A stretch of DNA of 64,000 nt. Origin: Candidatus Woesearchaeota archaeon (GTDB lineage: Archaea; Nanobdellota; Nanobdellia; Woesearchaeales; SKIA01). This document shows positions 1 to 64,000 of this stretch, one piece after another. The stretch lies in assembly GCA_046704725.1 (NCBI GenBank), contig JBJKRI010000003.1, positions 32,001 to 96,000 of the forward strand, given 5' to 3'. The stretch's first letter is position 1. Every line of letters starts with the position of its first letter. The translations under genes were made by a program, and so were the position numbers. The notes beneath the pieces were generated by a model, which made no database searches, was not told the origin of the DNA, and worked only from the letters and a program-made list of their open reading frames with translations.

Positions 1-185
1 ACCACGCCGTGCAGGACACCTATCGCGGCGTCACCTTGCTGAACTGCTCGTGCTGGGTGCCGATTACCGACAACCAGCGCAACTACGGCCTGACGCCCGA
101 CCCGGGAAAGGTCCCTATCGTGAATCTCAAGACGCGGCAGGTACGCCTGCTGCCTTTCGTCAAGACGGAGGAAGACGATGCCTGA
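1..185 (+). CDS. polB: DNA polymerase D small subunit DP1, C-terminal fragment (partial)
   Basis: Manual translation from nt 3: HAVQDTYRGVTLLNCSCW...GLTPDPGKVPIVNLKT, matching the DP1 C-terminus; overlaps the DP2 start. Confidence 0.85.
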   Translation, partial: HAVQDTYRGVTLLNCSCWVPITDNQRNYGLTPDPGKVPIVNLKTRQVRLLPFVKTEEDDA

Positions 186-3100
186 ATACGCCGAGGGAAA
201 GCTGCCCGACGATCTCATCACGTATTTCGAATCGCTCAACACCGAGACGGACCGCGCCTTCGCCATCGCGAAAGCGGCGCGCGCCAAGGGCTACGACCCG
301 GCCGTGGAGCCGGAGATCCAGATCGCCAAGAACATGGCCGAGCGCGTCGTCGGTCTCGTCTCTGTCGCGGCGCCGCAGATCGTCGGTTCGGGAGTGGTCG
401 AGCGTATCCAAGATCTCGAGCGCCAGTACGGCATCCTCGACTGGCGCGTCGCCTTCACCATCGCCTTGGAGGTGGGCCAGCAGAAATACTGCAGTTTCAA
501 GGACGAGCGTGAGGCCATGGAGGTCGGCATCCGCGTCGGTTTCGCCTACGTGACCAACGGCGTGGTCTCCAGCCCCTTGGAGGGTTTCGTCAATCTCGAG
601 TTCGGAAAGCGCATGGACGACGGCAAGGAGTACTTCCGCATCAAGTACGCTGGGCCCGTGCGCAACGCCGGCGGCACCGCGGCGGCTGTCAGCGTGCTCA
701 TCGCCGATTACGTGCGAAAGCACATGGGCTACGCCGAGTACGATCCGCAGCCCGACGAGGTGCAGCGCTGTATCACCGAGCTGGGCAACTATCACGAGCG
801 CATCGCCAACCTCCAGTACTATCCGTCGGACGCGGAGGTGGATTTCCTTGTCTCGCACATGCCCATCGAGGTCGCCGGCGACCCGACAGAGAAGATCGAG
901 GTCTCCAACCACAAGAACCTGCCGCGCATCCCCACCAACAAGCTGCGCTCGGGCTATTGCCTCATCTACTCCTCGTGCATCCCCCTCAAGGGTCCCAAGC
1001 TCTGGAAGCGCCTCGCCAAGTGGGGAAAGGATATGGGCATGGAGCAGTGGGACTTCCTCGAGGAGTTCTTGGAGGTGCAGCACCGCGAGAAGGCCAAGGC
1101 CAAGAGCACGGACAAGGAGGAGGAGACCGTCGGCGTCGCGCCCGTCTACACCTACATCAAGGACCTCGTCGCTGGAAGGCCGGTCTTCGGCCATCCCTTG
1201 CGTCCAGGCGCCTTCCGCCTGCGTTACGGACGCAACCGTTTGTCCGGCCTGTCCGGGCAATCATTACATCCCGCGTCGAGCATCATCCTCAACGAGTTCA
1301 TCGCGACGGGAAGCCAGCTCAAGGTCGAGCGCCCCGGCAAGGCCGCGGCCTTCACCATGTGCGACGAGATCGACGGTCCCATCGTCCGATTGCAGAACGG
1401 TGATGTGCTGCGCGTGCAGACCGCCGAGCAGGCGCGCCGGCTCTCGCCCGACGTGGAGAAGATATTGTTCTCCGGCGACGTCCTCATCTGTTACGGCGAC
1501 TTCCTGGACCGCGCGCATCCCTTGGTGCCCGCCGGTTATGTCGAGGAGTGGTGGGTGCAGGAGCTCGAGAAGGCGGGTTGCGCTGTCCCCGAGGAATTAT
1601 TGGCCGAGCCGTACAAGACAGCGATCTCTTTCGAGGAGGCCATGCGCTACAGCAAGGAGCATGGCGTTCCCTTGCATCCGCGATTCACCTATTACTATTC
1701 CGTCGCTTCTGTTCCGCAGTTGCGCACCCTTTGGGAGGCCATCCGTAAGGCGCCGCACAAGGACAATCTCATCCTCAAGAACCGTCCCGAGGTCAAGGAG
1801 GCGCTCGAGGCGATCGGCGCGCCGCACCGCGTCGTGCAAGAGGAGTATCTCGTCCTGACCGGCGATGACGCGAAAGCGCTGCGCACGTGCCTCTCGCGCG
1901 AGATGCCCGAGGACTGCTCGGACCCGATGGAGTTCATGCAGGCGGTCAGTCCCGTCTTCGTGCGCGACAAGGCCGGCACCTTCATCGGCACGCGTCTCGG
2001 ACGCCCGGAGAAGGCGAAGATGCGCAAATTGCGTGGCAGCCCGCACACCTTGTTCCCCATCGGCGAGGAGGGCGGTCGCTTGCGCAGCGTGAACGCCGCC
2101 CTCGAGGTCGGTCACGTCAACAGCAGCTTCGAGATCTACTATTGCCCGTCGTGCAAGGAGGAGCGCGTGACCCGTCGCTGCCCGGTCTGCGACGGATTGT
2201 GCGAGGAGCGCTACTACTGCCGCCAGTGCGGCACGACCGAGCGCGCGGAGTGCGACCGCGGAAAGCACAGTCGCGCGAAGGAGATGTCCGTCCCTATCGG
2301 CGAGTACATGGATTTCTGCATGCGGCGCATGGACACCAAGGTCATGCCCGACCTCATCAAGGGCGTTCGCGGCACCGCGAACGAGGACCACGCGGTCGAG
2401 CACTTGCTCAAGGGTTTCTTGCGCGCGAGAAACGACGTGTATGTCAACAAGGACGGCACGGTGCGCTACGACGCTTCCGAGGTGCCGGTCACGCATTTCC
2501 GTTGCGACGAGATCGGCATCGACGTCGCCACGGTCAAGCGCTTGGGCTATATCCACGACATCCACGGCGAGCCCATCGAGCGCGAGAGCCAGGTCATCGA
2601 ATTGTTCCCGCAGGACGTCATCTTGCCCGCGTGCGACGAGGCTCCCGATGAGAAGAGCGACGACGTGTTGTTCAAGACCTCGCGTTTCATCGACGAATTG
2701 TTGGTGCATCTCTACGGCGAGAAGTCTTTCTACAACGCCAAGAGCCCGAAGGATCTCGTCGGTCATTTGGTGTTGGCCTTGGCGCCGCACACGAGCGCTG
2801 CTACTGTGGGGCGCATCATCGGGTTTTCTAAGACGCAAGGACTCTTCTTCCATCCCTACCTGCACTCCGCCACCAGGCGTGACTGCGACGGCGACGAGGG
2901 CTGCGTCTTCTTGGTGCTTGACGCTTTCCTGAACTTCTCCCGTCGCTACCTCCCCTCGTCCCGCGGCGGAACGATGGACGCTCCGTTGGTACTGACGACG
3001 GTATTGGCTCCTGCCGAAGTCGATGACATGGTATTGAACATGGATATCGCCTGGCGCTATCCGCTGGAATTGTACGAGGGGGCGCAGGAGTTCAAGATGC

Positions 3101-3630
3101 CTTGGGACGTGAAGATCCCTGTCATCGGCAAGACGCTCGGCACGCCCAAGGAGTTCTACGGCATGGGCTTCACCCACGGCACGGCGAGCATCAACGCGGG
3201 CAACCGCGTGAGCGTCTACAAGACCTTGCCGTCCATGCAGGAGAAGCTCGAGTCACAGATGGACCTCGCCAAGAAGCTCGTCGCCGTCGACGAGCGCGAC
3301 GTCGCGCGCTTGGTCATCGAGAAGCACTTCATCCGCGACCTCAAGGGGAATCTTCGCAAGTTCTCCCAGCAGGTCTTCCGCTGCGTCAAGTGCAACGAGA
3401 AGTATCGCCGCCCGCCCCTGCGCGGCTCGTGCACGTGCGGCGGGCGCATCATCTTCACGATCAGCGAGGGCTCTGTGGTGAAGTATCTGACCCCCGCCGA
3501 GTCGCTCGTGCAGACCTACGACCTCGACCCCTACCTCGCGCAGTCGATCGACCTTACGCGCCGGCGCGTCGAGGAGGTCTTCGGCAAGGATCCCGAGAAG
3601 CAGCTCGGATTGGGTGCGTGGTTCGGATGA
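178..3630 (+). CDS. polC: DNA polymerase D large subunit DP2
   Basis: 1150 aa; YAGPVRNAGGTAAA, FRLRYGR, catalytic RRDCDGDE, Zn fingers, C-terminal PIP-like QLGLGAWF. Confidence 0.98.
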   Translation: MPEYAEGKLPDDLITYFESLNTETDRAFAIAKAARAKGYDPAVEPEIQIAKNMAERVVGLVSVAAPQIVGSGVVERIQDLERQYGILDWRVAFTIALEVGQQKYCSFKDEREAMEVGIRVGFAYVTNGVVSSPLEGFVNLEFGKRMDDGKEYFRIKYAGPVRNAGGTAAAVSVLIADYVRKHMGYAEYDPQPDEVQRCITELGNYHERIANLQYYPSDAEVDFLVSHMPIEVAGDPTEKIEVSNHKNLPRIPTNKLRSGYCLIYSSCIPLKGPKLWKRLAKWGKDMGMEQWDFLEEFLEVQHREKAKAKSTDKEEETVGVAPVYTYIKDLVAGRPVFGHPLRPGAFRLRYGRNRLSGLSGQSLHPASSIILNEFIATGSQLKVERPGKAAAFTMCDEIDGPIVRLQNGDVLRVQTAEQARRLSPDVEKILFSGDVLICYGDFLDRAHPLVPAGYVEEWWVQELEKAGCAVPEELLAEPYKTAISFEEAMRYSKEHGVPLHPRFTYYYSVASVPQLRTLWEAIRKAPHKDNLILKNRPEVKEALEAIGAPHRVVQEEYLVLTGDDAKALRTCLSREMPEDCSDPMEFMQAVSPVFVRDKAGTFIGTRLGRPEKAKMRKLRGSPHTLFPIGEEGGRLRSVNAALEVGHVNSSFEIYYCPSCKEERVTRRCPVCDGLCEERYYCRQCGTTERAECDRGKHSRAKEMSVPIGEYMDFCMRRMDTKVMPDLIKGVRGTANEDHAVEHLLKGFLRARNDVYVNKDGTVRYDASEVPVTHFRCDEIGIDVATVKRLGYIHDIHGEPIERESQVIELFPQDVILPACDEAPDEKSDDVLFKTSRFIDELLVHLYGEKSFYNAKSPKDLVGHLVLALAPHTSAATVGRIIGFSKTQGLFFHPYLHSATRRDCDGDEGCVFLVLDAFLNFSRRYLPSSRGGTMDAPLVLTTVLAPAEVDDMVLNMDIAWRYPLELYEGAQEFKMPWDVKIPVIGKTLGTPKEFYGMGFTHGTASINAGNRVSVYKTLPSMQEKLESQMDLAKKLVAVDERDVARLVIEKHFIRDLKGNLRKFSQQVFRCVKCNEKYRRPPLRGSCTCGGRIIFTISEGSVVKYLTPAESLVQTYDLDPYLAQSIDLTRRRVEEVFGKDPEKQLGLGAWFG

Positions 3631-3989
3631 CTAGCGCCTCCTCAGCGAAGCGCTTGAAGAAATTCCAGCGAAGATGGGCAAAGAAATGTGCCGAGATTAA
3701 GACGCAAAGCTTTAGTGCTGAGCAAGCGGGCAGTATCTACAATGATTTTCACTCAGAGATGGTTGATATTCTATTTTTGGAGCGTAATCGACAGTGGAGG
3801 GATGATATCAAAATAGTGTCTACCGATGTACATCATGCTCTGGAGGTGGCGAGGTATAACTATGAGCACCAACGAAAGAATATCTTTGATCGGATATTTG
3901 GCGGAATACGTAATCTGTTCGTTGGTAAGAACACTGTGCAGGTCCCAGGAGCTACACCCAGCGATTCACACCAAATCCGTAAATCCTGA
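3627..3989 (+). CDS. hypothetical protein (AT-richer orphan)
   Basis: ATGA overlap with the polC stop; 120-aa open frame MTSASSAKRLKK... Confidence 0.55.
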   Translation: MTSASSAKRLKKFQRRWAKKCAEIKTQSFSAEQAGSIYNDFHSEMVDILFLERNRQWRDDIKIVSTDVHHALEVARYNYEHQRKNIFDRIFGGIRNLFVGKNTVQVPGATPSDSHQIRKS

Positions 3990-4068
3990 TGTGGGTATTA
4001 TCTTGTGATTTCACCGTGGCTGCACTGCGACAATGCGCGAGTCGCGTGTTTTCTCATGGCGGTTCTGT

Positions 4069-4362
4069 CTATGGGAAGTCCTCGTACGGCGGCGTTCGCT
4101 TGCGCCCGACCGGTCCGCGTGTGGTCTTGTAATAATCGTATGCTTCTTGCACGACGGTCGGCGCTGTGCTGTTGAGCAGTGAACCGACGTTCCATTGGGT
4201 CATACCCTCGAACCGTTCTTGGATCCTGTAGAGGATCGCCGCTAGCTCTTCAGGTGGCACGACCATTTCTGCGTGCGACAAGCTGTCCTTATAGAGCTCG
4301 TCGAGTTGCTCCGTGAGTCGTTGCTGTGCCCTTTGCATGCCGCCCGGGTATTGCGCAAGCAT
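4069..4362 (-). CDS. hypothetical protein
   Basis: 97-aa ORF filling an intergenic gap, protein-like composition. Confidence 0.45.
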   Translation of the reverse strand: MLAQYPGGMQRAQQRLTEQLDELYKDSLSHAEMVVPPEELAAILYRIQERFEGMTQWNVGSLLNSTAPTVVQEAYDYYKTTRGPVGRKRTPPYEDFP

Positions 4363-4389
4363 ATATTCTTTCGCACGCTATCTTGTAGC

Positions 4390-4719
4390 ATGGAGGTATC
4401 AGAGGTCATCGATCAGGTCAAGGGCATACCTGCCATCGTCGAGGGAAAGCGCGATACCGCTTCCTTGCGCGAGCTTGGTTTCACAGACATCCACGAGCTC
4501 GACACGGCGCTCTTCCATATCGTCGAGCGTTTCGACAAGGGAGCGACCGTGCAGATCCTCACCGACCTCGACAAGAAGGGAAAACAGCTGTACCGTCGTC
4601 TCTATCACGAGTTCTCGCAGCGCGGCGTGCGTGTGGACAATCGCTTGCGCGAGGCGCTGTTCAACACGGACCTCTCTCACATCGAGGGCCTCGCCGGCTG
4701 GCTCGACAATCACGCATAA
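4390..4719 (+). CDS. small TOPRIM-domain protein
   Basis: IVEGKRD and ILTDLDKKG TOPRIM motifs, C-terminal IEGL; ATG at 4390. Confidence 0.9.
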   Translation: MEVSEVIDQVKGIPAIVEGKRDTASLRELGFTDIHELDTALFHIVERFDKGATVQILTDLDKKGKQLYRRLYHEFSQRGVRVDNRLREALFNTDLSHIEGLAGWLDNHA

Positions 4720-4751
4720 GGCTTATATGCGTCCGTCCGCCTCGATTCCGC

Positions 4752-5000
4752 ATGCGTTTCGACGATTCGGCTTCCATCGAGGGTTTGGCGGTGCTCGGTC
4801 CTTGGCGGGCTGGCTCTGTGCGCGCCGATCTGCGCGTGCATCGTCTTCTCGGGGAAAAGCACCCCGCGCAGGAGCGTCTCGACCGACGGTATGCTGGTGA
4901 TTCCAGATACGTCGCCGGTCAGTTCGCGGCGCACACGTATCAGTTCGCTGCTTTGCTTGTCCCTATCGCTCCGCTCTTCTACGAGTTGCTCAAGCGCTAG
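4752..5000 (+). CDS. hypothetical protein
   Basis: 82-aa ORF after a TTATAT box, convergent with aIF2-beta. Confidence 0.4.
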   Translation: MRFDDSASIEGLAVLGPWRAGSVRADLRVHRLLGEKHPAQERLDRRYAGDSRYVAGQFAAHTYQFAALLVPIAPLFYELLKR

Positions 5001-5407
5001 ATCGCTTTCTTGAGGGCGTGCTTGGCGCCGCAGGCCTGGCATTTCAGGAACAGCGCCTGCCCGATCTTCTCGATCTTCGTGTCTGGTTTTCCGCAGTCGC
5101 TGCACAGCACGTACGCTTGCGCGTACTCGGCGATCTTGTCGTTGATGCGCGATGCCGACAGCTTGCTGTTGAAGATGGCGTACTGGTCCTTCTTGATGAC
5201 GCCTTTGGCTGCGAGCTCTTTCGAGAGGAACTTGAGGACGTGGCGCATGGGCCTGTTCAGGTCGTCCGCGATCTGCGCGAAGTTGCTGATGATGGTCGCG
5301 TTGCCCTGGATGTGCCCTTTGACGCGCGGCAGCTCGAAGCGTTCGCTCCCTTCGGCTATCTCGGGGAGCTGTTCTTTCGCTCGCTTGAGCATCTCCGCGT
5401 ATTCCAT
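4997..5407 (-). CDS. eif2b: translation initiation factor aIF-2 beta
   Basis: ERFELP, FLSKELAA, Zn ribbon CSDCGKPDT...CQACGA. Confidence 0.96.
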   Translation of the reverse strand: MEYAEMLKRAKEQLPEIAEGSERFELPRVKGHIQGNATIISNFAQIADDLNRPMRHVLKFLSKELAAKGVIKKDQYAIFNSKLSASRINDKIAEYAQAYVLCSDCGKPDTKIEKIGQALFLKCQACGAKHALKKAI

Positions 5408-5502
5408 CGTCTGCGAGAATGGCACGCGTTTCTTAAAGGTGTGGGTAGATTATTTCTATATGGAAGGAGAGGATTAAGTAGGAGTCTTTATTCCCTCAGG
5501 TC

Positions 5503-5964
5503 ATGTATCGCCGGAACGTCGCGGACGCGATCCACACGGAATCCCTGCCGATGGCCGTAGAGCTCGGGCAGGATGTTGGCAGTGCCGGCAGGCGGTTCAG
5601 CCTTGCAGGTATGTTCTACATGCCTGTGGACGATGAGCGACCAGGGCTCATAACAGTCATCTCGCATCATCTCGCCGCATTGTCCGGTCTGTTGCACGGA
5701 GAGACTGTGGACGCGCGTCTTCACCAGCAAGGGCTCCTAGCGAGCGGCACGCTCGCGCTCAACGACCTAACAGTGAAGGGTGAGTTCACGTACTGGAGAA
5801 ATCCAGGTCTCGGCCTACCGCGGAGCTTCACCGTCAATGGTGGATGGCACCAAGGTGCCTATGGCGGTCTTTGGCAATCGGATGGGGTGAAGGGGATGTT
5901 CTATCTGCGCCCATATCTCGATTTCCGATCGGATGGCCCTGTGGAACAGCGACGCGTCGGCTGA
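5503..5964 (+). CDS. hypothetical protein
   Basis: 153-aa ORF between aIF2-beta and hef; no recognised family. Confidence 0.55.
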   Translation: MYRRNVADAIHTESLPMAVELGQDVGSAGRRFSLAGMFYMPVDDERPGLITVISHHLAALSGLLHGETVDARLHQQGLLASGTLALNDLTVKGEFTYWRNPGLGLPRSFTVNGGWHQGAYGGLWQSDGVKGMFYLRPYLDFRSDGPVEQRRVG

Positions 5965-6017
5965 CCACTGGACAATCACCCGCAATGAAATAAAAAGCCC
6001 CTTCACATTTCTTTCCC

Positions 6018-8180
6018 GTGATCTCGTTCACGCCGCGATTGTACCAGCAGACCATCGTCGGCACGGCCTCCTTGCACAACACGCTCGTCGTGCTCCCGAC
6101 CGGTCTTGGCAAGACGCACATCGCCATCATGCTCGCGGCCCACCGGCTCAAGCAATACCCCAAGAGCAAGATCCTCGTCCTCGCCCCGACAAAGCCGTTG
6201 GTGGACCAGCACACCAAGACCTTCGCCGAGCACCTGCCCGATGCGGAATCGCTCTCCACCGTCCTCACCGGTCGCGTCTCCCCCGAGAAGCGCCAGACAG
6301 AGTACGAACGCGCCACCTTCATCTTCAGCACCCCGCAGACCATCGAGAACGATCTGCTATCGGACCGCGTCTCCCTCAAGGACGTCAGCCTCCTCGTCCT
6401 GGACGAGGCGCACCGCGCCGTCGGCGACTACGCCTACGTCTACATCGCCAAGCAATACCGCAAGCACGCATCGCACGAGCGCATCCTGTCTCTCACCGCT
6501 TCGCCGGGAAGCGACAAGCAATCCATCGAGGAGGTCGTGCGTAATGTCGCGGCCGAGAAGATCGAGGTGCGCACGCAAGACGATCCCGACGTCAAGCCCT
6601 ACGTGCAGGAGATGGAGGTGCAGTACCGCGAGGTCGACCTCCCCCCGCAGCTCACCGCGCTGCGCGACGTCGTCGCGCGCCTCATACGCAACCGCCTGTC
6701 CATGCTCAAGCAGCACGGTTTCATCAATGACACGCAGCTCAACAAGACGCAGCTCCTCATGGCCCAGAAGGAACTGCAGGGACAGCTGCGCGGCGGACAG
6801 CCCGACCCCATGGTCTGGCGCGCCCTCTCCGTGCTCGCCGAGGTCATGAAGGCGCAGCACGCGCAAGAGCTCTTGGAGAGCCAGGGCGTCTCCGCGGTGG
6901 TGAGCTATCTCTCATCCTTGGAGCGGCAGGCCGCGAGAGGCCAGTCCAAGGCCGTCAAGAACCTCGTCTCCGACCCGGAGTTTCGCCATGTCATTATGAC
7001 CGCGCAGTCCCTCGAGGAAAAAGGCGTCGAGCACCCCAAGCTCGCCACGTTGTTGGCGCTGGTCAAGCTCACGCTCACCAAGAACAAGAGGGCGAAGATC
7101 ATCGTCTTCTCGCAGTACCGCGACATGGCGCAGAAGATCGTCAAGTCATTGGGGGAGAAAGCGCGATTGTTCGTCGGCCAGCAGAAGAAGGGCGAGACCG
7201 GGTTGACGCAGAAAGAGCAAAAAGAGATGCTCGCCGAGTTCCGCGAAGGAGAGTTCCCCGTGCTCGTCGCGACCGCCGTCGGCGAGGAGGGACTCGACAT
7301 CCCCAGCGTCGACCTCGTCGCCTTCTACGAGCCCGTGCCCAGCGCGATACGCACTATCCAGCGCCGCGGCCGCACCGGACGGCACGACACGGGCCATGTC
7401 GTCGTGCTCGTCGCCAAAGGCACGCGCGACGAGGGCTATCGCTGGTCCGCCCATCACAAGGAGAAGCGCATGCACCGCGCCCTCCAGCAGGTCGCCGCCG
7501 CCCCGGCCCCCAAGCAGCAGTCCACGCTCTCCGAGTTCACGCAGGAGACGGTCATCTATGCCGATAGCAGGGAGAAGGGTTCGGGCGTCCTCAAGGAACT
7601 CCAGTCGTTGGGCGTCAAGCTCGTCCTGCGACAGTTGGACGTCGGCGACTACGTCTTGTCCAAGCGCGTCTGCGTGGAGTTCAAGGCCGTCGACGATTTC
7701 GTCAACAGCATCCTCGACGGTCGGCTCATGGCGCAGATGCGCGCCCTCACCCGCTACCAGCGTCCCTTGCTCGTCGTGCAGGGCGGTGATTGGTATTCGC
7801 AGCGCAACGTCCATCCGAATGCCATCCGTGGAGCCCTTTCGGCGATCAGCGTGAGCTTCGGCGTTCCCATCCTGACGACGCAGAACGACAAGGACACCGC
7901 TTCCTTGCTCGCGTTGATCGCGCGCCGGGAGAAGGACGGCGGCATCGGCGCGGCTGAGTTCGCCGCACCGCGCCCCCAGAACGAGCAAGAAGAATTGGTC
8001 GCTGTGGTCGCGCAATTGCACGGCGTCGGGCCCGTGCTCGCGCCTAAGTTGCTCGCATTCTTCGGTACGCTGCGTGACCTCGCCAACGCGTCCGTCGATG
8101 ATTTGACGTCGGTCGAGGGGATAGGGAAGAAGAAGGCCGAGGAGATCTACGCGGCCTTGACACGCCGGTTCGAAGCGTGA
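6018..8180 (+). CDS. hef: Hef/FANCM-like DEAH helicase fused to ERCC4 nuclease and HhH
   Basis: PTGLGKT, DEAH, TASPG, QRRGRTGR; ERCC4 DSRE, VGDY, EFKAVDD; two C-terminal HhH motifs. Confidence 0.96.
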   Translation: MISFTPRLYQQTIVGTASLHNTLVVLPTGLGKTHIAIMLAAHRLKQYPKSKILVLAPTKPLVDQHTKTFAEHLPDAESLSTVLTGRVSPEKRQTEYERATFIFSTPQTIENDLLSDRVSLKDVSLLVLDEAHRAVGDYAYVYIAKQYRKHASHERILSLTASPGSDKQSIEEVVRNVAAEKIEVRTQDDPDVKPYVQEMEVQYREVDLPPQLTALRDVVARLIRNRLSMLKQHGFINDTQLNKTQLLMAQKELQGQLRGGQPDPMVWRALSVLAEVMKAQHAQELLESQGVSAVVSYLSSLERQAARGQSKAVKNLVSDPEFRHVIMTAQSLEEKGVEHPKLATLLALVKLTLTKNKRAKIIVFSQYRDMAQKIVKSLGEKARLFVGQQKKGETGLTQKEQKEMLAEFREGEFPVLVATAVGEEGLDIPSVDLVAFYEPVPSAIRTIQRRGRTGRHDTGHVVVLVAKGTRDEGYRWSAHHKEKRMHRALQQVAAAPAPKQQSTLSEFTQETVIYADSREKGSGVLKELQSLGVKLVLRQLDVGDYVLSKRVCVEFKAVDDFVNSILDGRLMAQMRALTRYQRPLLVVQGGDWYSQRNVHPNAIRGALSAISVSFGVPILTTQNDKDTASLLALIARREKDGGIGAAEFAAPRPQNEQEELVAVVAQLHGVGPVLAPKLLAFFGTLRDLANASVDDLTSVEGIGKKKAEEIYAALTRRFEA

Positions 8181-8453
8181 GGACCTTGTATTCCTGCTCT
8201 CCCGGTCCACCAAGATACTCGGCCGGCTGCTGCGCGAGGGGGAATCCGGGATTCGTGTTCGCGGGAACCTCGTACGTGCCTCTGAGCGCCGCCCGCTCGG
8301 CCAGCGGTTTCGCGGGCAGGGTGTACGCGGTGAATGCCGTGGCGAGGGCTGCGATGCCGATGAGCTTGTGCATGACATAGGCGTGCGCTCCGTGCTTTTC
8401 TTGTTTGTGGTGGAGCAGCGCATCTTTTATACTCCTGTTCATAGGAATCAGTC

Positions 8454-8774
8454 ATGGGCATCTTTTTCCTCTCCGAGCAGCGACGGAAAGAGGGCAAGCA
8501 TTGGTGGGTCCTCTCTGCCGAGAGCACCCCGTTCATCGGGTATCTCGTCTTGTTCTTGATCGTGCTCGCCTCGGCGATCTGGCCGTTCACCTTCGTCTAC
8601 GTTCTCGGTCATGCGTATATCGTCGTGATGCCAGTCCTCATCGCGCTCTTCGTCGGATTGACGGGCGACCTCGCATACGAGTCGCGCCCGTTGTTCTTCG
8701 TGCGATTTCGGAAGAAGCGTTTCACCATCGAGCGCCTCCCTAATGGCACGCGTCGCGTCTGGATCGAGCGTTAG
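8454..8774 (+). CDS. small membrane protein
   Basis: Two hydrophobic segments; TTTTATA about 25 nt upstream. Confidence 0.6.
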   Translation: MGIFFLSEQRRKEGKHWWVLSAESTPFIGYLVLFLIVLASAIWPFTFVYVLGHAYIVVMPVLIALFVGLTGDLAYESRPLFFVRFRKKRFTIERLPNGTRRVWIER

Positions 8775-8848
8775 TCCTTGGCGCCCGCGCCGTTCCGGAC
8801 ATGCTTCTCCACAAGCTTTATTTTCTCCACTCTTTCGTGGTCCTGTAA

Positions 8849-9571
8849 ATGTTCCCCGGACACCCATCAACGTACGTCCTCATCCCCGAAGCAGACGGCG
8901 AACCGCAATTCTTGTTCGCGCGGAGTTGTCTCCCAGAGAAGTATTTCCGTAGCCACAGCTCCAGTCTTCCTCCAGGGCTTCCGCAGAACCAATTCAAGCG
9001 CGCCAGCAAGGCCGGGTTCCAGAACACCATATCTCCGCATGGTTTCGCCGGTTTCATGACCATCGACGAGGCGGCTGAGGTGGCGCGTCTCCTGGGCCGT
9101 TCGCTGCCAACTCCCTCTCAACTCGCGCGGGCGCTCGCGTATCTGGAGAGCGAAGAGCCGCTCTACAACGAGTTCTTGCTGCGGTACGACGATAAGGAGG
9201 CGCAACAGTTACGCGATGACGTTCTCTTTTCCCTTGCTCCCCGGATCGAGTTCCTGCAAGGGTATGTCCGGTATGACAGCATGTGCTATCACTTCGGTCT
9301 TGAGAACACCCGTGATCTGTCGGACAAGGTCAATCTGTACAATGCGTTGCCCGTCGGACGCCACGCTATCTCCAGCGAGCGGTGGATGCGCGATAATATC
9401 GCAGGCTTTCCGACAGCCGAGGCGAAGAAGGGTCGTAGCGATATGGAGTTCTCGTTCACTGACGACGGCCGCGATCTCGGCGTGTACTGGGATGCGAGCG
9501 TTAATCGGCTCGCGATCGTGTCGCGCCACAAGGCTCCGCTCGGGGCGGTCCGTCTGGTACGTCACCCGTAA
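8849..9571 (+). CDS. hypothetical protein, possible FGE/C-type lectin-like fold
   Basis: 240-aa ORF; EAAEVARLLGRSLPT and terminal GAVRLVR weakly recall FGE-sulfatase/CLec motifs. Confidence 0.55.
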   Translation: MFPGHPSTYVLIPEADGEPQFLFARSCLPEKYFRSHSSSLPPGLPQNQFKRASKAGFQNTISPHGFAGFMTIDEAAEVARLLGRSLPTPSQLARALAYLESEEPLYNEFLLRYDDKEAQQLRDDVLFSLAPRIEFLQGYVRYDSMCYHFGLENTRDLSDKVNLYNALPVGRHAISSERWMRDNIAGFPTAEAKKGRSDMEFSFTDDGRDLGVYWDASVNRLAIVSRHKAPLGAVRLVRHP

Positions 9572-9574
9572 CGG

Positions 9575-9919
9575 TCAACCGCTCTCCAGGACGCGTGCGA
9601 GCACCACGGCATTGTTGTGCTGCGTGTCCTTCGCCGCGTACACCAGTGTGACGCGCTTTTGTGCCCGGAGGCGTTCCAGCGCGTCCTTGTGCGCCGGGAG
9701 CTCTTTCTCGTAGCGTTCGGCGAATTCCCTAAAGCGCCCGGGTTCGTGGCCGAACCACTTGCGCAGCCCGTCGCTCGGCGCGAGCTCTTTTTCCCACGCG
9801 TCGATACGCAACTCCTTTTTTGAGACGCCGCGCGGCCAGAGCCGGTCCACGAGGACGCGATAGCCGTCGTCCTGTGATGCAGCCTCGTACGCTCGCTTCA
9901 GCCGGATCTCCACGCGCAT
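9575..9919 (-). CDS. DUF488/YeaO family protein
   Basis: IRLKRAY, DGYRVLVDRLWPRGVSK, APSDGLRKWFGH, VTLVYAAKD..HNNAVVL. Confidence 0.93.
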   Translation of the reverse strand: MRVEIRLKRAYEAASQDDGYRVLVDRLWPRGVSKKELRIDAWEKELAPSDGLRKWFGHEPGRFREFAERYEKELPAHKDALERLRAQKRVTLVYAAKDTQHNNAVVLARVLESG

Positions 9920-9936
9920 CTCCACGTCCGCATGGT

Positions 9937-10935
9937 TCAAGTGTCTTTCGGCAGCACGAGGGGCTTTTTTCCCACGATGATGATGTTCTCGTGCCGTACG
10001 CCCTCGTCGTAGTACAGTCCGGGCTCGATCGTCACGACCATTCCTTCCTCCAATGTCATGTCGCTGCGCTCTGACAGGTTCGGCGCCTCGTGGATGTCCA
10101 GTCCCACGCCGTGCCCCAACGAGTGGATGAGCCCGTGCTCGTCGTCCGTCGGAAAGCCGCGTGTCTCCAGTTCTTTCGTGGCGTACGCGGCGATGTCGGC
10201 CACCTTCGCTCCGGGAACGCATTTCTTGACGCACGCGTCGTGGACTTCTTTCACGGCGTCGAGCATCTTTTGCGCGTTTGCGTCGTCCCCAACAATCACT
10301 GTTCGGGTCATATCGCCGTAGTATCTCGTGCGTTCCGATTGTGGGAAGATATCGATGATGACCGGTCCTTCTTTGATGGCACCGGTTCCGCGGTGGTGCG
10401 GCAATCTCGTCTGTCCTGCCGAGCTGATGATGAGGTCGGGGCAGTCGTAGCCATGCCGGATGAGCTGCGAGCGCGCCTCCGCCTTGAGGGCTTCGCTCGT
10501 GAGCGGCTCCCCCTTCCAATGGAGGATACCGTCCTTGAGTTCGGCTTCCTGCAAGCGCTTCTCGATGAGCGCGATGGCTCCGGCCGCTTCTTCCTGCGCT
10601 TCCTCGATCGCTGCCAGTTCATCTTCATTCTTGATGCGTCGTTCGGGGAAGACCTCGCGCACGACCTCCGCTTTCCCGGGGATACGGTCCACAATGCCGT
10701 GCGGAAAGTCGAACGGCACCTTCGCCTCTTTGACGTTCTTGAGCGCTTCTTTCAGGCTCGTGAGTTCGCGCACCTCGATGTCGCCGACGATCTCCTCTCT
10801 CGCCCGCAGGAATTCGAAGCCGGGCACCCAAAGAGTGCGTTTCTTGTCCTCGATGTAGAGCACATCGACATCGCTGTTCCAGCGGCAGCGATAGTAGATG
10901 TCCGCGCTGTCCGCGCGGCCGAAGAGCACGAGCAT
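9937..10935 (-). CDS. Xaa-Pro aminopeptidase (M24 family)
   Basis: IIDIFP, YYGDMTRT, HSLGHGVGLDIHEAP, TIEPGLY, GVRHEN. Confidence 0.95.
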   Translation of the reverse strand: MLVLFGRADSADIYYRCRWNSDVDVLYIEDKKRTLWVPGFEFLRAREEIVGDIEVRELTSLKEALKNVKEAKVPFDFPHGIVDRIPGKAEVVREVFPERRIKNEDELAAIEEAQEEAAGAIALIEKRLQEAELKDGILHWKGEPLTSEALKAEARSQLIRHGYDCPDLIISSAGQTRLPHHRGTGAIKEGPVIIDIFPQSERTRYYGDMTRTVIVGDDANAQKMLDAVKEVHDACVKKCVPGAKVADIAAYATKELETRGFPTDDEHGLIHSLGHGVGLDIHEAPNLSERSDMTLEEGMVVTIEPGLYYDEGVRHENIIIVGKKPLVLPKDT

Positions 10936-11022
10936 GCCCGTGCCGTGGCCCGCCGCCTCATAAAGCTTTGGCACTGGAAAGACCGCGTGAACGTTTTTAT
11001 AGCGCCTTTCCACCCTCTCCCC

Positions 11023-12540
11023 ATGCTCCCTCTGCACGTCACCTTGTCCTATTACAAGCGCGCGGACATCCGCAAGGCCATGGCCGAGCAGTGCCGCGGC
11101 AAGGAGGTCGCCATCAAGTACGGTAATGGCTTCGGAAAGCGTCCCGACATGGTCGTCTACGACAGCGACATCCTCTCTTTCGCCCAGAAGAAAGCGACGA
11201 GCTTCCACGTGAGCGAGGAGACCTGGAGCAATCCCATGCAACTCGCTCCGGGCATGCGCAAGGCGGACATGGACGCGTTGCGCGTGGGCTGGGACCTCGT
11301 GCTCGATATCGACTTCCCCGTCTGGGAGGCGACGCGCGTCATCGCCGACGCACTCTGGAAGCAGCTTTTGGAGGAGGGCGTGCCTGAGAAGGCCATCACC
11401 GCGAAGTTCTCCGGCAACAAGGGCTTCCACATCGCTGTGCCCTTCGAGGCATTTCCCGACGCGGTGCTCGACGAGGACGGGAAAGAATTGCTCGTCTCCG
11501 ACCTGTTCCCTGACGGCGTGCGCAGCATCCTCGGTTACCTAGTCTCCCGCGTGGACGGTCCCGAGAACGGCTTCTCCCTTTCCGAGCGGCTCGTTAAGGA
11601 TTTAGGTGCGGACGCGTTGCGCTCCATGCTCGTGGAGGTCTGCGAGTCCTGCGGGAGAAAAGCGCCTGGCCGCGCGGTCGAGGGCAACGAGTTCGTCTGC
11701 GAGCGCTGCGGCTATCGCGAGCGAAAGGACGTCGATTACATGGACTGCCCCAAGTGCAAGACCATGGGCCGCACGACCTTGCTCACGCCCGTCGGTCGCG
11801 CCAACTCCGAGCCGTGCAAGTGCGGCTCCAAGCGCTTCCGCAAGAAGGTCGACCTCGCGGTCGACACCATGCTCGTCTCCTCGCGGCACATGTATCGCCT
11901 GGCGTGGAGCCTCCACGAGAAGAGCTTCGACGGGAAAAGAGCGCTTGTCTCATTGCCGATCCCGCCGCGGCGCATGCACGATTTCGACAAGGAAGAGGCC
12001 GGCGCGAAGCACGCGAAGACCGATACCCCCTTCCTCTCCCGTGACGTCCCGCGCGATTGCGCCTCCGCATTGCTGCAGCGCGGCCTCGCCTACCGCGCCC
12101 CCGACGCCGAGGACAGGCCCTCGTTCGCGGAGATCGAGTGGGCCGGCGACGCCGCGCCGGAGGAGGCGTTCCCCCCGCCCATCAAAAAGATGCTCACGGG
12201 CATGGAGGACGGACGCAAGCGCGCCTTGTTCGTGCTCACGAACTTCCTGCGCAGCGTGGGCTGGTCCTACGAGATGATCGAGGCGCGCCTCGACGAGTGG
12301 AACAAGGCCAACCCCGAGCCCTTGCGCGAGGTCGAGCTGCGCGGCCACATCCGCTACCACAAGCAGAAGGGCCAGAACGTGTTGCCGCCGAACTTCGACA
12401 ACGACATGTACTACAAGGATCTCGGCGTGCTCGAGCACGACGAGTTGAGCCGGCGCGTCAAGAATCCTGTGCAGTACGTCCGTCTCAAGATGAAGCAGGG
12501 CGGCTCGCGCGAGCAGACCACATCCTCCGGGCGTGCGTAG
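11023..12540 (+). CDS. priS: fused single-chain DNA primase (PriS + PriL/PriX-like C-terminal domain)
   Basis: WDLVLDID, KFSGNKGFH, SSRHMYR..SLHEK; C-terminal DGRKRALFVLTNFL and KNPVQY; TATA at about 10994. Confidence 0.92.
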   Translation: MLPLHVTLSYYKRADIRKAMAEQCRGKEVAIKYGNGFGKRPDMVVYDSDILSFAQKKATSFHVSEETWSNPMQLAPGMRKADMDALRVGWDLVLDIDFPVWEATRVIADALWKQLLEEGVPEKAITAKFSGNKGFHIAVPFEAFPDAVLDEDGKELLVSDLFPDGVRSILGYLVSRVDGPENGFSLSERLVKDLGADALRSMLVEVCESCGRKAPGRAVEGNEFVCERCGYRERKDVDYMDCPKCKTMGRTTLLTPVGRANSEPCKCGSKRFRKKVDLAVDTMLVSSRHMYRLAWSLHEKSFDGKRALVSLPIPPRRMHDFDKEEAGAKHAKTDTPFLSRDVPRDCASALLQRGLAYRAPDAEDRPSFAEIEWAGDAAPEEAFPPPIKKMLTGMEDGRKRALFVLTNFLRSVGWSYEMIEARLDEWNKANPEPLREVELRGHIRYHKQKGQNVLPPNFDNDMYYKDLGVLEHDELSRRVKNPVQYVRLKMKQGGSREQTTSSGRA

Positions 12541-12611
12541 ATTTATATCCGGGATGCCCCGGAAAACAGGGATTGGCGACCGCGGATCTGGGGGACATCG
12601 GCGAGCAGGTC

Positions 12612-13022
12612 ATGTCATTGCTGCAGGAGCTTCCTCGGACGCTGCGGACGTCGAGCTTCCGGCTCGACGGGCATGGACGGGGCGTGTCGATTTTCGCGAA
12701 ATATGACGGCGTGTCGTTGCAGATGAATTGCGCTCAGCACGGCAGCGCGCTGGCGCTCAGCACGGGCACCGATGAGCCGAGCGACCGCTACTCTGTACGA
12801 AATCCGCTGGTGTTTCGTGGGCATCGCCTCGATCTGTACGATGCCGATTCGCTCCTCCTCAGCATGCGGATCGAACCAGGAGATGAGACGCATCATTTTG
12901 TGATCCTCGGGCAAAACGACCACGTGATCGCGAGCGGATATCTCTTGCAGGACAACGCTTATGAACATCAGTATCCAGGGTCTGCGCATGACCGTGGATA
13001 CCCGGTTCGGCACGTATCCTGA
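12612..13022 (+). CDS. hypothetical protein
   Basis: Protein-like C-terminal part of the 12057..13022 frame, from ATG 12612. Confidence 0.45.
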   Translation: MSLLQELPRTLRTSSFRLDGHGRGVSIFAKYDGVSLQMNCAQHGSALALSTGTDEPSDRYSVRNPLVFRGHRLDLYDADSLLLSMRIEPGDETHHFVILGQNDHVIASGYLLQDNAYEHQYPGSAHDRGYPVRHVS

Positions 13023-13629
13023 GAAGTTCGCGAAGTACGTCAGGCCGACCGATCTGGTCGATTTCGATGTCGCCGCCGTGAAAAAGCAGGCCCACGAGCT
13101 CACGAAAGAGGCGACGACCGCCCGCGAGGCGCTGACCGCGATCCATTCTTTCGTCTCGTCGCTGCCGCTCGGCTTCGATAGGGAGGATTCGCCCGCGAGC
13201 GTCATCTTGCGCAATCACCGCGCGCAGTGCAACACCAAGACCACTCTCTTCATCGCCATGGCGCGCACGATCGGCATCCCCGCGCGCCTCCATGCTTGGA
13301 GCATCAAGCGTAAAGCGCACAAGGTCTCCTTACCCAAGCTCGTCTACTTGTTCACGCCCCGCGTCACGCTCTTCACGCTTCCTGAGGTCTATCACGGTCG
13401 GGAGTGGTGCACGCTCGACGCGGTGCTGAGCGAGGACGGTGAATCCGATCCTCACGACTGTCCGTTCGACGACGCTCCTCATCGGGACCGCCCGATTCCC
13501 AAGGAGCTCATCGTCGAGGACCTGGGCAGCTTCTGGCACCCTGACACGTTCTGGGCCACGTTCGGCACGAACGCCGACGGATGGAGAAAGCTGGCCTTGC
13601 CGTTCGTTCGTCCGCGGAAACGCTCTTAA
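12961..13629 (+). CDS. transglutaminase-like domain protein (start may be 12988)
   Basis: AQCNTKTTLFIAMARTIGIPARLH and EVYHGREWCTLD. Confidence 0.85.
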   Translation: MNISIQGLRMTVDTRFGTYPEKFAKYVRPTDLVDFDVAAVKKQAHELTKEATTAREALTAIHSFVSSLPLGFDREDSPASVILRNHRAQCNTKTTLFIAMARTIGIPARLHAWSIKRKAHKVSLPKLVYLFTPRVTLFTLPEVYHGREWCTLDAVLSEDGESDPHDCPFDDAPHRDRPIPKELIVEDLGSFWHPDTFWATFGTNADGWRKLALPFVRPRKRS

Positions 13630-13652
13630 ACCCGTTTTCCTAGGAAAGTGCT

Positions 13653-14198
13653 ATGGTACTTGCCCGCGCGTTCGCTTCGCTCATCCTCATGTTCATGATT
13701 ATCGGCGCCGTCGCTGTCTATCTCTCGAACGTGAAGGGACAGCCGACCCTCGATACCTTCACCCTCGACACCCCGACCGCTGCCGGCCCGAGCAGGATGG
13801 CGTTCTCGGGCACGCTCTCCATCAAGAACCCGCTCAGCGAATCGATTCCCGTCACGAGCATCAACTACACCATCTATCTCCAGGATTCCGGCGAGACGAT
13901 CGCCAATGGCACGATGCCTGCCTTCACCCTCAAGCCTAATAACGTGACGACAGAGGCCTTCGCGCAGAACATCACATGGGCCCCCTCTTCTTCGGTCATG
14001 GACCATCTGCTCAGCCAACCGCAGGTCTTCTTGCGCGTGAATGGCACCGCGTACCTTGACATGGGGAAAGGACGTGTCCTTCCCGTACAGTTCACGGCGA
14101 AGACGGATGCCCGCGATTACGTGCAGAGCGCGTACATCGGCGGCACCCAGGTGCAGAGCGCGCCCGTGGGCGGCAGCAACCTCAAGATCTTTGGATGA
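13653..14198 (+). CDS. membrane-anchored LEA_2/WHy-like protein
   Basis: N-terminal TM helix; LSIKNPLSESIPVTSINYTIY. Confidence 0.7.
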   Translation: MVLARAFASLILMFMIIGAVAVYLSNVKGQPTLDTFTLDTPTAAGPSRMAFSGTLSIKNPLSESIPVTSINYTIYLQDSGETIANGTMPAFTLKPNNVTTEAFAQNITWAPSSSVMDHLLSQPQVFLRVNGTAYLDMGKGRVLPVQFTAKTDARDYVQSAYIGGTQVQSAPVGGSNLKIFG

Positions 14199-14709
14199 GG
14201 TCTTCCACCGTCCGCTCCAGCGCGGGGAATTCCGTGTAGCCACTCTGCGCGTCGAGCAGTCCACCGCCGCGCACGATGTGCAGTTCCGCCGACAATGGCG
14301 TGCGCAATGCGAGCACGGCGTACAACGGCATGCGCGGATCGTCGTCCGCGTGGAAGAACACGATACGCTCCGCGTTCTCTTTGATGGCGGGATAGTCGAA
14401 CGTGCGCTGCATGAACGTCGCTGACGCATCATCGGGCGGGGGCATGGCGACCAACAACAACGCCTTCATCTTCTCTTTCTCCGCGCGCGCCAGAACGAAC
14501 GGCACTCCCATGCCGTACGCGACCACGATCGCGTCCTCCAAAGCGACGTCCTGGGCGTCGAGCATCTTCTCCCAGTCGTCGAACGTCCCTTCGACCGGGA
14601 GCTGCGGTCCGACGAAGGTCGCTCCCAATGACTGTGCTCGTCGTTTGAGCGAGGGCGCCCAGTGCTCTCGCGGGCTCCCGGCGTGGCTGTGCAGGTAGAC
14701 GACGCGCAT
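14182..14709 (-). CDS. RBBP9/YdeN-like alpha/beta hydrolase (catalytic residues degenerate)
   Basis: VYLH..GSPREHW, HADDDPRMP, SGYTEFP; nucleophile elbow reads AYGMG. Confidence 0.8.
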   Translation of the reverse strand: MRVVYLHSHAGSPREHWAPSLKRRAQSLGATFVGPQLPVEGTFDDWEKMLDAQDVALEDAIVVAYGMGVPFVLARAEKEKMKALLLVAMPPPDDASATFMQRTFDYPAIKENAERIVFFHADDDPRMPLYAVLALRTPLSAELHIVRGGGLLDAQSGYTEFPALERTVEDLIQRS

Positions 14710-14739
14710 GTGTCGCTCCGAGGATGACGGGATATAAAC

Positions 14740-15318
14740 CTACGTATGCAACTCGGAGAGCAGCGACGCGTCCCCGAGCACGATGACCCGCACGCCTTTC
14801 TCACGGAAGTATTTCGCGCTCTCGGATTCCTCTCTGGCCACGAAGACGTCTGGAAGCCCGTGCTCGGCGACGAAGCGTTCGAATACGGCTGCCGCATCGT
14901 CCTTCTCATCGGGGAGCGAGCACGCCTCGACGCTGTATAATCCCTCTGCGTCAGCAGCTTCGAGCAGTCTGTCCAATGCGTCATTGGTATTGGTCGTGAC
15001 GACCGCGAGCTCGGCTCCGGTCTTGCGCAACGCCTCGATCACATCCGACCGCACGCTTTCCGGATGCTTCCGTACGAAGGACACGACAGCGTCGAAGTAG
15101 CGTTTCCGCGCGTGGCGCGTGCGTTCCTCGTCGGTCGCTTCCGGCTCGAGCCGTCGCATCACCTCGTCCACTCCGCGGAAATACTCTTTCCGGGAAGTCC
15201 ACTCCTTGACGGACGGGTCGTTGAGTTCCTCCGCTGCCTTGGCGAACCATTGGGCGTGCGCCTTGTCCCAAGCCTCTGGTTTGATGAGCACGTTCTTGGC
15301 AGACGTCGCGATGAGCAT
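14740..15318 (-). CDS. HAD-like fold protein (degenerate)
   Basis: LAVVTTN (motif II) and EKDD; motif I Asp absent (ATSAKNVL). Confidence 0.6.
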   Translation of the reverse strand: MLIATSAKNVLIKPEAWDKAHAQWFAKAAEELNDPSVKEWTSRKEYFRGVDEVMRRLEPEATDEERTRHARKRYFDAVVSFVRKHPESVRSDVIEALRKTGAELAVVTTNTNDALDRLLEAADAEGLYSVEACSLPDEKDDAAAVFERFVAEHGLPDVFVAREESESAKYFREKGVRVIVLGDASLLSELHT

Positions 15319-15430
15319 GCACACTGCATACTGGTGCGCTTCTTATGGTTTTCCTGCTTCGTCCTGAGGAGCTCTCCGTGACGTTCCACCTGAAACGAGG
15401 GTCCGCGTCCCGCGTTTCCTCACCGGAATG

Positions 15431-15584
15431 CTTTTAAATGAACCAGCGTTCGCCCCGATATCGACGATGCACGCCCTCAGGACGTGTATCGGCTGACGCC
15501 TGAGAACCGCGCTGCGCGATTCTAGCATACCGCGGGACTAATGGGCGTTCACCAACCGGCCACCAGCATAGGCCAAGGACAACA
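15431..15584 (+). promoter_or_regulatory. TATA box and structured 5' leader of the ribosomal protein operon
   Basis: CTTTTAAAT at 15431-15439; stem 15465-15473/15483-15491; loop CTCAGG complementary to CCTGAG at 15499-15504. Confidence 0.6.
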
Positions 15585-16559
15585 ATGCCGACCACACGAG
15601 CACCACGCAAGGGAAGCCTCCAGTACTGGCCCAGGAAGCGCGCCAAGCGCCAGCACGCGCGCGTCCGTAGCTGGGCGACCGCCAAGGAGCCCAAGCCCCT
15701 CGCTTTCGCCGGTTTCAAGGCCGGCATGACCCATATTCTCGTGACGGACAACCGCAAGCACAGCCCGAGCAAGGGCCAGGACATCAGCATGCCCGTCACC
15801 ATCATCGAATGCCCGCCCCTCAAGATCGCGGGCATCCGCTTCTACAAGAAGAACACCAAGGGCTATGGCGAAGCGGCAGCCACCGAGGTCCGCTTCAAGG
15901 CCGACAAGGAGCTGCTCCGCACCACCAAGTGGAAGGAAACGGGCAAGCTCGACGGCATCAAGCCCGAGGAGTACACGCGAGCGACCCTCCTGGTCCACAC
16001 CCAGCCCGCATTGACGGGCATCGGCCAGAAGAAGCCGCAGTTGTTCGAGGCGGGTTTCGCCGGCTCTGTCGCCGATGCGATCGCGTACGTCAAGGAGCAC
16101 AAGGAGATCGCCGTCGCCGACGCCCTCGCGCCGGGCCAGTTCGTTGACTCGCACGCGGTCACGACAGGCCGCGGCACGCAAGGCCCCGTCAAGAGATTCG
16201 GCATCGGCTTGCGCAGCCATAAGAGCGAGAAGAGCAATAGAAAGGCCGTCCTCGGTCCAGAGGGCTACGCCAAGGTCACCTTCACCTCGCCCCAGGCGGG
16301 CAAGATGGGCTACCACCTGCGCACCGAGCACAACAAGCAGATCATGGGCCTCCTTGAGGCCGACAAGCTCCAGGTGAGCGGCGGCATCATCAACTACGGC
16401 GTCGTCAAGAACACCGTCGTCCTGCTCAAGGGCAGCGTCGGCGGCTCCAAGAAGCGCCTCATCACCCTCACGCACGCGACCCGCGCGGACCCCAAGGTGT
16501 CCACACAGGCCATGGAGATCACGCACATCGCCACGAGAAGCCAGCAGGGGAACCAATGA
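15585..16559 (+). CDS. rpl3: 50S ribosomal protein uL3
   Basis: PRKGSLQYWPRKRA, GFKAGMTH, GRGTQGPVKRFG, PQAGKMGYH. Confidence 0.97.
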   Translation: MPTTRAPRKGSLQYWPRKRAKRQHARVRSWATAKEPKPLAFAGFKAGMTHILVTDNRKHSPSKGQDISMPVTIIECPPLKIAGIRFYKKNTKGYGEAAATEVRFKADKELLRTTKWKETGKLDGIKPEEYTRATLLVHTQPALTGIGQKKPQLFEAGFAGSVADAIAYVKEHKEIAVADALAPGQFVDSHAVTTGRGTQGPVKRFGIGLRSHKSEKSNRKAVLGPEGYAKVTFTSPQAGKMGYHLRTEHNKQIMGLLEADKLQVSGGIINYGVVKNTVVLLKGSVGGSKKRLITLTHATRADPKVSTQAMEITHIATRSQQGNQ

Positions 16560-17458
16560 AACTCACCATCCGCACCGCGAAGAACGAGGAGAAAGGAACC
16601 ATCGAGTTCCCCATCGTCGCGGAGATCCGCCCCGACCTCATCCGCCGTGCGGTGCTCGCGTTGCAGAGCCGCACGCGCCAGCCCTACGGGGCCGACCCGC
16701 GCGCGGGTCTCAAGCACTCCACGCGCATCAGCAGGCGCCGCCGCGATTATCGCGGCAGCTACGGCTACGGCATCAGCCGCGTGCCGCGCAAGATACTCAG
16801 CCGTGCTGGAAGACGCATGTACTGGGTCGGCGCGGAAGCCCCCGGCACCGTCGGCGGACGCAGAGCGCACCCGCCCAAGGCCACCAAGAAGTGGGCGCAC
16901 AAGATCAACAAGAAGGAAAACCGCAGGGCCATCGACAGCGCGATGGTCTGCGCACTGACCCCTGAGGTCGTCTCCGCGCGCGGGCACAAGGTGCCCAAGC
17001 ATTATCCCTTCGCGCTCGATGCGAGCGTCGAATCCCTCTCCAAGACCAAGGATGTCCTCGCCGCCCTGCAGGCGCTCGGACTCTCGGACGACCTCGCCCG
17101 CGGCGCTTCCGGCGCCAAGAGCGTGCTCCTCGTGACCGAGAACGAGGCCTTCGCGCGCGCCGCGCGAAACATCCCTGGTGTCGACGCGTTCCGCGCCGAC
17201 GAGCTCAACGCGCACATGCTCGCTCCCGGCGGCCATCCGGGACGCGCCACGCTCTTCACCGTCACCAGCATCAAGCGCCTTTCCGGCGAGCCCGCTCCCA
17301 AGAAGGAGAAGGCTCCCGCCAAGGCCGCGAAACCCGCTCCGAAATCTCCTGCTCCGAAGAAACCCGAGGAGAAGGTCGAGAAGAAGGAGGCGGCTCCGAA
17401 GAAGACCGCGAAGAAGACCGCGAAGAAAGCCGCCAAGAAGGCGGAGGTGAAGGCATGA
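16556..17458 (+). CDS. rpl4: 50S ribosomal protein uL4 with Lys/Ala/Pro-rich tail
   Basis: [35 protein letters not shown]. Confidence 0.97.
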
Positions 17459-17703
17459 CCGTCATCATCCACCCGATCTCCACCGAGAAGAGCATCCGTC
17501 TCATGGAGGCGGAGAACACGCTCGTCTTCGCTGTCGACAGGAAAGCCACCAAGGCGGACATCAAGAAAGCCGTCGAGGAGCTCTTCAAGGTCAAGGTCGC
17601 CGGTGTCAACACTGTCAATACGTTCAAGACAAAGAAAGCGTACGTCACGTTCGCCGCCGACACGCCGGCGATCGACGTCGCCACCAAGCTGGGGTTGATG
17701 TAG
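17455..17703 (+). CDS. rpl23: 50S ribosomal protein uL23
   Basis: [23 protein letters not shown]; GGAGGTGA SD upstream. Confidence 0.97.
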
Positions 17704-18417
17704 ATGGGTAAACCGATCATCGCGCAGAAACGGGGCAAGGGCTCGCCGACGTACACCGTCAGCAGCCATCGCTTCAAGGGCAAGGCCAAGCAATACGCGG
17801 ACGGCGAGGCCATCATCGTGGACATCGTCCACTGCGCGGCCCACAGCGCCCCGCTCTGCCTGGCGGAGCACATGGACGGCACGCTGTACCTCACCATCGC
17901 TGGCGAGGGAGCCACCGTCGGCGACATCGTGCAGGTCGGCACGGGAGCAGAGCTCGCGGTCGGCAACACGCTCATGCTCAAGGACATGCCGGAAGGCACG
18001 CCCGTCTTCAATATCGAGTCGCAGCCCGGCGACGGCGGACGATTCTGCCGCACGTCCGGCAGCGCCGCGCGCATCGCGCAGAAGACCGAGAAGACCGTCA
18101 CTGTCATCTTGCCGAGCAAGAAGACGCGCTCGTTCCCGGCCACGTGCCGCGGCACCGTGGGCGTCCCCGCCGGTGGCGGGCGCAAGGAGAAGCCGCTGCT
18201 CAAGGCCGGTACCGCGTTCCACAAATACGGTGCCCGCAACAAGCTCTGGCCCAAGACGAGCGCGACGAAGATGAACGCGACCGACCACCCGTTCGGCAAC
18301 ACGCGCAGCCTGCGAAAGGCCAAGGCCAAGCCGGCTCCGCGCAACGCCCCGCCGGGACGCAACGTCGGTATGATCCGCCCACGCAAGTCGGGCCGCAGCA
18401 AGGGGAGGAAGCGCTAG
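17704..18417 (+). CDS. rpl2: 50S ribosomal protein uL2
   Basis: MGKPIIAQKRGKG, NIESQPGDGG, MNATDHPFG. Confidence 0.97.
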   Translation: MGKPIIAQKRGKGSPTYTVSSHRFKGKAKQYADGEAIIVDIVHCAAHSAPLCLAEHMDGTLYLTIAGEGATVGDIVQVGTGAELAVGNTLMLKDMPEGTPVFNIESQPGDGGRFCRTSGSAARIAQKTEKTVTVILPSKKTRSFPATCRGTVGVPAGGGRKEKPLLKAGTAFHKYGARNKLWPKTSATKMNATDHPFGNTRSLRKAKAKPAPRNAPPGRNVGMIRPRKSGRSKGRKR

Positions 18418-18798
18418 ATGGCGAAAAAGGAATTCACGTTTCACGGACACACGCTCGAACAGCTTAAGGCATTGCCGCGCGACGAGATGCTCGCGCTCCT
18501 GCCCAGCAGGCAGCGCCGCAGCATCAAGCGCGGGTACACGGATGCCGAGCGCAAGGCCGAGCTCAACATCCTTGCCAAGGACAAGGTCAGAACGCACGCC
18601 CGTGGCGTGGTCATCATGCCGCAGATGGTGGGCAAGACGATCCTCGTCCACAACGGCAAGCAGTTCGTGGAAGTCAAAGTGCAGGAGGAGATGATCGGGC
18701 ACCGCCTGGGCGAGTTCGCCCTCACGCGCAACCTGGTCAAGCACAACTCCCCCGGAGTCGGAGCGACGCGCAGCAGCTCGGCGCTCTCGGTGAGATAA
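18418..18798 (+). CDS. rps19: 30S ribosomal protein uS19
   Basis: RTHAR, HNGKQF, MIGHRLGEFALTR, GATRSS. Confidence 0.97.
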   Translation: MAKKEFTFHGHTLEQLKALPRDEMLALLPSRQRRSIKRGYTDAERKAELNILAKDKVRTHARGVVIMPQMVGKTILVHNGKQFVEVKVQEEMIGHRLGEFALTRNLVKHNSPGVGATRSSSALSVR

Positions 18799-19433
18799 TG
18801 GCATACGGATACGCATACCAGGGCAGTGGCGAGGTCGCGCGAGGCGTCGCCCTCGACCAGTCCGTCAGCGTGAAGAGCGCTGTCATGGTCGCTGCCTTCG
18901 TCCGCGGCAAGCCCGTCGCTCGTGTCGAGCGCGAGCTCGACGCCGTCATCGCCATGCGCGCAGCGGTCCCCTTCACTCGTTTCAGCGAGGGCGCGGGCCA
19001 CAAGCGCGGCATCGGCCCGGGCAAGTACCCCGTCAAGACCGCGACGGTCTTCCGTCAATTGCTCGCCAGCGTCAAGGCCAATGCCGAGGACCTCGGCATG
19101 GGAGACGACCTCATCGTCATCGGCGCCACCGCTAACAAGGGCGCGGAGCAGCCGCGCTACGGCCGCCACCGCGGACGCGTCGGCAAGGCCACGCACGTCG
19201 AGCTCGTCCTCGCCGAGCGCGAGCCCGGCAAGAAGGCCGCCAAGGCTCCTGCGAAGACCGAGAAGCCCACCAAGGCTCCTGCCAAGAAGGCTGCGAAACC
19301 CGCTCCCAAGAAGCCCGCGGAGAAAGCGCCGGTGAAGGAAGCCGCGAAACCCGCTCCGAAATCTCCCGCCAAGAAAGCGGAGAAGAAGGAACCTGCTCCG
19401 GCGAAGAAAGAATCCAAGGAGGCTGATGCCTGA
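18798..19433 (+). CDS. rpl22: 50S ribosomal protein uL22 with Lys/Ala/Pro-rich tail
   Basis: AVPFTRF, GHKRGIGPGKYPVK, THVELVL. Confidence 0.96.
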   Translation: MAYGYAYQGSGEVARGVALDQSVSVKSAVMVAAFVRGKPVARVERELDAVIAMRAAVPFTRFSEGAGHKRGIGPGKYPVKTATVFRQLLASVKANAEDLGMGDDLIVIGATANKGAEQPRYGRHRGRVGKATHVELVLAEREPGKKAAKAPAKTEKPTKAPAKKAAKPAPKKPAEKAPVKEAAKPAPKSPAKKAEKKEPAPAKKESKEADA

Positions 19434-20164
19434 TGGCCATCGAGCGTAAATTCATCCAGCAGAACATGCGCGAGTTCCGTATCCGCAAGTTCGTCGAGAA
19501 GAACGTGTCCCGCGTCGGATTGTCCGATGTGACTGTCAAGAAGACGCCGATCGGCGACAAGATCGTGATCCGTGCTTCGCGCCCGGGCCTCGTCGTCGGC
19601 CGCGGCGGCAGCAACATCCAGCTGCTCACGCGACAGCTCAAGGAGGAGTTCGAGCTCGACAACCCGCAGATAGAGATTGAGGAGATCGAGAAGCCCGACC
19701 TCGACGCGGACGTCGTGGCTGAGCGCATCCTCAATAGCTTGGAGCGCTTCGGCAGCGGCCGCACGAAAGGCATCGGCTATCGTGCCATGGCCGACAGCAT
19801 GAACTCCGGCGCGCTCGGTATCGAGATTCTCATCTCCGGGAAGATCCCGAGCATGCGCGCCCGCAGCTGGCGGTTCTACAACGGCTATCTGAAGAAAGCG
19901 GGTGACCTCGCTGTCGAAGGCGTCCATCACAGCGTCAAGACGGTCACCCTCAAGTCGGGAGCGGTGGGCATCAAGGTGCGTATCATGCCGCCGGACATCA
20001 CCCTCCCGGATCACATCACACTCACAGAGTCTCCTGTAACAGAGGTCGAGGAGGTCACCGGGAAACCGGAGGCCGCCGAGACCGAAGCGGCCGTAGAGAA
20101 GGCCGAGAAGGCTCCTGAGGACGCGCCGGAAGCCAAGGCATCCGGTGCGGAGGACACCGCATGA
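19433..20164 (+). CDS. rps3: 30S ribosomal protein uS3 with acidic tail
   Basis: MAIERKFI, RPGLVVGRGG, GIKVRIMPP. Confidence 0.97.
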   Translation: MAIERKFIQQNMREFRIRKFVEKNVSRVGLSDVTVKKTPIGDKIVIRASRPGLVVGRGGSNIQLLTRQLKEEFELDNPQIEIEEIEKPDLDADVVAERILNSLERFGSGRTKGIGYRAMADSMNSGALGIEILISGKIPSMRARSWRFYNGYLKKAGDLAVEGVHHSVKTVTLKSGAVGIKVRIMPPDITLPDHITLTESPVTEVEEVTGKPEAAETEAAVEKAEKAPEDAPEAKASGAEDTA

Positions 20165-20346
20165 GGTTCAGCGAACTCTCCGCGCTCTCTCCCGAGGAAC
20201 GGGAGGATAAGCGAAAGGAGATCGAGCTGGAGCTCATGAAGGAGCGCGCGCAGATCGCGAGCGGAACCGCCCCGAAGAATCCGGGGATGATCCGCGAGTA
20301 TCGCAAGACCCTCGCGCGCCTCCAGACACTCGAGAAGACCAAATGA
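20161..20346 (+). CDS. rpl29: 50S ribosomal protein uL29
   Basis: ELMKER, NPGMIREYRKTLARL; operon position. Confidence 0.95.
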   Translation: MRFSELSALSPEEREDKRKEIELELMKERAQIASGTAPKNPGMIREYRKTLARLQTLEKTK

Positions 20347-20654
20347 GCAAGATATGCCCAACCTGCGGACTCCCTGAAGAACTGTGCGTATGCCAGGATA
20401 TCGCCAAGGAGTCGCAGCGGATCACGGTCTCGATCGAGAAGAAGCGGTTCAGCAAGGAGTACACCGTCATCGAGGGTATCGATGCCGGTGAGATCGACGT
20501 CAAGGAACTGGCGAAGACCCTCAAGCACAAGTTCGCGTGCGGAGGGACGGCCAAGGGCGGTCGGATCGAGCTCCAGGGCAACCACCTCAACGAGGTGGGC
20601 GCCGTGCTCATGGACCAGGGCTTCTCGCCAGAGACCATCGACGTGAAGCGATGA
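20343..20654 (+). CDS. translation initiation factor aIF1/SUI1
   Basis: CPTCGLPEELCVC, KFACGGT, IELQGNH. Confidence 0.96.
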   Translation: MSKICPTCGLPEELCVCQDIAKESQRITVSIEKKRFSKEYTVIEGIDAGEIDVKELAKTLKHKFACGGTAKGGRIELQGNHLNEVGAVLMDQGFSPETIDVKR

Positions 20655-20917
20655 TCCGCCACGACCTCATCGGTCGCAGGATCGTCGTCCTCGAGGCGTC
20701 AAACAAGGACCTCGTCGGCATCGCCGGCGAGGTGGTCGACGAGACCAAGAACACGCTCCGCGTCCGTACGGACCGGGGCGAGAAGACCGTGCTCAAGGAG
20801 CAGGTGACCATCGACGTCGATGGGACCCGCATCGAGGGCGCGTTGCTCACGCAACGTCCGGAGAAACGGACGAAGCTCAAGCTCAAACGATGGCAACGAA
20901 GAAAACCACCACAGTAA
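20651..20917 (+). CDS. rnp1: RNase P protein component 1 (Rpp29)
   Basis: DLIG, GIAGEVVDETKNTL, RPEKR; canonical position. Confidence 0.93.
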   Translation: MIRHDLIGRRIVVLEASNKDLVGIAGEVVDETKNTLRVRTDRGEKTVLKEQVTIDVDGTRIEGALLTQRPEKRTKLKLKRWQRRKPPQ

Positions 20918-21210
20918 AGCCCGCCGGGACGGCGGCCCGAGACAGCGCGAGCGCTAGCCTGCGCGGAAAGCAGTTCGAGGGCGTCGTCGTATCGGCGAAG
21001 GCGACCAAGACCGTGTCGGTCGAATGGGAGACGCGCTCGTACATCAAGAAGTACGAGCGGTACGAACGCCGACGCTCCAAGGTCGCGGCCCACAACCCCG
21101 AAGGCATCGACGCCAAGGAGGGTGACGTGGTCCGCATCAAGGAGTGCAGGCCGCTCTCCAAGACCAAGCACTTCGTGGTCACCGAGATAATCGAGAGGAA
21201 AGGACAATGA
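20890..21210 (+). CDS. rps17: 30S ribosomal protein uS17
   Basis: KYERYERRRSK, ECRPLSKTKHFVV. Confidence 0.96.
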   Translation: MATKKTTTVKPAGTAARDSASASLRGKQFEGVVVSAKATKTVSVEWETRSYIKKYERYERRRSKVAAHNPEGIDAKEGDVVRIKECRPLSKTKHFVVTEIIERKGQ

Positions 21211-21608
21211 AAGGACTCACGTCATCCGTCACCAAGGGACTGCAAGTCGGCTCCCGCTTGCCGACCGCCGACAATAGCGGAGCGAAGATCGTGGAGATCG
21301 TCTCCGTGCTCGGCGGCAAGACAGTCAAGGGACGCCGCTCGTCGGCTGGCGTCGGCGACATGGTCATTGTGACGGTCAAGAAGGGCCGTCCTGATGTGCG
21401 AAAGCAGGTCATGCACGCCGTCGTGGTGCGCCAGCGCAAGGAGTTCCGCCGCGCTGACGGGATGCACGTGAAGTTCGAGGACAACGCGGTCGTCGTCTGC
21501 AAGGACGAGAAGGGGAACCCGAGAGGGACCATCTTCAAGGGGCCGATAGCAAAGGAAGCAGCGGACCGGTGGCCGCCGGTCGCGAACGTGGCTTCCATCA
21601 TTGTGTGA
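21207..21608 (+). CDS. rpl14: 50S ribosomal protein uL14
   Basis: ADNSGAK, VVRQRKEFRRADG, FEDNA. Confidence 0.97.
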   Translation: MKGLTSSVTKGLQVGSRLPTADNSGAKIVEIVSVLGGKTVKGRRSSAGVGDMVIVTVKKGRPDVRKQVMHAVVVRQRKEFRRADGMHVKFEDNAVVVCKDEKGNPRGTIFKGPIAKEAADRWPPVANVASIIV

Positions 21609-21612
21609 TACT

Positions 21613-21972
21613 ATGAAACAAGGATTCAAGACCGGATGGAACGCGAGCTCCCAAGCGCGCAAGCAGCGTAAGTTCCGAGCGAACGCGCCGTTGCACCGCA
21701 AGAGCGTGTTCCTCAATGCCACGCTCTCCAAGGACCTTCGTGAGAAGCACAAGCGCCGCTCGCTGCGTGTCCGCCAGGGGGACGAGGTCGAGGTGCTCCG
21801 CGGTGCCTTCAAGGGCAAGAAGGGCGTCGTCGACAGCGTGGACACCCGCAACCAGCGCCTGGTCGTCCGCGGCGTCGAGCTCGCCAAGCGCGACGGCTCG
21901 AAGGCGCCGCACCCGGTCAACGTCAGCAACGTCCGCATCACCAAGCTCATCGAAGACAAGAGGAGGATCTGA
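21613..21972 (+). CDS. rpl24: 50S ribosomal protein uL24
   Basis: SQARKQRK, GDEVEVLRGAFKG, SNVRITKL. Confidence 0.96.
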   Translation: MKQGFKTGWNASSQARKQRKFRANAPLHRKSVFLNATLSKDLREKHKRRSLRVRQGDEVEVLRGAFKGKKGVVDSVDTRNQRLVVRGVELAKRDGSKAPHPVNVSNVRITKLIEDKRRI

Positions 21973-22644
21973 ATGGTACGCAATCACCTGAAACGCATCG
22001 CGGCCCCGCGCAGCTGGGCCTTGCACCGCAAGGAGCGCACGTTCATCACGCGCCCGAACCCCGGACGCGCGTTCGGACTCGCCATGCCGCTCAACCACGT
22101 CATGAAGGTGCTGCTCAACAAGGGCCGCACGACAAAGGAGGTCCGTCACATCCTCTTCCACGAGGAGGTACTCGTCAACGGCCGCCGAGAGTTCGACCAC
22201 CGCAGGCCCGTCGGCTTCATGGACGTCATCAGCTTCCCCTCCACCAAGGAGCACTACGCGCTCAGCCTCTCCGCGAGGGGCATCCTGTCGGCCATGCCGC
22301 AAGACGACGCGAAGAAGCGCCTCGTCAAGGTGCGCGGCAAGACCCGCGTCGCGGGAAGGTTCCAGCTCAACTGCCAGGACGGCACGAACATCCTGCTCGA
22401 CAAGGACGCGTACAAGACGGGTGACACGCTCGTCCTCACGGACGGCAAGGTTGCAAAGCACCTTCCGCTCGCCGTCGGCGCGCACATCACGTTGACGGGA
22501 GGGAAGCACCTCGGCAAGAGCGGCGTGGTGAAGAGCCTCGAGGGCGATGACATCGTCTTCGAGAACGAGAACGGCACGTACTCCACGACGCGAAACCACG
22601 CGTTCGTCACGGGAACCAAGGAACCGGAGGTGCGTCTGCGATGA
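21973..22644 (+). CDS. rps4e: 30S ribosomal protein eS4
   Basis: HLKRIAAPRSW, PVGFMDVI, GGKHLG. Confidence 0.96.
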   Translation: MVRNHLKRIAAPRSWALHRKERTFITRPNPGRAFGLAMPLNHVMKVLLNKGRTTKEVRHILFHEEVLVNGRREFDHRRPVGFMDVISFPSTKEHYALSLSARGILSAMPQDDAKKRLVKVRGKTRVAGRFQLNCQDGTNILLDKDAYKTGDTLVLTDGKVAKHLPLAVGAHITLTGGKHLGKSGVVKSLEGDDIVFENENGTYSTTRNHAFVTGTKEPEVRLR

Positions 22645-23150
22645 ACACGATGCGCGAGGTTCTCCTGGAGAAGGTGACCCTCAACTTCGGCGCCGGCAAG
22701 GATCAGGCACTGCTCGATAAGGGCGCACAGCTCATCGAGATGATCACGGGCATCGCGCCCGTCAGGACCGTCACGCAGGCCCGCATACCTGCCTGGGGAT
22801 TGCGCCCCGGCCTGCCCGTCGGCCTCAAGCTCACGCTCCGCGGCGAGAAGGCCGTGGATGTCGCTTCGCGCCTGCTCGAGGCGCGCGAGCGCAAGCTCAA
22901 GGATTCCTGCGTGGACGACAACGGGAACGTCAGCTTCGGATTGACCGAGTACATCGACATCCCCGGCGTCCGCTACGACCCGAAGATCGGTATCATCGGC
23001 TTGCAGGCGTCCATCACGCTCAAGCGTCGCGGCTACCGTGTCGCGCGCAGGAAGATGCGCAATGCCCGAGTGGGAAAAGCGCATCGTATCACCAAGGAGG
23101 AGGCCAAGGAGTTCATGGTCAAACACTTCAAGGTGGAGTTCACGCAATGA
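22641..23150 (+). CDS. rpl5: 50S ribosomal protein uL5
   Basis: [29 protein letters not shown]. Confidence 0.97.
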
Positions 23151-23377
23151 CCGTCAGCAACTGGAAAAAAGCGTTCAAGCAGCTCAATGCGAAGCCGGCC
23201 GTGAAGCGCAAGTACGTCAAGCACAACAAGCCCGCCGAGCGCGCCCACGGCATCGCGACGCGTGCGTGCGGACACTGCGGTCGTCATCGTGCGCACATCA
23301 ACAAGTACGGCCTGCACCTGTGCAGGCAATGCTTCCGTCAATATGCGAGTGAACTCGGGTTCAAGAAATTCAGGTGA
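23147..23377 (+). CDS. rps14: 30S ribosomal protein uS14 (Zn-binding, N-terminally extended)
   Basis: [22 protein letters not shown]. Confidence 0.95.
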
Positions 23378-23380
23378 AAC

Positions 23381-23773
23381 ATGACGCTCAATAATCCCCT
23401 ATCGAATGTGCTGTCCGCCATCGACAACAGCGAACGCGTCTCCCACAAGGAGATCGAGCTCGGCGTCAACAGCAAGGTCATCCGCACCGTCCTTGACATC
23501 CTCAAGGAGCGCGGTTACGTGACGGGCTACGAGGTCATCGAGGACGGACGCGGCGGTCGCGTCCGCGTCACGCTCGCGGGCACCATCAACCGCGTCGGTG
23601 TCATCACGCCGAGCTTTCCCGTCAAGAAGACGGACTACCAGCGCTTCGAGAAGCGGTACCTGCCCGCGCGCGACTTCGGCATCCTCGTCGTGAGCACGAG
23701 CCGCGGCATGATGACGCACAACGAGGCGAAGGAACTGGGAATCGGAGGACGGCTCATCGCCTATTGCTACTAA
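23381..23773 (+). CDS. rps8: 30S ribosomal protein uS8
   Basis: EKRYLPARDFG, VSTSRGMMTH, GGRLIAYCY. Confidence 0.97.
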   Translation: MTLNNPLSNVLSAIDNSERVSHKEIELGVNSKVIRTVLDILKERGYVTGYEVIEDGRGGRVRVTLAGTINRVGVITPSFPVKKTDYQRFEKRYLPARDFGILVVSTSRGMMTHNEAKELGIGGRLIAYCY

Positions 23774-23777
23774 GACC

Positions 23778-24323
23778 ATGAAATCCACTATCACTGAAGA
23801 ACTGGCCATTCCGGAAGGGATACAGGCGGCCTATCAGGAGAAGGTCTTCTCCGTCACGGGCCCTGCGGGCACCGTGCAGCGCACGCTCTGGCAGCCTCGC
23901 ATCACGCTCTCCGTCTCCGACGGCAGGATCGTCCTCGAGGCCAAGGATGCGTCGCAGCGCGAGAAGCGACACCTCTACACGATGCGCTCGCACATCAGGA
24001 ACATGCTCAAGGGCGCTTCCGAGGGCCACGTCTACCGGCTCAAGGTCTGCTCGGGACACTTCCCCATGAACGTCGCCGTCTCGGGCGACACGCTCACCGT
24101 CAAGAACTTCTTGGGCGAGGCCGTGCCCCGCACCCTCAAGCTCAAGCAGGGCGCCGAGGTCAAGGTCGATGGCGACACCGTCGTCGTCAAGGCCACGAGC
24201 CTCGAGCTCGCGGGCCAGCAGGCCTCTGACATCGAGCAGCTCACGCGCATCACCAACAGGGACCGTCGCATCTTCCAGGACGGATTGTACATCATCGAGA
24301 AGGATGGGGAGGCGGTCCAATGA
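23778..24323 (+). CDS. rpl6: 50S ribosomal protein uL6
   Basis: HFPMNV, KNFLGE, DRRIFQDGLYI. Confidence 0.97.
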   Translation: MKSTITEELAIPEGIQAAYQEKVFSVTGPAGTVQRTLWQPRITLSVSDGRIVLEAKDASQREKRHLYTMRSHIRNMLKGASEGHVYRLKVCSGHFPMNVAVSGDTLTVKNFLGEAVPRTLKLKQGAEVKVDGDTVVVKATSLELAGQQASDIEQLTRITNRDRRIFQDGLYIIEKDGEAVQ

Positions 24324-24838
24324 GGTTCATCAGGCACGCGGCCCACCGCAAGAAGCGTCTCGGCCAGAAGTGGCGCAAGCCCCGCGGCTTGCACAACAAG
24401 ATGCGCGACCATAAGCGTGGCGCATCCCCCATGGTCCAGGACGGCTATCGCACCGACAAGACCAAGCGCGGCAAGCGCAAGGGTTTGCTCGTGACCGTCA
24501 TCCGCACGGAGAGCGACCTCTCTTCGTTGGACCCGAAGGTGCACGGCATCGTGCTCGGTGCTGTCGGCATGCGCAAGAAGCTGTCATTGCTCGACGCGAT
24601 CATCAAGGGAGGCTTCACGCTCCTGACCGGTGATGCTGTCGCGAGCAAGAAGCGCCTCCAGGAGAGCTATGCTGCCCGCCGCTCCGAGGTGGAGCAGAAG
24701 CACGAGGAGCGCAAGGCCAAGCAGGAGGAGCGCGAGAAGAAGGCCGAGAAAGAGGAGCCGAAGAAGGAATCCGACGAGGACGAGGAGAAGTCCAAGGAGG
24801 AGCGCGAGAAGGAGAAGGTCCTGACCAAGGCGAGGTAA
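24320..24838 (+). CDS. rpl32e: 50S ribosomal protein eL32 with charged tail
   Basis: WRKPRGLHNKMR, GYR; operon position. Confidence 0.93.
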   Translation: MRFIRHAAHRKKRLGQKWRKPRGLHNKMRDHKRGASPMVQDGYRTDKTKRGKRKGLLVTVIRTESDLSSLDPKVHGIVLGAVGMRKKLSLLDAIIKGGFTLLTGDAVASKKRLQESYAARRSEVEQKHEERKAKQEEREKKAEKEEPKKESDEDEEKSKEEREKEKVLTKAR

Positions 24839-24842
24839 GACG

Positions 24843-25292
24843 ATGAAGCTCACGACACAAAAACGATTGGCGGCGCAGGTCCTCAAGTGCTCCGCGAAGC
24901 GCATCCGCTTCGACGAGGAGCGTCTCGAGGATATCAGCGAGGCCATCACCAAGCAGGATATCCGCGTCCTCATCAAGGAAAAGGCGATCACTAAGGAGCA
25001 GGAGACCGGCATCAGCCGCGTCCGTGCCAACAAGCGTCGCGTCCAGCGCCGTAAGGGTCGTCAGCAGGGCACCGGCACGCGCAAGGGCACGCGCAATGCC
25101 CGAGCGCCCAGGAAGGACACCTGGATGCTTCGCATCCGCGCCCAGCGCCAGCACTTGCGCGACCTGCGCGAGAACCGGACCATCAGCGACGAGTCGTTCC
25201 GCGACTTGTACGCGAAGGCCAAGGGCGGTTTCTTCAGGAGCCGCAGGCACATCAACTTGTACATCGAAGAGCATAGCATGAGGAGGGGCTGA
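24843..25292 (+). CDS. rpl19e: 50S ribosomal protein eL19
   Basis: QKRLAAQVLK, GTRKGTRNAR, LYAKAKGG. Confidence 0.96.
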   Translation: MKLTTQKRLAAQVLKCSAKRIRFDEERLEDISEAITKQDIRVLIKEKAITKEQETGISRVRANKRRVQRRKGRQQGTGTRKGTRNARAPRKDTWMLRIRAQRQHLRDLRENRTISDESFRDLYAKAKGGFFRSRRHINLYIEEHSMRRG

Positions 25293-25294
25293 AC

Positions 25295-25792
25295 ATGGCA
25301 TCGACACAACGATACACGCTCAAGGCGCGACGCCGAAGGCAGGGAAAGACGGACTATCGCAAGCGGTTGTCGCTCCTCAAGAGCCGGCAGACGCGTCTTG
25401 TCATCCGGAAGAGCAACGCGAACACGACCGTCCAGCTCGTGCGCTACGAGCCCGATGGTGACGTCGTCGTGGCGCAGGCCTCTACCTCGCAGCTCTCTGC
25501 GCTCGGTTGGAAGGGCTCCACGGGGAACCTCCCCGCCGCGTACCTCGCAGGCTATCTCGCCGGCGCGCGCGCGAAGAAGGCCAAGGTGAAGAGTGCGATA
25601 GTGGATATCGGCATGCAGCGCGCTTTCCACGGCGGACGGTTGTTCGCCGCGGTCAAGGGCGTCATCGACGCGGGTGTCTCGGTCGCGGTCAACGAGGAAG
25701 CGCTCCCGTCCGAGGAGCGCGTGTCCGGTGCGCACATCAGCGAGAAGCTCGCATCCCAGGTGGCTGACATCAAGAAGAAGGCAGGTGCATGA
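25295..25792 (+). CDS. rpl18: 50S ribosomal protein uL18
   Basis: RRRQGKTDYRKRL, NLPAAYLAG, KGVIDAG. Confidence 0.96.
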   Translation: MASTQRYTLKARRRRQGKTDYRKRLSLLKSRQTRLVIRKSNANTTVQLVRYEPDGDVVVAQASTSQLSALGWKGSTGNLPAAYLAGYLAGARAKKAKVKSAIVDIGMQRAFHGGRLFAAVKGVIDAGVSVAVNEEALPSEERVSGAHISEKLASQVADIKKKAGA

Positions 25793-26898
25793 TCATGGAA
25801 GAGTGGAAACCCAAGACGGATCTCGGCCGGCGCGTGAAGGCCCGGCAGATCACTGATATCAATGAGATCCTCGATAACGGCTGGACGATCCTCGAGCCGC
25901 AGATCACCGACACTCTGTTGCCTGGCATGGAGCACGACCTGCTCATGATCGGCCAGAGCAAGGGAAAGTTCGGCGGCGGCCGCAGGCGCGTCTTCCGCCA
26001 GACCCAGAAGAAGACCCAGGAGGGCAACAAGCCCCACTTCGCCGCGTACGCCGTCATCGGCAACGGCGACGGTTTCGTCGGCCTCGGCTATGGCAAGGCG
26101 CGCGAGACCGTGCCTGCGCGTGAGAAAGCGGTGCGTCAAGCGAAGATCAATGTCTTCAAGGTCGCTCGTGGCTCCGGCTCGTGGGAGAGTCGTGTCAAGG
26201 AGCCGCACACCGTGCCGTTCTCCGTGGAGGGCCGTTGCGGTTCTGTGCGCGTGCGTCTCATGCCCGCCCCCAAGGGTAAGGGTCTTGTCGCGGAGAAAGA
26301 GGTCCAGAAGATCCTCAAGGCCGCTGGTATCCAGGACGTGTGGATGCAGTCCTTCGGCCAGACCAAGAACAAGGTGAATCTCATCAAGGCGACCGAGCAG
26401 GCCTTGCGCAAGCTCGTCACCACCAAGCTGCGCGACGCGGACATCGCGAACCTCGCGGTCGTCTACGGCAACACCAAGCCACTCGCGATCGCGTCTCCCG
26501 ACGAGATCATGCAGCGCGAGCGTCCCTCGCGCAAGATCTCCGTCGAGAAGCCCGCCAAGAGCGAGGACAAGCCCAAGGCTCCCGCAAAGGGTGCTGCGAA
26601 ACCCGCTCCGAAATCACCCGCGAAGACTGAGCAGGTGAAGGAGGCAAAGGCTCCTGCCAAGAAGGCGGAGCCGGCCAAGAAGCAGACCGCTCCGACGGAG
26701 GCTTCGGGAACGCCCCTCTCAGGGATATCCGGCGTGGGTCCTGCCCGCGTCAAGAAGCTGAACTCTGCCGGAGTCTCTTCGGTGGAGCAGGTCGCGTCCA
26801 TGGAGGTCGCTGACCTCGCCGAGAAGGCCGGTATCGCCGAGGGCAACGCCCAGAACATCATCGAGGCGGCCAAGGACCTGGTCGGAGGCAAGAAATGA
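25789..26898 (+). CDS. rps5: 30S ribosomal protein uS5 with K/A/P linker and C-terminal HhH domain
   Basis: WKPKTDLG, RGSGSWE, MPAPKGKG; tail ISGVGPARVKKL...GIAEGNAQNII. Confidence 0.96.
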   Translation: MIMEEWKPKTDLGRRVKARQITDINEILDNGWTILEPQITDTLLPGMEHDLLMIGQSKGKFGGGRRRVFRQTQKKTQEGNKPHFAAYAVIGNGDGFVGLGYGKARETVPAREKAVRQAKINVFKVARGSGSWESRVKEPHTVPFSVEGRCGSVRVRLMPAPKGKGLVAEKEVQKILKAAGIQDVWMQSFGQTKNKVNLIKATEQALRKLVTTKLRDADIANLAVVYGNTKPLAIASPDEIMQRERPSRKISVEKPAKSEDKPKAPAKGAAKPAPKSPAKTEQVKEAKAPAKKAEPAKKQTAPTEASGTPLSGISGVGPARVKKLNSAGVSSVEQVASMEVADLAEKAGIAEGNAQNIIEAAKDLVGGKK

Positions 26899-27230
26899 TC
26901 GCTGCTGTCCAGATCCGTGGCGGTATCGGCGCGCGCCAGTCCGTCAAGGACACTTTGCGCATGCTCGGTCTCGGTCGCGTCAACAGCTGCGCGCTCTTCG
27001 AGGAGTCGCCCGCCAACCAGGGCATGCTCTTCAAGTGCAAGGATTTCATCGCTTACGGCCCTATCTCCGAGGAGACGGCCAAGAAGGTCCAGAAGCTCAT
27101 GTCGGGAAAGACCGCCCGTCTGCATCCCGCGCGCGGCGGCCTCAAGTCCGTCAAGCGCGCTTATGGCGACGGCGGTGACCTCGGCTCACGCGACGACATG
27201 GACAAGCTTGTCGGGAGGATGCTCCCATGA
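26895..27230 (+). CDS. rpl30: 50S ribosomal protein uL30 (short form)
   Basis: AAVQIRG, DTLRMLGL, RLHPARGG, GDLG. Confidence 0.95.
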   Translation: MIAAVQIRGGIGARQSVKDTLRMLGLGRVNSCALFEESPANQGMLFKCKDFIAYGPISEETAKKVQKLMSGKTARLHPARGGLKSVKRAYGDGGDLGSRDDMDKLVGRMLP

Positions 27231-27730
27231 GCGTGACCAAGCCCAAGAAGGCGCGTCGCTACCGTGGTTCCAAGACCCATGGCGGCGGCAGCATGAAGAA
27301 GCGCCGCGGCGCCGGTCATCGTGGCGGTCGCGGACGCGCGGGCAGCGGAAAGCGCGGCGACGCCAAGAAGCCTTCCTATTGGAAGACCTGGACGATGGGC
27401 GCGCACGGCTTTGTCCCGCACGATCGCGAGCGTTTGCAGATCATGAACCTCTCCGACCTCGAGCGCTACCTGCCCGATCTGGAGAAGGCCGGCTTCGCCA
27501 AGAAGGCCTCCGGCGGTTTCTCGATTGACCTGACCGCAGCGGGGATCGACAAGCTCCTCGGCACGGGCAGCGTCTCGCAGAAGTTCGCCATCACCGTCGA
27601 CGCGGCTTCGGCCAAGGCGGTCGATCGCGTCTCGGCGGCCGGCGGTTCCGTCTCCGTCAAGGAGAAGGTCGTCAAGGCCAAGAAGGCCCCCTCCAAGAAG
27701 AAGCCTGCGGACGACGAGTCCGAGGAGTGA
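27227..27730 (+). CDS. rpl15: 50S ribosomal protein uL15
   Basis: RGSKTHGGG, RGAGHRGGRGRAG, KLLGTG. Confidence 0.96.
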   Translation: MSVTKPKKARRYRGSKTHGGGSMKKRRGAGHRGGRGRAGSGKRGDAKKPSYWKTWTMGAHGFVPHDRERLQIMNLSDLERYLPDLEKAGFAKKASGGFSIDLTAAGIDKLLGTGSVSQKFAITVDAASAKAVDRVSAAGGSVSVKEKVVKAKKAPSKKKPADDESEE

Positions 27731-28453
27731 TCAGAATCTATCAGCTGTGAGGTCCGGTACGGGTTCCCATATTCTGTCTTCTGGAATATAGCCCGCTCGG
27801 GCTCGCCAGTACGCCTTTCGGTGTTCGAGGGTTTGTCCAGGGCTCATCATTCCTTTCTTGGTTATTCTATCGAGTTCTTTTGCTTTCGCTCCGTCGATGA
27901 GGTTTCCGCTCAGATGGAACTGCGCGGTCTGTAGCCGTTGGGTGAGGAGCGTGTCCCGGGGGAAGCGCTCCCACACCGCTTCGAGCGATGTCTCTTTGGC
28001 CATCCGTAGGTAGCGTTGGAAGACATAGTCGAGCTCTCCCAAGGTTTCGGTGATGGGGATGTCATGGTCGAACGCGTAGGGATGATCGGCGAAGTTGCGT
28101 GCGTTGACGATGGCGCAATCGCTGTTCTCGTTGTCTAGCCGGATCCTCGCTCGTTCCAGGCTTGGCATGCTCGCTTCCAGGAAGAATTCCTGATACGTCT
28201 TTCCGGTATGGGAGGTCATTGGTCCGAAGCGTCGGAGGTAGTGGAACGAGAGCGCGCCGTACATGAGGTCTCCTACAGTTATCCCTGTCTCTTGCGCTGT
28301 CTCTTCGACGATGGTGTCGAGCATCGTCTCTTGGTCGTGCTTTCCTCCGGGCAGGCAGTACAGGCCGTTGCCATTGCTGCTGTTCGCGCGGCGGAGGATG
28401 AGCAGCCCTTCGGGCGCTCGCAGAGCGACCCTGATGACGGGGATGATGTCCAT
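27731..28453 (-). CDS. NUDIX-domain protein with unknown C-terminal region
   Basis: LLILRRA, LPGGK...EETAQETGI (imperfect Nudix box), YAFDH; ATG at 28453. Confidence 0.8.
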   Translation of the reverse strand: MDIIPVIRVALRAPEGLLILRRANSSNGNGLYCLPGGKHDQETMLDTIVEETAQETGITVGDLMYGALSFHYLRRFGPMTSHTGKTYQEFFLEASMPSLERARIRLDNENSDCAIVNARNFADHPYAFDHDIPITETLGELDYVFQRYLRMAKETSLEAVWERFPRDTLLTQRLQTAQFHLSGNLIDGAKAKELDRITKKGMMSPGQTLEHRKAYWRARAGYIPEDRIWEPVPDLTADRF

Positions 28454-28544
28454 CCATGTGGGAATCCTCCGGGCCTCATAAAGCCTCTCCCAAGGGTTCT
28501 GGGCAGCGCCAATCTTATAAAGGACGGGCCGGTTTCCGCTTGCT

Positions 28545-29972
28545 ATGGGACTGATAGAGCGTATGGCGGCCGCCTTCCCGGAGGTCTCGCGGCCCACGCA
28601 GAAACACCTCGGCTTCAACCAGAAGTTGAAGTGGACGCTCATCATCCTCGTCGCTTTCTTCATCCTCGGCGTCACGCCATTGTTCGGCCTCGACCCGAAC
28701 AGCCAGTTCCGCTTCGCCCAGCTCGAGCTCATCCTGGGAGCGTCGTTCGGTAGCGTCATCAGCCTGGGCATCGGGCCGATCGTCACCGGTTCCATCGTGC
28801 TGCAGCTGTTGACCGGAGCGGGCATGCTCAATATCGACACGAACACCGAGGAGGGCAAGAAGAAGTTCCAGGCCCTGCAAAAGATCATGTCCATCTTCTT
28901 CGTCGTCTTCGAATCCTGTATCTACGTCTTCATGGGCGGCCTCGCGCCCACGCCCGGCGCCGGCAACTTCGTCGCCCTGGAGTTCATCCTCATCGTCCAG
29001 CTCATCATGGGCGGATTGCTCATCATGCTCATGGACGAGGTCACGAGCAAGTGGGGCTTCGGCTCCGGTATCAGCTTGTTCATCGCCGCGGGAGTCTCGA
29101 AACAGATATTCATCCGGGCCTTGTCGCCCTTCCACCAGACCGTTCAGGGAGTCGCTTCCGAGGGTTATGTCGGCGCGATCCCCGAGATGTTCCGCAGCGT
29201 CGCCGCTGGCGACACCACGGGCGCGGCCATCGCGTTGGCGAGCATCGCCGCCACGGTCATCATCTTCGTCGCCGTCGTCTACACGCAAGCGATGAAGGTG
29301 GAGATCCCCTTGTCGTTCGGGCGTATCCGCGGACACGGCGTGCGCTGGCCATTGAGCTTCTTCTACACCAGCAACATCCCGGTCATCTTGGTGGCTGCCT
29401 TGTTCGCGAACATCCAGTTGTGGGCGCGATTGCTCCAGAACTGGGCGACGAGCAGCGGCTCGGCCCTCATCACCTCCATATCCCATATCATCGGCCAGTA
29501 CTCCGGCCAGTCCCCCGTCTCGGGCTTCGCACTGTACATCACGCCGCCCAACCTCCTCCAAGCGTTCGTCACCAGCTCCGTCACGGGACAGATGCTCTTG
29601 TCGGCCTTGGTCTACGTATTGATGATGGTCGCCGGCTCCACGCTCTTCGCGTACTTCTGGGTCCAGACCGCGGGTCTGGATTCTCGCAGCCAGGCCAAGA
29701 ATATCATGGCCTCCGGACTGCAGGTGCCTGGCTTCCGCAAGGACCCACGGGTCATGGAGCGCTTGCTGGACCGGTACATCATGCCGCTCGCCATCATGGG
29801 CGGTATCGCCGTCGGCCTCCTGGCCGCCTTGGCAGACCTGCTCGGCGCGCTCACCTCGGGAACAGGCCTCTTGCTGACTGTCATGATCATCTACCAGCTC
29901 TACGAGAGCATCGCTGCAGAGCAGGTGTATAGCATGAGCCCGCTGGTCCGCAAGTTCTTCGGCAAGGACTGA
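28545..29972 (+). CDS. secY: preprotein translocase SecY
   Basis: LGIGPIVT, GSGISLFI, YTSNIPVIL, PGFRKD, GTGLLL. Confidence 0.98.
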   Translation: MGLIERMAAAFPEVSRPTQKHLGFNQKLKWTLIILVAFFILGVTPLFGLDPNSQFRFAQLELILGASFGSVISLGIGPIVTGSIVLQLLTGAGMLNIDTNTEEGKKKFQALQKIMSIFFVVFESCIYVFMGGLAPTPGAGNFVALEFILIVQLIMGGLLIMLMDEVTSKWGFGSGISLFIAAGVSKQIFIRALSPFHQTVQGVASEGYVGAIPEMFRSVAAGDTTGAAIALASIAATVIIFVAVVYTQAMKVEIPLSFGRIRGHGVRWPLSFFYTSNIPVILVAALFANIQLWARLLQNWATSSGSALITSISHIIGQYSGQSPVSGFALYITPPNLLQAFVTSSVTGQMLLSALVYVLMMVAGSTLFAYFWVQTAGLDSRSQAKNIMASGLQVPGFRKDPRVMERLLDRYIMPLAIMGGIAVGLLAALADLLGALTSGTGLLLTVMIIYQLYESIAAEQVYSMSPLVRKFFGKD

Positions 29973-30011
29973 ACCAACCCCTTTTTATAGCCGCCTCCTC
30001 TCCACCTTTCC

Positions 30012-30749
30012 ATGGCCATAGAGTCTTTCCTGGACCCTGTCCTCGGCTGGTTGCTGCCGCTGCCCATGTGGCTCTCGCTCCTCATATTCGCCGTCTTCAT
30101 GACACTGGTCATCACGCTCGTCCAGAAGTACATGACCGACCAGAAGGAGATGAAGCGCCTCAAGGAGAAGGTCAAGTCCTCCCAGGAGGAGATGAAGAAG
30201 TATCGCGACGAGCCCAAGAAGCTCGCGAAGATCCAGCAAGAGGCGATGCAGACGAACATGAAGTACACCATGAAGTCGCTCAAGCCCACGCTGTACACGA
30301 TACTGCCCTTCCTCATCCTCATCGCCTGGATGTCCGCGCACTATTCGCTCGCTGCCATCCCGCCCAACACGCCCGTCATGGTGCACGTCCAGCTCGAGCA
30401 GCCGGGCCGCGTCACGCTCACCAGCGATGCCACCGTGCTGGGCAACGCCACCAAGGCCACCGTCGAGAAGCAGGTCTATTGGGAGGTGAAGGGGCCGCCA
30501 GGGAACCACACCCTCAACTTCACCTCTTCGGGCGTATCCGTCACACAGGATCTCATCATCGGCTCGACGCCCACGCAGAAGATCGTGAAGCAGGGCTCGC
30601 CTTTCGTCGAGACCCAGGTGGACTATCCCAAGGCCACGCCCTTCGGCGATTTCTCCATCTTCGGTTACATGCCTGGCTGGCTGATGACGTACTTCTTGTA
30701 CAGCATCGTCTTGAGCATCGGCATCCGGAAGATCATGAAGGTCTACTAG
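30012..30749 (+). CDS. DUF106/EMC3-TMCO1 (Oxa1 superfamily) insertase with an extracellular insert
   Basis: TM, coiled coil (DQKEMKRLKE), KPTLYT, GWLMTY; position after secY. Confidence 0.88.
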   Translation: MAIESFLDPVLGWLLPLPMWLSLLIFAVFMTLVITLVQKYMTDQKEMKRLKEKVKSSQEEMKKYRDEPKKLAKIQQEAMQTNMKYTMKSLKPTLYTILPFLILIAWMSAHYSLAAIPPNTPVMVHVQLEQPGRVTLTSDATVLGNATKATVEKQVYWEVKGPPGNHTLNFTSSGVSVTQDLIIGSTPTQKIVKQGSPFVETQVDYPKATPFGDFSIFGYMPGWLMTYFLYSIVLSIGIRKIMKVY

Positions 30750-30786
30750 GCGCTACGCTTTTATACCGTCGTACGCCCAGCACGCC

Positions 30787-31221
30787 ATGCGCGCCTGGTT
30801 GTTGATCCCCTTGTTGCTCGTCGTCGCGGCCTGCATGCCGCGCGGCCCCACGGGCAACATCGTCGCGCCCCCATCGCATTCGGTGAACGGCAACACCGCG
30901 GTCACGACAGAGATCTTCCCCCACACCGACCAGCCCGCCACCGTCCGCGTCACAGCGACCGGCGATATCGTCTATCGCGCCTTCCGGGTGGACGGCCAGC
31001 CCTACACCCTCGTCGGCCAGGAAAAAGACAACCAATGGCTCACGGGATCGGGCACGGCCATCGTCTATCTCTGGCCCGGCACGCACACCATCGACGCCTA
31101 CACGTGCACCCAGACACTCACGAGCTGGAAGTGCGGCTGCACCAACGGCAACGATTGCGGCCACTGGATGCAGGAGACGATCGACGTGCCCAACGCCTCC
31201 ACCCCCGCCCTCCCACAATAG
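30787..31221 (+). CDS. predicted lipoprotein with WKCGC Cys motif
   Basis: Lipobox-like VVAAC; AYTC...WKCGC...C..W; own TATA box. Confidence 0.75.
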   Translation: MRAWLLIPLLLVVAACMPRGPTGNIVAPPSHSVNGNTAVTTEIFPHTDQPATVRVTATGDIVYRAFRVDGQPYTLVGQEKDNQWLTGSGTAIVYLWPGTHTIDAYTCTQTLTSWKCGCTNGNDCGHWMQETIDVPNASTPALPQ

Positions 31222-31333
31222 CTGTTATTCCATTCCAATATCGTCTTTTAAGGAGTTATGAACAGCGAACGGACTGCCCCCATCAAGGAAGAAAGGCCGT
31301 CACCTTTAAAAATCGCCACTGATTCGCCCCGGT

Positions 31334-31603
31334 ATGGTACACGGAGCGAACAAGAGCGGCTCACGGAAGCGCGTCTTCGTGCGCACGACGTCCAAGACGG
31401 CGGTGCGCTATCAGGAGAAGCGCCCCTCCAAGCCCCACTGCACGTGCGGCAGGATCCTGCAAGGGACCGCCCGCGGCACCCGCGTCGACATGAAGAGGCT
31501 GTCCAAGACCGAGAAGCGCCCCTCGAGGCCCTACGGCGGACACCTCTGCAGCGTCTGCGCGAAGAAAGCGCTCCGTGCCCAGGCAAGACTCTCTTCGGAC
31601 TAG
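31334..31603 (+). CDS. rpl34e: 50S ribosomal protein eL34
   Basis: CTCGRIL, SKTEKRPSRPYGGHLCSVC. Confidence 0.95.
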   Translation: MVHGANKSGSRKRVFVRTTSKTAVRYQEKRPSKPHCTCGRILQGTARGTRVDMKRLSKTEKRPSRPYGGHLCSVCAKKALRAQARLSSD

Positions 31604-31645
31604 GCGGCGACGCATCCAAGGTTCTGAGGAGGAGAGGGAACACAC

Positions 31646-31996
31646 ATGTATGATATCGGAAGGCTCTGTATGAAGGTCGCCGGCCGCGACGCGGGTAGGT
31701 ACTGCCTAGTCGTCGACGCCAAGGACGGCAAGCTCCTCGTGGACGGACAGACGCGCAGGCGTCTTGTCAACGAGCACCATCTCGAACCCCTCGACAAATC
31801 GGTCAAGCTCGCAAAGGGCGCATCGCACGCTGATGTGGTCAAGGCACTCGGAACGCTCGGCATCGCCGTGAAAGAACCGAAGGAGCGCCCCAAGAAGGCC
31901 AAGACGGAGAAGAAAGCCGACAAGAGCGAGAAGCCGACCAAGAAGGCGTCCGCCAAGAAAACCAAGAAGGCGTCCGCCAAGAAGGCGAAGCAATAA
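31646..31996 (+). CDS. rpl14e: 50S ribosomal protein eL14 with Lys-rich tail
   Basis: IGRLCMKVAGRDAG, RRLVNEHHLEP. Confidence 0.95.
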   Translation: MYDIGRLCMKVAGRDAGRYCLVVDAKDGKLLVDGQTRRRLVNEHHLEPLDKSVKLAKGASHADVVKALGTLGIAVKEPKERPKKAKTEKKADKSEKPTKKASAKKTKKASAKKAKQ

Positions 31997-32021
31997 AATG
32001 GACGGGGGGTAGGGTCCGCGA

Positions 32022-33311
32022 ATGGACCCCGATCGTGTCAGCGTCGTGTACGATCTTCGGCGGAAGCTCCGCAAGGGGCACAGCGAGGACGTCTTCAACC
32101 AGTTCCTGACACTCGGCGGCTTCTCCGCGGGAGCGGCCGTGCTGCTCTTCGCGCTCCACTTGGTCATGGCCCGCTTGCTCGGGCCGGAGAGCTATGCGTC
32201 GTTCGGCACCTACGTCGCGATACTCTACACCGCGTTCTTCTGCCTGACGAGCATCCATCTCATCATCACGCGGTTCATCAGCTACCACCGCTCGCGCTAC
32301 CAGTACGAGCAGATCAACTACATCATCACGCACAGCCTGCGCATACTGTTCATCGCGGGCTTCGCCGCGTTCATCATCCTGCTGGCCGCAGCGCGCGGCG
32401 TCGCGCTCTTCTTCCACCTGACGGGCATCGCCTCGACGGTCTTGCTCGGTTTCGCGATCTGGTTCGTCATCCTCTCGCCCGTCTTCGAGGGCGCCTTCAA
32501 GGGCCTCGAGGATTTCCGCGGCATCGGGCGCATGCGCCTCATCGAGTCTGGTATCCGCTTGCTCGCGGCGACCGGTCTCGTGCTCTTGGGCTTCGGCGTC
32601 CCCGGAGCGCTCTTTGGACTGGGCATCGGCACGTTCGTCGCCCTCATGTTCAGCTACCGTGATCTCTACCGCATCATGCGGCTCAAAATAGTCAAGCCCG
32701 ACCTCACCCAGATGCGCCGCTTCGCCGTGCCTGTGCTCTTGACGATCGTCTCCATCTCCTTGCTCCTCAACCTCGACATCATCCTGGTCAAGCACTTCTT
32801 CGACCCCGCCCAGGCGGGCGTCTTCGCGGCGGCGAGCCTCGTCGCAAAGGTGCCGTTCTTCATCAGCATGGTGTTCGTCGGCGTGATGTTCCCGAAGATC
32901 ACGCAGCTCCACGCGGACGGAAAGAACGCAACACCCATACTGCGCAACGCCTTGCAGGTCGTGGTCCCGCTCGTCGCTGTCTTCACATTGCTCAGCTTCT
33001 TCTTCGCCGGACCCCTCTTCTCACTGCTCTTCGGCGCCGGCTATGTCATCGGACCCACGCTCGGCTTCTACGTCTTCGGCATGGGATGCCTTTCCATCAC
33101 CGTCCTGCTCGCGGTCTACCTGCTCGCGGTCCGCGAGGACAGCATCGCCTTCGCGATACCAATCTTCCTCGTCGTCTTCGCGGCATTGCTCGGTATCTTC
33201 CACGGCTCGCTCACGCAGGTCATGGTCGTAGTGATGCTTGTCATGGTAGCGGCCTTGGCCTACACGCTTTACAAGTCGCGTGACTTCATCGACTTCGACC
33301 TGTTCCTATAG
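32022..33311 (+). CDS. Wzx-like oligosaccharide flippase (MOP superfamily)
   Basis: About 12 TM segments; MARLLGPESY, LDIILVKHF, AGVFAAAS, MFPKI. Confidence 0.88.
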   Translation: MDPDRVSVVYDLRRKLRKGHSEDVFNQFLTLGGFSAGAAVLLFALHLVMARLLGPESYASFGTYVAILYTAFFCLTSIHLIITRFISYHRSRYQYEQINYIITHSLRILFIAGFAAFIILLAAARGVALFFHLTGIASTVLLGFAIWFVILSPVFEGAFKGLEDFRGIGRMRLIESGIRLLAATGLVLLGFGVPGALFGLGIGTFVALMFSYRDLYRIMRLKIVKPDLTQMRRFAVPVLLTIVSISLLLNLDIILVKHFFDPAQAGVFAAASLVAKVPFFISMVFVGVMFPKITQLHADGKNATPILRNALQVVVPLVAVFTLLSFFFAGPLFSLLFGAGYVIGPTLGFYVFGMGCLSITVLLAVYLLAVREDSIAFAIPIFLVVFAALLGIFHGSLTQVMVVVMLVMVAALAYTLYKSRDFIDFDLFL

Positions 33312-33317
33312 TGACTT

Positions 33318-34925
33318 TCAGAGTCTGTTGATGACTTTTTCGGCCTTTGTAAGCATACTCGAAATCTCGAACGCGCACGTCGGCATGTGGATGCTACGCG
33401 CGGACAGTTCCTTTGGATGGATCTCTCCCACAACGCCATGTATATCTCCTGTCACGCGCGCGCACCGCCCCGGCAAGAAACGCTCGTCCTCGTGCTCCTC
33501 GAACGTGACCCACCAATCCATCGCGCGGCACAACGCTTCCAGCGCCTGTCGCGCCTGGGTATAATCAGCGTCCTCGGCGCAGCGGACCGCGGCGGCATGA
33601 CGTGACTCGACGACACCCGTATCGCTCTTCCCCTTAGCGAACACCGGACCGACCTCGAAGGCTTGCTGCGGATAGCGGTTGTTCACGTTCTTTTTCAGCG
33701 TGTCGAGCATGCCGGCGAGCAGTTCCTCGCGCAACGCTGCAAAGTCCTGGGTGAGCTGATTCTCCAAGGGAACGCCGTCGGCTCGTAGGTAATAGTCCAT
33801 GAACTCTTGCATGCCCATCCCTGACAGCACGCCGCGTATCGCGTCCTCGATGATCGTCGTTCTTGCGAGCTTCCCGACAGTGTAGATGGAAGGCACTCTC
33901 GGTTCGATGCGGTCGTATCCGTAGCCGATGGCCGCGTCTTCCACGACGTCTGCCGCGTGCATGAAGTCCGTGCGGTACGGTGGGATGCGCACGGCATCCT
34001 TCTCCAATGAAAGTCCCATCTTCGCGAGGCTTGCCGAGAGCTCTGATGCGGGGATGCCGCTTCGCTCCACAACATAGTCGATGTCGATGTCGAGCTTACG
34101 CTGCGTCAGGTCGGGCGTGATGATGTGCCAGTCGGGATACTCGACGGTCATGCTCTCGACCGTCGCTCCCATGTCGGAGAATGCGCAGCAGATCATGGCG
34201 AGCGCTTGTTCGAGCGGCAGTTCCTGGTGGCCGGAGCACTCGATGAAGACGTCTTTCGTCTTCTCGGTGACTTTTCCCACGTCGTGGCTGTTGATGATGG
34301 GCGGCACCGACAATACCTTGCCCTCGGCGTCGCGGAACACCGGATACACAGAAGCCCCTTCGAGGAGGTGCGCGTAGTGCTGGCCGGTCGGATGCTCTTT
34401 TAGCATCGTTGAAGCGTCCATATCCTTATCGCTCTCCAATGGACGGAAGACGATGTCCTTTGGCTTTTCCGCGCCGAAAGTGATGGGCAGCGTGATGTGC
34501 TCGAGCGGGTAGATGCCGATCGCCACTTTCTTCCGCTTCCTGCCGAAGGTCACGTGGAGCTTCTCCTGCAGGTCGATGATCTCCTTTATGTGCTCATCGT
34601 CCAACGACAGCCCGCGTACGATCGCGCAGCGCGTGTGCGGCCGCACCTTCGCCGCCGATGGCAATACCTTCACCACTCCGTCGCCCTTCTCGACGGTGTA
34701 GGTGTCCATCCCTTTCGTGTATCCGAGGAAATGGTTCAGTGCGCGCGCGAGCCCCACAGCGGACAGCAGGTCCGGCCTGTTCGGGAAGATCTCGACGCTC
34801 ACGTCCTCCCCGATGGATTCGAGGTCGGTGCCGAGCATGCTGATCGCCTTGGCCAGCTCCTCGTCGGAAGGCTTCCCTTTCAGGTAGGAGCGCAGCGTGC
34901 TCGTCGGCATGGTGATGGTCGGCAT
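33318..34925 (-). CDS. pheT: phenylalanine--tRNA ligase beta subunit
   Basis: NRPDLLS, QEKLH..FGRKRK, PPIINS, PPYRTD, EDAAIGYGY, GEIHP. Confidence 0.97.
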   Translation of the reverse strand: MPTITMPTSTLRSYLKGKPSDEELAKAISMLGTDLESIGEDVSVEIFPNRPDLLSAVGLARALNHFLGYTKGMDTYTVEKGDGVVKVLPSAAKVRPHTRCAIVRGLSLDDEHIKEIIDLQEKLHVTFGRKRKKVAIGIYPLEHITLPITFGAEKPKDIVFRPLESDKDMDASTMLKEHPTGQHYAHLLEGASVYPVFRDAEGKVLSVPPIINSHDVGKVTEKTKDVFIECSGHQELPLEQALAMICCAFSDMGATVESMTVEYPDWHIITPDLTQRKLDIDIDYVVERSGIPASELSASLAKMGLSLEKDAVRIPPYRTDFMHAADVVEDAAIGYGYDRIEPRVPSIYTVGKLARTTIIEDAIRGVLSGMGMQEFMDYYLRADGVPLENQLTQDFAALREELLAGMLDTLKKNVNNRYPQQAFEVGPVFAKGKSDTGVVESRHAAAVRCAEDADYTQARQALEALCRAMDWWVTFEEHEDERFLPGRCARVTGDIHGVVGEIHPKELSARSIHMPTCAFEISSMLTKAEKVINRL

Positions 34926-36385
34926 CAGTCTTCCTCCGGCGGCACGTAGGTCTTCATGCCGCGCAATTGCGCAAGGTCGTTGCCGTACAATTCGCGCAGG
35001 TCGGTGATGCTGTAGTAGTCCGTGATGATGCGCTCCATCCCCAGGCCCCACGCAAGGACGGGGATGTCCTCGCCGAGCAATGTCTTGACGACCTCAGGCC
35101 GGAAGACCCCCATGCCGCCGAGCTCCACCCATTGCTTTTTCACGGGATGGTAGACCTCGACCTCCGCGGAGGGCTCGGTGTAGGGGAAGTATGCCGGCCG
35201 GAAGCGTACTTCGGTGAATCCCATCTTCTTGTAGAATTCCTTCTGCAGTCCGATGAGGTCCGCGATGGAGAGCCCTTCTCCCACGACGATGCCTTCCACC
35301 TGATGGAACTCGAACAGGTGCTTCCAGTCGAGCGTCTCGTTGCGGAAGACCTTGGAGACGGAGAAATACTTGCCCGTCCTCTCACCGCGCTCGCGCATGC
35401 TGCGCAGCATCTGCGCCGACAACACTGTGGTGTGCGTGCGCAAGAGCACCTTCTTCGCTTCCTCCTCGCTGTACGTCGTCTGCCAGCCCGTGCTTCCCGT
35501 GTCAGCGCCGTCCTCGTGGACGCGCTTGACATGCTCCCACCAGTCCGGAAGTTGCCCTCTACTGGGCAAGTAGAAGGTGTCCTGCATCTCGCGCGCGGGA
35601 TGGTCCTGCGGCACGAACAAGGAGTCCATGTCCCAGAACGCCGTCTGCGTCATGCTCCCTTCCATCTCCGAGAATCCCATCTCGATCCACAAGCGCTTGA
35701 TCGCCGTTATCGCTTCCTGCACGAAGTGCGCCCTGCCGAAATCCCGTTCGGGCACGCCCGTTGTCACGTCATACACGCGGAAGGTCTTGCCCTTCCACGT
35801 CCCGTCCGCGAGCATGCCGCTCGTGACCCGCTCCTCGGGCGCCTTTCCCAGATCGGTCTTGGCGAGTTTCTTGCCGAGAGCTGTGAGCGTGATGGCATAC
35901 GATGTCGTTGTCGACCTCTCGACGAGCCCGCGCTTCTCGTATCCCTCCAATCCCGTCCTCGCTTTCCAGCGCTCTGCGAACGAGTCGATGGTCTCGCTCT
36001 TCCGCGAGACGGTCTTTCCCATCTCGATGCTGCCAGCCTTGCGCAAGGCGCCGATCGCCGCGTTCAGCTCCTGGTCGTCGAGCTTGGCGAGCTTCTTGAT
36101 CTCCTGCAACGTCCGTGGCTTGTCAAGCGTCGAAAGGAATCGCTCCTCAGGCAATCCGTGCTCGAGCGCGTCCTGTCCGCGCTCTGTGAGCTCCCATTCG
36201 GAGCGCTCCTGCTTCCTAAGCGTGAGCACTTCCTTGTTCGAGAGGTACCGCGCCGCGCGCATGGCCTCGACCTCGGGCACGCCCGCCTCTTTCGCGAGCG
36301 CTGATACGCTCTTCTTGTCCACGAGGTGCGGCACGACCTTCCGCTCGATGGGCGAGAGGCTCCTGATGAGCGTTTCCGGCTCCAT
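34925..36385 (-). CDS. pheS: phenylalanine--tRNA ligase alpha subunit
   Basis: QDHPAREMQDTF, LLRTHTT, FRNE, YFPYTEPS, AWGLGMER. Confidence 0.98.
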   Translation of the reverse strand: MEPETLIRSLSPIERKVVPHLVDKKSVSALAKEAGVPEVEAMRAARYLSNKEVLTLRKQERSEWELTERGQDALEHGLPEERFLSTLDKPRTLQEIKKLAKLDDQELNAAIGALRKAGSIEMGKTVSRKSETIDSFAERWKARTGLEGYEKRGLVERSTTTSYAITLTALGKKLAKTDLGKAPEERVTSGMLADGTWKGKTFRVYDVTTGVPERDFGRAHFVQEAITAIKRLWIEMGFSEMEGSMTQTAFWDMDSLFVPQDHPAREMQDTFYLPSRGQLPDWWEHVKRVHEDGADTGSTGWQTTYSEEEAKKVLLRTHTTVLSAQMLRSMRERGERTGKYFSVSKVFRNETLDWKHLFEFHQVEGIVVGEGLSIADLIGLQKEFYKKMGFTEVRFRPAYFPYTEPSAEVEVYHPVKKQWVELGGMGVFRPEVVKTLLGEDIPVLAWGLGMERIITDYYSITDLRELYGNDLAQLRGMKTYVPPEED

Positions 36386-36408
36386 ACGGCCCGAGATGAG
36401 GCGTTTCT

Positions 36409-36981
36409 TTATAATCGTGCTGGGCTAGGCAGCCAGGACCGGATATTCTTCCCGAATGGCTCGAGCACCGCTTCCCCTTCGCGTAGGAGCTTCCGGACGT
36501 CTCTGAATTCGTGCTCCATCTCGGTGATCGTTTGAGCGGTCGTCCTCGATCTTCTCTCTATGGTATCGAGATTCTCCTGAAGGATTGCGAGATTCATTTC
36601 TATCTGTGTCCATGGGTCTACTTCTTCGTGCGAGCCTTTGGTCTGCTTGATGTTCTCTACGATCTGGCTTGCCGCATTGTAGGCGCGCCACATTGTATCC
36701 TTGAGCAGGCTTTCCAGCTGCTCGACCTCGTTCAGTTCGTTGGTCATCTCGACTCCGAGCCGGCGGAGCTCGTTGGCGCGCTCGGACATGCGCTTGATGA
36801 TATTGTCTTCGTGCCGCAGGAACTCTAGCGACCTCTGGAGGTGGTCGATGATCTTTTGCAGGCCCTTCTTGGTCTTTTCGATCTTCCTGTTGACTCCTGT
36901 CTGCGAGATGTGCTCCAGGTTGGTCCGTGCTTGGTCGATAATATCATTGTAGTCCTTGAAGTCGTCCTTGTGCAGAAGCAT
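36409..36981 (-). CDS. hypothetical coiled-coil protein
   Basis: 190-aa helical heptad-like ORF following trmB. Confidence 0.65.
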   Translation of the reverse strand: MLLHKDDFKDYNDIIDQARTNLEHISQTGVNRKIEKTKKGLQKIIDHLQRSLEFLRHEDNIIKRMSERANELRRLGVEMTNELNEVEQLESLLKDTMWRAYNAASQIVENIKQTKGSHEEVDPWTQIEMNLAILQENLDTIERRSRTTAQTITEMEHEFRDVRKLLREGEAVLEPFGKNIRSWLPSPARL

Positions 36982-37048
36982 CCCCTTACCTCCGCGCAGG
37001 TCCTATTTGAGCGTTTCGAGAATGGAGAATAGAAAAGGAACAGAAGGC

Positions 37049-37855
37049 TTACGCCTTCACTTTCTTCATCTCTTTCCACGCGAGCTCGAAGTACTCCTCG
37101 AGCGCCGACGCGAAAAAGGGCGTGTTGATCCAGATGCCGACATCGTAGGTCGGGTGGATCTCTTCGTCGTCCATGATCATGAACACGAGTTCCTGTCCGT
37201 CCACGATGACGAAGCGGGCCCGGGTCTTGCTCTCGCGCACCTCTGCGATGCCTTCGAGCTGCTTGGCCACCTTCCGCGTCTCGGCGTTCATGGGAGCCGC
37301 GATTCGGATGGTCACGCCGCGCTTCTTGATCTGTTCGAGCACGGGCTGCAATCCTTCGGTCTTGCGCATGAATCCCTGCGCCGTCGTCGCGATGGTCACG
37401 CTTTTTTCGGCGCCGCGGATGACAAGCTCGAGATGGTTGTACAGGTTGTGCCTGCCCTTGAGCGAACCGGAGAGGTCGCTCGGCTCGACGAGCTCGACCC
37501 CCTGCGTGTGCAGGTTGTTCAGCTCCTGGATGATATCGGTATTCTTGAGATCTTCCAAGCGTCGGACGTTCTCGTCCGCCTCTTGGCGCACGTTCTTCTT
37601 CACGCGCTCAAGCACCTCTTTGGGCGACACGGCGATGTACTTGATGGGCTTGCCCAGCTTCATCACCACGAAGCCCTTCTTCTCGAGGCTCTCGAGGACG
37701 TCGTATGAACGCGAGCGTGGGACGTTCGCGATATCAGACAGTTCGCCCGCCGTCGAGACGCCGCGCGATAGCAGCGCCGTCCAGATCTTGACCTCGTAGA
37801 GGTTCAGGTTGAAATAGCGGCGTAGCTTGCTCAGAAACTCTTCTTTGACGATCAT
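37049..37855 (-). CDS. TrmB-family transcriptional regulator
   Basis: LNLYEVK, VPRSRSYDVLESLEKKG, PIKY; C-terminal PLD-like domain. Confidence 0.93.
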   Translation of the reverse strand: MIVKEEFLSKLRRYFNLNLYEVKIWTALLSRGVSTAGELSDIANVPRSRSYDVLESLEKKGFVVMKLGKPIKYIAVSPKEVLERVKKNVRQEADENVRRLEDLKNTDIIQELNNLHTQGVELVEPSDLSGSLKGRHNLYNHLELVIRGAEKSVTIATTAQGFMRKTEGLQPVLEQIKKRGVTIRIAAPMNAETRKVAKQLEGIAEVRESKTRARFVIVDGQELVFMIMDDEEIHPTYDVGIWINTPFFASALEEYFELAWKEMKKVKA

Positions 37856-37924
37856 TGCAGTTTTACCCCCTTGAAGGGAACTCACCCCTTACTGCGACGA
37901 CAACCCCTCCCTGCTATAAATATG

Positions 37925-38773
37925 TTACTGTCTTGCTGCGGTGACGCCTTGGGATTGCTCCAAGGTGATGATGGTGAACTCCTCGTTCGGAAGAGTGACG
38001 CGCCCCAACACCTTCCCGGTGATGAGCCGCTCGAACCACTCCCGAGGACGTAACGGTTTCTTCTGCCCGACGCTCAGGGTCGGAAAGCTCGTTACCAGGA
38101 TGCGCGCAGGGATGCTGTCGAGCAACTCCGCCGTCACATCGTGCCGCAATTCCTCGAGGCTGTCGAAGAGCTTGAACGAGAAGGCGACATCCGCTCGTGG
38201 AAGGGTCGCCACCGTATCCGGGTCGGTCAGGTCCACGCAGTGCTCGGAGTGCTCCACACCCACCGCTTCGAGGAAGCGTCCGACACGCTCCAGGTCCTGG
38301 CACGCGATGTCCGCCGAGTGGTATGCGGGCCTGCCTGGCAGGAACGGATACGCGAACGGATTGAAGCCGCATCCGAGATCCAGGACGCTCTGTGGCGTCC
38401 CCGTGACGCGGAACAACTGGTGATAGAGGAATGCGTAATAGGAGAGACGTTCGGCGCTCGACCGGTGCAATCCAAGCACGGCTCGCGCACGTTCTTCTGT
38501 CGGCTCGTTGATGAGCGCGTCCACCAACGCATCACGCTTGGCGCCGTACTGCGCGGTGAAGAACACCCCGTACACCGTACGTAATATTGCTCGTACTTCT
38601 GAGCGCAACCGCTGGAAGGCCTTCTTTCTCGTGAATCGTGATGGGTCCTTCTCGAACTCCGCCCGCACGTCCGGGTGCTTTCCCAGCCACGCGTCGAGGA
38701 TGCGTTTGGCGAACGGCCGCGATATCCCTTTCAGTTCTTTCTTGTCGAGCACGAGCTCGAGCAGCGCTACCAT
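37925..38773 (-). CDS. ArmA/Rmt/Sgm (FmrO)-family 16S rRNA methyltransferase homolog
   Basis: LHRSSAERL (cf. HxSTxERL), VLDLGCGFNPF, FSFKLFDSLE, VTSFPTLS, NE. Confidence 0.85.
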   Translation of the reverse strand: MVALLELVLDKKELKGISRPFAKRILDAWLGKHPDVRAEFEKDPSRFTRKKAFQRLRSEVRAILRTVYGVFFTAQYGAKRDALVDALINEPTEERARAVLGLHRSSAERLSYYAFLYHQLFRVTGTPQSVLDLGCGFNPFAYPFLPGRPAYHSADIACQDLERVGRFLEAVGVEHSEHCVDLTDPDTVATLPRADVAFSFKLFDSLEELRHDVTAELLDSIPARILVTSFPTLSVGQKKPLRPREWFERLITGKVLGRVTLPNEEFTIITLEQSQGVTAARQ

Positions 38774-39786
38774 CGCAGCACTCCGGCCACGCCGCCGAGG
38801 GGGTCGAGCTGGCCTGTCGCGTGCCGCACGACATGCACTTCGGCCCCGGTCTTCCTCGCATTCTCCATGAGCGCGTCCAGCTCGGGATACCACCCTTCCT
38901 CCCGTGCCTTCGCGATGAGCGTGCCGCTCACGACCAGCGTCTCCACCTGACCGACCATCGCTTTCTCCGTGCACTCGTCGCGCCCATAGCACGCCTTGTC
39001 CTTGGCGATCGCCGCGAGGACGCGTTCCACGAGCATCCCTTCGGTGCGGGCCCTGTCCGTCTCCAGCGCTTGCTCCACTTCTGGCCGCTTGAGCGCCTCA
39101 CGGACTCCTGCTTCGCCGCCGGCGCTGACCGTGGCGAGCGTGAGCTTCTTCCGTTGCGTTTCGGGCAACGCGTTGCGCAGGTAGTCCGTCCAGAAGGCAG
39201 GGCTCGCCGCGATGATGGATTGGTATGCATTCCGCCCGTCCAGCTCCATGACAGCGGCGGAGAGCGTCTTCCAGAAGTCCTCCGCGCCCCCGCCGGGCGC
39301 TTTCTTGACGACATCCCCGGACAATGTGGTGATGACCTCGTGCCCTTTCCGTGTCAGGTGCGCGAGCGTCGCGCTCTCGCGGTCGAACACCACGAGCAAT
39401 ACGTTGATCGGCTTCGCTTTCGCCGCTTCTTCCATGCGCTGCCTGTTCTCGGCGTCCCAGTCCTTGATGATGGACAGCTCGGTCCCGGGCGTGACCGCGA
39501 TGCTGTGGTGGTCCCCGAAGCTCACGAGGTCCTCTGGTCCTTCAGCGATCGTGCCTTGCACGCGCAGCACGTCCGTCTCGAGCTCGGTCTTCGTCACCAC
39601 GACGGTGAGGGTCATGGGTTTTCGCACTTGCTTGGTCTTGTCCGCTCCCACCGCCACCTTGCGTTCGGTACGCGCCCGTACCTTGTCCCCTTCGGCGATG
39701 ATGTGCGAGAGCTCCCACAGGTCGTCGGCCGATTCCGCACGGACGCGTATCAGGCCTTCTCTCGGCGTTTTCTGCAGAATGCGCAT
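38767..39786 (-). CDS. pelA: pelota (aPelota/Dom34) ribosome rescue factor
   Basis: DDLWELSHII..GD, LRVQGTI, HHSI, LGGVAGVLRW. Confidence 0.95.
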   Translation of the reverse strand: MRILQKTPREGLIRVRAESADDLWELSHIIAEGDKVRARTERKVAVGADKTKQVRKPMTLTVVVTKTELETDVLRVQGTIAEGPEDLVSFGDHHSIAVTPGTELSIIKDWDAENRQRMEEAAKAKPINVLLVVFDRESATLAHLTRKGHEVITTLSGDVVKKAPGGGAEDFWKTLSAAVMELDGRNAYQSIIAASPAFWTDYLRNALPETQRKKLTLATVSAGGEAGVREALKRPEVEQALETDRARTEGMLVERVLAAIAKDKACYGRDECTEKAMVGQVETLVVSGTLIAKAREEGWYPELDALMENARKTGAEVHVVRHATGQLDPLGGVAGVLRW

Positions 39787-39836
39787 GTTTTTGCCAAAGA
39801 AAACGTTTATATATATACTTTTGTCAGGCGGAAACG

Positions 39837-40970
39837 ATGGATTGGCGGAGACGGGCCCAGGCGGGAGCAGCGGTGCTCATCGCCCTAATCGCTGTCCTTA
39901 TCATCATGTACGTGCTCTTCTTGCCGCCGGCCGACCGTGCTGTGCTCCTCAACGAGACCTCGCCCGCGACCGCGGTCAACACGACGGGCTCGAACGTGAT
40001 CTTCCAGACCGTCCCGACCGTCGCGCAACAGCAAGGTCCGGAGACGCATGGCATGCCGCCGTTCACCGTCCGGACCCAGACCAGCGGCAACGTCCTCGCG
40101 GATCGCTCGTCCCTATCGGTCTCTCGCACCGCTTTCTCCAACAGTCCCGAGACCGTCGTATTTGATATGCCTTCCAGCTCGTCGAATCCTCTCCTCAGCT
40201 TCACGGCTTCCTCTTCGACGGGCGGGTTGCGCGTCCTGCTCAACAACGTCTCTATCTTCGACGCGGTCATACAGCACCCGCAGGTCGCTCCGATACAGCT
40301 GCCTGCTGGTATGCTGACCTCGCATAACACACTCACCTTCGAGGCTGATCCCGTCGGCTTCGCGATCTGGCAGAGCCACCAGACGAACCTGGTGAACGTG
40401 CGCGTCACCGCTGATGTCACGAGCTTCGCGCAGGCCGGCCAGACCCAGCGCATCGCCATCACCGACCCCGCATCCATCCAGTCCGCCGGTCTGGTCTTCG
40501 TGCCCGACTGCCCGCAGAAGCAGGGCCGCCTGACGGTCACCATGAACGGCGAGACGATCTACAGCGGCTTCCCCGACTGTGGCATCCCCGTGCATGTCGA
40601 GCTCGCGCAGTCGCACATCAAGGACGGCGAGAATGTCCTGTCCTTCTCCGTCGGCAAGGGCGAGTACAGCATCGACCAGGCGTCGGTGAACGTCCTGCGC
40701 CAGCAGCAGAACACGCAGAAGTCCTTCACCATCAGCCAGAACCTCCTCAGTCAGGTGGCTGCGCAGCAGCGACCCATCCTCTTGCGTCTTGCCTTCGCAC
40801 AGCCCGAAGCGCAGGGCGTCATCATCCTCAACGGCCAGCAGCTCGCGTTCCGAACGCACCAGCAATCGTTCGCGGCCCCGATCACGCAGTACCTGCATGT
40901 GGGCAGCAACACGATACAGGTCGCGCAAACGAGCGTCGGCATCGTCTCGCTCAGCGTGCTCTCGGGCTGA
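39837..40970 (+). CDS. surface protein with class III (pilin-type) signal peptide
   Basis: MDWRRRA/QAGAAVLIALIAVLIIMYVLFLPP followed by beta-rich domains. Confidence 0.8.
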   Translation: MDWRRRAQAGAAVLIALIAVLIIMYVLFLPPADRAVLLNETSPATAVNTTGSNVIFQTVPTVAQQQGPETHGMPPFTVRTQTSGNVLADRSSLSVSRTAFSNSPETVVFDMPSSSSNPLLSFTASSSTGGLRVLLNNVSIFDAVIQHPQVAPIQLPAGMLTSHNTLTFEADPVGFAIWQSHQTNLVNVRVTADVTSFAQAGQTQRIAITDPASIQSAGLVFVPDCPQKQGRLTVTMNGETIYSGFPDCGIPVHVELAQSHIKDGENVLSFSVGKGEYSIDQASVNVLRQQQNTQKSFTISQNLLSQVAAQQRPILLRLAFAQPEAQGVIILNGQQLAFRTHQQSFAAPITQYLHVGSNTIQVAQTSVGIVSLSVLSG

Positions 40971-41037
40971 AGAGGTGGGAACCACAGTGACGTCGAAGAC
41001 GCTTCAGGACAGTCCGCACGCTCGGGGTGAGTCGTAG

Positions 41038-42747
41038 GTGGCTTTCGAGGCTTTCGGTCACCGCGCCCCCACCGGCCATGATCCGGTGGACCGTTTCCAC
41101 GAGCAGGTCGGGTCGGCGCAACTCTTCATTCTCGTCGTGATCACGGTGTTCACGTTCGGCTGGGACCTGTGGGTGAACAACTTCCGCCGTCTCGGGGGCT
41201 CGACCGCATCGAACATCGCGTTCTTCTTCATCTACCTGCTCGTCGGCATCATGCTCTACTGGTTCATCAATGGGAACCTCTCGAGCTGGGACCCCAAGAC
41301 ATTCTGGTTCATCGTGCGCCGGTTCGCTTTCGTGTTCTTCGTGCCGTACATCTTGCACGCCATCAGGCAGCCCTCGCTCACGGGTTACGCGAGCTTCCTC
41401 CCCGTTGTCGGGGCGTACCTGCTCGCTATGGTGACAAGCGCGTATCTTCCCTTGATCGTCATGTACTACGCCGGCTTCACGCACTACGTGCTCGACCAGG
41501 CGAGCCATCGCTGGAAGGCGGCGTACTACCTCAACAACCTCATTACGCTGTTCGTCATCCTGTTGATTTTCGTCCCGCTTTTCACCGCGCTCGCCTCCTC
41601 GCCGCAATTGCAGCGGTACGGTGTGTCGGGGGAGCAGGTGCCCGGTTTCTCGCAGATGTTCTCCGACTCCTGGCACTTCATCACAGGAACGTATCATAAG
41701 GTGGTCAGCGGCGTGCAGAACAAGGTGAACCAGACGCTCCAGCCGATCACGTACACCGGCACGGTCGAGCAGAACCAAGGAGCCCAATTGGGTGTCTTCA
41801 TCACTGACGTCAATCCGATCAAGGACGTCTTTGTCATCGACCAGGCGAAGGATGGCACGCGCAGCATCGGCCAGGACAAGAACGTGCAGTTCTTCGGCAC
41901 GGTGAAGGCCCGCACGCTCGCGAACGACTTCCCGCTGCAGCTGAGTTGCCTGTACACTTGGCAGGGCGGGAAGCAGCCCGTCACTGTCCCTGCGCAACCG
42001 TCGCACCTGACGGTGCCGTTCACAGGGAGCAATGGCCTTGAGCAGTTCCCGTTCAACTGCAGGATCCCCATGAGCTCGTTGCCGTACGCGGACGCGAACG
42101 GCCTGAGCGGCCAGTTCTGGGTGCGCGCCAATTTCTCCTTCGACACGTGGGGGTATGTCACCTTCACCTTCATGGACCGCCAGCAGATGACCGCCTTGCT
42201 CCGTGACGGGAAGGATCCCGCGACATACCTCGGGCTTCCTTCCAGCATGCCTATCGCGAAGTACACGCCCGGTCCCGTGTCGCTGGGTATGGCAACCATG
42301 TCGCAGCCTATCGGCGTGAATACGCAGGACCCCTCCTCGAACGTCTTGCCGAGCTTCGGAGTGACCTTGTCCAACGCGTGGGCCGGCCAGGGCAACATCA
42401 CGCATATCGCGCGAGTCATCCTCCAGGTGCCCGATCCCATGCAGCTCGACCCGAACAACTGCGCGGGACTCGACTTCAAGCACGTGGATGTCTATGCGCA
42501 GGCCGGGCCGACGCCGTACGGGAACGTCACGCCGGGGTACACCTGGTACGTGTTCGACGATGTGGGCACGCCGGGCGCCACCTATCTCACGATGACCTGT
42601 CCGCTCAAGCTGAAGGACGGGAAATCATGGTCATCCCTGCTCGGGCCCGACCTCTCGAGCCAGCAGTACACGCTGGTGGCGCGAACGACGTATGACTACC
42701 TCCTGCAGCGCACCGCGCCAGCGCAGTTCCGGGTGATGCCCAAATGA
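41038..42747 (+). CDS. multi-TM membrane protein with large extracellular beta-rich domain
   Basis: About 5-6 N-terminal TM segments; TPGPVSLGM, FGVTLSN, terminal YDY. Confidence 0.8.
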   Translation: MAFEAFGHRAPTGHDPVDRFHEQVGSAQLFILVVITVFTFGWDLWVNNFRRLGGSTASNIAFFFIYLLVGIMLYWFINGNLSSWDPKTFWFIVRRFAFVFFVPYILHAIRQPSLTGYASFLPVVGAYLLAMVTSAYLPLIVMYYAGFTHYVLDQASHRWKAAYYLNNLITLFVILLIFVPLFTALASSPQLQRYGVSGEQVPGFSQMFSDSWHFITGTYHKVVSGVQNKVNQTLQPITYTGTVEQNQGAQLGVFITDVNPIKDVFVIDQAKDGTRSIGQDKNVQFFGTVKARTLANDFPLQLSCLYTWQGGKQPVTVPAQPSHLTVPFTGSNGLEQFPFNCRIPMSSLPYADANGLSGQFWVRANFSFDTWGYVTFTFMDRQQMTALLRDGKDPATYLGLPSSMPIAKYTPGPVSLGMATMSQPIGVNTQDPSSNVLPSFGVTLSNAWAGQGNITHIARVILQVPDPMQLDPNNCAGLDFKHVDVYAQAGPTPYGNVTPGYTWYVFDDVGTPGATYLTMTCPLKLKDGKSWSSLLGPDLSSQQYTLVARTTYDYLLQRTAPAQFRVMPK

Positions 42748-43646
42748 GACGCACGCTCGTCCTCCTCATCGGGCTTCTCGTGCTCGCCGGCTGCGCGCAG
42801 CAGGCAAAGACGACGCCCTTCACGCTGACGGGCACCGACGGCGTCACGCTCACGAACGTCTACGCGCCCAAGAACGTCTACGCCGGCGAGGACTTCTCCT
42901 TGAGCTATGACCTCAAGAACGCAGGCATCACGAACATCACTTCGGACAATCCCGGCCATCTCATCGTCTCGTGGGACAAGCTCTACACGATCTACAATGG
43001 GAGCGTCTCCTCGTCGGGCGCCGACACCTTCACGCTGCGCGGGAAGGATCTCTATGAGGATGGGCAGACCTCCTACGTGACCCTGTACTTCACGGCGAAC
43101 CAGTTGCAGCGCAACAGCCAGCAGGTCACAACGCCGATCATGCTCACCGTCTGCTATCCCTACGCCTCGGACATCACGACGCAGGTCTGCATCGAGCAGA
43201 CCCAGCGCGTGGACCAGGGCGCCGTGGCCTGCACGCCCGCACCGGTCCATCCGGATTCCCCTGGCGCGCCCATCGGCGTCAAGGACGTGGAGGTCCGCAC
43301 CCAGCGGGTGCAGAGCGGCAACCAGTTGCTGCTCCTGCCGCAGTTCCGCATCACGCTCACCAATTATGACAATGGTATCCCGTCTATCGGCGCGTGCGAC
43401 GATCCGAACGCGCAGCTCAATGCCGCGCTCGTCTCGGCCACCCTCCTCAACCAGCAGCTCGACTGCGGGAGCGGCCTTGTGCATTTCACCAACGGCGACG
43501 CGTTCATCCTCTGCTCTGTCCCGCCGTCGCATCCCGTTTCCCGCGGCGTCGGGAACTTCATCAGCCTGCTCTCCATCCACGCGTCCTACACCTATCGCCA
43601 GAGCGACAAGACGGAGGTGACCATCCTCAACAATGGTCTCCAGTAA
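42744..43646 (+). CDS. predicted lipoprotein, surface paralog family
   Basis: LAGC lipobox; CYPY...VCIE, GAPIGV, terminal YTY. Confidence 0.85.
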   Translation: MRRTLVLLIGLLVLAGCAQQAKTTPFTLTGTDGVTLTNVYAPKNVYAGEDFSLSYDLKNAGITNITSDNPGHLIVSWDKLYTIYNGSVSSSGADTFTLRGKDLYEDGQTSYVTLYFTANQLQRNSQQVTTPIMLTVCYPYASDITTQVCIEQTQRVDQGAVACTPAPVHPDSPGAPIGVKDVEVRTQRVQSGNQLLLLPQFRITLTNYDNGIPSIGACDDPNAQLNAALVSATLLNQQLDCGSGLVHFTNGDAFILCSVPPSHPVSRGVGNFISLLSIHASYTYRQSDKTEVTILNNGLQ

Positions 43647-43677
43647 GGGTTTTATAGCGGCGTCGCGCCAAGCGCTC

Positions 43678-45075
43678 ATGCGTCCCTCACTGTTCGCCCT
43701 CGCGGCGCTCCTCGTCCTCGCCGGCTGCTCGTCGGTATTGCCCACCGGAACGGGCTCTGGCTCGGGCGTCGGTGTCGTCACGACCATCGCGAACGCACCG
43801 TCCATCACCGACGCGTACTTCACCCTCAACTCGAAACCCGGTCAGACTCTCCCCCAACAGCTCCAGTCGTTGGGTCAGGGGGATCCCGTCCATCTCTTCG
43901 ACATGAACCTCGTCGTCCACGACGAGGGATACGCCGATTCTCTCACCGCGCTGTATATCTCCGGGTACGACCCGAGCCTTTTCGCCGTCGTGCCGCTCGG
44001 TCCGTACCTCGCGCAGAGCAAGACGCGTTACTGTTATCGTGACGTCACCCTCGAGTCCGACAGCACGTGGAGCGCGAATGTCTTGTGCGAGGCTGGTGAC
44101 CAGGTCTATCTCGGCGGCGGCTACACGTCCGGCTCGAACGGCGGTTTCTCCGTGAGCGCGTACAATGCGAACGTGGCCAAGTATCTCGATTCCCTCGTCT
44201 CCCTCATCAAGGGCGGGCAGACCTCCGTCTTCGAGAAGTATGGCTTGTTCCAGAACATGAGCGTGACCTGTTCGGCGCCTACGTCGGGTTCCTCGCAGTA
44301 CCAGAAGGGCTGCCGCATCAGCAGCCCCCTCGGTGCGTTCTACTATAACCGCGCCTCCCAGGGCGCCTTGGCCCTGGCCTTGTACGGCGATTCCGTGCGT
44401 AACTGCCAGAACGGCTGCATCCTCGTGCCGAGCCCGCGGCTTCCCGACCAGTTCTTGTCGGGCAACACCGCGCAGTATCCTGGCGGCGAGGCGGCCAATG
44501 TGGATCTTGGCGTCTACATGGACCGTTCGCGTTGGCCCGCGAACCTCAATGACCATCAGCAGCTCTTCCAGGTCACCGCTTGCTCCTTGTACACCACGTA
44601 TGCTACGCCGACGGTCTGCATCGACCCGAACCCCGCCACGAGTGATGGCGAGGTCTGCAGGCCGGGCATCCTGAAGATGCAGTCCCAGCCCGCGCCGGTC
44701 TCTATCACGAGCATCGACGAGGTCAATCAGGGCCCGCGCGTGATGTTCACCATCCACGTCAAGAACGAGGGCTCGGGCACGGTCTTCGACCCTGGCAGCA
44801 TCGATTATTGCGCGCCGTCCGCGCCGGATTCCATGGCCAGCCAGCGCCGCAACGAGGCCAAGATCGTCGACGCGCGCGTGCTCGGTTCGCTCAAGGCCAT
44901 GGATTGCCGTGACGGTATCATCCATTTCGTGAACGGCCAGGGCCAGGTGACGTGCTTCTATGACTTGCCGCCCGAGAGCATCGGCCGCCCTGCTTACCAG
45001 ACCACCGTCAGCTTCGAGATCGCCTACATCTATAGGAATATCCAGACGGTGGAGACGACGATCCACCGGACATGA
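43678..45075 (+). CDS. predicted lipoprotein, surface paralog family (with insertion)
   Basis: LAGC lipobox; TATA at about 43650; CSLY...VCID, PAPVSI, KNEGSG, YIY. Confidence 0.85.
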   Translation: MRPSLFALAALLVLAGCSSVLPTGTGSGSGVGVVTTIANAPSITDAYFTLNSKPGQTLPQQLQSLGQGDPVHLFDMNLVVHDEGYADSLTALYISGYDPSLFAVVPLGPYLAQSKTRYCYRDVTLESDSTWSANVLCEAGDQVYLGGGYTSGSNGGFSVSAYNANVAKYLDSLVSLIKGGQTSVFEKYGLFQNMSVTCSAPTSGSSQYQKGCRISSPLGAFYYNRASQGALALALYGDSVRNCQNGCILVPSPRLPDQFLSGNTAQYPGGEAANVDLGVYMDRSRWPANLNDHQQLFQVTACSLYTTYATPTVCIDPNPATSDGEVCRPGILKMQSQPAPVSITSIDEVNQGPRVMFTIHVKNEGSGTVFDPGSIDYCAPSAPDSMASQRRNEAKIVDARVLGSLKAMDCRDGIIHFVNGQGQVTCFYDLPPESIGRPAYQTTVSFEIAYIYRNIQTVETTIHRT

Positions 45076-45133
45076 GTTCTCTTCACTATGGAAGATAAAA
45101 AGGATTAAATACTTTTACCACCATACAGTGAGT

Positions 45134-45706
45134 ATGTTTCGTACCTCCATGGTGCTGTTGGCGCTGACGCTCGCGTGCATCCCGCTCGTGAGCGCCAGTC
45201 CCATCCTGCAATACACCGGCTATGGCCCCGGCCTGTTCGGTATCGGGGACTACAACGCCCTCAGCGTGCAAGGCAACGGCTACAGCACGGGCTTCTACAC
45301 CTCACCAGACAACGCTTATGTCTACAGCACGAGCACGGGACCCGGGCTCAATTATGGCGTGAGCTTCTCGCGCAACTACTACACCCAGTACAACACCTAC
45401 CCTGACCAGAACATGAACTACCGCACGATCGGTTACGGCAACTGGCAGCTCCAGAGCGCCTCGGTGAGCTGCGCTGACTGCGGCTATAACGCCTACATGG
45501 GCTTCAACCCGTACACCCGGACCTACGGCATCGACGCGCAGATCGGCGGCTACCCCAACTCTTACGGACCGGGCTACCTAGGCTACACCCAGAACCTCGG
45601 CCAGGGATTGTACGACACGGGCATGAGCGCCTACGGTTGGACCCAGCCCTACTACCCCTCCACCCCGAGCGCCTACACCGGCTGGGGATCGAGCTACTAT
45701 TCGTGA
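45134..45706 (+). CDS. secreted Tyr/Gly-rich low-complexity protein
   Basis: Signal peptide ending VSA; mature part dominated by Y, G, S, T, N. Confidence 0.75.
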   Translation: MFRTSMVLLALTLACIPLVSASPILQYTGYGPGLFGIGDYNALSVQGNGYSTGFYTSPDNAYVYSTSTGPGLNYGVSFSRNYYTQYNTYPDQNMNYRTIGYGNWQLQSASVSCADCGYNAYMGFNPYTRTYGIDAQIGGYPNSYGPGYLGYTQNLGQGLYDTGMSAYGWTQPYYPSTPSAYTGWGSSYYS

Positions 45707-45775
45707 AGCGTACCACTGTGGGATGCTCGCGCGCCTGACGCAACATTTAAAAAGCGCTTTTCCCGGTTCTCAGGC

Positions 45776-46804
45776 ATGAGGCGCGCCCTTCTGGCCATCC
45801 TTGCCATCGCACTCGTCGCGTTGGCAGGCTGCAGCACACAAAAGCCGCAGACCCCGAACCTGGCGCAGCCATTCATCGGCGGCACGGGGTCCCTCGCGAT
45901 CAGCTATCCGCCCGGTATGCCGCCGAAAGAGATCTTCGACGCGGGCCAGACCAAGTTCAGCATCGGCGTGCTCATGGAGAACGTCGGCGAGAGCGCTGTC
46001 GGCGTCAACACTCCCAATCCCTACGGCTATGTCGAGCTCATCGGCATCAATCCCCAGCAGTTCGGCAAGAACCCATCGGACATGCGCATATACTTCGACC
46101 AGGCAAATCTCCAGCTCAAGCCCGCACGCCGCGGCTATGACGGCAGCGTCGTGCCGGGCGACTCGGGCATGATCGAGTTCAGCGGATTGTCCTATCTCCC
46201 GAACCGCTTCGGCAACACGAACGTCACCGTGCGCGCCAACGCCTGCTACGAGTACCACACCTACGCCGACGCGCAGGTCTGCATCAAGGACAACGTGCTG
46301 GAGAATCCCACCGACGCGACCATCTGCGTCCTCAACGGGGCAAAGCAGGTCTCGAGCAGCAGCGGTCCCGTCCAAGTCACTGGCCTGACGGAGAACCCCG
46401 CCGGCTCGAACAAGATCCAGGTCACCTTCACCGTCGACAATGTCGGCAAGGGCATGGTATTCCTGCCGCCCACCCAGCAGGGCATCAGCTCGCACGGCGA
46501 CGCCTGCGTCGAGAGCGCCGGCGCCAATCCGTACCAGAACGCGGCCCTCGCGAAGGTCAGCCTCAACGGCATGGTCGTCAACTGCCCGCTCTTCGGTGGC
46601 GGCTCGCAAGGCATCGTGCACATGTACCAGGGCTCGCCAGCGACCATCTCGTGCACCATCACGACCGACCCGACGGCCGGCCGTATCTACACGGATAGCC
46701 TGCAGATCACGCTCGACTACACCTACCTGGAGTGGATAGACACGCCGATCCTCGTGCGTGACACGAACGTCGGCTTCACCGAGCCCGGCACGCAGACGCA
46801 GTAG
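45776..46804 (+). CDS. predicted lipoprotein, surface paralog family
   Basis: LAGC lipobox; CYEY...VCIK, SGPVQV, DNVGKG, YTY. Confidence 0.85.
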   Translation: MRRALLAILAIALVALAGCSTQKPQTPNLAQPFIGGTGSLAISYPPGMPPKEIFDAGQTKFSIGVLMENVGESAVGVNTPNPYGYVELIGINPQQFGKNPSDMRIYFDQANLQLKPARRGYDGSVVPGDSGMIEFSGLSYLPNRFGNTNVTVRANACYEYHTYADAQVCIKDNVLENPTDATICVLNGAKQVSSSSGPVQVTGLTENPAGSNKIQVTFTVDNVGKGMVFLPPTQQGISSHGDACVESAGANPYQNAALAKVSLNGMVVNCPLFGGGSQGIVHMYQGSPATISCTITTDPTAGRIYTDSLQITLDYTYLEWIDTPILVRDTNVGFTEPGTQTQ

Positions 46805-46806
46805 CT

Positions 46807-47757
46807 CTACTTCAGCATGAACTGCGCGAGCAACGCTTCGAGCTGGACGAATTCGTCGGAGCCCTCGACCATGCGGAACTCGGCTTCGCCGCAGGCGTTC
46901 ACCAGTGCGAGCTTGCGATCGTCCGGCAACTCCAGGTCCCAGACGGTGCGTTGTACCTGCGAGACGACGTCGAGCCCGGACATACCGTAGTCGAGCATCG
47001 TCTTGAGCAGCGTGTCGCGCGCTTTGAGAAAGTCCCCCTTGCCCGCGAGCTCGAGCACTTCTTTGAGCTCTGCCGGCCGCGCTATAGAAGCCATCTGGTA
47101 CACGCCTTTCTCGGTGACGGTGTCGCTCGTCACCGCCACGGACTGCATGATGTTCTCCAAGCGTCGTACGTCGCCGTGCGACACCGTGCACAGCGCTTCT
47201 TTCGCGTCCTTGTCGACACTGAGCTTCTCCTTCTTCGCTATCGCGTCGATGATGCCGAGGATGTCCTCTTTCGGCAACGGCTTGAACTTGAAGACCGCGC
47301 ACCGGCTCTGGATGGGGTCGATGATCTTCGAGGAGTAGTTGCACGACAGGATGAACCGGCACGACGAGGTGTAGTTCTCCATCGTCCTTCGCAATGCCTG
47401 CTGCGCTTCCCGCGTCAGTGCGTCGGCTTCGTCGAGATAGATGATCTTGAACGGCACGTCGCTCATGCTCCGTGTCCGCGCGAAGTCCTTGATGGTGTTT
47501 CGCACGACGTCGATGCCGCGCTCGTCCGAAGCGTTCAGCTCCAATGTCGAGTCGCGCCAGTTCTCGCCGAACAATTGCCTCGCGACGACCAATGCGAGCG
47601 TCGTCTTGCCAACGCCTGCAGGCCCGACAAAGAGCAGATGGGGCATGTTCTTGGCCTCCACGAACGCCTTGACGCGGGCGACGATGTCTTGTTGCCCGCG
47701 CATCTCCGAGAAGTCCTTGGGGCGGTATTTCTCGGTCCAGATGAGCTCGTGCTCCAT
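46807..47757 (-). CDS. rfcS: replication factor C small subunit
   Basis: WTEKYRP, GPAGVGKT, LNASDERG, LDEAD, IQSRC; no intein. Confidence 0.98.
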   Translation of the reverse strand: MEHELIWTEKYRPKDFSEMRGQQDIVARVKAFVEAKNMPHLLFVGPAGVGKTTLALVVARQLFGENWRDSTLELNASDERGIDVVRNTIKDFARTRSMSDVPFKIIYLDEADALTREAQQALRRTMENYTSSCRFILSCNYSSKIIDPIQSRCAVFKFKPLPKEDILGIIDAIAKKEKLSVDKDAKEALCTVSHGDVRRLENIMQSVAVTSDTVTEKGVYQMASIARPAELKEVLELAGKGDFLKARDTLLKTMLDYGMSGLDVVSQVQRTVWDLELPDDRKLALVNACGEAEFRMVEGSDEFVQLEALLAQFMLK

Positions 47758-47812
47758 ACCGGTGCGAACGGAGCGGCCCTATAAAAAGGGTTCTATGGCG
47801 TTTCCGGTGGTT

Positions 47813-48130
47813 CTACGCCACGCACGCGCCCTGGCTGCAGCCGTTCTTGCAGGTCTTGACCAAGCGCTCGGTCTGCTGCGCGTCGCAACGCGACGTGCAC
47901 GTCCCTTTCTGTCCCGTGCAGACGTTCGCGTAGTAGCCGCGCCAGACGTTGCCGTCCTTGCAGTACGCGCTGCCGTAGAATCCTGACGGTCCGCAGTCGC
48001 TGTTCGTCTTGCACGTGACCGCTGTTGTTCCGTCGCAGGCCGTGCCATGCGGCCACGCCAATGCCATGATGATAGCGACAGCGGCGAGGAGCACGACGAG
48101 TACCGCGAGATGGCTGATCGTGAATCGCAT
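47813..48130 (-). CDS. small membrane-anchored Cys-rich protein
   Basis: N-terminal TM helix, then CKTNSDCG...YC...CKNGCSQGAC. Confidence 0.8.
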   Translation of the reverse strand: MRFTISHLAVLVVLLAAVAIIMALAWPHGTACDGTTAVTCKTNSDCGPSGFYGSAYCKDGNVWRGYYANVCTGQKGTCTSRCDAQQTERLVKTCKNGCSQGACVA

Positions 48131-48136
48131 GAGAAC

Positions 48137-48418
48137 CTAGATGATGTCTTCTTCGGCCACGACGAGGAAGTCTCCCATCGCGATGACCGCGGAGAACGGG
48201 ATGAGCAGGTCGCCTTCGCGCGAGCGCTCGAGATCCATGCGCTCGGTATAGGTGGTCGGGTTCGACAATACCAGGTGGATGAGCTCTCCGGAGCGGGTCT
48301 CGAAGACGATGTCGCCGACCTCGCCGAAGCGCTTGCCGGTCTTGCTCACGACGGTCTTGCCGAGAAGCTGCTTGGAGAAGCGCTTCTCATCTCCATCTCC
48401 TGTCTTGACGTCTACCAT
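48137..48418 (-). CDS. PRC-barrel protein (CdpB-like)
   Basis: LLGKTVVSKTGKRFGEVGDIVF, IPFSAVIAMGDFLVV. Confidence 0.9.
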   Translation of the reverse strand: MVDVKTGDGDEKRFSKQLLGKTVVSKTGKRFGEVGDIVFETRSGELIHLVLSNPTTYTERMDLERSREGDLLIPFSAVIAMGDFLVVAEEDII

Positions 48419-48557
48419 CCACTTCGAATGGCAACACCGGATATTTAAAGGTTATGTTCGGGTGCCGGGCAGTCGACCATCGGGGTCTTGTGGCTTCTCT
48501 TATTGAGATATAGTTCAAAATAGTTAACCTTTTCTAGTTAACTAACTATCTATTGCT

Positions 48558-49817
48558 GTGGATGTCATAAGGGATATTTGGGAGCTGTATGGAGTGCGCA
48601 GCGACCCTTTTTCAACATCCCCCATTTTGGTGAAGGGAGGAAATATTCCTCCAGATTGTTTTGTAGGTCGTGAGGATGCTATCCGAAGGCTTGGTAAAAT
48701 CATTGGATCCTCGGGGGGATCGAGAACATTGGTATTTGGGGAGACTGGCGTCGGGAAGACCACTTTTGTCAATATTGTCAGGCGGCAGGCAGTGCTAAAC
48801 GGGTATTTTAGTCCATTTAAAGAAATCGCAGTTCAAAGTGACTGGTCTCCTGCTGATTTCATTATGAACACTCTTGCAGCAATCTCTGCAAGCATGCGGG
48901 TGATGGAGCAAAGGCCCATCAGCGACAATACTTGGAACAAACTGGAATCATTGGTTGAACTGAGTTTTTCTGACGGGTCGTTCGGTATTGATGTTGCAGG
49001 TTTTGGAGGGAGTTTTTCGAGGGATAGAAAATCTGGTCGAGCGACGAATCAGCAACTCATGAATTTTCTCAGCGATTTGGTACAGGAAATTCGACAAGAA
49101 ACAGGGCATGACGTTATTGTTCACTATAACAATCTTGAACTATTGGATGAGCGCGATATCAGACGGCTGTTCGAGAATTTGCGAGACTTCTTCCAAACTC
49201 CTAATGTGCACTTCGTTTTTGTAGGAAACCTGTCTGTGAAAGGATACATGCAGAGTATTACTCGTTTTGCGTCAACGATGACAGATACACCCATTCATAT
49301 TGAGACTCTGAATCTTGATGAAATGAAGGAGATTTTAACACGAAGGTTCAATACTCTTCAAATTCCAGGATTGCGGCACGTGCTTCCATATACTCCTGAT
49401 TGTCTTGAAGCACTATTCGATCTCTGGGGTGGTAATGTTCGAAACATCCTGAATAGTCTCTCCACAGCAGTACAAGAACTTACAGAAGAAAAGCCTGTGT
49501 TGATTGATCGAAACTCCTTGGCTGTCACGCTGAACAGCGTTCTTGAAAAACGGTATTTCTCGAAACTTACCCCTCGCCAGAGGGATGTATTGTTGGAGGT
49601 TGTCAAGCGAGAGGAAATCACCAATAAAGGATTATCTGAAATTCTCAAAATGCCTGCATCCCAAGTTTCGACTAACACCAAGGACCTTCTTGAAAAAGGT
49701 TGTATTTATGTAAGGAGGAAGTCCGGCAGAAATAAATTTTGGACGGCCGATTCAATATTAAAGTGGCATCTTCTGAAAGAATCCGATTCATCTCAGAAGA
49801 CGCTAACGCATTACTGA
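48558..49817 (+). CDS. P-loop ATPase with C-terminal winged HTH (AT-rich gene)
   Basis: FVGRE, GETGVGKTT, GNVR, C-terminal LTPRQRDVL...ASQVS...LLEKG. Confidence 0.85.
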   Translation: MDVIRDIWELYGVRSDPFSTSPILVKGGNIPPDCFVGREDAIRRLGKIIGSSGGSRTLVFGETGVGKTTFVNIVRRQAVLNGYFSPFKEIAVQSDWSPADFIMNTLAAISASMRVMEQRPISDNTWNKLESLVELSFSDGSFGIDVAGFGGSFSRDRKSGRATNQQLMNFLSDLVQEIRQETGHDVIVHYNNLELLDERDIRRLFENLRDFFQTPNVHFVFVGNLSVKGYMQSITRFASTMTDTPIHIETLNLDEMKEILTRRFNTLQIPGLRHVLPYTPDCLEALFDLWGGNVRNILNSLSTAVQELTEEKPVLIDRNSLAVTLNSVLEKRYFSKLTPRQRDVLLEVVKREEITNKGLSEILKMPASQVSTNTKDLLEKGCIYVRRKSGRNKFWTADSILKWHLLKESDSSQKTLTHY

Positions 49818-49857
49818 TTCCGCCATCTTCATAAGGCAGCGCTTCCCACACCAGTCC

Positions 49858-50868
49858 ATGACGCCAGACGAACGCTACGCGCTGATCGCGCGCAACACCG
49901 AGGAGATCGTCTCCGAAGACGAGCTCAAGGCGCTCCTGAAGGAGAAGCCGCATCCGCACGCGTATATCGGCTTCGCCTGCACGGGCCGCATGCACATCGG
50001 CTACTTCGTGCCCATCCAGAAGCTCGTGGATTTGCTCAAGGCGGGCTGTGCCGTCACGTTCCTCATCGCCGACCTCCACGGCTATCTCGACGATACCAAG
50101 ACGCCCTGGGAGCTCTTGGACGCGCGCGTCGCCTATTACACGGCCGGCGTGAAGGGTATCCTCGCGGCATTGGACGCGCCCGTGGACAAGGTCAAGTTCG
50201 TGCGGGGAAGCGATTTCGAGCTCGACGGAAAGTACATGCAGTCCGTGCTCCGCATGGCCGGCGACGTCACGCTCAACCGTGCCAAGCGGGCGGCCTCCGA
50301 GGTCGTGCGTTTCAAGGACGACCCCAAGCTCGGCGGTTTCGTCTATCCCCTCCTCCAGATCGAGGACGTCTACGCGTTGAAGGCGGACATCGCCTTCTCG
50401 GGCATCGACCAGCGCGGCATCTACATGCTCGGCCGCGACCTCGCTCCGCGCATGGATCGGGACAAGTACGTCTGCGTCTTCACGCCGCTCATACCGGGAC
50501 TCACAGGCCAGAAGATGTCGGCTTCCGAGCCGGCTTCCAAGATAGACTTGCTCGATGACGCGAAGACCGTCACGCGAAAGGTCAACAAGGCCCATTGCCC
50601 TGCGAAGGAGAAGGAGGGCAATGGCGTGCTCGCCTTCTGCGAGTATGCGTTGTTCCCGCACTTCGACGGCAGGCCGCTGCGTATCGAGCGTCCCGAGAAG
50701 TTCGGCGGCAACGTCGATTTCGTCTCCTACGCAGAGCTGGAGAAGGCGTTCTTATCCGGAGAGCTCCATCCCGCCGACCTCAAGGCCGCTGTCGCAAGAG
50801 AGCTCAATGCCTTGCTCGCTGTCGTGCAGCAGCACATCCCTCCTGACCTGGTCGACAAGGCGTATTAG
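49858..50868 (+). CDS. tyrS: tyrosine--tRNA ligase
   Basis: YIGFACTGRMHIG, IADLH, YPLLQ, GIDQR, KMSAS. Confidence 0.96.
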   Translation: MTPDERYALIARNTEEIVSEDELKALLKEKPHPHAYIGFACTGRMHIGYFVPIQKLVDLLKAGCAVTFLIADLHGYLDDTKTPWELLDARVAYYTAGVKGILAALDAPVDKVKFVRGSDFELDGKYMQSVLRMAGDVTLNRAKRAASEVVRFKDDPKLGGFVYPLLQIEDVYALKADIAFSGIDQRGIYMLGRDLAPRMDRDKYVCVFTPLIPGLTGQKMSASEPASKIDLLDDAKTVTRKVNKAHCPAKEKEGNGVLAFCEYALFPHFDGRPLRIERPEKFGGNVDFVSYAELEKAFLSGELHPADLKAAVARELNALLAVVQQHIPPDLVDKAY

Positions 50869-50919
50869 TTTTTCGGCGCCTCCGAAAAGATTATAAACGT
50901 CCCGTTCCCCAAGAAGAAC

Positions 50920-51126
50920 ATGGATATCAGGGCATTCAGAGACCAACTCCCGCAGTATCGCCACCTGTATCTGCTTTGGACCGGGGCCACCGCGCTCATC
51001 GTGCTGGCGCATTTCGCGCTGCCCGTCTCCCTCACGCTGGGTTTCGGACTACTCGCACTGGGCGCGCTCAACCTCGGCGCGGCGGGTGTGAGCTGTGCAT
51101 ACACTCTGGCGCACACCGCGGGCTGA
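50920..51126 (+). CDS. small two-TM membrane protein
   Basis: TTATAAA upstream; hydrophobic 68-aa ORF. Confidence 0.6.
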   Translation: MDIRAFRDQLPQYRHLYLLWTGATALIVLAHFALPVSLTLGFGLLALGALNLGAAGVSCAYTLAHTAG

Positions 51127-51190
51127 AACCCACGTTTTCGCCGATTCCGGGCACAGCTTTATAAATTACGGACTCTTGCACTAGTACTTC

Positions 51191-52351
51191 ATGCCCACGG
51201 AGGACAAGGAGAAAACCGACGATTCCAAGTCGGTGATGTACGACTATACCGTCAACACCGCCGAGCTCGAGGAGGAGAACCAGCTCCTTCGCCAGAGCAT
51301 CGACCAGCTGCGCGGCGAGGTCGACAGGTTCCGCAGCCCGCCGCTCATGGTCTGCGAGGTGGCAGAGCCGCAGGGCGACGGCTGGATCATCCGCATCCCC
51401 AACGGCAACAAGTTCTTCACCACGGTGAGCGCCGACTGCGGTCCCATCGCTCCCGGCGACACGGTGCTGTGCGAGCAGAAGAACCTCACCATCGTCCAGA
51501 AGATCGGTGCCGACCGCAAGTTCAACGTCGAGCAGTTCACCATCATCAGCAAGCCCGACGTCACCTTCCAGCAGATCGGGGGCCTCGACGAGCAGATCAA
51601 CGAGATCAAGGAGGTCGTTGAGCTCCCGCTCAAGAAGCCCGAGCTCTTCCAGGAGCTCGGTATCGAGCCGCCGCGCGGCATATTGCTCTACGGTGAGCCC
51701 GGCACGGGAAAGACCTTGCTTGCCAAGGCGGTCGCGAACAGCAGCGACGCGACCTTCATCGAGATCGTCGCCTCCGAGCTCGTGCAGAAGTTCATCGGCG
51801 AAGGGGCGAAACTCATCAGCGAGATCTTCGGCATGGCGCGCGAGCGCGCCCCGAGCATCGTCTTCATCGACGAGATCGACGCTTTGGCGTCAAAGCGCAT
51901 CGAGATCGGAACGTCCGGCGAGCGCGAGGTGCAGCGCACCTTCATGCAATTGCTCGCCGAGCTCGATGGCTTCACGCCGCTCGGCCAGGTCAAGATCATC
52001 GCCGCGACCAACCGCAAGGACATCCTCGATCCCGCCATCGTGCGTCCCGGACGCTTCGACCGGCTCATCAACATCCCGCTCCCCGACGAGAAGGGCATCG
52101 AGCGCATCTTCAAGATCCACACGCGCGCCATGAAGCTCGACAAGGATATCATCATCCCTTCATTGGTCCGCCGTTTGTGCGAGCAGGAGTTCTCGGGAGC
52201 GGAGATCAAGGCCGTCGCGACAGAGGCCGGCTACCTCGCCATCCGCGACGGGCGTCTCATGGTCAACCAGCACGATTTCGAGCAGGCCATCGAGCGCGTC
52301 ATCCGCATCGAGGAAGAGGAAGGCGGCGACTACATGCGCATGTTCGGCTAG
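51191..52351 (+). CDS. pan: proteasome-activating nucleotidase
   Basis: Coiled coil + OB; GEPGTGKT, FIDEID, GEREVQRT, RPGRFDR; terminal MFG. Confidence 0.96.
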   Translation: MPTEDKEKTDDSKSVMYDYTVNTAELEEENQLLRQSIDQLRGEVDRFRSPPLMVCEVAEPQGDGWIIRIPNGNKFFTTVSADCGPIAPGDTVLCEQKNLTIVQKIGADRKFNVEQFTIISKPDVTFQQIGGLDEQINEIKEVVELPLKKPELFQELGIEPPRGILLYGEPGTGKTLLAKAVANSSDATFIEIVASELVQKFIGEGAKLISEIFGMARERAPSIVFIDEIDALASKRIEIGTSGEREVQRTFMQLLAELDGFTPLGQVKIIAATNRKDILDPAIVRPGRFDRLINIPLPDEKGIERIFKIHTRAMKLDKDIIIPSLVRRLCEQEFSGAEIKAVATEAGYLAIRDGRLMVNQHDFEQAIERVIRIEEEEGGDYMRMFG

Positions 52352-52986
52352 AGCCGCTCCAGCACCTTCACGAGATTCCGCAGGTCCGACGAATCCACGA
52401 CGTGCGTCGCCGCGCGGCGCAGCTCGTCCGACTCGCTGTTGAAGGCGACCGAGCAGCCGACGATGCGGAACGCTTCGAGATCCTTCAACGTGTCGCCGAC
52501 GTACACGACCTCCGATAATGGGATGTTGAGATCTTCGCTGAGATGCTGTACGATTCGAGCCTTCTCCTGCGTCCCTTCCGCGACGAGGCCATGGAACTCG
52601 CCGGAGATCTTGCCGTCCCTGATGATGAGCTCGTTCGCGAAGAAATGGTCCACGACGAAGTTCCGGTCAATCCGCCGCGCGGCGTGCATGCTCCCGGCGC
52701 TCACGATCGCCGAGACGATATCGCGCTCGTGTATGAACGCGAACAATGCCTTGATCCCTCGCATGTAGGGCATGGATTCGATGAGATTGAGGTATGGTTG
52801 CGCTTCGCGACCTTTCCAGAGGCGTCCGACGACCTCGGCGACGAGACGGTCGTAGTCCGCTTCCAGGTATCGCTGCGTGAGCGCATCTCCCTCCGCGAGC
52901 GTGCCGAAGGCCTTGTGCGCCTCCATCCAGATATTGCGCCGGTCATCGATGAGGACGCCGTCCATGTCAAGGCAGATGAGCCGCAT
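52348..52986 (-). CDS. HAD-IB phosphatase (phosphoserine phosphatase-like)
   Basis: DMDGVL, IVSAG, FANEL, YVGDTLKD. Confidence 0.9.
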   Translation of the reverse strand: MRLICLDMDGVLIDDRRNIWMEAHKAFGTLAEGDALTQRYLEADYDRLVAEVVGRLWKGREAQPYLNLIESMPYMRGIKALFAFIHERDIVSAIVSAGSMHAARRIDRNFVVDHFFANELIIRDGKISGEFHGLVAEGTQEKARIVQHLSEDLNIPLSEVVYVGDTLKDLEAFRIVGCSVAFNSESDELRRAATHVVDSSDLRNLVKVLERL

Positions 52987-53036
52987 ATCCGTTCGGAGAA
53001 GGATAGCGATATAAGGGTGTCGGGATTCGTCCGTGC

Positions 53037-53927
53037 ATGCGACTGTTGATCGTCGGCGACCTGCACGGCGCCATGCCAGAGCTCTCCACGACCGATGTCG
53101 ATGCTATCATCGCTCCGGGGGATTTCTGTCTCGACAAGGACATCCGTCCCTACGTGCTGCAGGCCTACCGGGCATATCTCGACGGGACCGACGACAAGGA
53201 ATGGTGGGAGATACCTCCGCTCGATGAGGCAAAGCGCATCGCGCGGGCATCCGCCGACGCCGGGCGTGCCATCCTCGAGCGTCTCGATAGCGTGGGCGTC
53301 CCGGTCTTTGTCATCCCGGGGAACTGGGATTTCACGGGCACGAACATTGATAGCGAGGCGAACGAGCATCTCTTCGGCTTCGACCCGTGGGAGGAGCTTC
53401 TGCTGCCCGGATTGAGGAACGTGCGCGACGCCGATCGCCGAGCCCTGCCGCTCGACGGCTTCACGATCATCGGCTATGGGCGCGTGAACGGTCCCGAACT
53501 CCTCGAGCACCGCGGCTATGATGACGAGGAAGCCGAGGAGGAGGCCCGCGCCGACTATGAAGAACTCAAAGAAGAGTATGATACATTGTTCAAGAAAGCC
53601 AAGGGCCCGACCATCCTGCTCTCGCACAACGTGCCGTACGATACGCCGCTCGACGCGATAGACAATCCCGACTCTCCCAAGAACGGCGAGCACTACGGCT
53701 CGAACCTCGCGCGCTATCTCATCGAGGAGCACCATCCGCTCCTCTGCGTCGCTGGGCATATGCACGAGCACTTCGGACGCTACGACCTCGACGGAACGGT
53801 CTGTATCAACTCCGGTTTCGGCGGCAAGGTCAACACGCTTGTCACCACCGAGGACGGCAAGGTGACCGACGTGACATTCGTGGGAAAGAGCGCGGTCCCC
53901 GGCCACGAGGACGCGAAGGTCTACTGA
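53037..53927 (+). CDS. calcineurin-like metallophosphoesterase
   Basis: GDLHG, GDF, PGNWD, SHNVP, GHMHE. Confidence 0.93.
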   Translation: MRLLIVGDLHGAMPELSTTDVDAIIAPGDFCLDKDIRPYVLQAYRAYLDGTDDKEWWEIPPLDEAKRIARASADAGRAILERLDSVGVPVFVIPGNWDFTGTNIDSEANEHLFGFDPWEELLLPGLRNVRDADRRALPLDGFTIIGYGRVNGPELLEHRGYDDEEAEEEARADYEELKEEYDTLFKKAKGPTILLSHNVPYDTPLDAIDNPDSPKNGEHYGSNLARYLIEEHHPLLCVAGHMHEHFGRYDLDGTVCINSGFGGKVNTLVTTEDGKVTDVTFVGKSAVPGHEDAKVY

Positions 53928-53975
53928 GCGTTGAACCTATTGAATGGGATTGCCGTTGTGGAATGATCGGGGCGA

Positions 53976-54518
53976 TCAATCGGTCGGGTAGAGCGCTTCC
54001 AGCAATTCCGGGAAGTATTCGTGCGGGACGATGAGATTCTTTGGATCCGTGCTCTTGATGAGGATCTTGAACTCTGAAAGAGAGAGCCAACGGACCTCAG
54101 CGACCTCTTCTTCTTGGAGCTGAAGGTCATCAGGATTGCCTTTCCAACGGAGCAGGAATACGTAGTTGAACTCGTTGTTGATCCAATCAGGACGAGGGCG
54201 CGTTTCACTACGGTGGACGAAAAGCTGCTTGAGCTCGTCGGGAGAGACGGAGATCCCGAGCTCTTCGTTGAGCTCGCGCACGCCGGAGGTTCGTGCATCC
54301 TCTCCCGCGCTGATGTGGCCCGCAGCGCTGATGTCCCAATACCCGGGATGGCTCGGTTTTACATATGCGCGTCTCTGGAGAAGGATGTCTCCATCGTGAT
54401 TCTGGATCCAGATGTGGACTGTGCGGTGCCATATGCCGTCACGGTGGGCGATCGATTTGGGTGTCGTCTCCCCTGTGAGTTGGCCGTATTTATCCAAGAC
54501 GTCGATGATCTCCTCCAT
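53976..54518 (-). CDS. NUDIX hydrolase, type 1 IPP isomerase-like
   Basis: HRDGIWHRTVH, LLQRR, WDISAAGH, RELNEELG, LQEEEV. Confidence 0.88.
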   Translation of the reverse strand: MEEIIDVLDKYGQLTGETTPKSIAHRDGIWHRTVHIWIQNHDGDILLQRRAYVKPSHPGYWDISAAGHISAGEDARTSGVRELNEELGISVSPDELKQLFVHRSETRPRPDWINNEFNYVFLLRWKGNPDDLQLQEEEVAEVRWLSLSEFKILIKSTDPKNLIVPHEYFPELLEALYPTD

Positions 54519-54547
54519 GACCGGCGATTGGAGTGTCACTTCATAAA

Positions 54548-55555
54548 TCAATCGACACGGATGTCCAGCGACCAGCGGTGCACGCCAGGGGCGAGATTGC
54601 CGCAGCGCTGGATGTGCTCGACCTTGCCGGCTCTCCCCAGCTGACGGAGCCGTTCGGTAATCGTCTTTGCGAAAGCCTCCACTTCCTCCGCTGTCGCGAA
54701 GTGGTAGAGATGGATCATCCCGTTCTCCTTCGTGGCAGGCACTGCCACATCGAGGAAGTCCTCGGCCGTGTGCGGCAAGGGCATCGCGATGCGGTCGAAC
54801 TGCCCGAGTTCGGGAACGATGACGCGCACGTCCCCCTGCAACGCCTTCGTCTTTTTCTCGACGTGGTTCTTGACGATGTTCTGCTCTGCATATCGATGCG
54901 CATCCTCGTTCAGCTCCACGCCGATGACCTCGCTCGCCTCCGTGTGCTTGGCGATCACCAAGGTGAACGGCCCGATGCCGCTGAACATGACGAGCACGCG
55001 TTCGCCCGGCCGCACCAGTGACGCGACGCGCTTTCTCTCCGTGGATGATCGCACCGAGTAGTAGGTCTTCCTGATATCCAAGCGCATGCGCACGCCGTTC
55101 TCGGTCACCGTCGTCTCGAAGCGATCCTCTCCTGCGAGGTGCACGTATTCCTGCAGCCGCAGCTCCCCCTCGTGCTTTCCCGCTTTGCGCACGACGACCT
55201 TCACCGACGGGTACAATGACAGCAGCGTCTCGCCGATGAGCTTCTCCTTGCTGCGCAGCTCCTCGTCGACCTCCATGATCGCGATGTCCCCGACTAGGTC
55301 GTACGCCGTCTTCAATCGCGAGAGCTCTTCCGCGCTCAATTTTTCCGACAATTCGGTGCGCAGGTCGGTGCTCGTCTCGACCTGCTCTAGCTCCGCATCA
55401 ACCGTCCCGTAGCCTTCCGGTTCTCTCATGACAGGAATGAGGAACGAATCCCTCTCCTTGCGAGGCTTTCTCGAGAAGTCGATGACCCCTTCTGCCTGCA
55501 ATTCCTTGCGCACCCGCTCAGCATCCTTGAGCCGCACGCGCACCGCGAGTCCCAT
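54548..55555 (-). CDS. trm5: Trm5/Tyw2 (Met-10+) tRNA methyltransferase
   Basis: YDLVGDIAI, ENGVRMRLD, MFSGIGPF, ELN, DRIAMPLP. Confidence 0.9.
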   Translation of the reverse strand: MGLAVRVRLKDAERVRKELQAEGVIDFSRKPRKERDSFLIPVMREPEGYGTVDAELEQVETSTDLRTELSEKLSAEELSRLKTAYDLVGDIAIMEVDEELRSKEKLIGETLLSLYPSVKVVVRKAGKHEGELRLQEYVHLAGEDRFETTVTENGVRMRLDIRKTYYSVRSSTERKRVASLVRPGERVLVMFSGIGPFTLVIAKHTEASEVIGVELNEDAHRYAEQNIVKNHVEKKTKALQGDVRVIVPELGQFDRIAMPLPHTAEDFLDVAVPATKENGMIHLYHFATAEEVEAFAKTITERLRQLGRAGKVEHIQRCGNLAPGVHRWSLDIRVD

Positions 55556-55586
55556 TGTTCTTCGGAAAGGAGCTGCCTATAAGAAG

Positions 55587-56453
55587 CTACACGATGAGGA
55601 TCACGCCGGCGACCATGATGGCGCAGCCGAGCGTCTTTCTCCACACGCCGTCCTCGTGGAACAATCGGCCGCCCAGTATCGTCTCCATGAGGGTCGCTGT
55701 CCGTCTGATGGGTATCGCCAGCGAGATGAGCGCTCCGGGAAGCGCGATGGCTGAGTAGAACAGGCTGATGTCCGTGATCGCTGCCGCGGCGCTGAACAAG
55801 AGCCAGAACCATCCTTTGCGCAGGTCTCGTGCGACCCCGCGCAAGCGGTACTTGGCATAGTTCGCGCCCAGGCTGATGAGTGCTGTGAACAAGTAGAGCC
55901 AGAATAGGTAGGTGAACACGGGCACTCCCACGCGTGTCAGGAAGGTCTTGTCCACCATGGACTGCACGGAGAGCAATACAAGGACGAGGAACACCAGTCC
56001 GGTGTACGGGTGTTTTCGGAGCGTCTTGAGCGGACGCAGAACGTGTCCCCTGCGGGCGTCGAGCAGGTATCCTCCCGCGGCGATCAATAGGATGCCGCCG
56101 ATCTGTATGATGGCGGGGTGCTCTCCCAGCAGGATGACCGCCAGTGGCAGCAAGACGATGGGCGAGATGTTCCACAATGGTGCGACCGTGCTTATCGGCA
56201 AGTGCCGCACCGCCCGGTTCTTGTAGACGAGCAATGTGGCGAGCAGGGCAGCCGAGCCGACGATCGCGAGGAGCACCGGCCATGACGGTATCGATACGAG
56301 CGGTATGAGAAACAAGAGGATGAGCAGCCGGAACGGCGCTTCAGCAGCGACCTGCTCCATCGGGTGTTCGTGGTTAAGGATGTGTTTGCGCACGAGGTCG
56401 CCGAGCGCGACGGCGAGCGCCGAGAATCCCGCGAGAATGTACCATTGGACCAC
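55587..56453 (-). CDS. EamA/DMT family transporter
   Basis: About 10 TM segments in two repeats; PISTVAPL, ILLGE, LFHE. Confidence 0.9.
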   Translation of the reverse strand: MVQWYILAGFSALAVALGDLVRKHILNHEHPMEQVAAEAPFRLLILLFLIPLVSIPSWPVLLAIVGSAALLATLLVYKNRAVRHLPISTVAPLWNISPIVLLPLAVILLGEHPAIIQIGGILLIAAGGYLLDARRGHVLRPLKTLRKHPYTGLVFLVLVLLSVQSMVDKTFLTRVGVPVFTYLFWLYLFTALISLGANYAKYRLRGVARDLRKGWFWLLFSAAAAITDISLFYSAIALPGALISLAIPIRRTATLMETILGGRLFHEDGVWRKTLGCAIMVAGVILIV

Positions 56454-56496
56454 GTGCTCACCTGTCTCTTGCCCCCGGACGCTCCTTTAAAAGTCT

Positions 56497-57522
56497 TTAG
56501 AAGTATTCTCCTAGTCCGCGCTGCTGGCGAGCGGTCGTCAGCTTTCCGAGCGTGTCGTCCACGCGCTTCGCGCTGAACTCGAAGCGTTCCACGAGAAGAG
56601 CGTGCGCCTTGTCGCGGTCGGGCTGTCCCCACACCACGCTGTAGTCGTCTGTCACCGGCATGTGCGCGATGATATCGTAGACCTCTTTCCAGTCCACGTC
56701 CTGGTGCGCTTCCCATTGCGCTTCTTCGAAGATCGCCTTCAGGTCCTCGCCGTGCTCGCGCACGAGCTTCAGGCTCTTCTTCGGTCCGAGCCCCTTGATG
56801 CCTCCAGGATTGAAGTCCGTCCCGACGAGCATTCCGAGCGCGATCAATTGCTTGTGCGATATCTGCAACCGCGCGAGTTCCGTGGAGAGCGTGATGACCT
56901 CGGGGTGCACGGTGTAGTACGCGCTCGTCCCAGGTCGCTTGCGGCGTCCGGTGATGGAGAGGTTCTTGAGCATGCGTGGCGCGCCGAACAAGAGACAGTC
57001 CATGTCCTGGCTCCCGACGTACTCTGCGTCCCCGCGCTTGACCATGTGCGCCGCTTGCGCCTCGGCCTCCGCGGGCGCCTGCACCCACGGTATGCCTAAC
57101 GCTTCAAGCAGCTGTTGCGATTCGCGCACCATGGCGCGCGTCAATACAGCGGTCCTCCCGGCGTACTTGCGCATGCCTTCGATGTCCTCGCTCTTCACGG
57201 CTTCTTGGTGGAGACGGGCGGCTTCCTGCTTGATCTCCTTCCGCCGTTCGCGCTCCCGATGCTTGAGAACGGGTGTCTTGCCGTCGTAGACGAAGACCAA
57301 TCGCAGGTTGCTCTCCAGCAATGTGCTCACGCGCGCGAACAGTCCGACAAGGTGGCTGGTCACCTCTCCCTTGCTGTTCTTGAGCGGGGTCCCGTCACGC
57401 ATGCGTATCGTGGTGAGGAACTGGTAGAGCATGTTGAACGCGTCCACCGCGATGACGCGGTGCGCGAGCTCTCCGAGCTGTATCTCCTCTCCGTGCAGGA
57501 TGCTGCTAATTGCGACTCCCAA
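56497..57522 (-). CDS. fen: flap endonuclease 1
   Basis: DAFNMLYQFL, EAEAQAA, SQDMD, GTDFNPGG, PIP box QRGLGEYF. Confidence 0.97.
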   Translation of the reverse strand: MGVAISSILHGEEIQLGELAHRVIAVDAFNMLYQFLTTIRMRDGTPLKNSKGEVTSHLVGLFARVSTLLESNLRLVFVYDGKTPVLKHRERERRKEIKQEAARLHQEAVKSEDIEGMRKYAGRTAVLTRAMVRESQQLLEALGIPWVQAPAEAEAQAAHMVKRGDAEYVGSQDMDCLLFGAPRMLKNLSITGRRKRPGTSAYYTVHPEVITLSTELARLQISHKQLIALGMLVGTDFNPGGIKGLGPKKSLKLVREHGEDLKAIFEEAQWEAHQDVDWKEVYDIIAHMPVTDDYSVVWGQPDRDKAHALLVERFEFSAKRVDDTLGKLTTARQQRGLGEYF

Positions 57523-58405
57523 TCTCCACCACCGTGATTTCCTGCAGTTCTTTCGCCTTTTTCGCTTTTTGGGTGACCTGCCCTGTCGTCACGTACAATG
57601 CGGGGAGCATCCGTCTTTTCGCCGCGAGGATAGCCGCCGCCAGATCCCCGTCGGAGGAGCGCTTCTTGCTGCGTGCCTTGCAGAAATACGTGATATCCCC
57701 CACAGGTGTCGGCATGCGCACGACGCATTCGACGTCGCTGTCCTTTCGCACCTCGTTGAACTCCTCGACATGGATGCCTCTCTTGCTGAAGTAATCGAGC
57801 AGGCGCTTGCCGAAAGCGCTCTGCGCTGTGACCTCTTGCGGCAGGTGCTGCTGTGCCGCGCCCTTCGGCATTTTCGGCTGCGGTTTCGGCTTTTCGACGG
57901 GTTTCGCTGCGACCTTCGGTTGCGGCTTCGTCTCCGGCGCTGCCGGCTCGGGTTTCGTCTTGCCGAGCATCGCGCGGATGCGCTGCCCCGCTTCTTCTGA
58001 AGGCAGAAGGAACCACCGGTAGAAGGTCTCTTCCTCCTGTCCGGTCTTGACCTGTATGGGGATGGCGAAGTCGGGCGTGTTCTTGAGGCAGACGCGTGTG
58101 AGCGGTTCTTCTTGTACCGGCCGCAACACGCCTTCTGTTCTCAGGCGTTCTGCCACCCGTCGCTCTTTCTCGTTGAGATGCTTGGCCAGCTCGGCGACCT
58201 TCGGCCGTTGCTCTGGCGTGTAGTAGAAGCTGCTCGAGCCGAGCTTGACGTTCGTCCGCCGCAGCGTCCCTTTCTGCGTGAGGTCGGACAGGTACACGCT
58301 GATGAGCGTGCTGTCCGGCTGCTCCAGAGCCTTCCGGATGTCGTTGGGGATGATGGGTCCGCGCTGCCGCACCACGGCAAGGACTTGTTCGGACGTCAGG
58401 GGCAT
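57506..58405 (-). CDS. hypothetical protein: wHTH-like N-terminus, K/P linker, restriction-endonuclease-like C-terminus
   Basis: GPIIPNDIRK, YLSDL, GSSSFYY; KPQPKVAAKP linker; YFCKARSKK. Confidence 0.75.
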   Translation of the reverse strand: MPLTSEQVLAVVRQRGPIIPNDIRKALEQPDSTLISVYLSDLTQKGTLRRTNVKLGSSSFYYTPEQRPKVAELAKHLNEKERRVAERLRTEGVLRPVQEEPLTRVCLKNTPDFAIPIQVKTGQEEETFYRWFLLPSEEAGQRIRAMLGKTKPEPAAPETKPQPKVAAKPVEKPKPQPKMPKGAAQQHLPQEVTAQSAFGKRLLDYFSKRGIHVEEFNEVRKDSDVECVVRMPTPVGDITYFCKARSKKRSSDGDLAAAILAAKRRMLPALYVTTGQVTQKAKKAKELQEITVVEIGSRN

Positions 58406-58442
58406 GCTTCAACCACCTGCCACGCCCTTTTATCGGTTGTGG

Positions 58443-58931
58443 TCAGAATCGCGTGTCGCTTGGCAATAGGTGGGTATGGTTGTTGCTCTGCCGGCGCACG
58501 CCGTATGTGCGACTCACCGCATGCCTGTCTGTGAAGGGGACGATCTCTTGCTTCAATGCCTCCACGGCGCGTGCGCGATCAGTGAACAGGAGGACCTTTC
58601 TGGGGTTCCTCGCGCCATAGCACACGACCGCGTCCTGTCCGACCGCTTCGTGGATGAGTGCGCTGAGGTGTGCTCTATCGATTTGTGCTAATCGATCGTT
58701 CTTCGGGCTAGCCGCTTCGTCGGCGATGTCCAGGCTCCCACGGTTGTAGCGCTGTCGCAATGCATCGCGTACCGCCGAGAGCGAGATGTAGGGTGTTTGT
58801 CCGCGGTCCAGCCATGCCTCTACGACCTCCCCGATTCTTTGGTGGTGTTTCTTGAGTCCTCCGTGCCGGGGAATTCCTGCTTGGGAGAGTTCGGCAACCA
58901 GCTCTTCGATGACCATGTTGTATTTACTCAA
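58443..58931 (-). CDS. hypothetical protein
   Basis: 162-aa ORF downstream of endA. Confidence 0.5.
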   Translation of the reverse strand: MSKYNMVIEELVAELSQAGIPRHGGLKKHHQRIGEVVEAWLDRGQTPYISLSAVRDALRQRYNRGSLDIADEAASPKNDRLAQIDRAHLSALIHEAVGQDAVVCYGARNPRKVLLFTDRARAVEALKQEIVPFTDRHAVSRTYGVRRQSNNHTHLLPSDTRF

Positions 58932-58947
58932 AAGTAGTATATATTTC

Positions 58948-59487
58948 TTACGGTCGCACCCAGCGGATCTCGTAGTAGGTGACGTCGGCCTCGTCGTCCA
59001 CGATGCCGATCATGAGGCGCTTTTTCGTGCTGTGCGCCACGCGGTTCTTGGCCGCGAACTCGTACCAGGTCTGCTTCTCGCCCTCGTGGACGGGATACAC
59101 CACCCAGCGCGCGTGGTCCTCACCGGGCTTGATGCCCCGGTCGTAGACCCGGAAGTCGGCTCCGAACTTGAGCGCCGTCTTGACCACGTATCCCCTGTTG
59201 CGCAGGTCCTTGTAGACGCTGTAGCGCACCCAGAAGTCCGGCTCCACGCGCCGCGCGCGCCGCAGGTAGCTCTCGAAGCTGACGGTCTTTCCGCGCCCGT
59301 CCACGACTTCGATGCGTCCCTTCTCGGATAGATACAGTCCTTCGAGCAGGCTGAGCTGGAGCTTGCCGTCCTCGAGCAGGACGCCGTATGCGCTCTGCGA
59401 GCGCAGTTCATTGGCCTCGTCGCTCTGCTCGAGCAGGACTCGTTCGCGGGCCAGGATCGCCTTGAGGGCTTGCCGCTTCTCTTCCAT
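58948..59487 (-). CDS. endA: tRNA-intron endonuclease (single-unit)
   Basis: LSLLEGLYL, VYKDLRNRGY, KFGADFRVY, HA, RVAHSTKK. Confidence 0.96.
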   Translation of the reverse strand: MEEKRQALKAILARERVLLEQSDEANELRSQSAYGVLLEDGKLQLSLLEGLYLSEKGRIEVVDGRGKTVSFESYLRRARRVEPDFWVRYSVYKDLRNRGYVVKTALKFGADFRVYDRGIKPGEDHARWVVYPVHEGEKQTWYEFAAKNRVAHSTKKRLMIGIVDDEADVTYYEIRWVRP

Positions 59488-59672
59488 GTTCTCGGGGACA
59501 CCCTTCGCGCTTTAAAATCCACCGGAAATCCCCGTTTTGTGGCCTTTTTTGGCTAATGGTGTATATTTTTTCCATATCTCCTTAAAAACGATGTTTGGCA
59601 GTTCAACGCAGCCTCCGGAACGCGTTTCCGGACCGTCGCTCCCCGACAGAGGAAGAGACGGAAGGTACCCCC

Positions 59673-60047
59673 ATGGCAGTTGCCAGAAAGAAAACCTCCA
59701 GAAGGGCGGCCAAGCGTCCGGCGAAGCGGACGGCCAAGAAGACGGCCAGGAAATCCGCGAAGCGTCCGGCGCGAAAGACGGCGAAGAAGCGTACGGTCAA
59801 GCGCGCTACGAAGCGCACTGCGAAGCGTGCTACCAAGAAGCGTACCGCTAAGCGTGCTACCAAGAAGCGTACGGCCAAGCGCGCGTCCAAGCGTACCGCG
59901 AAGAAGTCCGCGAAGAAGCGTACCGCTAAGCGTGCCACCAAGAAGAGCACTGCGAAGCGTGCTACCAAGAAGCGAACGACCAAGCGTGCCGCGAAGAAGA
60001 CGACCCGTCGCCCCGCCCGAAAGGCCTCCAAGAGATCCCGCAAATAA
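59673..60047 (+). CDS. histone H1-like Lys/Arg/Ala/Thr repeat protein
   Basis: 124 aa without acidic residues; KRTAKRATK repeats; GAAGGT upstream and a T-run downstream. Confidence 0.85.
   Translation: MAVARKKTSRRAAKRPAKRTAKKTARKSAKRPARKTAKKRTVKRATKRTAKRATKKRTAKRATKKRTAKRASKRTAKKSAKKRTAKRATKKSTAKRATKKRTTKRAAKKTTRRPARKASKRSRK
59790..59990 (+). repeat. imperfect 27-nt coding tandem repeat (AAGCGTGCTACCAAGAAGCGTACCGCT-like)
   Basis: Repeated units visible within the H1-like ORF. Confidence 0.8.
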
Positions 60048-60067
60048 TCAATTCAAGACTGAATAGA

Positions 60068-60091
60068 TTCTTGTTTTCTTTTTTTCTTCTC
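60068..60091 (+). terminator. archaeal oligo-T terminator
   Basis: TTCTTGTTTTCTTTTTTTCTTCT about 20 nt after the stop codon. Confidence 0.7.
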
Positions 60092-60190
60092 ATTCAAACT
60101 TCGATTCTGTATTGCTCGTTTTTCACAATGTTTTTAACCGAATCGCTCCGGTACGCGCGCATCCCTGTTGCGCAGGGCGGAGGTGCCCTG

Positions 60191-60235
60191 ATGGCTGCCA
60201 AGAAGACGAAGAAGAAGGCGACGAAGAAGAAGTAG
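60191..60235 (+). CDS. 14-aa lysine-rich micropeptide MAAKKTKKKATKKK
   Basis: GGAGGTG SD at 60179-60185, TTTTTAA at 60131, all Lys codons AAG, T-rich tract downstream. Confidence 0.6.
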   Translation: MAAKKTKKKATKKK

Positions 60236-60319
60236 TTGCCGCGTCGCACCATACGCGAAACGATCCATTTTTCCTTTGTCTCCGTACCCTTTTTAAGGCC
60301 CTTCCCACTCTCGCCCCGC

Positions 60320-61231
60320 ATGCAGCTGTGCTTTCTCGGAACCGGAGCGATGGTCCCCACGAAGGAGAGGAACGTCTCTTCCGTGCTCCTCGAGTACGAG
60401 GGGGAGTTCATCCTCTTCGACTGCGGCGAAGGCACGCAGCGCCAGATGAACCTGGCCGGCTACAATCGCACCAAGGTCAAGAAGGTCCTCCTCACGCACT
60501 GGCACGGCGACCACGTCTCCGGCCTGATCGGATTGATCCAGACCATCGGCAACGTGCCCGAGCCCGGCACGCTCGTCGTCGTCGGCCCCAAGGAGACCCG
60601 CCAGCGCCTCGACGCGCTCACCCACAGCGCGATCTTCGACGCCCGTCTCCATCTCGACGTGCACGAGATCGCTCCGGGAAAGCCTGAGAAGGTCCTCGAC
60701 ACCGAGCGCTACGAGATCTGGGCCGCGCCCGTCGAGCACACAGTCCCCACGCTGGCATACGCTTTTGTCGAAAAGGACGTGCGCCGCATCGACACGGAGA
60801 AGGCCGCTCGCCTCGGCCTCAAGCCAGGACCCTTCATGGGCAAGCTCTCGCGCGGCAAGCCCGTCGAGCTCGACGGCAAGACCATCACGCCCGAGATGGT
60901 CACCTACGTCCAGAAGGGGCGAAAGATCGCGTACGTCATGGACACGGGCGTGAACGAGAACGCCATCCGCCTCGCCGAGGACGCCGACGTCCTCATCTGC
61001 GAAAGCACGTTCAGCGCAGACCAGCACCAGGAAAAAGCGGAGGAGTACGGTCATCTCTCGGCGCGCGACGCCGCCCACATCGCCCGAGCCGCCAATGTCA
61101 AGAAGCTCGTCATCACTCACTTCTCCCAGCGCTACGTGACGAGCACTCCGTTGCTTGAAGAAGCGCAGGACACCTTTCCCAATACGGTCGCCGCCTACGA
61201 CTTCTTGCAGATGGACGTTCAGCGTGCTTGA
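60320..61231 (+). CDS. rnz: ribonuclease Z
   Basis: FLGTG..PTKERN, FDCGEGTQRQ, THWHGDH, exosite GP, ICESTF, HFSQRY. Confidence 0.97.
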   Translation: MQLCFLGTGAMVPTKERNVSSVLLEYEGEFILFDCGEGTQRQMNLAGYNRTKVKKVLLTHWHGDHVSGLIGLIQTIGNVPEPGTLVVVGPKETRQRLDALTHSAIFDARLHLDVHEIAPGKPEKVLDTERYEIWAAPVEHTVPTLAYAFVEKDVRRIDTEKAARLGLKPGPFMGKLSRGKPVELDGKTITPEMVTYVQKGRKIAYVMDTGVNENAIRLAEDADVLICESTFSADQHQEKAEEYGHLSARDAAHIARAANVKKLVITHFSQRYVTSTPLLEEAQDTFPNTVAAYDFLQMDVQRA

Positions 61232-61623
61232 TTATGGTCGATAGCGCGGAGAACCACTTCGAGCATTCCTTGCTCATTCTCGTCTGTGGCCTATTCTCGC
61301 CACTCTGCGAGGAATTCACGGGTGGGCCGCAACGCAGAGATGTCGCGATCGAATGTGATCTCTGTTCCGCCGCGGCCTTCGGTCGCGAGGTGATAACGCA
61401 CTACTCCATCCCGTGTCACACTGATATCGTGTAATTCCTGACTGCCATCAGGAGAATTGTCGCGTATAGCTGATTTCTACGGGAATGGCTGGTGGTAGAC
61501 CCCGAGTTTGCCACGTGGTCGCGCGGTATTGATAAGAAACTGGTGTTGCTCATCTTCTGTGGACCGTATCACGCTGTAGATATCGGCCGCCCCTGAGAAT
61601 ATCCCTTGATTGCTTGCGGCCAC
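61219..61623 (-). pseudogene. possible pseudogene: protein-like frame interrupted by two TAG codons
   Basis: Manual translation; in-frame TAG at 61477-61479 and 61291-61293, terminal TGA at 61219-61221. Confidence 0.35.
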
Positions 61624-61661
61624 AGTTGCGGAGGGATGATACTCCTGAATATCAGTTTCTC

Positions 61662-61877
61662 TCAGGCGTTCTGCCGGACGGCGAGCTTGACGTCCTCGTC
61701 CTTGATGGTCTTTCTGCCGGCGTGCTCGGCGAATTTTATCGCTCGTTCACCGTAGCGGTTCGCGAGATCGGTGCAGATGTTCCGGAGTTCCTCTTTCGCG
61801 TCCTCGGAGACGCGCTCTGCCCCTGCACGCGTGATGATACGCTCCATCGCTGCCAGGGGGATGCTGCGTGTTGCCAT
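61662..61877 (-). CDS. archaeal histone (HMf family)
   Basis: IPLAAMERII..AGAERVSEDA, AEHAGRKTIKDEDVKLA. Confidence 0.96.
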   Translation of the reverse strand: MATRSIPLAAMERIITRAGAERVSEDAKEELRNICTDLANRYGERAIKFAEHAGRKTIKDEDVKLAVRQNA

Positions 61878-62001
61878 ATCTCCCGTGAAGCCATCACGGT
61901 ATTTAAGCCCTGTGCATGATGCCATCGCGTCCGGAATACCTTTTTTCCCACTGGACGCGCACGAGGCGTCGCTTTAAGAACCACAAGACGGCTATGAACG
62001 C

Positions 62002-62190
62002 ATGCTCACTGTCCAGTGCCCGTCGTGCGGCCACCAGCAGCGCACCCAGCCAAAGAACGTGATGCGCAGCGTCAAGCGCTGCGTCTACTGCGGGAAGTCC
62101 TTCAAGATACACTCAGGCGCGGACAGCCGTATCGTGCGTCCTGACGGTCGTTTCACCAACCGCCAAGCTCGCGCGCCAGATCGATGCTGA
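62002..62190 (+). CDS. small CPxCG zinc-ribbon protein
   Basis: CPSCGH...CVYCGKSF; TTTAAG upstream. Confidence 0.75.
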   Translation: MLTVQCPSCGHQQRTQPKNVMRSVKRCVYCGKSFKIHSGADSRIVRPDGRFTNRQARAPDRC

Positions 62191-62842
62191 CCGGCTTGTC
62201 CGCGCCGAGGAACTCCACGTATTTCGCATCAGGGTAGTGTTCGGCCTGCGCTCTGCGCTGGAGGGTCAGGAATTCGATGAGCTTGCTGCCACGCAGTTGC
62301 GTCTGGCTCTTGTGGCAGTCCCACAGTTTTTGCATCGTGTCGAGTACAGAATCAACCGGCACGGCGATCCGTGCTTCGCGCGAACCGACCATGTACCAGA
62401 GGATGCTGTGCGTCTTGTGCTTCTCGGCCGTCAGTTCAGACACGCCGAAGCGCGCGTACCGCGCGCCGTCCCGAACGAGCAATCCCATGATTCGGTGCTC
62501 GGGGTGCGCTCTTCCATCTAGCACGTCGCCCGACAGTCCCCACCAGTTGCTCAGGATAAGTTCGGGCTGTACGTCGCGGATGATCTGTGCCACCTGCAGC
62601 GTGTGCTTCCGGTCGTGCTCGAGCGAGGTGTCCGGCAGTCCCTGCCAGAGCAGTTTCGCGCCGAGCAGTTCCGCCGCTGCTTCCTGTTCTTTCTTGCGCG
62701 TCTTCGTATCGCCGTAGCTGCCCGCGCTGCCGTCCGTCATGACTGCCATGACGAGCTCGTGACGTTTCGCGAGCAATGCCAATGTGCCGCCGAGGGCGAA
62801 CTCCGCGTCGTCTGGATGTGCAGAGAATACAAGGATTCGCAT
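62153..62842 (-). CDS. PIG-L/LmbE family deacetylase
   Basis: AHPDDAE..GG, TDGSAG, RKKE, HPEH, HKSQ. Confidence 0.92.
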   Translation of the reverse strand: MRILVFSAHPDDAEFALGGTLALLAKRHELVMAVMTDGSAGSYGDTKTRKKEQEAAAELLGAKLLWQGLPDTSLEHDRKHTLQVAQIIRDVQPELILSNWWGLSGDVLDGRAHPEHRIMGLLVRDGARYARFGVSELTAEKHKTHSILWYMVGSREARIAVPVDSVLDTMQKLWDCHKSQTQLRGSKLIEFLTLQRRAQAEHYPDAKYVEFLGADKPVSIDLARELGGW

Positions 62843-63037
62843 GGTGGTGCGAGGTTCTTCACTGATTTAAGGCCATCGTTCACCTTTCACCATATAGACA
62901 ATAAATACAAACTTCCATAAGGAAAGAAATTGTGTCGGAGCCGACCTGCCGAAAGAGCGGAATTCCTGCGCGAGAAGCGGTGAGAAGCCAGTATCTGAAT
63001 CCCGAAACCTTATAAATACGCCCGCGTCACACAAACC

Positions 63038-64000
63038 ATGCCAGAAGAAGTCTCCGCGCGCGTCATCGAGGACGAGATGCGGGACGCCTACATGGCCTAC
63101 GCGATGAGCGTGATTGTGGGCCGCGCACTGCCCCACGTGCGCGACGGGCTCAAGCCCGTCCATCGTCGGATCCTCTATGCCATGCTCGACATGGGCATGC
63201 GCCACAACCAACCCTACAAGAAGAGCGCGCGCATCGTCGGAGAGGTCCTCGGAAAGTACCATCCCCACGGTGACTCCGCCGTCTACGACGCGGCCGTGCG
63301 CATGGTGCAGGACTTCAGCCTGCGATACCCATTGATTGACGGGCAAGGAAACTTCGGCAACATCGATGGCGACTCGCCAGCGGCGATGCGATACACCGAG
63401 ACCCGTCTTGCCAAGATCAGCCAGGAACTCCTCAGCGACATCGACAAGGAGACCGTCGACTGGTCCGAGAACTTCGACGGAAGCCTCAAAGAACCGTGGG
63501 TGCTCCCCGGTCCCCTGCCCAACCTGCTCATCAACGGCTCTGCCGGCATCGCCGTCGGCATGGCCACCAACATGCCGCCGCACAACCTCACAGAGATCGC
63601 CGCCGCGCTCATCGCCTTCATCGACGATCCAGAACTGGATGTCTCCGAGCTCTTGGAGCTCGTCCCTGGCCCGGACTTCCCGACCGGCGGCATCATCTGC
63701 GGACGCTCCGGCATCCGCAGCGCCTACCAGACCGGACGCGGCAAGGTCGTCGTGCGCGGCGTCATCGAACGCGAAGAGAAGAAGGACCATGTCCGTCTCA
63801 TCGTCACCGAGATCCCATACCAAGTCGTCAAGGCAGACCTCATCACCCAGATCGCTGACCTCGTGCGCGACAAGCGCCTCGAGGGCATCAGCGACATCCG
63901 CGACGAGAGCGACCGCCGCGGCATGCGCGTCGTCCTCACCCTCAAGCGCGACGCGAATCCCGACGTGGTGGAGAACCAGCTCTACAAGCACACACGATTG
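63038..64000 (+). CDS. gyrA: DNA gyrase subunit A (partial; runs off the window)
   Basis: Manual translation: [46 protein letters not shown]; TATA at about 63009. Confidence 0.97.

Follow-up and report, generated by a model that had tools for sequence, protein, structure and literature searches.

What is built by the run of exported and membrane proteins that lies between pelota and rfcS in this Woesearchaeota genome, and what would it be for? The window analysed here is a 64,000-nucleotide stretch of contig JBJKRI010000003.1 (Candidatus Woesearchaeota archaeon, assembly GCA_046704725.1). A sequence-only reading had described six co-oriented exported proteins between these two genes, and this was borne out by the translations and, for the flanks, by Pfam: the ORF calls placed six exported or membrane reading frames at 39837-46804, all on the + strand, with pelota on one side and rfcS on the other. 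The features are as follows.

38767-39786, - strand: pelota, flank outside the system (Pfam eRF1_1, eRF1_2, eRF1_3)
39837-40970, + strand: G1, 377 aa, pilin-like N-terminus followed by three repeats
41038-42747, + strand: G2, 569 aa, GTG start, polytopic, with a predicted tandem beta-sandwich in its C-terminal half
42744-43646, + strand: G3, 300 aa, LAGC lipoprotein (C17)
43633 or 43678 to 45075, + strand: G4, 480 or 465 aa, LAGC lipoprotein
45134-45706, + strand: G5, 190 aa from MFRTSM..., signal peptide, low complexity
45776-46804, + strand: G6, 342 aa, LAGC lipoprotein (C19)
46807-47757, - strand: rfcS (RFC small subunit), flank outside the system (Pfam Rep_fac_C and AAA)

The start of G3 overlaps the stop of G2 by 4 nt, and the G3 and G4 reading frames also overlap; the G4 start at 43678 (465 aa) agrees with the position of the lipobox cysteine in the orthologs. 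Pelota is the divergent upstream neighbour of the cluster and rfcS the convergent downstream neighbour, adjacent in 13/20 and 18/20 fetched loci, respectively. The order pelota, G1, G2, G3, G4, G6, rfcS recurs in loci of many families. Across 201 genomes of the phylum, G1 was found in 194, the lipoprotein (G6) family in 189 (and in 39 of 41 relatives) and G2 in 153. A hand tally, limited to the 119 genomes listed for both the G1 and the G6 searches, found the two genes on one contig, within 10 kb of each other, in 89 of them. The five-gene core (G1, G2, G3, G4 and G6) is near-universal in the phylum sample and mostly syntenic. A lack of conserved co-occurrence had been set out beforehand as a possible refutation of a common apparatus, and both co-occurrence and gene order turned out to be kept throughout the order and in much of the class. 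G5, with its many Tyr, Gly, Asn, Ser and Thr residues, had no Pfam match, and its BLASTP matches were confined to two loci of the same genus (E 1e-6 to 1e-7), with a 197-aa ORF at its position in one same-family locus; judged from these comparisons it is a lineage-restricted insertion outside the conserved core.

The three lipoproteins had been claimed to share an ordered motif series, and all of the quoted strings are present in the translations: the C-x(1-2)-Y-x7-VCI strings CYPYASDITTQVCIE in G3, CSLYTTYATPTVCID in G4 and CYEYHTYADAQVCIK in G6, the (G/A)P(I/V)x(V/I)-type strings GAPIGV, PAPVSI and SGPVQV in the cluster, and the terminal YxY strand (YTY, YIY and YTY). But the spacing of F-x-(I/V)-x-N-x-(G/D)-x-G proved loose, being exact in G6 (FTVDNVGKG) and two residues longer in G3 (FRITLTNYDNG) and G4 (FTIHVKNEGSG). 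Among orthologs, the cysteines and tyrosines of these motifs show little or no variation. The profile comparison that the earlier reading had called for gave strong similarity, with HHalign E values of 1e-47 for G3-G4, 1e-35 for G3-G6 and 2.5e-31 for G4-G6 (probability 99.9-100%), beside BLASTP E values of 3e-10, 0.024 and 5e-7 for the same pairs; by these measures G3, G4 and G6 are clear paralogs, beyond chance. In each of them LAGC follows a short basic, hydrophobic signal, which fits the lipobox pattern [LVI][ASTVI][GAS]C, and its cysteine is invariant in 31 G6-family sequences and conserved in 16/17 G3 and 17/18 G4 sequences. On a quick tree the three positions required only 4 label changes, while shuffled labels averaged 26.5 and none of 200 shuffles came that low, which suggests that they form three old groups. 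G3 has a tandem beta-sandwich with six conserved cysteines in its mature part. G6, the best-conserved paralog, also has six, and its AF2 model (pLDDT 91.4, pTM 0.85) consists of two beta-sandwich domains linked by a long hairpin. The N-terminal half of G4 carries an insertion of about 150 aa that is specific to the family-level lineage, its C-terminal domain being as in G3 and G6; G4 orthologs range from 301 to 490 aa. The N-x-G-E conserved in the lipoprotein N-terminal domain presumably resembles a CARDB / DUF11 / BatD-type Ig domain; Pfam gave a BatD match in G3 alone, and below the gathering score (E 0.15, 13.2 bits vs a 24.1-bit cut-off).

G2 had been said to carry a Cys-poor version of the same motifs, and GPVSLG, FGVTLSN and YDY are all there, in a module that HHalign placed as a distant relative. 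Five hydrophobic segments (24-42, 59-77, 91-109, 123-141 and 168-186) and a linker helix precede a tandem beta-sandwich at about 252-344 and 359-568, with conserved C304, C341, C475 and C521 and a terminal YxY. BLASTP found no match between G2 and G6. A 15-sequence profile gave a colinear HHalign match to G3 at 39% probability, which rose with a 44-sequence profile to 84.7% (E 6.7e-6) over 153 colinear columns. The G2 AF2 model (pLDDT 85.9) has the same layout of beta-domain, long hairpin and beta-domain as the G6 model and common fold neighbours. By this moderate profile similarity and the models, the tandem beta-sandwich of the lipoproteins has a distant, Cys-poor copy in the C-terminal half of G2. 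The earlier idea of one tandem module on different anchors agrees with these two models. Profile comparison and modelling together show four proteins that are predicted to display one disulfide-stabilised tandem beta-sandwich outside the cell, G2 by a five-helix anchor and G3, G4 and G6 by lipid anchors at their lipoboxes.

None of the cluster proteins could be given a family name, as the earlier reading had supposed: searches of Pfam, NCBIfam and PDB (by sequence) returned no family match, and fold searches gave only generic beta-sandwich neighbours. These are Ig-like modules such as macroglobulin/transglutaminase C-terminal domains, glycosidase accessory domains, HAP2/fusexin domain III and chaperone-usher subunits, onto which single domains superpose at Z 6-9 (best Z 7.0, rmsd 3.0, 88 aligned for G6; Z 9.0, rmsd 3.0, 109 aligned for G2), a range that the tool calls a common arrangement. 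None of them covers both domains and the long hairpin, and the query-normalised Foldseek TM-score (TMq) was 0.21 or less. Of the three outcomes named in advance as refuting (no profile similarity among the ORFs, a characterised family, no co-occurrence), none came true.

A hetero-oligomeric structure had also been proposed, and here only a part was supported, and by model only. With G6 present, G3 against the G2 C-module reached a median score of 0.64 (runs 0.73, 0.51 and 0.64), vs 0.00 for the best of three controls; at least 27% of contacts agreed between runs and partner pLDDT was at least 79. The score mark was reached by 58/80 solved complexes and 2/110 mismatched pairs, counts that hold only roughly here, as the complex model was run on alignments made for this analysis. 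A G3-G6 contact was not supported, the score being 0.00 when G2 was replaced. The G2-G3 contact is supported by a model score, not by measurement, and because the G2/G3 and G3/G4 frames overlap and the model favours this contact, we infer that the subunits may assemble around G2.

A pointer to function came from G2 orthologs elsewhere, many of which have a murein hydrolase domain at the C-terminus; at least seven families are represented (SLT, M23, M15_4, NlpC/P60, Amidase_2, Amidase_3 and glucosaminidase). The G2 family comprised 1659 representatives at E<=1e-3. SLT was present in 6 of 8 long representatives, and an HMM built from those six matched 38/150 representatives; 54 further long representatives added SLT in 4, NLPC_P60 in 3, Amidase_2 in 2, and Amidase_3, M23, M15_4 and Glucosaminidase in 1 each. 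Short forms mostly lack SLT, with 1/54 representatives of 700 aa or less matching the HMM. Such fusions also occur within the locus itself, carrying SLT (L022), M15_4 (L013) or M23 (L025, in which G2 sits 5 kb from its lipoproteins), and by hand comparison at least 9 of the sampled genomes have SLT in the same open frame as the G2 of the cluster. The G2 of the window has no hydrolase domain: Pfam and NCBIfam gave no match for SLT, M23, M15, NlpC/P60 or amidase, and its AF2 model ends at the beta-module. Its own genome encodes a separate 763-aa M23+SLT protein with the same kind of N-terminus (MRRGQ and a TM helix), which would supply the cutting. No PBP transpeptidase or GT51 transglycosylase was found in the genome, and there was only one weak Mur_ligase_M match; since no murein synthesis genes are seen in the producer, the target is inferred to be another cell's wall, not the organism's own. 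Pfam and NCBIfam detected no peptidoglycan-binding domain (LysM, SH3, PG_binding) in any cluster protein. SLT occurred in 102/201 genomes of the phylum vs 0/4 archaeal control genomes. The other 99/201 lack SLT, yet nearly all keep the cluster, and therefore murein cutting is not the only or obligatory role of the core, unless other hydrolase families fill in; our genome-wide survey covered SLT only.

The best explanation for these observations is a multi-subunit, cell-surface complex that belongs to Woesearchaeota-type (class-wide nanoarchaeal) archaea. That this lineage-specific envelope complex is a platform which contacts and cuts bacterial peptidoglycan is inferred, not shown, and we put our confidence in it at about the midpoint between belief and doubt. 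On this explanation the assembly would meet bacterial peptidoglycan, with many relatives' G2 bearing an interchangeable hydrolase domain at its end, and the likely use would be to attach to the wall of a bacterium, host or prey, or to open it locally. An S-layer, a pore and a host-contact organelle had all been suggested before; the fusions favour contact with a host or bacterial wall over the other two, and none of the three has been demonstrated.

The main rival, which we consider unlikely while still taking it seriously, is that the lipoproteins and G2 form a structural layer, that is, an S-layer, its anchor or a pseudo-periplasmic scaffold, and that the hydrolase fusions are opportunistic additions to a surface anchor that is abundant. 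Fusion to such an anchor could indeed be a merely convenient display of any exo-enzyme. Many archaeal S-layer proteins are built of Ig-like beta-sandwiches, as are the domains here, and a layer would fit with a near-universal, single-copy cluster beside housekeeping genes, with lipid- or membrane-anchored subunits and with persistence in the genomes without SLT. Archaeal S-layer proteins form a lattice, are highly abundant and are usually heavily glycosylated. However, the proteins here are small (300-570 aa), carry few N-glycosylation sequons (N-x-S/T, 1-5 per protein) and, in place of one lattice protein, comprise three old paralogs arranged in order with a polytopic partner. Among the other secreted proteins of the genome are large ones (1055-1216 aa) that could be an S-layer, and the extra domains on G2 are murein hydrolases of seven families, bar one DUF4112 and one beta/gamma-crystallin-type domain.

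Back in the preferred peptidoglycan platform, the fifth protein, G1, would be held by a pilin-like N-terminal helix. The claimed RRRA/Q start and hydrophobic helix are seen in the translation: MDWRRRA|QAG is followed by a 20-residue hydrophobic helix, a conserved LPPxxR and a low-complexity linker, and Y25, P30 and R34 are each kept in 15/15 orthologs. The further claim of an archaeal class III signal pattern was supported at the level of the motif; cleavage has not been shown. This N-terminus gives some footing to the view that the cluster is a type IV filament-related surface structure, pilus-like or bindosome-like, to which G2 and the lipoproteins are accessory. In 14/15 G1 orthologs a [KR][GA][QT]-type motif stands ahead of a hydrophobic helix that is very conserved, [KR][GA]Q also heads the pilin-like ORFs of the genome, and the genome encodes a Peptidase_A24 prepilin peptidase (G000:C7:28264-28614, 57.5 bits, above cut-off) and five T2SSE ATPase matches, on contigs C5, C4, C7, C2 and C6 and none on the stretch of the window. 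As a precedent, the available part of a study describes surface proteins of Sulfolobales that are not pilins yet carry class III signals, and the bindosome (PMC13705601), and G1 resembles these in being a non-pilin extracellular protein with a pilin-type N-terminus and its peptidase gene elsewhere. But G1 is not a solute-binding protein and has no Bas- or T4F-type assembly genes nearby, and neither an assembly ATPase nor a platform protein nor a peptidase was found in or beside the cluster in the window and the loci of 20 relatives, although no dedicated platform-family search was made. The hydrophobic core of G1 begins 5-8 small residues past the putative cut, later than in the genome's pilin-like ORFs, and, judged by sequence alone, the conserved Pro-Pro and low-complexity linker after the helix do not suggest a helix-on-sheet pilin head. 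G1 showed no similarity to the other five cluster proteins (HHalign probability 1% or less), and the same portion of that study describes type IV filaments as widespread in most phyla of archaea, with Asgard and DPANN as the exceptions (PMC13705601). We therefore regard a filament as improbable.

Beyond the linker, G1 carries three domains, each about 100 aa long and repeated in tandem (approximately 75-190, 191-290 and 291-377); C225 and C248 are a conserved cysteine pair. Profile comparison related the first to the second at 97.7% (E 2e-12), the second to the third at 65% and the first to the third at 46%. Pfam gave only sub-threshold matches to galactose-binding-like jelly-roll/CBM families among the 15 orthologs (Glyco_hydro_2_N in 2, a CBM-like match in 1 at 3.4e-4, BetaGal_ABD2 in 1 and Bac_rhamnosid_N in 1), which is weak support for jelly-roll-like repeats. 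They may be the glycan-binding part of the complex, for which there are no binding data. Least credible of all is nutrient capture, in which the lipoproteins and a lectin-like G1 feed scavenged cell-wall or other glycans to G2 as channel or transporter: an operon that joins lipoproteins to a polytopic membrane protein does resemble binding-protein-dependent uptake systems, the weak G1 matches would suit it and hydrolase fusions would free substrates, but Pfam and NCBIfam gave no ATPase or transporter family match, the five-helix membrane part of G2 is poorly conserved (a single nearly invariant Pro in a 54-sequence alignment) with only non-transporter bundles (a FAT domain and a designed bundle) as fold neighbours at uninformative Z, and the lipoproteins are predicted to be beta-sandwiches, whereas solute-binding proteins have an alpha/beta fold.

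The proposed peptidoglycan platform can be set against known systems. VirB1 of type IV secretion and FlgJ of flagella are specialised peptidoglycan hydrolases on bacterial envelope-spanning machines, and the likeness lies in a murein-cutting domain tethered to a membrane-anchored multiprotein assembly for local cutting. However, VirB1 and FlgJ open the producer's own wall, while the inferred target here is the wall of another cell, and the structural subunits of the cluster have no homology to those machines. Closer in lineage and domain are the large SLT proteins of Pace- and Woesearchaeota, for which the accessible sections of two papers propose binding and cutting of bacterial walls (2021, PMC8204110; PMC9723730), the latter, by Vigneron et al. 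2022, also reporting GH23 genes in Woesearchaeota MAGs; some of these proteins may be long G2 forms. In those sections single proteins are treated, without a five-gene cluster, a shared beta-module, lipoprotein paralogs or seven hydrolase families on one scaffold, and the G2 of the window itself lacks SLT. Peptidoglycan hydrolase homologs are described as prominent in Nanoarchaeota in the available text of another report (PMC12352652). A study of archaeal lipoproteins of the AliA/AliB pathway, which have a lipobox of bacterial type, reports that lipoproteins are prevalent in DPANN (PMC12462473); G3, G4 and G6 carry such lipoboxes, [L][A][G]C, but the study deals with lipoprotein biogenesis and not with this family.

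What is new here is the set of interchangeable murein hydrolase domains on G2 orthologs, and if the proposed reading is true, the cluster would be a possible way in which tiny archaea engage bacteria.

The cluster lies in a 1.18-Mb genome (99.7% complete, G+C content ~61%), in which six open reading frames (ORFs) on the plus strand, G1 to G6, occupy the interval between pelota and rfcS. G2 and G3 overlap by 4 nt, and G3 and G4 by 14 nt if the first of two possible G4 starts is used. No tRNA genes or Rfam families were found in the window. Every string quoted in the sequence-only reading was present in the translations; of the F-x-(I/V)-x-N motif that it gave to all three lipoproteins, the G6 copy was exact, while G3 and G4 contained two additional residues.

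Features of the cluster and its flanks
37049-37885, minus strand: TrmB-family regulator, upstream of pelota
37925-38800, minus strand: FmrO-type rRNA methyltransferase, upstream of pelota
38767-39786, minus strand: pelota (Pfam)
39837-40970, plus strand: G1, 377 aa
41038-42747, plus strand: G2, 569 aa, GTG start
42744-43646, plus strand: G3, 300 aa
43633 or 43678 to 45075, plus strand: G4, 480 or 465 aa
45134-45706, plus strand: G5, 190 aa
45776-46804, plus strand: G6, 342 aa
46807-47757, minus strand: rfcS, RFC small subunit (Pfam)
48137-48418, minus strand: 92-aa PRC-barrel protein, in a low-G+C stretch
48558-49817, plus strand: 419-aa AAA_16 ATPase with a MarR/winged-helix C-terminus, in the same stretch

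Directly past rfcS, a 105-aa ORF (47813-48130, minus strand) combined a single hydrophobic helix at the N-terminus with a tail rich in Cys (10 residues) and was without a Pfam match. The G+C content of positions 48001-50000 was 0.486, compared with ~0.61 elsewhere, and this stretch may be foreign DNA.

Of 41 relatives, 39 had matches to the G6 protein, usually as a tandem array of two to four. A phylum-wide sample comprised 201 genomes, all of one class: 154 of the same order and 47 of other orders. The lipoprotein profile matched 189 of them, 152 within the order and 37 outside, and G1, which was mostly single-copy, was found in 194, comprising all 154 of the order and 40 of the others. The G2 profile matched 153 of the 201, and its misses were concentrated in a few families (for example, 2 of 22 matched in family f41), which we read as divergence, i.e., not found with this query. 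The sample covered no other phyla and our library of representatives carried no taxonomy; "specific to this class" here means that the proteins were not looked for elsewhere.

Twenty loci were fetched from different families, three of them cut by contig ends. BLASTP recovered G6 in 19, G3 in 18, G4 in 18, rfcS in 18, G1 in 14, pelota in 13, and G2 in 11. Five further loci had a positional ORF in the G2 slot that BLASTP missed, with one hydrophobic segment in two of these ORFs and three or more in the other three. The TrmB gene kept its pelota neighbourhood in 9 of the 20 loci. G5, a secreted Tyr/Gly-rich protein, was seen among the fetched loci only in the same genus and in one locus of the same family; it is an insertion outside the conserved core of G1, G2, G3, G4, and G6. 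A hand tally of the 119 genomes whose best G1 and G6 matches were both listed placed the two within 10 kb on the same contig in 89, further apart on one contig in 8, and on different contigs in 22. The G1-G6 distance in other orders was ~3.3-3.6 kb, and this short distance suggests a compact form of the cluster with one lipoprotein. These surveys established a conserved, syntenic set of extracytoplasmic proteins.

The lipoproteins G3, G4, and G6 had a common LAGC lipobox. Their BLASTP E-values were 3e-10 (G3-G4), 5e-7 (G4-G6), and 0.024 (G3-G6, over the full length), and HHalign with profiles of 16-19 orthologs each gave probabilities of 99.9-100% (E 1e-47, 1e-35, and 2.5e-31). Six Cys of the mature part, a C-Y-x-Y motif, and the terminal Y-x-Y were invariant or nearly so across the orthologs. 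In the confident AF2 model of G6 (31 sequences, pLDDT 91.4, pTM 0.85), a long hairpin (148-171) lay between a beta-sandwich (~40-139) and a second beta-domain (188-328). In a quick tree of 55 lipoproteins, the proteins grouped by cluster position with 4 label changes (minimum 2), against a mean of 26.5 for shuffled labels and with none of 200 shuffles as low as 4, and the triplication is therefore old and its order has been kept. A careful tree search was incomplete, and the three sequences from locus L026 formed long branches.

G2 had five hydrophobic segments in residues 24-186. This odd number, together with an N-terminus inside, would place the C-terminal half on the outer side, in keeping with its conserved Cys pairs. 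BLASTP of G2 against G6 gave no match. The colinear HHalign match of G2 to G3 had a probability of 39% with 15 sequences, and of 84.7% (E 6.7e-6, 153 columns) with a 44-sequence profile; G4 and G6 were matched weakly (24% and 11%). The match to G3 paired F-N-F-x-T with C-Y-x-Y-x-T, P-I-G-V with P-V-x-V, and G-V-T-L-x-N with F-x-I-x-x-N, as well as the terminal Y-x-Y of both. In the AF2 model of G2 (pLDDT 85.9), a helical membrane bundle and a linker helix were followed by a beta-domain (252-344), a long hairpin (359-380), and another beta-domain (414-568), the same C-terminal layout as in G6. Fold neighbours common to both models included 7tvz_E, 8oxv_A, 5ow3_C, 5cl2_B, 2co7_B, integrin legs, and RbmA. 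On the profile alignment, the modelled layout, and these neighbours, the earlier suggestion that G2 carries a Cys-poor copy of the lipoprotein module is probably right. The sequences and models show a common module on lipid and membrane anchors.

As in the sequence-only reading, none of these proteins could be assigned to a named family: no specific match came from Pfam, NCBIfam, PDB sequence profiles, or any of four fold searches. All six proteins were without Pfam or NCBIfam matches at or above the cut-offs. PDB sequence profile searches gave no match for the G6 family, only E ≥ 0.31 for G1, and only transmembrane-composition matches for G2 (E ≥ 0.0016; GPCRs, heliorhodopsin). Foldseek with the G6 and G2 models returned only generic multi-Ig matches (query-normalised TM-score ≤ 0.21), and the best hits of a wide VIA-align 2 search were single Ig-like beta-sandwich domains with Z of 7.0 (G6) and 9.0 (G2), a range that VIA-align 2 calls common. 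In this search the membrane part of G2 gave only designed or FAT helical bundles (Z ≤ 7.4), an uninformative result, and it was hardly covered because beta-domains filled the list. We rejected a glycosyltransferase, an AglB-like protein, and an archaeosortase as identities of G2, since no family match was found and the AglB C-terminal beta-domain appeared only among weak Foldseek matches. Homologous protein searches gave 15 matches for G6, one of which, the nearest with a name, was from "Candidatus Woesearchaeota archaeon"; the G1 profile had 13 matches, and no name among them pointed to a function. The ESM Atlas clusters matched by G1 and G2 were all labelled "hypothetical protein" and came from Woesearchaeota or Nanobdellota, apart from one labelled Methanobacteriota. 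This cluster (118 members, labelled commonest in Methanobacteriota) was one of the three nearest to G1, and its label may be an artefact of unclassified bins or may indicate G1 relatives outside the phylum.

A complex was modelled from the G2 C-module (236-569), G6 (30-342), and G3 (22-300) as partner, each with its own alignment. The scores were 0.73, 0.51, and 0.64 (median 0.64) versus 0.00 in all three controls, and because one control replaced G2 alone, the scored contact is that between G2 and G3. Among solved complexes, 58 of 80 reach the score mark; among mismatched pairs, 2 of 110 do so. This calibration holds only roughly here because we built the alignments ourselves. The runs agreed in at least 27% of contacts, with a partner pLDDT of at least 79. 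The model supports binding of G2 to G3 without showing it, and a hetero-oligomer around G2 is our inference.

A clue to function came from the G2 family, which had 1659 representatives at 50% identity with E ≤ 1e-3 and 868 with E ≤ 1e-30, and many members longer than the G2 of the window. In six of eight long representatives, a Pfam SLT domain directly followed the beta-module. Five of these six domains kept the E-S, G-L-M-Q, and Y-N-x-G motifs. An HMM built from the six matched 24 of the 44 listed representatives longer than 900 aa, 13 of 52 with 701-900 aa, and 1 of 54 with 700 aa or less (38 of 150 in all). Of the 59 long representatives without an SLT-HMM match, 54 were scanned with Pfam (P0038, P0046, P0080, P0156, and P0175 were excluded), which revealed SLT in 4, NLPC_P60 in 3, Amidase_2 in 2, and Amidase_3, Peptidase_M23, Peptidase_M15_4, and Glucosaminidase in 1 each; the only other named domains were beta/gamma-crystallin or I36 (1) and DUF4112 (1). 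Among the fetched loci, G2 proteins located between G1 and G3 carried SLT in L022 and M15_4 in L013, M23 was found in L025 on a G2-like ORF 5 kb upstream of the lipoproteins, and two other G2 proteins had no hydrolase domain. A hand comparison placed SLT within the open frame of the in-cluster G2 in nine or more of the sampled genomes. SLT was present in 102 of the 201 genomes versus none of four archaeal control genomes. Remodelling of the cell's own wall was rejected, as searches of the window's genome revealed neither a PBP transpeptidase nor a GT51 gene, and only one weak Mur-ligase-like match. Murein hydrolases of seven mechanistically different kinds have been fused repeatedly and independently to one scaffold, and of all the clues this points most strongly to bacterial peptidoglycan as what the scaffold meets; we infer that the cluster acts where these cells contact bacterial walls, for which there are no expression or localisation data. 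Against this inference, the window's G2 and most short forms are without a hydrolase, and SLT is absent from half of the genomes. No classical murein-binding domain was found in the cluster proteins. The main rival explanation is a structural envelope layer onto which enzymes have been grafted.

A pilus-like reading is weaker. G1 had no similarity to the other cluster proteins (HHalign probability ≤ 1%). Its N-terminus in 15 orthologs was M..[KR][KR][GA]Q, followed by 5-8 small residues and a strongly conserved 20-residue hydrophobic helix that ended in L-P-P-x-x-R before a low-complexity linker. The genome contained a Peptidase_A24 gene and five T2SSE ATPase matches, all on contigs other than that of the cluster, and its recognisable pilin-like ORFs began with the same [KR][GA]Q motif. 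A class III signal on G1, as proposed earlier, is therefore plausible at the motif level, and its cleavage is inferred. The scan for pilin-like N-termini used a crude regular expression; the 57 ORFs that it flagged included ordinary signal peptides and others that are probably spurious, and it supports only the sharing of the motif. No filament assembly genes were found in the cluster, and, as inferred from sequence, the Pro-Pro and linker after the helix resemble a stalked anchor more than the head of a pilin. The remainder of G1 comprised three tandem repeats (d1-d2 97.7%, E 2e-12; d2-d3 65%; d1-d3 46%), with sub-threshold family matches only, to galactose-binding-like jelly rolls; we infer a glycan-binding subunit, possibly peptidase-processed. 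In several families, G1 lay in a longer open frame (~520-610 aa; e.g., G049:C75:8789-9742 and G160:C10:4565-5524) of which only the first ~315-320 profile positions were matched, which means a different C-terminal end; one longer representative, P0023 (587 aa), was without a Pfam match.

Outside the window, on contig C5 of the same genome (G000:C5:35278-45978; L037:5279-15979 in the fetched locus), about ten co-oriented ORFs had N-termini of [KR][GA]Q plus a hydrophobic helix. The gene that closes this run encodes a 763-aa M23+SLT protein with an N-terminus of the same kind (MRRGQ plus a helix), a 1470-aa DUF7107 protein lies upstream, and the small ORFs of the run were without Pfam matches. 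It is possible that this is a pilus-like locus carrying a murein hydrolase.

An uptake function of the cluster is likewise a weaker reading. Returning to the wall interface, the boldest reading still compatible with the data is one that we put forward tentatively and consider rather doubtful: in the Woese-/Pacearchaeal radiation, the cluster would be the central machine for engaging hosts, a membrane-embedded hetero-oligomer in which G2, the three paralogous lipoproteins, and a lectin held by a pilin-type anchor together dock onto bacterial peptidoglycan with swappable wall-cutting "warheads".

As far as the accessible parts of the sources go, both the large SLT proteins of Pace- and Woesearchaeota and the suggestion that bacteria serve as hosts or prey have already been published (PMC8204110, PMC9723730, PMC12352652), lipoproteins are prevalent in DPANN (PMC12462473), and class III signals occur on non-pilin proteins (PMC13705601). 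The "Module 98" of 51 mostly unknown families common to the two groups (PMC8204110) may contain the cluster families. The literature searched, which did not cover Supplementary Table 3 of PMC8204110, held no description of the cluster, its common module, or multi-family hydrolase fusions on one scaffold.

This analysis yielded five concrete protein families that are almost always present, two with confident structural models, and it turns a vague idea of possible attacks on bacteria by some DPANN into testable proteins, including metaproteomic markers. Few uncultured archaea are as widespread as Woesearchaeota and their relatives, whose hosts and mode of cell contact are, to our knowledge, not known. 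If the complex is purely structural, the group's main conserved envelope module would still have been identified. If it is a host-engagement machine, the proteins of the contact site would have been named, and their near-universality would mean that most of a very large archaeal group lives or preys on bacteria, not archaea.
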